Below, in pieces: positions 1-64,000 of a stretch of DNA of 64,000 nt. This stretch comes from Magallana gigas. Its lineage: Eukaryota. The first letter of the stretch is position 1. Each line of letters begins with the position of its first letter. The stretch lies in assembly GCF_963853765.1 (NCBI RefSeq), contig NC_088862.1, positions 23,002,001 through 23,066,000 of the forward strand, given 5' to 3'. The notes beneath the pieces were generated by a model. The model saw nothing but the letters and a program-made list of their open reading frames with translations, had not been told where the DNA came from and searched no databases. A program made the translations under genes and the position numbers.

Positions 1-368
1 ATCGCATTTGCTTTACTTTGTGCATGTACATCCTATTTTTGTGGTACAGCTGTACTATACCAAAACACTTTTAAAAAACCTAATTAAGTATATAGAAAAA
101 ACACAATTAATTCTTCTAAAAACGATCAGCAATTCTAATGATACTATTTTATGAATGATGGTGTCTCCAACACTTTTTTTCTTTTAAGATAAGATGATTG
201 ACAGTATAACCATTTAAAATAAAAACAAAATTGATTATCATTTTTATCATCTGAAGAAAATATACATAATTTTTAAATATTCTTCCTTTACACTAAAAAT
301 GCTACATGTACACCTGTATATATGTTAATAAACTTTAATTGTGATTATTACAATCTACTTTGCTGTAG

Positions 369-794
369 GGACAGATAATGATTGCTCTGTGCAATTAATG
401 AATGGACGAACCATATCCACCTTATGTAATCAGAGGAATCATCAATGGATGGTGATAATCTCTCTCTCTCTCTCTTTCTCTCTCTCTGTTTGACATTCAA
501 CCACGAAACATTGCTATTTATCCATTACGTGTGGTGTATACTACATATACCCCTTGCTTTTTCATATCTGATCCTTTTTCAAACACTTAAGAAATATTTT
601 CAAACACCTCCATGGTTTTAAATACCTAGTTTTTGAATATATATCTTTGTATTTCACATCATAAATTCTATTTTCAATATTGATCCAACATTGTTTTAAA
701 GTATTAACGTTAAGAAAAAAATTAAGTTAAAACATTAGTATGAAGTTATTAAACGGCACATTACGTTAGCCATCAACAGATCCTTATATACTGT

Positions 795-826
<32 letters not shown>

Positions 827-2977
827 TTATTACATGTATTATTATTATTATTATTAAAAAAATACATTGTCTTTCCAAACCAACATTTTCTGAAATAATT
901 GTGTATACTTTAAAGAATTTTATTCTACCGCCAGTACCTATAAGTACACATGATCAATATATGTAAATCCAGTTTGATTGTCATGCTCTTTTTTATTTCA
1001 CTGTTTTCTAGTTCAGGTCATTAGAAACATTACTATTAAAGTATTTATAAAATCACTTAATATTCATGTAGATATCCTCGATACAGTTGGTAGCACACTT
1101 TGTGTTATATAAATTCCTTATTACATGTATACTTTATTTTTTTTATCGGTAAAAAGCTCATTCAGAGACGATTTGATGGATCAGAAATTTTTTCGAGAAA
1201 CTGGATAGACTACGAAAACGGCTTTGGGTCATACGACTCAGAGTTTTGGTTAGGTATGATATTTGTTACAAAAATAAATATTCATATTGTAAATATTGTA
1301 AAAACAGTAAAAATGTATTAAAATACTTCCTTAATAAAAGGATGATACATTTTCATTTGTAACCATTTTCCCAAGGGTATTGCCCTGGTGGTTCATTAGA
1401 TCTTGATTTTTAATCACAATCAAATTGTAAACAAATGAAAGTTTCATCTAGAAATAATATCGTAAAAAAGAAATTTAAAAAGTGCTAATAAATTTATTTC
1501 TCAAAGAAATTGTTTTTTGCAATTTAAGGTAACTGGAACATCCATGAATTAACAAATGATGGCTACACTTACCTTAGAATAGAACTGATGGACAATGACT
1601 GTGTTTGGAAGTATGCAGAGTATTCAACATTTAATGTTGAATCTGACAGCCTCAGATATAGACTGAATGTAACAGGTTATTCTGGGAATGCAGGTACTCT
1701 CTCAAATATATATAAAAAAATGACGGTTTTGTTTTCAAATAATTTGTTCTTCATCTTTTAAAGGAAACAGTGTAACGTGTACTAAATTTATAANNNNNNN
1801 NNNNNNNNNNNNNNNNNNNNNNNNNNNNNNNNNNNNNNNNNNNNNNNNNNNNNNNNNNNNNNNNNNNNNNNNNNNNNNNNNNNNNNNNNNNNNNNNNNNN
1901 NNNNNNNNNNNNNNNNNNNNNNNNCAAGGGCATCAATTTTCGTGGATAAATTGAAAATTACAGTTTCAAGGATACGTAAATTCGTGGTCAATGACCCTAT
2001 CAATACAAAATATATATATATATCTTTATTTGTGCGGAGCACTATTAAGGTTTACTAAGTAGTACCATTGAAAATAACATCGACTTTAACATCACACAAA
2101 GCAACAAGCTAGAGTTACATTTTTTATCGATTGCGACGTATGCGTAAGATTACGATTACCTATTCGTTGCAACATTAAAGTAGTAAAGAAGTAATCTTGA
2201 ATTAAAACAGAGACATAAATAACATGGATTAGCAAATTCGCCATTAGCGTATTTTGTTGTTGAAATATGTTACCTGACCAACCTTACTTTGAGAATACAT
2301 CTTTGTAAATTGATATATTTATCTTTAACCAAACGTATATTGGTTTTTATGAAAAATGTGCAATGGATTCAGACTTTTAAAAAAAAGAGAGAAATAAGAT
2401 TAATATATTGAAAATATATTGGCCAGATATAAAACATCGGCGAAATATCGGACGACGGATAGCCAACTGCCTCTTAAAATTCCTCTCTTTATATTATAAA
2501 TAAAACACAAACTCATGAAAGTGTAATATTTTGAAAGTTTTGTAATATGATTTTGCTGTTTATATTTTGATGTATTTGTTGAAAAGAAAAGATATACTGA
2601 TTTAAACTGGGAATACTTTATAATAGGGACTTCAAGATTTTGCGAGATTATGATCAGTTGCCAATCTATGGTATTTATGTTTCGGGTTTAAACAAATAAT
2701 GTAACGTTTGAACGTGTTATTTTAATTCTGTATTCCAGGGGACAGCATGTCGTACAGTGACGGAATGTTTTTCAGTACGTTTGACAATGACAACGATATA
2801 TGGGAAAGAAATTGTGGATTGGAATTTCACGGAGGATGGTGGTATAGCAGTTGTCACTGGGCAAATCTTAACGGGGAGTATGGGAACACAAATTATGGCG
2901 AAGGGATTGAGTGGAAAACCTGGAAAGATCATGGTTACTCAATGAAAGAAGTTAAAATGATGGTTCGTAAACCCTAG
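369..2977 (+). CDS. FReD paralog 1 (fibrinogen C-terminal domain protein), 3' part only; exons 369-451, 1157-1253, 1529-1693, 2739-2977; 5' exons lie upstream of the window
   Basis: Four GT-AG exons with compatible phases (1/0/1/1) give [122 protein letters not shown], which carries the canonical fibrinogen-C motifs. Exon sizes (83/97/165/239) match the other paralogs. Confidence 0.93.
1794..1924. other. Assembly gap (N run); further gaps at 16307-16465, 18930-19057, 31709-31874 and 51514-51680
   Basis: Runs of N. All five fall inside introns of the models above. Confidence 0.99.
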
Positions 2978-3304
2978 AGATGAAAGTTATAAACAAAGTC
3001 ATCAACCAATCCAGGATCAGTCTTATCCAAAAAAAAATAGACTTGTAGAAAATAATAGAAAAATAGATTTGTGTATTCAATGATTTGCTTAATTGTTAGA
3101 TAATAAAGGTTTTTTCTTAAAGAGAGATATTCTCCGAATTTGTAATCTAATAGAAGTCGAATTCAGTCTCAGCCGACTCAGTCTACTTTTAATGGCATGT
3201 CGTCTGTCAAGCAGTTGGAATTTAAACAGTCTAGTCACTTGTTTTAGTTTTAAGAACTTGCATCTCACTAAAATGAAATAAAATTAATTTCTGAGGTACA
3301 GTAT

Positions 3305-3725
3305 CGATCAGATCCAACTTAACACCAGTGTAAACCCCAACCAAACCCTAGATTTACTTTTGGGTTTACTTGAGGTTTACTCTGGGTTTACTTTTTGAAA
3401 ATTGGGGTCCACTCGGGGATTACTTTAGGTTTACTCTGGAATTGCTTTTGGGGTCTACTGTACGCATTTAAGTCTGAAGGAGACCCGTCTTTTATCTTAC
3501 CATATTACTGCCTGTAATTCATGCCTTTTGTATATTCCGAATACACATGTAGTGTCTGCATTCAGGGGTATACTTTTAATCGGGGTTTACACTCTGTGTC
3601 CACTCTGGGTTTACTTTGGGTTTACTCTGGGGTTTTTTCTGGGTAAACTCTTGTAAACCCGGAGTAAACCCAAAATAAACCCAGGAAGTATCAAAACGTA
3701 AAACCAAGGTTTAGTTGGGGTCTAG
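3305..3725. repeat. Degenerate GGTTTACTCTG/GGGTTTACTTT repeat block with inverted sub-blocks (probable MITE)
   Basis: Many ~11-bp GGGTTTACT(C/T) units with GTAAACCC inverse units at both ends. Confidence 0.5.
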
Positions 3726-3957
3726 TTCATTTACTTCTATAAATTATATAGAAACCTTGCAAACTTTTTAACCTATTATTTCAACTACTTTATCCATTTG
3801 GAGAGTTTGAGGACTACCTCGCAAATGTATCATTATCATTTGGGTACTTTTCATGCCGTGTGCAATGCAAAAACACCGTACACTTTATATTTGTAGTTGT
3901 GCAGTAAAATCTGAAACGATAGAAACATGTAAACACCCATTCTCCGCAATGACTTAA

Positions 3958-5758
3958 AGGTCATATGAAACGATATCCTGACCATATTGAGATATATACG
4001 GGAATGAGTTCATAAGTTCCTATTTAATAAGACTGACATTGTTCTTTTAAGATTTTATGCAAAATGTGAGCGTCACAGTCGATCAAAATCACTTGATCGG
4101 GAAAAGGAACATTGACTTACGCGGCTTACCTCCCTTGCTTATGACGTCAGTAAGACCCAATGGCCTTATACAGCTATGTTGTGAATACAAATACCCATGT
4201 CATTTTGCAGCATTTTAAAAGAAAAAACCCACTTTTTTATATAAAAACTTGTATAATTATACAATAATCAACCACGGCAGTATTTTTTCTCTCAAGAAAT
4301 GAAATTGCGTGCCTTTATATTTGATAGCGTGTACATATTCAGTTTAGAGACGTCGCGGAGAATGAATGATTTTCTTCATAGATCTTCATGCAAGTATAAT
4401 ATAATTTTGATATATGCAGGTATATATATATGTTTTATTTCAATCTTTTAATCTTTTCAATTAAATTGTCAAATCCAAAAATAACTGATCTTTTTTCCCA
4501 TGTTCATGCAATTTATTAAGTTTTTTTTCGAAACAACTTATAGGCCTCGTGGTGCCTCATTCGCTTCACGATTATACTGTTTGTTTCGATTTCAAATTCA
4601 CAAATATGTTACCATTTAATTATTTTTAGTCTAAGAGAAATTTCTTCAAATGTTTTGATTTTGAAACGTGTACTTGCATGAGCGTTGTTTTGATTTCACA
4701 ACGTGTATGTGCAGTGTTTACTCATAGATCCCTTCTATCTCACTTTCTTCCGCAATGTTTTCTTTCGTTCTTTTATTTTTGTTGATGCTTGTTCTTAATA
4801 AAATCTGTTGATTATCTTCACATTCGTTCACAACTATTTTTATCAAACAACCGATTTATTTTACCGATACATTTCGAAATCCTTAAATGCCATATTTCCG
4901 CGATCTAATTTAATAAAACGTTAATACACGTGTACATATTATCGCTACATTTATAAATCAATAAGTCAGACATTTATATCATTTAAAATAAAATTATAAA
5001 ATAAAATTATAAGAATTATTTTGCGGTATTTTACAGCAGCTTTTAAATACAAACTATCGCTACATTTATAAATCAATAAGTCAGACATTTATATCATTTA
5101 AAATAAAATTATAAAATAAAATTATAAGAATAATTTTGCGGTATTTTACAGCAGCTTTTAAATACAAACTATGTACACAATGCCTCAAACATTTTTATTG
5201 GCCTGCCTTTTACTTTTTTATGTGACAAAATAAATCAAATGAACTAGAATGCTTTAATTCCCTTTAAATGTAGCTCTATCATTATACGTATCGAATAAGA
5301 AAATGATGTTTCTATTTCAAAAGGATCAGGAAATTTCATTAATCAGCTGTTAATGTTTGGAGCATTTCAATGCAGTGCGGGATCTTCATCATGATTTTAC
5401 TCTGGTAAGAAGCTGATATTAGATTTATTCATTAACGAAACTAAGTCATCTGTACTACGAAATCAAATGATCTCATTTGAAAAGAAAGACACGTATATAT
5501 GCAAAACTAACTAAAATCGAATCGCTAAACTACTGTAATATAACACTAGTTTTGATGCATTGTTTACATCGGTGGGTCTGTGTGACGTCATAAATCCACA
5601 AAATCAAGAACGATAAGCGGGGAAGAATTTTTTCAGGTGCTGAGTTTTCACGGTTATTGCTCAGTAATGCAATGGCAACTTTACGTATTTTAACATTTGT
5701 TATAAGCTTTATATTTATGAAAGAAAATCATAGTGTTAAAAATCGTTTCATATGACCT
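3958..5758. mobile_element. Non-autonomous DNA transposon, Kolobok-like (TTAA TSD, AG...CT termini), 1.8 kb
   Basis: Perfect 17-bp TIR AGGTCATATGAAACGAT / ATCGTTTCATATGACCT flanked by TTAA at 3954-3957 and 5759-5762; no ORF. TTAA TSD with purine termini is the established Kolobok signature (piggyBac termini start with pyrimidines). Confidence 0.75.
4940..5169. repeat. Two-copy 115-bp direct tandem duplication inside the Kolobok-like element
   Basis: The unit TATCGCTACATTTATAAATC...CTTTTAAATACAAAC starts at 4940 and again at 5055, nearly identical. Confidence 0.95.
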
Positions 5759-6358
5759 TTAAACAAAACACAGTAATTAAAGACAATCATTTTTGCAATA
5801 CTTCATGGTATTTCATACAATTACATATATATTTAAAATAGTTGAATGAAATACACACACTGCTATCAAACGTCGAGAATATTCATTGCACGCAAACATG
5901 TATATGACTTTGGATATTTTGGTCAGAAATTGCCTCTTCAATTATGTGTACAAGTATTGTTACATCATTATAATTTTTCATGATCGGATTTCAGCTAATT
6001 AAAGTACATGACTGTATATGAATCAGCAAGCGGAGGTTTTCTTAAACTAAAAGAAGTGATATGCTATAATTGATCTTTATCAAATCGTTTTTTAATTAAA
6101 TTTAACATCAGATGTCAAAAAGTCTGAGCTAACAACGACTCTTAATTGAACAGTTTTTACTAGTGTCAGCATCCTTGCTTATATCAAGCAATTTCCAAAT
6201 AATTTTTTTTGGACAATTGTCGTGTAAATATACGAAATGTGTTTCCAAAGAACAATAACAAATATTGATTGATTTGTTCAAACAACAAGTTTCAATACTT
6301 CTGTTGTAAAGGTGGCAACTTCGATTAACAAAAGAAAAATAATAGTTCATTCTTCTTT

Positions 6359-9300
6359 TCAGCTGAACACTCCATAGTCTCCAGAGATCTGGATGTGATT
6401 TGCTTTGAATGTGGTCACGTGACTGTAGTCGTCTTCCTCTGTGACTTGTTGTTGGGCGTATTCATAATCCGACTGTACAGAGAGCTCGATATGGTCTTCA
6501 TGTAAATGGTTATAAATGTCAATTCCTTCCTCCTCATTGTTGCTCATTTCATTGCAAGTTGGATTGGAGTTCATACTTTCCAGTGATATTTCCCCGTTTG
6601 ATATATAGGTTCTAGTACTTTGAGAGCAAATGCATAAAACATGTACATTTTACGTATAAAATACACGATGAGTAGAAAACGGCTTTTCAAAATATAGCAT
6701 CGATAGTACCTTGCGCTTGGTGGAAAAGTATAAAAAAAATATTTAGCAAACTAATAAACTGCATATCAATAAATGAGAAACATGCAGTGTGCTTATGATA
6801 AACAATTACAGACTAAATATGAATTTTCTATATTAATGAAATTTAAGCAGAATATATTTCTCTTGATCTGTCAGATTTTAGTTCTCAGGCACAAAAAATC
6901 ATTCGTCTAATATTAATGAACATGTATTGAACAGAAAAATATAGTAATCTACCTAAGAAATTGTTCAAATGCATTTGTTTGCTGTGTCATATGTTATGTG
7001 TTACCTTAATCCAGATTGGTTTCTTAACCGATTTATGATCAAGTTTAGTGCTCCACAAAAAGCTATTCCCAACAAAAGTCCGATCACTCCACTACCTATA
7101 ACAACGCCAGAGTTATGGTTCCCGACTGTATCTGTTTAAATTAGAAAAAGTAGATGGCAGTAAAAAAGTTCCTAATAAAAAAACTGGATATGGAATGTCT
7201 TGTTGTTATAATTCTTTTTAATCCATTTTTTTAAATAATCAATGACTCTGTAAAAGAAGTAGGTTAAATTGACGAGGGAGGAGGGGGAAATTCATGGATT
7301 TACAATGTGATTAAGAAATTAACGTACATGTATTTAAATTAAGCTGACGGATATGAAATCAAAGCAATAGCCTTGACTTACATATAGTCACATTGCAATA
7401 TCTGAATTAATGTGAAAAAAAAATATCTGTTTAAATTTGACAAAGTATATGGTATTAAAAAAGTAGATTAAATTGATTAAATTAAGTATATCTATCGTAC
7501 TGAAATTACACATGTAAGTTGACAAAAATGAAATCAAAGCAATACTTACACTTACATATACACACATTGAAAAAGCTGTACTTATTTGGAAAAAAAACAA
7601 CAAATCATTGAATATCTAAATCAAAACCATTTTGAGTAGCTTTCATCTTTTTCTACAATATTGTAGAAAATGGGACGGTAGTGATTGTTGACATTAGTCC
7701 TCATTAGATGGACAGTTAAAGTAGAAAGAAGGAAAATGTGTCTTTATACATATGTTACATCATTTCGGCGCCATGAGTCGAAAAAATAAATTGATTTCGT
7801 CAATATCAAAGTGCCAGTTATTATCTATTACTCGCGCAAATATCTTTTATCGATTTTGTTATTACCGTCAGTTTATCAAATTTTGAGTATCAAGTTGTTC
7901 TATTATATAGCATCTAGATCTGGTTGATATGTATTTTTGATACACGTATTATTAAAAAAAAACAAATTGTAGTACTCATTTTAAACACATTTTGTTATAA
8001 TGATTACTAAGTATTAAATTCAAACATCCTTTTCAATCAATGAATGATATTGACACCTACAATTGTAAATCGTTATAAAAAGGATTTATACATAATTGAC
8101 TTGTTTTAATTCAATAAAATTTCCACATAAAGATGTGATGGTTAATCCTTCAATGATCACAATCGCCAAAATTTAAAAACAAGCTTTGTGGGTAGGATTA
8201 AAAATAACCACGGGTTCAAAGCGCAGATCGAAATGCATGTAGAAAAAGTCAGAGCTCTTCCAGCTTTTATCCATGGATTACATGTACTACAAATCAAGAT
8301 ATGTTTGTTATGTTATACTTTTTGTTTCTTTGTTTATCTGTTTTTGTTTTAACTTTTTTATTGCCTCGTTTCGTTTTGTTTTGCGTTTCTTTGTTTCCTT
8401 TTTTTCTTGGTTCTTTTTGCATTTAAGAGAAAACTAAGAACCAAAACACTTAAATATAAGTCGTGATTTTAACTTCAAATGATATCATATATCACATTCA
8501 AAAGAGCTAGCAGATGTATAATATAACAATATACAAGCCTTTTTAATGTGTACGTCTTCACAAAGATCTGACATACACTCCTTGCAGATTTTATGTATTT
8601 TATCAAACAAAATACGACCTAACATATATAGAATAAATTGTTGGTATATCGGTCCTAAAATCAAGATTAAAACTAAATATTGAGAGAAGTACTTGTAAAA
8701 TACCAAACTCATTTAATTTAGATCAAGAGTTGCTTAACTGAGCGCAAATAATTTTAGTTTAACTGATAAATTGAAAAACAAAAAGATAAACGCAAAAAGA
8801 AGCCCCCCCCCCCCCCAAAAAAAAAGAAAAGGGGGGGGGACAACAAAAACAAAAAACACCCCCAAAAAATTAGTCAAAGGTTGATTGATCAGGTGGTCCT
8901 TTAAAGGAATCAAAGGATTTCACTTAGTTACTTTAAATCAAATGAGGTATATTAAAATACCGTTGACACGCGTGTCCACCACCATCACGTGACCAGCACA
9001 CGTACAGACCCCAGTGATTACATTACACATACCATTTGGAGTGGCCACTGAGCGTTGTAAAGCGTTGTCACATGATTCGTTTAGTCCAGGCTCTGTTAAA
9101 AAACCGTCACTAGTTTAAATAAGCAATCCTGTATTCACAGAATGGATCTCTGCCATTCAGTCAACTCAGTGTTAACTGAATGGTCTGGAAATGTGACTAA
9201 ATGGCTATAGCTATGCCATTCAGTCACATTTCAGTCACATTTCAGTTACCTTTCAGTCTCATTTTAGTTGACTGAATAGCAGAAATTCATCCTATGATTT

Positions 9301-12300
9301 TCATTCATGGTACATGTAGATATTAGAAAAAAATATAGTTATAAAATATAAAGAGCATGATGTAAAAAAAGAAGATGGGGAAAACGGTCATAATACAAAT
9401 AATATTACATTGTACCTTGAATGACTTGTTTATTTTTAACAGGCAAACGAGTGCTCTATTCTCTCGGTATACTTGTCACCAGCTTCACATGTTGAATACT
9501 GGCTTCCTCTTTCGCATTGCTTAGAGTCGAAACATTGTTTGCCTAGTCTACGAGGTGTATAATAACTGGTAAAACTGACCATTGATTGCACTCTCTAGTT
9601 ACGATGTTTAAAATGTCAAGTTATGTTACTATGTATCTGTCTGTCTTCCTGTCTGTCCGTCTTTATGTGCGTTAAATCACACATCGGATCCATCCTCAGA
9701 TTTCAAAGATAATTCATTGAAAAAAATTGCATTACTTTACCTGGTTCACAAAAGTCCGTCTTCCGATGGTACACATGACCTGTCTTACACTGACACATCC
9801 CACTCGTCTCGTTACATGTGGAATTGACACTAACACATTGCTGGTCTCTAACACAGCTTTCGCCTATTTTACGGTCTGTTATAAAAGAATAATTCATAGT
9901 GTACAACATTAAGGTGTACAAAAAAACCCCAAACAAACAAACAGGCTGATCTAAAATAAATGTTTTTGAGTTTTCAAGGGAGTGAGAAAAGGTGTTAAAT
10001 TAAATCGGAAAGGTATATTTAGCTACTAGCAATAAGCTACAAGTAACTAGCTACAAGAGTAAGATAGGTTCTATTTATTGGCTATTTATATCATGTAAAA
10101 GGTAGCTTCTAGTTTTATATTGTAATTATCTAAAAACGATTTTCCTTTGCGTCGAAATAGAAACTGAGTATGGTTATGTACAACAAAGTAAGGTTGCTAA
10201 TAATTATCTAAATGTCTTGAACAATCTTACCGTGAACATACTCTCCTGCACAACCAATGGTAATGTTAAAATGGGTATTGTCATAATCCCCACAGGCTTT
10301 ATCTCGCAAAAAATTATATGAAGATGACACAAAATAAATCTCCATCCTCGCTATTTCATATTTCTTTTCCATTTCGTGCGATATATTTGGATTAGTTGAA
10401 ACTATTGAACAATCAATCTGACACCTCTTAGAATCACCTACAAAGATAAGTGATTAATAAATAAAAACGAAATACCGTATACATTAAAACACGCTTATAA
10501 CAAAATGCCAGGGACGGGTGATTTTACTTTGTTATAAACGGAATTCGTTATATCCGTCAAGTTTACAACATGTAATAAAGTCAATTCATTATAAGCATGT
10601 TCGCTATAACCATGTTTTACTGTATATTTTTTTCCAGCGTGTATCCAATTTCCGCTTTGCTCGCAACGTTATCCCATTTGCGGAAAATAAGTCAGCGAAA
10701 ATGTTATACAAAGTTTTTATCCTGTAATAGAACTATATCTCTGCTTTAAAACAAAAAGATAGGTAAATGTACGATAAACAGGGTCTAACTACATGAACAG
10801 GTTTGTAAGTCTCATTGTTTATTTAAAATTCATTGGCTAGCTAATTCAATTGGTCACGTTCCTCGCTTTAACCGATGTCTAATAATACCTGAGCTACTAT
10901 CACCTGAAACGATGCATGCTTTTCTGATTTATGATTGTTCTATCTCTGAAAATATTTTCGGTAGTTATATCATATGACAGAATACGTGTAATTTATCTGA
11001 AATTTTCATTAAAATTGAGGAGTTAAAATATATATTAGATGCCCCCCCCCCCCTCAATTACGTATACATTACAGGTTGAAACAGTTGTGTATCAATTATT
11101 GTTATTCACTTTGACTGTAAAATATCAAATTTGTGTAAGTTCTACAAAACTGTTCAAGGTTCTAATTTGCGTTAAAAAAAGATGCCGCGGAAAAAACCTT
11201 TTAACTGGTAAATAATATTTTCACAATCAAACGTATTTTATAACTATTTATGTTTAACTGATGACAAAATTTGGGGAAATAAAAAACAATATAGACTTTG
11301 TAAATATTCGATTCAGAACTGTTCTTTGATATTGCAAAAAGAAAATAAACAATGCTGAAACACAATACAAATAGAAAATATCGAATGCTGCAACGTTTGA
11401 CATGCTAAAAGTTGAAAAAAAAAATCAAAAGAATATTGGTTATAATACCTAATTGGGATAGTTATAAAAATATCCATGGCTTATTAAGTGTTTTAGTCGA
11501 TGATGTATATTTATCTTTTTTTTAATAAAATAAACTATTAAAAACTATTTAATGAGAACATATGAATCTTTTAAAGCCATAAATATAATTGTATTATCGT
11601 AATAAGATACTTAGCTGAGAAGCACATTATAAATGAACAAGATTACCATTGAATAGTATAAATATATTAATCTATTCTTACTTTTGTATAATTTGTTGAA
11701 ATCATTGTAGTCAAATGCACAGGCTTTTTCGCTATAGTGGAATGAAAGAGCATCCTCAAGACAAATAGACCTAAAATAATTTTAAATAAATTTTGAGTTC
11801 ATAATTTTAGCCATTAATTGAGCTAAAAAAATACAGTATAACATGACTTAAGTTTAGCCTTACGGGAATATAAAAGATTCATAATTTAGCAGATATTTCT
11901 CAGGATGCACTAAAAGCCCTCTTGTTTTTAATATATCTTATCCTTCCTTTATAGAGAAGGAAAATACAATCCTAAAATACATGTTTGATTTTGTTCCAAA
12001 GTAAATAATGATAATTTTTTTTCTCTGTGCACACATTTTGACTGAAGAGGATCCTTGAACTAAAATGTTAACTAACAAATGTAAAAGAAAATAACTAAAT
12101 GAAAGATCTATAACCAATCAGTCACTTTTAACTAACCATTCAATCACCTTAAGTTTTTATTCAGTCACTTTTAAGTAGCCATTCAGTCACCTTTAAATTA
12201 CAAATCTGTCACCTTTAAGTTACCATTAGTCACATTTAAGTTACCAAGCAGTCACCTTTCAGTTAACAAAATGTTAAAGCTTAATTCTGAGGTGAATGGA

Positions 12301-12844
12301 ATAATAGTAGATAAATAATAACAAAGAACATGATATGATACCCTAAGAAGTCTACTTGTAAGAAGAAAAAAATCAAATACATAGAACCTACCTCACAGAG
12401 ACGTCAATAAATAGCAAAATGGTCATATATACTATTTTCATGGCATAAACATCTAAAAATTGGAAACACGTTGATAAAACGGTAGCAATGCAGTTTAAGT
12501 AACGAAATACAAAGTTTAAGCGTACAGTACAACTATACGTATAAAATATATATAAGGTTATATTATTGAATAATATATGCAAAAAAAAAATTCATTAAAC
12601 AATTGATTCTCCTCTAATAAACCCTAATAAAGTGATTTTCGCTTACCTCTTACTAAATGAATCAAAATTATAAACAGCATCTCAAGATCTCTACCATTAT
12701 TGAATTAAAAAACATGATAACATTTTTTAAAAGAAATTATAAATTGTAAATATTAAAGCTTAAACAGTAACCGTAAGACAACAACATTTCATTATCATGC
12801 AAAATATATATTTACTTACATTCACAGATACGTCGTGATTCCAT
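6359..12844 (-). CDS. Receptor A: type-I membrane protein (~303 aa) with signal peptide, novel Cys-rich domain, EB/EGF-like module, TM and Tyr-motif tail; exons (5'->3') 12844-12820, 12452-12392, 11770-11682, 10903-10889 (micro-exon, tentative), 10437-10231, 9875-9741, 7131-7005, 6611-6359
   Basis: GT-AG exons with compatible phases. Translation: MESRRICEYVYAMKIVYMTILLFIDVSVRSICLEDALSFHYSEKAC..GDSKRCQIDCSIVST..KACGDYDNTHFNITIGCAGEYVH-DRKIGESCVRDQQCVSVNSTCNETSGMCQCKTGHVYHRKTDFCEP-DTVGNHNSGVVIGSGVIGLLLGIAFCGALNLIINRLRNQ..DIYNHL..DYEYA..DYSHV..DYGVFS*. It is supported exon by exon by paralog B, including identical 25-nt and 89-nt exon sizes. Confidence 0.8.
9143..9292. mobile_element. Small TIR element (MITE) with internal TTCAGTCAC repeats; related copies at about 12110-12270 and 13360-13500
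   Basis: Left end GGATCTCTGCCATTCAGTCAACT matches the reverse complement of right end AGTTGACTGAATAGCAGAAATTCATCC; the CAGTCAC motif is iterated internally. Confidence 0.55.
9436..9555 (-). pseudogene. Degenerate or terminal second EB-like exon inside receptor A
   Basis: Minus-strand frame PRRLGKQCFDSKQCERGSQYSTCEAGDKYTERIEHSFAC* aligns to the EB exons of A and B but lacks the NETSGxCQC block and ends in TAA. Confidence 0.55.
10482..10622. mobile_element. Tc1/mariner-type MITE (TA|CAGT...ACTG|TA), copy 1
   Basis: Near-identical to 22339-22512 (AAAACACGCTTATAAC...GGGTGATTTTACTTTGTTATAAACGGAA); right end GTTTTACTG|TA. Confidence 0.7.
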
Positions 12845-24900: not shown

Positions 24901-25659
24901 TTAGAATATTCAGTATAGTGTTTATTTCCCCCTCAACATTAACAATTCTGACCTCAACATTAACAAAATTAGAAAATATGTAAGAAATCGTCATATTCTG
25001 TAGCACTGAGGATATCTTTCAAGAAATTCACGTAATAAGGGGTGATTGGGATTCCCCGGGGCCCCATAAGCACCGAATATGAAGGCCAAAATATTGGATA
25101 TTTGATTTAAGCCAGCCCCTTGAAGCATATTTCCACGGAATTTACTATTTTCACCAGGCTAGCTTAGCCTGATAATGGTCGTGTAAACCAAATTCCTTTG
25201 GAGGGTTGACTGAACATTCCTGGGGCCCCATCCTCATTAAATATTAAAGCCCAAATATGGGATACAGGGTTTTAGCCAGCCCCTTGAATAGTATTCCCAT
25301 TAGAACTGTATTTTATGAACTTTTCTTCTTTCACCAGGCTAGCTTATCCTCTTTACGGTCGTGTAAATCCAAGTATTTTTTAGGGTTGACTGACTTTTCC
25401 CGGGGCTCCATCCTCATCAAATATGAAGACCCAAATATGAGATAAAGAATGTAAGTTAACCCCTTGAAAGATATTCACATTAGAAATTCAATATCCGTCC
25501 TCAACTTCCTATCGTTATGACTGTTAGAAGATTTTAAGATGATGATATAATAACTAAGTGAACATTGTAAAGTATCAGTAATGAGGACATCAAGGTCATC
25601 TTATTTTCAAACGTCTATTATAAAATATACTTACATATTTTTATACAGCGGATCGCCAT
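15873..25659 (-). CDS. Receptor B: paralog of receptor A (308 aa); exons (5'->3') 25659-25635, 24818-24764, 22675-22587, 22245-22216, 21468-21268, 20861-20721, 16694-16571, 16256-16220, 16097-15873
   Basis: Nine GT-AG exons total 927 nt in one open frame: MAIRCIKIYVSAIQISCVLLNADFFVSSVCLEDIPLFIRSNKAC..DSTKGCHIDCSILST..QCINRNPSLNIRIGCEGEFIH-NRGIRERCDSDTQCENGTTNSFCNETSGFCQCKAGSLFLRESNTCSP-DKIKPCHTCLVMASGVAGLVLGVAISGIIYLIMKNR..DIYNHI..DYDHI..DYSHM..EYALVR*. Extra exons in the two N gaps (16307-16465, 18930-19057) cannot be excluded. Confidence 0.82.
16991..17104. mobile_element. 114-bp palindromic MITE with TAG-like termini and a 9-10 bp TSD (AcademH-like)
   Basis: Arms CTCGTTCAATCAGAC..TCTCCGACAAGC / GCTTGTCGGAGA..GTCTGGTTGAACGAG. 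The direct repeat ATTGAACTC flanks it at 16982-16990 and 17106-17114. The superfamily call is inference. Confidence 0.6.
19075..20698 (+). mobile_element. Non-autonomous Helentron/HINE-type element carrying a satellite array
   Basis: Head AAACAAGAGGCCCAGGGGCCACATCGCTCACC, central ~166-bp tandem array, (GAC)n microsatellite at about 20580-20640, and 3' palindrome GCTCACTTGAGCC-AAA-GGCTCAAGTGAGC. This is the layout known for oyster HINE elements. Confidence 0.85.
19426..20410. repeat. Satellite array, about six units of 157-166 bp (Cg170/HindIII-like)
   Basis: The anchor AAGATTTTCTC recurs at 19426, 19591, 19753, 19910, 20076 and 20242; the units are homologous along their whole length. Confidence 0.9.
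21586..21615 (-). pseudogene. Duplicated copy of receptor B 30-nt micro-exon carrying an in-frame TAA
   Basis: aag|AA ACC CAG TTA GGG TCA GAA TTG TAA CCA A|gttaaa versus the functional cag|AA ACC CAA GTA GGG TCA GGA TTT AAA CCA G|gttaaa at 22245-22216. Flanking intron sequence is also duplicated (about 21490-21720 vs 22140-22330). Confidence 0.7.
21679..21916. repeat. Two (GA)n microsatellites (about 21679-21728 and 21860-21916)
   Basis: Directly visible. Confidence 0.95.
22339..22512. mobile_element. Tc1/mariner-type MITE, copy 2
   Basis: TIR CAGTAAAACACG / CGTGTTTTACTG flanked by TA on both sides. Confidence 0.8.
24001..24157. repeat. Long palindrome (about 65-70 bp arms), loop GCGCGTTAGCGCG
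   Basis: AATCATGATTTTTTGAAGTATACACTCTCATAACTGCCGC and its exact reverse complement ending at 24150. Confidence 0.9.
25040..25490. repeat. About 2.5 diverged tandem units (164-180 bp) in intron 1 of receptor B
   Basis: GGGGC(C/T)CCAT recurs at about 25058, 25222 and 25402; TTCACCAGGCTAGCTTA and GGGTTGACTGA each occur twice. Confidence 0.8.
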
Positions 25660-28181
25660 TATCTTGTTCACAGAACTTTTTTTCAAAACCTAAATAAAAA
25701 GAAACATTAATAGAAAAAAAAATGATGTACGCTCATTTAGGTGGAAGATTAAACGACATTATTTAAATAAATCTACACTGTCATTCAGAGGAAAGCTGGT
25801 CTGGTTATTTTTTTAAAATAAATTATTGGTTATTATAAGAATAATTTAATCTTCATTAGAGCAAGGCATTTGTATAAATGAAAGAAAATTGGTTAAATTT
25901 TAAATGTACACTATTAAAACATTTACAAAATAATACTTCATGGCTAAGAAATATTGTCTAGTATCTTATTGCAGATCTCATGATTTAGTTTTTGAGCAGC
26001 CAGCCTCCTAAATAGAAACAAGGCTTTTTGGTGAAAAAAAAATAATCATCAGATAAATACAACTCTACACAATTGTTATAACACAAAATTAGCATTATGT
26101 GTCATATAAGAGACCAACGACGGCATTATATTATTTTCAAGTAATCGAGAGACCCATTTGACAAAGTGCTTACCTGACAGAAATGCCAAAAGTTGACCAA
26201 GATATTTACCTTCTTATATGATTTATAAATGATCTATTAAAAGACTATATACTTTTTTCACAGCTTCTTGTATAAAAGAGCAAAATCTTCTGTGTTAAAA
26301 ACATAAACTTTACCCAATCCTTCCTGGTATTTTTTATCGTTAAAAAGGCAACGATCTTCTAGGATATGAAAACAGGAAAAAGCTCATAAGACATTTAATA
26401 TTGGTATATTATTCTTATGTCTAATTTACAACGTAACATTTATCATATCATAAAGTACAAAGCCGTGTATCTTGTGAATTTAACTCACATGGATCTAATT
26501 TTAGTTGACTACTGCCCATTTAAACCATATCGATATTTATTTCATTTGGTAAGTAGCTACATGATTTTACATATGCACAGGAGTTATAAACTCATCAAAT
26601 TCGTATGTTACTATTTGTTTATCATTTAACCTAACACTTAAAACACCAGTTTACTATTAACACATGCAAATCCATCCAGGGTAAAAATGTTCAATGGAAA
26701 TAAAGCCCCAAATGTCTCTCAGATACATATCACCACCAAAGATAACTGGGATATTGTTAGAAACATATTTAAAATTTGATGTTTAACGTTATTTTTGTTA
26801 GCTAGCACAGTTAGCATCACATTTCTGTGAGTTAACAGTTCATGCACTGTCAATATAACGCAAAAAGAAGTCAATTATCCCGTGCTTGTTTCATGCATAT
26901 GATTTCTATAACCAAAATTAAATATACCCTTCGCTTTGTTGAAAAAAATAAACAGCATATAAAATGGTTTACTTTAATTTGCAATAGAGTTTTCGAAAAT
27001 CTAATGATACATGCATCATAGTTTGGACCTGATTTCATTCAGTGTGCACCATCTTATGTCTATTTGATTTTAAGAAGAAAATACATATAATGATGGAATG
27101 TCATTAGTTACAGAGTGCAGTTACGGAAACGTATATGGGCTAACACTTGTTGTTTCGTAACCTACCTATTGTTCCCCCTTTCATTGTTTCGTTAACATAT
27201 ACAGTATAATTGTCATCTTTAATTCATATAATTGGTTTTTATGATTTGACATGATTTGATTAGCTAGGCAAAAAATGTTGACACATCAATTTTGCGGACG
27301 CAGGAATTCTTTTAGAACATTGAACCACTCTCAGTCTGAATCTACATAATTTTTTAAGACCAATTTTTGTTCATGTCATACCATCTGCTTGTTTGTTTTC
27401 TTTTTCCTCCTAGGCCTCATATTTTATAAAGTGCTAAATGCCTAAAGAAATGGTATCGCTGGTGATACGTTTGTGTACAAAATCATTTATCATTTCAAAT
27501 ATAACCATCGCAGGCGGCTTTAAATTGTTTCAGGAGATGCAAAGTGAAAATTTTAACATTTCTTTACAATATACATTTCTGTTCAATGAACAATAAAATG
27601 CATAGGAACATTTAATTGATTTCTATAACAATAAAGCCAACTAAAATGCGTTTCTTCAAATAACGTCGTTTTTCAATGCAAAAAACTTTAATTATATAAT
27701 TTAACATTAACTCGAACTGCATACATAACATCATCATTTTGTAGTTGCTAAATATATTTGAAAAGTTTTTTGGACGTGTATGACATTGTCGATATGCATG
27801 CGTATATTTTCTTTCAATATGGACAGAAGGTTTGTGTAAAATAAAAATATTATATTTAAAATTGCTCAGGAACCAATAAGAAAATCCGATAAGTTATGTA
27901 AAGTACACATCCGTGTCGACGTCTTCACTTTGATTGTAATACACTTAACTGTAAAAGCTACCTATTTGCCATGCTTTTAACACGAACATTTTTTCTTTAC
28001 TTTTAAGTGTACGCTTTTATGAAAATATTTACTCTCTTAAAAGCTTTAATCTGATCTTAAGTTCCCTTTTCCCTGTATGAATTGATTTATTTCTATATTG
28101 AAATTAAAGCTTTCTCATGGATTCAAAAAACTTAAATTAGTATGAAACCTGCTGATAAGAAACTACTTTCTTCAAGGCGAT

Positions 28182-31100
28182 ATGAAGTTTCACGTTGTAA
28201 TTGTTTTTCTTTTCTTTTCTGGAAAACATCAAATGAGTCACTCATCCAAAGCGGAAAATAAGTTTGTTTACGTGCAATCTGGCGAGACACAATCAAATTC
28301 TTGTATACTGAACGAGTTTGCAATAGATAACTCGACAATATCCGCTCAATTACAATGTGGAATGCCTTGTAATGCTCTTACGCAATGCGTTGGAGTGGAT
28401 ATCGTAGGAGACGAAGCAAAAAGCTGTCGCCTTTTATACGGCTTTCCTGCTCTGATACCATCTGACACAATATCAGACGATAGATATCAGAAGGTAGTAT
28501 ACTTTCCTCTTTATATGTCTGAATGCGATCCTTTTTTGTATTTGATATTTATATGTATTGTTCTTTTGTTGTAGTCAACTGGAATCAGCATTGGTAAGTT
28601 GACCCTTTAAATTCTGATTAATTTAACATTTTCTTTGGTAGTAAGTTACATGCATGAATAAGATGAAAATTTGAATTCTTTATATTGATAACGATTTAAA
28701 TCATAGAAACACTAAGTTAAACTATTTGAAATAAGTATTAGCTATAGTTCAATACTCAGATGATATATAAATGGAAACAAATATCTCTAAAGAATTCATA
28801 ATATAAAGCTTAAGATCAAATTAATGCCTGTAAAAACCAAACGGCGGTGGTCACAAATACTTTCATTTTTTGCAACAGTATAATGATAAGCAACAAATAT
28901 AAATATTTTTTATTATTTTGCAATATGACACTTAAAGTAATTCAATGACCAATTGGGAGTAATTGGAACAATTTAGTCTCCTTAGATTAGAACAATTCAT
29001 AACATTTTCGAATTAACTACAAAAACTGCTGAGAAATGCATATTTTTGACGTGTTAAGAATACCCAAACTAAAAACACAACCCTTTATAATGCTGCTTCT
29101 TTTTTAACTCGTTGTATGATGCAAATGTGGAATACCAAATTTTGATATCTCCTGATGATAATTACACATTGATTCATTTAACACATAAGTAATCATTGTT
29201 TTAGGAAATTGAGATTTTCATATATGGTCGCGGATAAAAGATTCCAATAAACTCAAAAGGCTTTATGATTAAATTTATCACGTTTGACAATATTGGTCAC
29301 CTCATAGTATTTATAAAATAATTTGTTTTTACTTATACAAGGGTTGTTTTACAATTGTGTGGACAATTGGCGTTCTTCTGTTAATAGGAGACTCAAAGAA
29401 CAAACATGTGCCTCGAAGAGTTTAATATATTTGCATTAAAACAATGCGTCAATCTAAAATATGTATGAAATTAAACTAGAATGATAAAAACATGCTAAAT
29501 AATTAAATCGACCGGCGGCGCGCAATGTTAAAAACAAGAATTTAAATCAACATAAGAAAAAAAACAATTAATATATTGAATTTTTTTTCTTTACCAAATA
29601 TATAGTTTGACCATTATAGAGTTTTCAAAAATTTACTAGCGCATTTTTCGACAAGTTAGAGTTTGAATTCATAGTTAAATTGCCATGTCATCGTTTGAGG
29701 TTACGCTGTGGTACAGTCACATGCAAAAGAAATTCGGTCACAAAATGGCGGCGTGCTTACATTGGTGACGAATGCACAAGAATAAAACAAGCTTAATTTC
29801 TATTAAAACTTATGAAATAAAAAAAACAACTACTTACGGTTTCATATTTTGTTAGGTGTCCTTTAAGTCTGATGACCTGTTGAATACGATTGGGAATAGA
29901 TCCATACAAACTTTTAATGTAAGCAGGCGTAATTTGAGTCCAAATTCGCCGAATTTCCTCGATCAAATTTTCCTTTGATTTAATTGCGCCACAGCGTTAT
30001 TGAAGTTTCCTTTTAATGAAAAGCCACACATTTTCAATAATATTCAAGTCTGGTGACTGGGCAGGCCAGCTAAAAAAATGGATTCGATTTTTTGCAACAT
30101 ATTCTAGTGTTGATCTGGCTCGATGGACGGGGGCGTTGTCGTCTTGGAAAAAAATATTCATTTTGGGGGAAATGTCTAGCAAGAACGGGCCATAAGTTTT
30201 CTTCTAAAATGTCTTGATATTTGGCAGCATTTATGTTTCCTTCTACCGGCGTCATATTCCCTACGCCTTCCCAAGAAATGCACCCCCATATCATGACTTC
30301 ATACTTAGCCTGTGAATTCCGCTTCTCAACGAGGTTGGGTCGCCATCCTTCGTCTTTTTTCCTCCAAATCCGAACTCTCTTGTCATGGCCAATCATGATT
30401 TTACTTTCATCTGAAAAAATTACACGTTTCCAATTCTCAACTGACCATTGTCTTTTTCCCCGACACCACGCAAGCCGCTTCTTCCTATTGTTTTCCTTTA
30501 TAACAAGTTTCTTCTTAGCAACACTCCTTCTGTAATTATTTTTATTTAAATTATGTTGAATAGTCCTTCTACTCACTGGTTCAGGTCTTTCCTCGTTAAA
30601 TTTGGCAGTGATATCTGACAGGGAACACCTCCGATTTGGTTTTACAATCCTTTCTAGCTTGCGATAATCCCGGGGCTTGATTTTTGGAGGCCTGCCGCTT
30701 CTCGGTTTGTTTTCTAGGGAACCCGTCTCTGAAAACCTTTTGCAAATGTCAATAACGGTTGATTTTGGTATGGCTATAACAACTACGTTTTCTTTATTTG
30801 TAAACAAGCAGACGATAAACAAAAGTGTCATGTGATATACCACGTGACTAATTTCTAAATTTAAACAATTCTACTTCCTGTAGTGCTAAAATTGTCGGAC
30901 AAGGTCGTTTATTTTTTACTTTCGTTTTCAAGCGTAAACACGCCGCCATTTTGTGACCGAATACTTATTGCACGTGTCTGTATATGTAAATAATACAATT
31001 TTGCGAAGGTCTGAAAATAAATCCTCATATGCTCAATTACTCTAGCGTCAAAGAAAAAACTAGACAAGTATGGTGATATCAAGTAAAAAAAGAAAAGAAA

Positions 31101-34100
31101 AAGCGACCGATTGTAAGATACATAAAAAGGCTAAACAATACATTTTAAGAAATATACATTATACAATAAGACATACGGGACTACTTTTGAATCTCCGAAT
31201 CGTTTGTACAGGTGCAATATTTTTAACTAGACATTCCTTGTGAATATGCATGCAGGACACATGCTCAAGGATTTTTTTCATGATATGTTCTGAGTTCATT
31301 CCTTAAATTTAGAATACATAGACAGAACACATAATTTATACATAAAAGCTGTCGACTGAAATTTCATAAGACTTCTTGATTCTTTTCCCTTTTCCAAACA
31401 ATATCCAAGATTTCAATTCCGAGATCTAAATATTTTTTTTGACGAAAACAATAAATAAAAACAAGTTTTACAATGCAAACCATTGCAATGAATTAACCCC
31501 GAACGTGTTATGGAGAAAAAAAGTTTACATACTAATATATACATAGATTACGACAATAAACATTGACCAGCTTTAAAGAAAATAGTTCCTTATTGGGCTT
31601 GTATCTTTTAAACTAAAAGTATTTTAGGATTCAATGTTAAAAGTGTATCCCTACCATTAATTATGATGCATATTTTACATGGGACTGTTTTATATCGGGA
31701 ATAGGGTANNNNNNNNNNNNNNNNNNNNNNNNNNNNNNNNNNNNNNNNNNNNNNNNNNNNNNNNNNNNNNNNNNNNNNNNNNNNNNNNNNNNNNNNNNNN
31801 NNNNNNNNNNNNNNNNNNNNNNNNNNNNNNNNNNNNNNNNNNNNNNNNNNNNNNNNNNNNNNNNNNNNNNNNNNAAATATCAAACAATAATTCTGAAATT
31901 CATTTCGTGTTAAATTTACTTGGGCTGCATCTTTCATCATCATTTCATTTTAAAATTACTAAATAAAATGACAACCTATCAAAATTAAATCTGCTTTACT
32001 TTGTACGTTAACAACCTAAATTTTGGTCTTGTGTTTCTGTTGCAAAAGATGACAATTTTTCAAAAGCAATCTATACATGTGTATGCAAAATTTATAGGAA
32101 ACTGCATTTTGAAAACTCTCGGAAATTTTATGTTGATATTTTCTAAATACATTGTAATTGTAGCTCCAACAATGTTTGCTTTATAATGAGATGAAATGCA
32201 TTAATTTTGAACAAAGAATATTCTTCGTCTAAAAGAAATATACAAAATTGTACAATTTCACTTAGAATGATTTTTGTACATGTATATTCAGACACTTGAA
32301 TGAATAAAAATGCTTTCCATATACTTTGATGTAGGAACAGATTATTATTGTTCTGTGCAACTAACGAATGGGCAAATCATATCTATATTGTGCAGTAAGG
32401 GGACTCATAAATGGATGGTAAGATAATATCTCTCCCTGTCTTTCTAACTGTCTGTCTGTCTCTTTCTCTCTCTCTCTGTGCATGCTATTTTACACATGTG
32501 TGGGTGCAGGCAATGTGTTTCTATATGAAAACTTACTGAATTAAATACTCCAATGACTCTTTTTTAGAAGTTTTTGCCCCCCCCCCCCCCGATAACAGTT
32601 GAGGTTTAGTTCCATCCGTTTAAACGTATCTTTTCATATTTGAATGAAAATAAATGTTGCCTATCAGCATGAAATGGGATCCAGTACCGCCTCCCTTATT
32701 GCTACATTCCTGATTAACTTTGAGTTACAGAGTGAGAATATTTTTACAGAAGTTATCTCTCTTATCAGAAGGACATTCAACTTAAAGCATCTTAACTCCA
32801 ACAATTTAACTTCGAAGCGATGATTCTGGTTTAATGTTTGTTTAAGTTTTTTTTTTAAATTTTCCTGTTTATTGTTAATGTCAACTCAAACTACGAATAC
32901 ATGTAATAACTATTAAAACCATATGAAATCACACAATAGCACACTCTTTTATATATTTGGTAGGACTCTGTATATTTTTATACGTAATACATTCACTGCT
33001 TTATTTTGTTTTTGTTAATGATGAAAAGCTCATTCAGAGACGGTTTGATGGATCAGAAATTTTTAGGAGAAACTGGATAGACTACGAAAACGGCTTTGGC
33101 TCTGAAGAATCGGAGTTTTGGATAGGTAAGGATACTACTAAAGTCTTGCTAGAAAAGAAAATCCGCTTAGACTTGACCTTGAGAAACAATTTACGTACAT
33201 TAATATGCATCTTGAATGAAAAATATTTGTACAGTCAGCTGTACCACAATTTTTGCTATATTCTGTTTTTTCTGAATGTCAAATCATATATTAAAGAACG
33301 GATACCGTCCACTTAACACACGATTATATTTTAACTGAATGACTTGCCAAATAATAAGGTTATCCATTTTTTATTTTCTTTTAATTATTTTTTTTATGTG
33401 AAGGTAACCAGAAAATCCATGAATTAACAAACGATGGTTACACGTATCTTCGAATAGAAATGATGGACCATGACTGTGTTTGGAAATATGCAGAATATTC
33501 GACCTTTTATGTTCAATCTGGCAGTTCCAAATATAAACTGCAAGTCAGTGGTTATAGCGGGAATGCAGGTACTGTTTGTCTTTTTTCTCCTACGTTCTCA
33601 ATTCACTATTTTTGATAAAACAAGTATACAATAGTGCAAGGTGTATCGACCATTTGGGTTTCGTTGGGAGCCATCTCAAAATACAGGTACATTTACTTTA
33701 GGAATGTATAAATTGTCATTTTCCGAACTTCGAAACAGATTTAAAAAAATACTACAGTAGCGAGTGTTCTCAAGTTGTAATTCGTGATAAGTAATATCAT
33801 TTTGTACTTTATAGGTGAAAAAAACCCTAAATTCTACTTAAAGTCTGCTTATTGGAAGGGGGGGGGCATCTCAAGTAGTCTTGGTGTTACCTGGTATGGA
33901 AGCATAACCGCGATCAACATGTAGACAGCTTTACCGTTGCCCAGAAAAATGCACCAGCCTGTAACATCCCCTCCCTTTTTTTGGAGGGGGATATGGCAAC
34001 CGTAATGACCCAGCTGTGCGCCTTCCAGATAACATACAGATAATGACTGCTGACCCCTAACCTATCTACTCTTGGAACAAATTAAAAGCATACATAACAT

Positions 34101-35776
34101 CCTCTCCCTGCTTTAAACGCAAATGGCAGGAGACAACGGGTGATCAACTACTACTGTGAACTTCCCACTACCGCCATGGAGATTGATAAATGCCCCCCCC
34201 CCCGAAATATTACCCAATCCCACACTAAACGATAGGTCTTAAACATGGCAGGAAGGGGGAATGAATGATTACACGCTTGTTAATGATGGCATTTTTGCCC
34301 AAAATTATAATGAAACTGGAAATATTTATGTCACAAAAAGTTAGTAGGCAGTGCTTTTGCATAGCACACAAGGTAACTTTATGGGAGAAAAGATTGTTTG
34401 GCAACAGAATAATCTGCATTGTTGCTCGCAGATTGTTTAAAGATATTTGGTTTATAATGATTGTATCATATGGATAAAGGACTTATTAGAAGTTAAGTCA
34501 TTGGACCTTAAATATAAAATTAACCTATTAGAATGACACATCCTATCTGTCATACATGTACCCGCTATACTCTCTTTGACTTGGTGCCACTGCAGTCTTT
34601 GTATGCCATCCCAGGTGATTCTGGATGGCAGGTCGAGTTTTGTACCCCGGAACTGGGTCCGGCCTCTATCCTTGTCCAATAGAGAGAGATAATCCAACTA
34701 TCCAGTTGGACACACCCGGAATTTAGTTTAAAGTATGCCATTAACTTGATATAAAGTACTATTGAATTAATAGATTTTAAATGGAAATAAAATCTCTTAA
34801 TAGATGGAATAACTTAAAGAATAATTTACATCCTAGACCTCCGCAGGACAATGCCGTCGTGTCTCCATATAGCATCTTTCCTGCATCCCTCAACCGTCAG
34901 CGAGGGTTTCTGGCAATCGATGGCGACCCGTAGTCGTCTGGTGACGTTTGTGACTCACAGGAGGAATGTTGACTTAAAATGTAGAATGAATTGGGATCGA
35001 TTTCCCTCTCTGATTTATATTTTGCTCTTAAGAGATGAATCTGGCATGGTTCCTGTTTGCAATAATGAGTAGTCGTTACATGACTGTTTACTTGAACGAC
35101 AGGAAGAAAACCTCGATTTCATATCACACCATATCGCCAATGGAAACTAAATTAATTTTGTACTTTTTTAAATTCATCAAATAATTTTGATTATTTGCGT
35201 TAACGATTGAACGTCAAATAGATTTCACTTCATGATAACAACGTTGATTAAATTGAGTATTTAAGGCTAACTATAAAGCTAATATATTTCTAAGAATTAT
35301 TTTCCAGTATTGTTAAGCAATCTCTACATAATAAAAATTAAATAGAAAGATCAAAGTAGTATCAGCATTTCAGTTTATCAAACGGTCTTAGAATTTTTTT
35401 TCCCAGTATTGTTAAGTGATCTCTACTTAATAGATACTAAAATGAAAGTTCAAAGTAGTATCAGTGTTTCATATTATCAAACGGTCTTTGCAGAAAAAAT
35501 GTGCTTTATAAATAACAATTATGTTTTCACATTTGAGGAGACAGTATGTGGTACCATGACGGAATGTTCTTTAGTACGTACGACAGTGACAACGATTACT
35601 GGTCAAATAACTGTGGATTAACCAGGCGCGGAGGATGGTGGTATAACTCATGCCACAAGGCAAATCTTAATGGAGAGTATGGGAACACAGATTACTCCAA
35701 CGGCATCAATTGGTACTACTGGAAAGGTTTCTATTACTCAATGAAGGAAGTCAGAATGATGGTGCGAAAACCCTAA
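28182..35776 (+). CDS. FReD paralog 2: secreted PAN/Apple-like + fibrinogen-C protein, 304 aa; exons 28182-28493, 28575-28593, 32335-32417, 33029-33125, 33404-33568, 35538-35776
   Basis: ATG and hydrophobic leader MKFHVVIVFLFFSG; PAN-type motif QCGMPCNALTQCVGVDIVGDEAKSCRLL; six GT-AG exons total 915 nt in one open frame ending MMVRKP*; all FReD motifs present. Confidence 0.92.
29714..30980 (-). mobile_element. Tc1-family (DD34E) transposon, full length with a disrupted transposase, in intron 2 of FReD paralog 2
   Basis: About 40-bp imperfect TIRs (CAG(T/A)CAC(A/G)TGCAA..TTCGGTCACAAAATGGCGGCGTG) with TA on both sides. ORF has HTH (PRSGRPPK), FSDES, FQDDNAPVH and SPDLNIIENVW with 34 residues between the second D and E. 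Lesions: +1 frameshift in the A7 run at 30148-30154 and a premature TAA at 29997-29999; the C-terminus ..SIPNRIQQVIRLKGHLTKY follows the stop. Confidence 0.95.
35300..35495. repeat. Diverged two-copy ~99-bp tandem duplication just upstream of the last exon of FReD paralog 2
   Basis: CCAGTATTGTTAAG..TCAAAGTAGTATCAG..TTATCAAACGGTCTT starts at 35304 and 35403. Confidence 0.85.
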
Positions 35777-50349: not shown

Positions 50350-53300
50350 CGTGAGTGCAGAACATTTTAAATACATGTTTATGAATTGTTTAATTTGAAT
50401 TTTTTTGTAAACAGCTCATTCAGAGACGGTTTGATGGATCAGAGAATTTTTGGAGAAACTGGACAGAATATGAAAAAGGTTTTGGATCTTATTATTCGGA
50501 GTTCTGGTTAGGTACGATATTTGTTAGAAAACAAACTGTGAACGTATTAACGCGTCGGTGGAAATTTTCCCGAGAACTTAAAACCGTGTAGAATACAATT
50601 TACCTACGTGCGTATGACAAGAAAAAACCTTAAGAGTGGCAAATCAAGCAAATGCGTATTTAATACCCAAGCGTATTAAATGATAATGGAATACGCATAT
50701 TTGTGATCGGCTTCGGCCGATCACAGTTGTGTCCATATGAGGCATCCGGCAAATTTAACTCTTTGTGCACGCATTGTGCCTTGCACTATTTTCTTTACTA
50801 TGTAATGACACCCTTATTTAAATCTTTAATAAGACGTAGATTACTAAAACGGTAATCTTATCCGTTTACCCTGAAAATAAAACATCGGTAGAGTTATAAA
50901 CATAATGATTCAAATCACATATGCGTAGGAATATTAATCGGAAGTATAACTCGCCTAATTAAAGTAAAGCTCATTCATGCCTTGCCATTTCGGAAATCAA
51001 TAAAACGGTGCTATATATAGTTCACTTCATGTTGCGAATATCATATAAACATAGCTGACCAATGATATTTCATGCCGATCATTCCTTTAAAAAGGAATAC
51101 TTGTTAACCATTTAACCGTTTTTTGTGTCTGTCATTTTATATATTTCTTAAAGAAAATGATATGTTTATTGTAAGGTAACCAAAACATCCATGAATTAAC
51201 AAATGATGGGTATACGTATCTTAGAATCGAAATGATGGACCAGGACTGTATTTGGAAATATGCAGAGTATTCAACATTTTATGTTGAATCTGACAGCTTT
51301 AAATATAGACTAAACGTAACTGGTTATTCTGGAGATGCAGGTACGTATTCAGACTTTCAAATAGTTTTCCAGTTTTTATTTAATGAGTATGTTGCCCCAA
51401 AAGTGCATGTCAAACTGTTTTACAACACTATAATTATGACTACGCGAAATCATTTCGACAAAACAGACTAGTGGAAAACGTGTTGGCATATTTTGTCATG
51501 GCATAATTATTTANNNNNNNNNNNNNNNNNNNNNNNNNNNNNNNNNNNNNNNNNNNNNNNNNNNNNNNNNNNNNNNNNNNNNNNNNNNNNNNNNNNNNNN
51601 NNNNNNNNNNNNNNNNNNNNNNNNNNNNNNNNNNNNNNNNNNNNNNNNNNNNNNNNNNNNNNNNNNNNNNNNNNNNNNNNATGTTCGTAAGACAATGATA
51701 AATGGTATTAAACTGACGTTGTTATTTATAAACAATTTTACCAAGAATGAAACAGTATCATATAATATGACAATTACAATGATAAATGGCTATAAACTAC
51801 ATCTACTTCACAAGAGTATATGATGTAGCAAATTAAATAAAAATGGCAAGAGCCCATATTACTAACCACAGACCTTTGACTAAAAAGAATGTGCAGCGGG
51901 ACTCATTTCAAAATCCGGATAAATGCATTTGATTGATTAGCTTGCTGATAGAGGGAAGGCACCCGCCACACGCAACAAATTTTGGAAAAGGGATACGGGT
52001 CCCCATGTGGAGCTAGAGTCCTGAATCTCTGGCACTGAAACCGAAAAATTGGATCTGCTTGAGTCTGTATATCCTTTAATGCAGGTAGCTTTGATTTTGG
52101 ATATTATACTTTTAACAAATGAGCACAAGAGGCCTAATCAAGGACATAACCCTTTCAGACTTACTCGACTTGGAGTTGACAATGTGGACTAAGGCCATGT
52201 TGTCGGTATTTATCAATAATTATTTGGCTGCTAATTGTTCTGACCATAACCATATAGCTACAAAGATAGGTATGGTCTCTGCGCAGCTCTAGGTCCCATA
52301 TATCAGGCCAGACTAAACAGTACAATGTTTGTTAAAAAATGCGCCTCCACCACAGGAGCCGCAACTGTCGGTGAAAACTTACAAAGTATCGTTGTTGGAC
52401 AAAATTAATAATTGAAATGGAGTTTAACTATCGCAATTTTGTTCACCTAGTTATAAAAAATCGTCAAGATGAGGAATAATGTCATCATTGCCCGCTATTG
52501 TAGAAACTAGTCAAAGGAGAGAAGTAAATTAGTGTTTAAACGTTGAGCAAGCGATTGTGCAACCAATGGCATATACATTTATCAAAATAGTATTTTCCAT
52601 CAAACAGAAGTCTGGTGGATGGATTGGAATAAGTTGGAAGGCACTGGACAAATCCATTTTGCAAACTTCAGAGCCCTTACCCTAAAACAATATAATTTAT
52701 ATTGCTTGATGGAAAGAAGAATACAAAACGGAACATAATTCATGGTCAATACTGCTGTTGACACCATTACTAACGGATACTTATAGATTTGTTATAAGCC
52801 TCCAACCATAGGTTTTTTTGGTAGCACTCCTACTCGGTTTACACCTTTAATTAGCCATAGGTGGATTTAAAAATGGACCCGACATTCGCCCCCAGTTGAA
52901 CTTCTTTCTAAGTAATAGTTAGAAGTCAATGTTTATGAGAAGCTGCTGATTATACGTTTTTTGTGTATTGATGGTATCCTTAAACCCGTAAAATACGAGT
53001 AACACCCTTTTTGAAACCCATTAAACAAAGAGGTTGCAATATTTTTACATGGATAATCCATAAGGCATTTCTGAAGGTTGTGAATATTAATTAATTTGGG
53101 AATGGTCAAGGCCCAATATATCTCTAGGGAGATGTGGCTTGAATCTAGATCTGACGGAACTTTGAGAGGAATTACGTTGTGGACATGAGTTGAATCGCAA
53201 GGTTGGCTGTGTAATATTGGTCTGAAGGGATCCTTTTAGCTTGCAATAAATACGGTGGTGAGTTTTGTGGCGGTACATGGAGGAATATTGATATAAACAT

Positions 53301-55718
53301 GGATACTTTGTTCAAGAGCCCCTGAAGTAATTAAATAATCGTAACATTTCAAGGTTGAAAGATGCTGAGTGATCATTGGTGCTTGTGATGACATATATGT
53401 ATATATATAACAGTCAGAGTTAAGCATCGATTGAGCCCCAGCAAGTGGGCGTTTGCTTGGACATTTTTTATCTGAATTGCCTGTCATTCTCAATCCAGTT
53501 TGAAGAAGGTCTGCGATTGGCCCCCAAACGTATAGTCTGCATGCTCTTTTGAATGCCCCGGGCGTCATTTGGATACTTTGTAAGGTAGGAACTGGCGAAT
53601 ATTAAGAATGCATCGGTCCATGATTGAATTGAAGTGATTTTGTTTTGATTGGGCTTCGGTTGAAGAACCAAATGATCTTGAACTATAGCAATTTTTTGTT
53701 GATCCCCCGAATCAATATCAGATTGCACGACGATGTACTGTTTTCCCGTATTTTGTCCTGAGTTGTTTCCGAAACACGAAGGCCAAGATTATCGGATACG
53801 CTTACAAGGGGAGTAGAATTACTTACTGATATTGAAACCTAAAGGGACCTTGGACAAATGTGGGAATGGCTGAGGACCAGTGGGGATAGATAGCATTAAA
53901 ATACTTTGAACAGCTATTGGCAAGCGTTAGCATTCCTTACGTCGATGGAGATGCGTCGCTTTGATTTGCAGGTGGGTTGAATATAGATGACCAAGAAGCA
54001 GAACTTGATGAAATCCCAGAGGCAGGAACATGTGCAGATCCTGAGGCAACGCTAGAGGGCGAGGATTGAAACTACATTGGCTGCAGGGTCAAATGAGGGC
54101 GCGGATCCTAAGGCAACTGCATGACAAGAGCTAGAGGGAACATTGGTAGGCCCTGTTTGCGTCGCTGTCACAGAACTGGCTGTGAGAACGCTGGGCATTG
54201 ATACTGTTGCGTTGCTGGAAGCGGGCCGGGTACCACGCGCTTTTAACGGGTGGACATATGGCGACGTGGTCTTACGTTTAGCTCTCAACATGATGTCTTA
54301 AAGGAAAGCAAAAAAAAAACCCGGAAAATTAAATATTTTTCACGTACGTGTAGCTGTTAATTTATTTTATTTATATAATTCATACCTTTCTGATATATGA
54401 TCAATTATCGATAAATATGGATCTTTCAAAGAGAAAATGTAATTAAGTAAATTAGCGATTATTCAATTGACCATATGCATGGCCGAAATTACAAAATTAA
54501 AAACTAGACCCTTATTAAGCAGACATTAAATCTAGATTTTTCAGAAAACTTTCTCTATAAGTAAGGCAAATAAAGATACGACTAATGAAAATATAAAAAA
54601 AAGTAATATGAATTTAGAAATTGCACTTCACTGTTGATTTCGGTAGATTAGATAAGCGATCAGATTATGCGATTTATCCCGACCAGTGTCAGCAGCAAAA
54701 AAGAGGTCGAAACGCTGATTATTTGCACATGTTTCACCAACATTTCCTAATATGGGCAAAAAGGGTTTACAAGGGATATTAAAAGGGTCCTACTAACTAA
54801 GAAGTTATCCTTCCTGGGCTGGCTTACTCTGTTGTCTCAAGAAAGGGACTTAAGTTATTCAATGTTATATAAGAAATACTGATTATACAGATAACAAATC
54901 AATAAAAAGTATACTTGCAGGGTACGTATGTTTATTCATCATATATGATTTTTCTTCACATCAAAGATTGACAGGCATCTTATCGCGTTGTGTTTAGCAA
55001 TTAACACCCCGATATGATACCCTAGGCATGACCCAAAGTGTGATCAGGTCAGGAAGGTTTTTTGAAGTCATTGACCATATTGATAATGACGATGTGAGTT
55101 GAAAATTATTAAAAACACAGATATGAGTGGCCCGGTTTAATTAAGAGGTTTTTGAGTGTTATGAACCGTCCATCCACCCATAGTCCTCAAAATAGAATGT
55201 TGAAGAATAATCACACCTTTATACAAACACATAGATAATGGGTATCAAACTCATTGATGCTGATAAACAAGATTGAAAACTTTTTTTGTATTTAATCGTA
55301 TGTTATGAATACTTATGAGATACTTTGGGATACAAGTGTTGCTTCAAATATTTATTTCGCTTTGTGATAATATGTGGAAGCTTAGATGTTCGTTATAATA
55401 TTACCGTAGTTGGGACATGATTTGAAATGAAAAACAATAATATTATTTTTAATATTTTTATTGTTATTCCGTATTCCAGGAGACAGCATGTGGAAGCATG
55501 ACGGAATGTACTTCACCACATACGACAACGGTAACGATAAATCGGGGGGCAACTGTGCAACAAAATATCATGGAGCGTGGTGGTATAACACATGTCACTG
55601 GGCAAACCTTAACGGGGAATATGGGAGCACTAAATATGGCGAAGGGATCAATTGGAATTCCTGGAGTGGTTTCTATAATTCCATGAAGGAAGTAAGAATG
55701 ATGGTTCGAAAATCTTAG
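49051..55718 (+). CDS. FReD paralog 4: secreted PAN/Apple-like + fibrinogen-C protein, 306 aa; exons 49051-49368, 49453-49471, 50168-50250, 50415-50511, 51176-51340, 55480-55718
   Basis: Exons 318/19/83/97/165/239 nt, open frame, leader [14 protein letters not shown]. The ATG at 49051 was chosen by homology; an in-frame ATG also exists at 49015. The last intron holds an N gap and a DIRS remnant. Confidence 0.92.
51930..54300 (-). mobile_element. Decayed DIRS/Ngaro-type (tyrosine-recombinase class) retroelement in the last intron of FReD paralog 4
   Basis: Minus strand order: S/T/A-rich gag N-terminus (54291-54052); gag core [21 protein letters not shown] (53728-53468); RT remnants [30 protein letters not shown] and HLDDF (about 52460); RNase H remnant [32 protein letters not shown]. 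Many stops and frameshifts; no recombinase ORF seen. Confidence 0.85.
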
Positions 55719-57340
55719 GGATGCAACCTATTAAGAACTCATTAATCAAGGATCGTTCATATCTTTGAAAAGATATGCTTGAAAATATTCAGTTTTTGCT
55801 ACATGTCTATTCATTTGTGCATTCAATGAATTGAAGAATGTTAAATGTAATAAAGCCTGTGTTTAACTTTTCTTCTCTTTAAAACAATGAGTTTATTGTA
55901 TAATAAGAGTCGAATTTAGTTTCACCTCTGGAAGTCAGACTAGCACACTTTTAAAAGTTGAATACCTCATGTCAAGCAGTTTCAATTTAAACATTTCAAA
56001 TCACTTTTATAAGCATATGATAGTTGCACCTCACCGAAATTAAATTAAATGTATAGATGAAGTACTAATATCATCCGTATTGGTTAACTAATAACGTTAG
56101 TTTTTTTTTTTTTTAAACGTAAACCTGCAACATAAAATTTACGCATCCATCACTACATTCTGGGATGCATGAAGATATTTAACCCGTTTCTCCTTTCAAC
56201 TGACAGTTACAAACAGACAAAGATTCTCATAAAATACATTAACTTTTTTTAAATAAATGAAATTATTTGAAATATTTTCTCAAATACAGAAAATAATGAA
56301 TAATTTTTTTAAAAAATAATTTCAATCCATTATTTTAAGAAAAAATGTATAAATCATACCCGTCAATTACTCAAGGCTGAAAAAAAGTTGAGATACAACG
56401 TATTTTGATAATTTCGAAACATTCGGTTGATTGATGTTTAAATGATTTTTGTGCAATTTAGCCTTATAATATTTAAAACTGCGCAACTTGTGGTTTTTTT
56501 TTTTCAAAGTAAAGACTTGAAATTTAGATACAAACACCACTAGTGTTTAGGCGTTATGTCAAACAACTTTCAAGGTCATATCAACAGGTCAAATATTATG
56601 ACGTCATCTATGATTTTTATCAATTTTTACCTCTGTAGATATACTTAAACCTTAATTAATCTAAAATGGATGGTTAAATTGTTTTTATTTTGATATATTT
56701 TAATGACAGGGTCATGACTATTATACTGTTAAATTTTATTCAAATTTGAATAATACATTTTCTTTTTAGATACCGTTTGGTGCTGCAAATTTCCGTCTTA
56801 AAATTCTTAAGCGCTAGTTTTACATTATATCGCATCAGAAAGTATTATAAGCTACCAGCTAGATTTTTTTTCTGTATCCTTAAGTAACAAGAAGGTCTCC
56901 TGTATGAATAGCAGCACAAATATTTGTTATCTCTTGAAAAATAACTTAATGACACAGGATATTATAACAATGACTATTTCATTTTACACTCCACTGAAAG
57001 GAGATTCAAATGGTCTGGTTGGGGCGATGTGGAAAAACATTGTGAGATCGGAAATTTTTCTTCAAAATTTTACATTTTAAAGATTTCATTCCAAAGAAAA
57101 AAATACACAAATTTTCGAAAAATTGAATTATAGGAAAACTTCCGCTTATCTGTTTTGTACTACTTTAAATTAAACAATTTTAAACTCTGATTTATTCACC
57201 ATAAAATTTGTAACTTATGATAACATATCAATTACCAAAATTATCTTTAGACAACGATGATTATTTTCTTGGTGATTGTCCATTTTAAGGTTTGGTTAGC
57301 AATAGTTATTTTGGTATTTGCCAGTTTTGCATAAACGTTA

Positions 57341-57341
<1 letters not shown>

Positions 57342-57414
<73 letters not shown>
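57342..57414. repeat. (TA)n microsatellite; others at about 47875-47900 and 63230-63300; (TCTA)n at 59943-59985; (ATT)n at about 797-855
   Basis: Directly visible. Confidence 0.95.
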
Positions 57415-57416
<2 letters not shown>

Positions 57417-58664
57417 TGCACTATGTAGTGTTTAATTTGTAAAATAACTCCTTGTGTAACTGATTTGCCGTAATATAGTGAATTTGACTTTTAGTAATAA
57501 TAAATCCTCCTTACTGAGCTCTGTGTCTAGTATAGAAGTATGAATAAAATATAAAAAAACATATGTATAAAACCAAACATCGTAATTGCATCATCCATTC
57601 CCAGCAAAGTTAAAATGCATTGACATAAAGTTGCGGACATTTGATGATATTCTTCATTCGGTTTTCTCATCCGAGTCGCTTTGACTAAAGTCGTACCTTT
57701 GTTACCAATTGAATTGAGAGCAAAGTCTAAAAGTCGATAAAAAATCTGATACTATCCAATGGACTTCCTTGTAAGACCCGTGGATTCACATGCTTTTTCT
57801 TGTACAATAGTCTTTTTAAGTTAAGTGTATTTTGAAATTTGATTGTAAAGTAGTATTGTTGGATAACTTTTACAGTCGACCTACCGAAGCCGCGTTCAAT
57901 TATCAATAATACTCAAAACGTCATGCAAATTTCGTATGAAGTTACATGTATAAAGATTTATTTTTGGGTTTCAGTTCTAATCATCAATAGTGCTGCTAGT
58001 GATAAGATCAACTAACAACCGTAAAAAAGGTGCGTTCTTACTAACAAGATGTCCTCGCACGTGTACTAGCTTGTGACCAGCATCATCATTGCGTGGGATC
58101 GGTTAAGTGAAATAAAACCTGTACAACGTCCGAACTAATAATAATGGTTGCATGCAATACGTCAATCTTTACAAAGTCAGTTAATTTAAAAGGTTTTTTC
58201 ACGATTCTGACTCTCATTTTCATTACTTTTAACTTTAATTTATGTACAAAGAAGTTTTTCCAATCCTTTATACGCAAAAAATGAAAACAATTTTTTCCTT
58301 TTACCACATGCATGTGAATGTGTAATTGAAAGGTACACATGCATGCAGTTATTCATTCACCAAAGGCATAATGCACGAAATTCCTTTTGATTCGGTTTTT
58401 TATTTCATGCTATATTTTGAATTGCAAATAGTAAACATACGGAACAAAATAGTTTTTGGACCATTCATTTATATTTCAGATACACAATATGGTCTATATG
58501 CATTGGAAACCTTACAATTATCTAATGTAAGTTAAATAATCATAACAATATTCATAGCTTCATGCAAATTTGGAAAGTTATATTGATTTATTTCAGTGTT
58601 TTATTTTTTACCAAATATTTTGATTCCAGCAATTCTTATGCTACATTCTCTGGTTTTTGATAAA

Positions 58665-58930
58665 TGTAACACCTCCTGGCCTCCTGGTAGAACTTTGTCC
58701 TCGAATTTACCATTCGACCTTTACGAGTAAAGGAAATGTTTTAAAACATATTGCCAGGGAGTGACCATGGGATTTGTACGCTGGATTCAAATTTAACAGG
58801 TTGCAAAAAGTAAAGTCTCAACCGAGTTTCGAACCCAGGGCCCCTGGCATACCGTGCCAGTGCTCTAACCATCGAGCAAATAAGAACCGGTATTTTGAAT
58901 GACAGCCACCCACCTGTTAACCTGGTGACA
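58665..58930 (-). mobile_element. 266-bp TG...CA-bounded element containing a tRNA-like Pol III cassette (solo LTR or SINE-like)
   Basis: Termini TGTAAC...GTGACA with flanks TAAA/TAAT. Minus strand 58880-58820 reads GCTCGATGGTTAGAGC (A box), stem CTGGC-ACGGTAT-GCCAG, then GGTTCGAAAC (B box). Confidence 0.55.
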
Positions 58931-59622
58931 TAATAAGTGTCGTATTGTGTTGAAAGATAAAGAAATACAGCGGAAAGTGGAAACAAACTTTTAGAATTTT
59001 TTTTGGAAAATGTGAACAGCTGTTATATTCAAATTTAATTCAAATGTTGATTTTAACAAAAACCCAGATCTTTGAAACACATCTTAGGTGCTTTTGATGT
59101 CTTATGCCCAATGTTACTTTGTGTAGCTTTGGACAGGATGCTCATTCTTCGACGTATCAATAGATAATATAGCGAATAAATATTTGATCCATGCAGGCTT
59201 TTGTAGTTTGCGTTTTTGTTTAAGCTTCCTTTGATAAACAATCAAAATCCCGAAGACCAAATACCTGAATAAATATTAGTTCATTACTTGATCAACGTAA
59301 AAACATTAAAAACTTTGTATACATAAAAAAAAATGTTTGTTTAATCATCTAATCTTCCTTAGAGCAATATGATCAAAGAAATGAATTTGTCTGTGAACAA
59401 AACTCTGTTAGATTTTAAATGACAAATGATATAGGACGGAGGCTTCAAATGAATTTTATTTTATTTGATTATTTGATAAATGAGATACACACAATTTTTC
59501 AAACATAGAAATCATATAAATCTACGGAGAGGAATTTGAAACCGCCACAAAACGAAATCAATGCAATTGGCATATACACTTAGATAGGAAATTTGAAATC
59601 GGGAAAATATTAGACGGTAACT

Positions 59623-59941
59623 ATGCAGTTTTGTTTGTTAGGCTACTTTCTTACCTTTATTGAAGTGTGTTCCTTTGCTTTCTCACGCGTTACGGTCAAT
59701 AATTTTGTTCGTGAACAATCTGGCGAGATTTCATCCTCTGAGTGTAGTATAGACGAATTTCCTGTAGACAATTCAACAACTTCTCCACAAATGCAATGTG
59801 GATTACCGTGCAGCTCTTCTGACCTGTGTATCAGAATGGAAATCATTGGAGAGGAGGCGAAACAATGTCGTCTTTTGTTTGGATTTGATTTTTTGAAATC
59901 ATCACATAAAACTTCAAAACAAGTCATTCGATATCAAAAGG

Positions 59942-59987
<46 letters not shown>

Positions 59988-62921
59988 ATTAAATCTATAA
60001 ATCATATATAATTAAAAGCATAACATTTTTTAACAATTTCAATAATGAGCACACTAAATAAAACTAATATTCAAGAAGATCGGAAAAAGACATTGTACGC
60101 TATTTTGGGACAACCTTCGTACTTGTAATACAAATGTACAAGTATTTTGGTTTTCTTTATATCATTGTTTTTGATGTTTGATATAGCTTACAGGAACCAA
60201 TACTGGTAAAATTATTTTGCATAAAAAAAAAAAAGAATGTTGTGTGCTTGAGGTGTTTTTTAATATTGATGACATGGAGAAATTCCGTGAATGTCATATG
60301 TGAAAGTTGCAATAGTTTCAATCAGCATATCAATAAAACAGAACATACATGTATCTGAAATGCCAAAAAAATATACCTGGTTTATAGATGAGACTGTTTA
60401 CCCACTCCATGCTTGCCAAAACAACACTATAAAATATTACTTCATCAAATTCAATCAGCTTTATCATTTTACAATTTATGCGGTGTTTTAATCTTTGATA
60501 CGCTAACGAATATCTCTTTTTTGCGCTTCACAAAATTGTAAACATTATTAAAATAATTTATCTTCCTATTTGCATCGGCATTTTTAAGATAAGATATAAT
60601 TATCATAAAGCAAGCAATACAAAAAATAATGTTTCCTTCCATTTTTCTCATTTACATCTACAGACTTTAAAGCAGTTTGTGTTGTGGAGTTCGGAGTTAA
60701 TCAAAACCACTCTCAATTTTGTGATAGTTTATAGAAAAACCGTGCAAGAATATAGATGTTGTTATCATTAAAACACAATAATGTAATATTGTAAAGTTGC
60801 AAGAACGCAAGCGTGATTTTTCTGTCTTTTATATCACTAGGAATGATGTCTTTTACTACATTTGTCATTTTTTTTCGATGTAAAAATTAAAAAGCTCATG
60901 CAGAGACGTATCGATGGATCAGTGAATTTCACGAGAGACTGGGCGGATTATGAAAACGGTTTTGGATGCTTGGGATCCGAGTTTTGGCTTGGTATATTCA
61001 TGTTATCATTTTGTAATAATGCATATCATACATCATAATGTTTTTTTTTTATTAATTTATGTTTCTTATGGCAATCTTAATTTCGTGTTATTGATTCTTT
61101 AATCTATTAAAACAGTAACGACTTCACACAACCAAACACTAAAACGATCCCAAAAAGTTGACCCTCAGTCCTCTTTTTATCCGCTTGGGGTTATCTGGTA
61201 GGGGTTCTGCATTATTAGAAAATTTGGTCTGAGTCCGCTCTGGGTCTGTAATGAACTTGACTAAAACCAACCCTTTTGTTCCGCTTTACACACTAAGTTG
61301 AAGCAGACACGTCTTTTAAAACTGCCCATAAGTCCAAATATTAATCACAAATATGCAGATACATCTGGTTCCTTTCAATGCAAATTTAGTGTCTTTTGAT
61401 GAAATCAGGGTCTGCTTTATGTGTTTATATGACTAATACATGTAACTACTTAGCTCTAGATCTACCATAACAGACCCTGGTATGATTGGAAAACTAGCGT
61501 ATTTCACTAATATCTACTTAAGGTCAGCTCTAGATCTACCATAGCAGACCCTACTTTGATTGGAAAATTAACGTATACCTCATAAAAAATAGTTCAACTC
61601 CAAGCAATTAAAATCAGTTTACTTGATTTCATCCAACTCTATCATAAGTTTATTATCGGAAACAAACATATGGTTTTTTAAAATTGTCAATATATATTTT
61701 CTTTTAACGAAAAATAATGTATACGTTTAGGTAACCGGAATGTTCATGAATTAACAAATGATGGCTATACGTATCTCAGAATAGAACTGATGGACCATGA
61801 CAATGTTTGGAAATATGCGGAATATTCAACATTTAATGTGGAATCTGGCAGCTTCAAATATAGACTCCATGTCAATGGTTATTCAGGAAATGCAGGTAAA
61901 TTAGTTCATATCATGTGAAATCAATTTAATATTGTTGACTGTGAATACCTGTCGACGCTAGATTCACTTATATTCAAATCGTCATTTTGAATTCTACAGT
62001 ATCTCGTTCGCTAATATATAATCATGCCGATTTAAAAAAAACTGTTTTACCTACAAAAACAGTTGTCTTCTTTTTCGTTTTAGGTCTTCTAATTTTATTA
62101 TGCTGTGATTATGCTTATGACAGCACATTTTAAAAAAATAGAAGAACTTTTTAAGAGTTATTAGCAATAGTTTAATTGGATTATTCAGGCAATATGAATC
62201 AAACAATTACCAAATATATTAAATATTTTAAAAGTAAAAAGAGATTACATTCATTCAAAAGAAATTAATGCAGGTTTCTAAATGATTTAAAAGGAAAATA
62301 AAAATAAACTTATTTAGTTTAACTTTAGGCAGATGCACATTACTTAATATGTTATAATAAGGTTGAAACAAAGTTAAAGTTGAATGACTGTACGAAACAT
62401 TTTCAAAATATGTTTTACTTTAAGATTTATTGATAAGTATTAGAAATCATTTATATAATTATAGATATCAAGTACTTTAGACCAAACACATATTTTTGGT
62501 GTTAAGTTTAATACCTGGATTTTGTTAAACTACTGTTATTTCGAAATTCACATTTTTTTTGCAACTTATTGGAAAGCGTATATATTTCCTAAGATCTTTA
62601 CAATAGTAAGGACACGATCTTGATTTGAATTTTTTTTCTTCAAACCGTTTTTCTGTATTTTCGTTATTCTGTATTCCAGGAGACAGTTTATGGCTCCATG
62701 ACGGAATGTCCTTCACTACGTACGACAATGACAATGATAACAATGGGACTGTTAACTGTGGATCACTTTTTCGTGGAGGCTGGTGGTATCATACATGTCA
62801 CACGGCAAACCTTAATGGGGAGTATGGGAACACTATAAAGTCCAAAGGGATCAATTGGTATTACTGGAAAGGTTTCTATTACTCAATGAAGGAAGTCAGA
62901 ATGATGGTTCGAAAACCCTAA
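59623..62921 (+). CDS. FReD paralog 5: divergent PAN/Apple-like + fibrinogen-C protein; exons 59623-59940, 60187-60205, [exon 3 not found], 60895-60991, 61731-61895, 62680-62921; exon-skipped variant or pseudogene
   Basis: All recognisable exons are open with canonical splice sites. No 83-nt exon ending TGGATG|GT and no following (CT)n tract exist between 60206 and 60894. Splicing exon 1 directly to exon 4 (both phase 0) keeps the frame; including the 19-nt exon without exon 3 shifts it. Confidence 0.75.
61450..61575. repeat. Two-copy 74-bp tandem duplication in an intron of FReD paralog 5
   Basis: AGCTCTAGATCTACCATA(A/G)CAGACCCT..TGATTGGAAAA starts at 61452 and 61526. Confidence 0.85.
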
Positions 62922-63225
62922 AGTTCAGAAATGTAGAAAATTTATCGGTCAGTCATTGAGTTGTCTTATCACTTTTTTCTTAAAAGGTTGGTTTAGTATT
63001 TTTAAAATCTGTCTTTATTTGTATAAAAGAAATGTTTTATGTGATAAAAAATTTTTCACGTACGTATATACATTTTTGTTTAATGAGTTTGTAATCTAGA
63101 ATAAAAGATTCAATCGCTTTCAGACTTGCACTCTTTCCAGATAGTGTGTTATTATATCAAGCACTTAAAATAATTGAAATGCGATTTAAGAAAACTTATT
63201 TTTAGATCTGTCAAAGTAATCATTT

Positions 63226-63304
<79 letters not shown>

Positions 63305-64000
63305 GGGACTTCAGATACCCGGACGCCAGATATCCGGACGTTCAGTTGTCGGACGATTTTATTTGGGAACATATTTTTTATACTTTATTTTGTCTCATTT
63401 TTCCGAAAATCCGCGTTTCGGACCCAGACGGCCTTTTTTTTTTACCACAAAACACAGTTCAACTATCAATTTTGCTTTATTTAACCAGATGAAAAAAATA
63501 TTACGTTACCCCACTCATTACTTCTGTCATTTAGTTTCACATCTTATTTCAGGTGTTACCTGTAGACCCTCACGAGTAGCTTTTATAAAATCTCTTATTT
63601 CCAATTGCCAATTGCCGACAATGCTTATAGTCAGACAGGATAAACAATACCTCACTACACAAGGCTTTGGCATCGTTATCTCGTGTTTTTTTAAATCTCC
63701 CCTTAATTCAAAAGAAGGATGTGCAAATTTAATTTAATTAAGTTTTACATATCTTGGTGGTTTATATATTCAAAGAAGTTATCTTAAACGGATTGTCTCA
63801 TGAATGCATTGTTAGATTATTTCAAAACCGGAAGTAGACTTAGAAAACAAAATGAAAGCATGTTAACTCATCGTAAGTGCATCGGTGTAAATTTATAGTT
63901 AGAAATGTTTAATTTTAACAAACTGATAAACGTTTTTGAAGAATAAAAATGAGTTTTAAAAAATAAATCATCAATTTTGTGGAAATTGGCGTGTCGTGAA

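Follow-up and report, generated by a model that had tools for sequence, protein, structure and literature searches.

Oysters rely on large lineage-specific receptor repertoires that are mostly unstudied, and the question raised by this locus is whether two sets of small exons on chromosome C10 of Magallana (Crassostrea) gigas (23.00-23.07 Mb; the window, i.e., the whole stretch of 64,000 nucleotides that was analyzed) form genes for membrane receptors and, if so, how the encoded proteins may work. A first-pass annotation had proposed a pair of spliced paralogues whose products have a type-I layout. This is upheld by RNA contigs for gene A, by open frames, and by public gene models: genes A and B are real neighboring genes, tandem paralogues that both lie on the minus strand, with eight exons each and not seven. 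Neither shows up as a whole gene in the open reading frame (ORF) track because spliced eukaryotic genes look so. That ORF fragments were joined by chance into two apparent genes is an idea that draws on the small exon sizes and nothing more, and it is already refuted by the spliced RNA contigs, the public gene models, and the conserved paralogues and orthologues. An Rfam search of positions 6000-26000 gave no match. The 93% match between 10479-10624 and 22336-22514 was rejected as a sign of paralogy, because the sequence is a dispersed repeat for which a first look gave over 1,600 candidates genome-wide.

Gene A spans positions 6359-12844 and encodes 344 aa, with the following parts and supporting evidence:

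12820-12844, minus strand: exon 1, 25 nt, ATG at 12844 (sequence, GT donor)
12392-12452, minus strand: exon 2, 61 nt, hydrophobic leader (AG/GT borders, phase 1)
11682-11770, minus strand: exon 3, 89 nt, carries Cys 1 and 2 of the N-domain (RNA junction)
10231-10437, minus strand: exon 4, 207 nt, N-domain core with four of the six Cys (RNA junction)
9741-9875, minus strand: exon 5, 135 nt, EB module 1 (Pfam EB, RNA contigs X2 and X5)
9439-9573, minus strand: decayed EB-like remnant in intron 5, not spliced in (EB 16.4 bits)
8961-9092, minus strand: exon 6, 132 nt, phase 1-1, degenerate second EB-like module with 4 Cys (RNA junctions)
7005-7131, minus strand: exon 7, 127 nt, TM helix with GLLLG (hydropathy, AF2 helix, RNA contigs)
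6359-6617, minus strand: exon 8, 259 nt including the stop, juxtamembrane linker and acidic four-Tyr tail (RNA junction)

The gene A exons of the first-pass annotation were recovered, have AG/GT borders, and join into an 861-nt open frame, and the exon sizes given there for the two genes (25, 61/55, 89, 207/201, 135/141, and 127 nt) are correct. Four of its gene A junctions are confirmed by RNA contigs, but the 132-nt exon at 8961-9092 had been missed and the last acceptor, placed at 6575, is set by RNA at 6617, which adds 14 aa; the product is corrected from 286 to 344 aa. In the RNA contigs, junctions 9092/9741, 7131/8961, and 6617/7005 replace the predicted joins.

Altogether, five gene A splice junctions are present in RNA contigs, and stranded reads over the exons fit the minus strand. 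Junction 10437/11682, between exons 3 and 4, is found in RNA contig X2 (record 11), and junction 9875/10231 has CT..AC ends; the contig behind these two, which differs from gene A by paralogue-like variants (exons 3, 4, and 7), is an allele or chimera of A-type transcripts. Both 9092/9741 (in X1, X2, and X5) and 7131/8961 (in X2 and X5) have CT..AC ends, as does the in-frame junction 6617/7005 in X5, which X2 shares with a divergent 14-nt allele. Exon 1 lies outside the RNA read coverage; the joins of exons 1, 2, and 3 recur in the A-type transcript protein P0110 and in RefSeq P0109, and the second EB-like module is also present in P0109, P0110, and P0113. In the intron 5 remnant, the sole in-phase AG is followed by a stop, and junction 9092/9741 skips it. 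The eight-exon frame is open with canonical splice sites, and a 344-aa RefSeq/transcript protein of identical architecture matches the gene A type, which is transcribed and spliced with the structure listed above.

Gene B spans 15873-25659 and encodes 303 aa in its predicted membrane form:

25635-25659, minus strand: exon 1 from the ATG, 25 nt (sequence, P0004 and P0047)
24764-24818, minus strand: exon 2, 55 nt, leader (identical in RefSeq P0004)
22587-22675, minus strand: exon 3, 89 nt
21268-21468, minus strand: exon 4, 201 nt, N-domain core
20721-20861, minus strand: exon 5, 141 nt, EB module (Pfam EB 21.6 bits, Cys pattern)
18930-19057, no strand: assembly gap in intron 5, between the EB exon (20721) and the TM exon (16709)
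16571-16709, minus strand: exon 6, 139 nt, predicted TM helix with GLVLG (open frame, AG/GT borders, paralogue)
16307-16465, no strand: assembly gap in intron 6, separated from exon 6 by 106 nt and from exon 7 by 51 nt
16220-16256, minus strand: exon 7, 37 nt, micro-exon restoring the tail frame (used by RefSeq P0004)
15873-16097, minus strand: exon 8, tail with four conserved Tyr and YNHI-x11-YDHI (sequence)

RefSeq isoform X1 of this gene begins further upstream than the ATG exon. Gene B had also been described as phase-consistent, which it is not in the form first proposed, where the tail is entered in the wrong frame. The exons before it sum to 635 nt (25+55+89+201+141+124) and so end in phase 2, while the conserved tail needs phase 0 and has a TAG just upstream. 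The frame closes only when the TM exon is 139 nt rather than 124 nt and is followed by the missed 37-nt micro-exon, giving an open 912-nt frame of 303 aa. The 124-nt TM exon, though in frame, was rejected, since the paralogue protein starts at the position of the 139-nt acceptor; the start at 16709 parallels paralogue P0061. A homologous 37-nt exon exists in the paralogue LOC109618214, which is transcribed and has the same three-exon layout (TM, micro-exon, tail). Both assembly gaps are intronic and crossed by no coding frame, and in P0061 the matching exons follow each other with no intervening residues, so a hidden exon in the gaps is not expected on this comparison, though one may still lie there.

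The 303-aa model differs from the RefSeq models of gene B, every isoform of which skips the TM exon. Gene B may accordingly be mainly a soluble protein of N-domain and EB module (decoy or opsonin-like), or an incipient pseudogene, with the TM and tail exons as unused relics; we consider this possible, if somewhat doubtful. All five RefSeq proteins lack the TM exon, and they either read the tail in a shifted frame or stop early (P0004, P0047, and P0048), the M. angulata orthologue is likewise without it (model P0049 halts directly after the EB exon), and the 90% cluster that holds the gene B models consists of NCBI members without a transcript-derived protein. However, the TM exon, micro-exon, and tail are all open and jointly restore the exact frame, the micro-exon makes sense in frame only with the TM exon included, and the tail retains all four invariant Tyr with their flanking motifs. 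The same three exons are used by LOC109618214, and the assembly gap in the intron may have upset the automatic models. The membrane form of gene B is therefore a prediction, in which inclusion of the TM exon would parallel the transcribed paralogue.

The predicted proteins share a leader, an N-domain of about 100 aa with six conserved Cys, one (gene B) or two (gene A) EB modules, a GxxxG-bearing TM helix, and a tail that is acidic and disordered. The first-pass annotation had counted a single EB module per protein; a true EB module (PF01683) is indeed present in both, and gene A has a second, degenerate one. EB1 of gene A scores 32.5 bits against Pfam PF01683, above the gathering cut-off of 24.3 bits, the module of gene B scores slightly below it (21.6 bits), and relatives score 34-113 bits; EB1 of both genes keeps six Cys in the EB spacing (C-x5-C..C-NETSG-x-C-Q-C..C). 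The second module of gene A has four Cys only and no Pfam match. EB is a 45-aa module of unknown function, and this likeness leaves the N-domain, TM helix, and tail unexplained.

The six-Cys N-domain had been called novel, and it has no Pfam or fold match. Its Cys are invariant or near-invariant over 26 family N-domains, and the exon translations of A and B have no Pfam match in this region. An AF2 model with two helices and four strands (pLDDT 70, i.e., moderate) had only matches with E>1 among AFDB clusters, a best Z of 2.5 against the PDB (VIA-align), and TM scores of at most 0.39 against the Atlas; an ESM Atlas feature search with the N-domain returned nothing usable. The domain has no known relatives and is probably alpha/beta, and we do not claim a new fold because the model is only moderate.

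Leader and TM calls are based on hydropathy, with peaks at residues 6-33 (leader, hydrophobic 19-mers) and 223-252 (TM) in gene A and at 2-31 (leader) and 180-210 (TM) in gene B. AF2 places a helix at 231-256 in P0109, which is 96% identical to gene A; the full-length model has the TM helix and a disordered tail but is poor overall (pLDDT 47). A single-pass type-I topology with the C terminus inside the cell would fit the leader and one TM peak. The GLxLG motif in the TM segment (GLLLG/GLVLG) and the Tyr tail are both present as first described.

Genes A and B are already catalogued in public databases and are not new there. Gene B corresponds to RefSeq XP_065930052-56, A-type proteins to LOC105327864 (344 aa), and the B-type paralogue of 298 aa to LOC109618214; these same genes or close paralogues have identical exon architecture. 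All of these are labeled "uncharacterized protein." Literature searches found no paper on the family LOC numbers or on the EB module with C. gigas, and nothing relevant on MEGF10 with Crassostrea. At least 10 copies of the family are present in the genome, all on C10, and gene A exon 4 has at least 8 genomic copies, also all on C10. Copies at 22.79-22.81 and 22.97-22.99 Mb may be true tandem duplicates or haplotypes that the assembly left uncollapsed. The N-domain defines 46 clusters only among 1.84 billion representatives, and all named ones are from Ostreidae. These comparisons indicate a small, tandemly duplicated family whose known range is so far limited to oysters (Ostreidae).

Strong divergence of the ectodomains, with the remainder kept, had been put forward as a mark of fast-evolving immune receptors. 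The data do not bear this out: A and B are 41% identical in the N-domain, 51% in EB1, and 43% in the tail, and dN/dS stays under 1 throughout the folded parts (EB1 and the N-domain have 0.19-0.42, compared with 0.32 for the tail). By these measures, divergence in the ectodomain does not exceed that in the tail.

The tail, of about 90 aa, is acidic and disordered and holds four Tyr that are invariant across the family, genera included, in acidic contexts and at fixed spacing, with Y1 and Y2 15-16 residues apart. Gene B (YNHI-x11-YDHI) fits YxxL/I-x6-12-YxxL/I and alone satisfies the strict ITAM consensus, whereas gene A (YNHL-x12-YEYA) is off consensus at +3 of the second Tyr. A profile of the tail found only the 10 family copies in the genome and no other receptor family at HMMER sensitivity. 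When only the tail (P0007 residues 296-368) was used in a word-based protein search, the query and one relative were returned, which is uninformative on wider sharing.

The spacing of the first two Tyr, Yxx[L/I]-x11/12-Y, recalls the Draper pair Y934/Y949 (consensus YxxI/L-x6-12-YxxI/L; PMC6219719). C. virginica relatives are auto-named "cell death abnormality protein 1-like" or "MEGF10," and the oyster proteins resemble Draper/CED-1/MEGF10 in their single-pass type-I layout with Cys-rich EGF-like repeats and a multi-Tyr tail with an ITAM-spaced pair. That the family represents the oyster engulfment receptors of this group is nevertheless very improbable. Neither the exon translations nor nine full-length relatives have a match to the EMI domain, EGF-type matches (EGF and laminin-type EGF) were all sub-threshold with no long array found, and NPxY (NP.Y) is absent from A, B, and eight relatives. 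The N-terminal domain is unrelated and without a Pfam match, there are only 1-2 EB modules in place of many EGF repeats, and in most family members, unlike Draper, the +3 position after the second Tyr is V, C, or A (mostly YDHV or YDHC).

A further reading holds that these are non-immune membrane proteins of adhesion, development, or tissue matrix, with Tyr serving endocytic sorting (YxxPhi) instead of SH2 binding. No immune function has been established for EB modules, dN/dS is below 1 with ectodomain divergence no greater than that of the tail, and Yxx[LIVM] motifs are compatible with AP-2 sorting as well. We regard it as rather unlikely: sorting alone would not call for four Tyr that are invariant across genera, lie in acidic contexts, and keep a fixed spacing, and tandem expansion with variable module number is, circumstantially, typical of recognition receptors.

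We therefore infer, with a probability of about 0.6, that A and B are type-I membrane glycoproteins of this oyster family, with a cleavable leader and a glycine-zipper/GxxxG face on the TM helix, for which ligand-driven signaling through Tyr phosphorylation is the likeliest mechanism; topology, phosphorylation, ligand, and any immune role belong to this inference. They would be Tyr-phosphorylation receptors with Draper-like ITAM spacing. The N-domain/EB ectodomain would bind a ligand, the receptors would cluster, aided by the GxxxG helix, a Src-type kinase would phosphorylate the tail Tyr, and SH2 proteins such as oyster Syk would dock there, leading to a response such as uptake or adhesion. 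An ITAM-Syk-ERK route is known in C. gigas via CgIgR, which recruits CgSyk (PMC6994640). CgIgR is likewise type-I with a Tyr-based tail motif, so the downstream machinery exists in the oyster, but it has five Ig domains and a classical short-spaced ITAM and shows no sequence relation to the EB family.

The value of these results is modest, since the genes are already catalogued and their function is a prediction. Both gene models are corrected here, and the public models of gene B are flagged for omitting the TM exon beside an assembly gap. A bolder and quite unlikely proposal is that the N-domain has a new fold and serves to bind ligand at the head of oyster-specific, Syk-coupled ITAM-like receptors, with copy number, EB number, and TM-exon skipping diversifying recognition. 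If true, TM-exon skipping, of which the gene B isoforms would be an example, would switch between membrane receptor and soluble decoy, and oysters would possess a lineage-private innate receptor system of a logic comparable to FREPs or Draper. In this family, an extracellular domain that is unclassified is combined with a conserved four-Tyr tail, and as the ITAM-Syk route has been shown in the same species, a direct biochemical test of that tail is possible.

Genes A and B, both on the minus strand of AT-rich eukaryotic DNA (GC about 0.30) at G000:C10:23002001-23066000 of the 564-Mb genome, are genuine genes belonging to an uncharacterised receptor-like family restricted to oysters. RefSeq entries of Magallana (Crassostrea) gigas are identical to their translated exons, and both genes are already in public annotation. 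The first-pass annotation had assembled a model for each; the genes themselves stand, but both models required correction.

Exons of the earlier models that are reproduced here
12844-12820, 12452-12392, 11770-11682, 10437-10231, 9875-9741, 7131-7005, 6575-6359, minus strand: gene A, seven exons, reproduced exactly
25659-25635, 24818-24764, 22675-22587, 21468-21268, 20861-20721, minus strand: gene B, exons 1-5, reproduced

The seven gene A exons all have AG/GT borders and join into an open 861-nt frame, but RNA junctions add an exon absent from that model (9092-8961, 132 nt, phase 1-1) and move the start of the last exon from 6575 to 6617, 42 nt further upstream, giving a CDS of 1035 nt and a protein of 344 aa. 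The RNA data, covering 6470-12469, comprise Logan contigs from three runs (RNA on record or guessed, two of the three only guessed to be RNA) and raw poly-A RNA reads from a fourth.

Gene A splice junctions in RNA contig sets X1, X2, and X5
10437|11682, minus strand: contig X2 record 11
9875|10231, minus strand: contig X2 record 11
9092|9741, minus strand: X1, X2, X5
7131|8961, minus strand: X2, X5
6617|7005, minus strand: X5; the same junction in X2 with a divergent 14-nt allele

All show CT..AC plus-strand ends (GT..AG on the minus strand) except 10437|11682, where the contig letters GTC replace 11682-11684 and the listed ends are therefore CT..TT. X5 contigs match the window at 97.7-100% identity but have short junction sides (27-30 nt), and the long X2 contig, with paralogue-like variants in exons 3, 4, and 7, is an allele or chimera of A-type transcripts. 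The exon 1-2 joins lie beyond the RNA-aligned region and are present in transcript-derived P0110 and RefSeq protein P0109, both 344 aa and identical to gene A in architecture. Stranded raw reads over gene A exons are few, and in all of them mate 1 maps to the plus strand, as expected for minus-strand RNA in usual libraries. RNA-run contigs also span introns 6 and 5 (7103-8791 and 9206-9770) at about the depth of the 7131|8961 junction and about 1/4-1/3 that of exon-5 contigs; this coverage is intron retention, unspliced pre-mRNA, or DNA carry-over.

Gene B exons 1-5 are identical to RefSeq protein P0004 (XP_065930053), but the 124-nt transmembrane (TM) exon formerly placed after them brings the sum to 635 nt and thereby to phase 2; phase 0 is required for the conserved tail frame at 16097, which has a TAG immediately upstream. 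RefSeq models use a 37-nt micro-exon (16256-16220), and with this and a 139-nt TM exon (16709-16571) the tail frame is open (912 nt, 303 aa). An equivalent arrangement of TM exon, homologous 37-nt exon, and phase-0 tail exon is found in the paralogue LOC109618214 (P0061, 298 aa), whose cluster includes transcript-derived members. Since all gene B RefSeq isoforms skip the TM exon, which shifts the tail out of frame in P0004 and P0047 and brings a premature stop in P0048, and since the M. angulata orthologue model ends after the EB exon, the membrane form is a predicted one only.

Assembly gaps within gene B
16307-16465: in the intron between TM exon and micro-exon
18930-19057: in the 4-kb intron between EB and TM exons

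No frame crosses these gaps, and a hidden exon within them seems unlikely, as P0061 has 0 residues between the corresponding exons. RefSeq exons 1-6 of P0061 lie at G000:C10:22954173-22963947 (22.954-22.964 Mb), with its 37-nt micro-exon and tail 143 kb away at G000:C10:22811106-22811461 (22.811 Mb), which points either to a very long intron or to an assembly/haplotig problem in the cluster.

Intron 3 of both genes carries a dispersed short repeat (10479-10624 and 22336-22514, copies 93% alike) with more than 1600 first-look candidates across every chromosome and a very high RNA-contig depth (650-1565, many variant copies); it resembles a SINE or MITE and has no match in Rfam. Gene B further contains a tandem array in intron 5 (19414-20406, ~166-bp units, 5.5 copies, 79% alike) and a two-copy 180-bp repeat in intron 1 (25149-25485), and there are an (ACG)n run at 20583-20643 and (GA)n runs at 21679-21728 and 21860-21916.

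Hydropathy predicts an N-terminal leader and a single TM segment in each protein, at residues 223-252 in A (with GLLLG) and 180-210 in B (with GLVLG). The only Pfam domain found is EB (PF01683, cut-off 24.3 bits), scoring 32.5 bits in A exon 5, 21.6 in B, and 34-113 in relatives. Gene A has a second EB-like module that keeps 4/6 cysteines and has no Pfam match, as well as a decayed, unspliced third EB remnant in intron 5 (9573-9439), which together indicate that exon duplication and decay changed the module number; this number differs among family members. The N-domain, about 100 aa encoded by exons 3 and 4, has six invariant or near-invariant cysteines across 26 family members and no Pfam match. 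Its AF2 model from the 26-member alignment is moderate (pLDDT 70, pTM 0.62), with a four-stranded sheet and two short helices, and has no counterpart among AFDB clusters (E>1), 48,161 PDB representatives (best Z 2.5), or the ESM Atlas (TM at most 0.39). The full-length P0109 model is poor overall (pLDDT 47), with a TM helix (231-256) and an unstructured tail visible.

The genome holds 10 copies of the tail exon and at least 8 of the N-domain exon, on C10 only; they lie at 22.76-23.03 Mb, apart from two genes at 34.48-34.51 Mb. Either recent duplication or uncollapsed haplotypes would account for the near-identity of the blocks at 22.79-22.81 and 22.97-22.99 Mb; an A-type copy at G000:C10:22804409-22805098 yielded TM and tail exons only and probably represents a truncated duplicate. 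Searched against 1.84 billion representative proteins, the N-domain exon profile recovers just 46 clusters (E<=0.001). Their named members all belong to M. gigas, M. angulata, C. virginica, or Saccostrea cucullata; the unnamed ones are fragments of transcripts or metagenomes. Automatic naming labels some C. virginica relatives CED-1-like or MEGF10, but the family lacks the defining EMI domain, long EGF array, and NPxY of those engulfment receptors (NPxY occurs in neither A nor B).

Amino acid identity and dN/dS (A-B dS about 1.2, saturated)
A vs B, N-domain: 41%, 0.42
A vs B, EB1 (first EB module): 51%, 0.19
A vs B, TM region: 38%, 0.59
A vs B, tail: 43%, 0.32
A vs A2 (closest paralogue of A, C10:22980928-22987567), whole protein: 85%, 0.75; per-domain counts too small for selection calls

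The A-B identities of N-domain, EB1, and tail, with dN/dS <0.6 throughout, do not support the earlier proposal of a fast-evolving ectodomain beside a conserved remainder.

Beside the receptor pair, an open frame at 32957-33313 (+) matches the fibrinogen C-terminal domain (PF00147, 44 bits), indicating a fibrinogen-related gene on the plus strand. Three paralogous plus-strand ORFs (28182-28571, 49015-49410, 59623-59997; 125-132 aa, each with a leader) keep the pattern QCG.PC...QC...CRLL, with Pfam matches in 0/3; they could represent the first exons of genes in a tandem family, perhaps the fibrinogen-related genes. A Tc1/mariner-type transposase remnant (30073-30843, minus strand; HTH_Tnp_Tc3_2, 48.8 bits) lies next to a gap at 31709-31874.

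Four tail tyrosines are invariant across the family.

Tyrosine motifs of the family tails
Y1: [DN][IV]YNH[LI]HE
Y2: DYDH[VIC]; DYEYA in gene A
Y3: DDYSH[MVL]
Y4: G[ED]YG.[IV]

The Y1-Y2 distance is 15 residues in B, and 16 in A and the majority of other members; this is similar to the distance between the Draper ITAM tyrosines Y934 and Y949 and falls within the x6-12 consensus window (PMC6219719); the strict ITAM consensus at +3 of Y2 is fitted by gene B only. An ITAM-Syk-ERK route is documented in C. gigas via the ITAM receptor CgIgR (PMC6994640), and, together with the ITAM-like spacing, this makes signalling by tyrosine phosphorylation plausible for the family. As a candidate role, the best-supported guess is a tyrosine-phosphorylation receptor.
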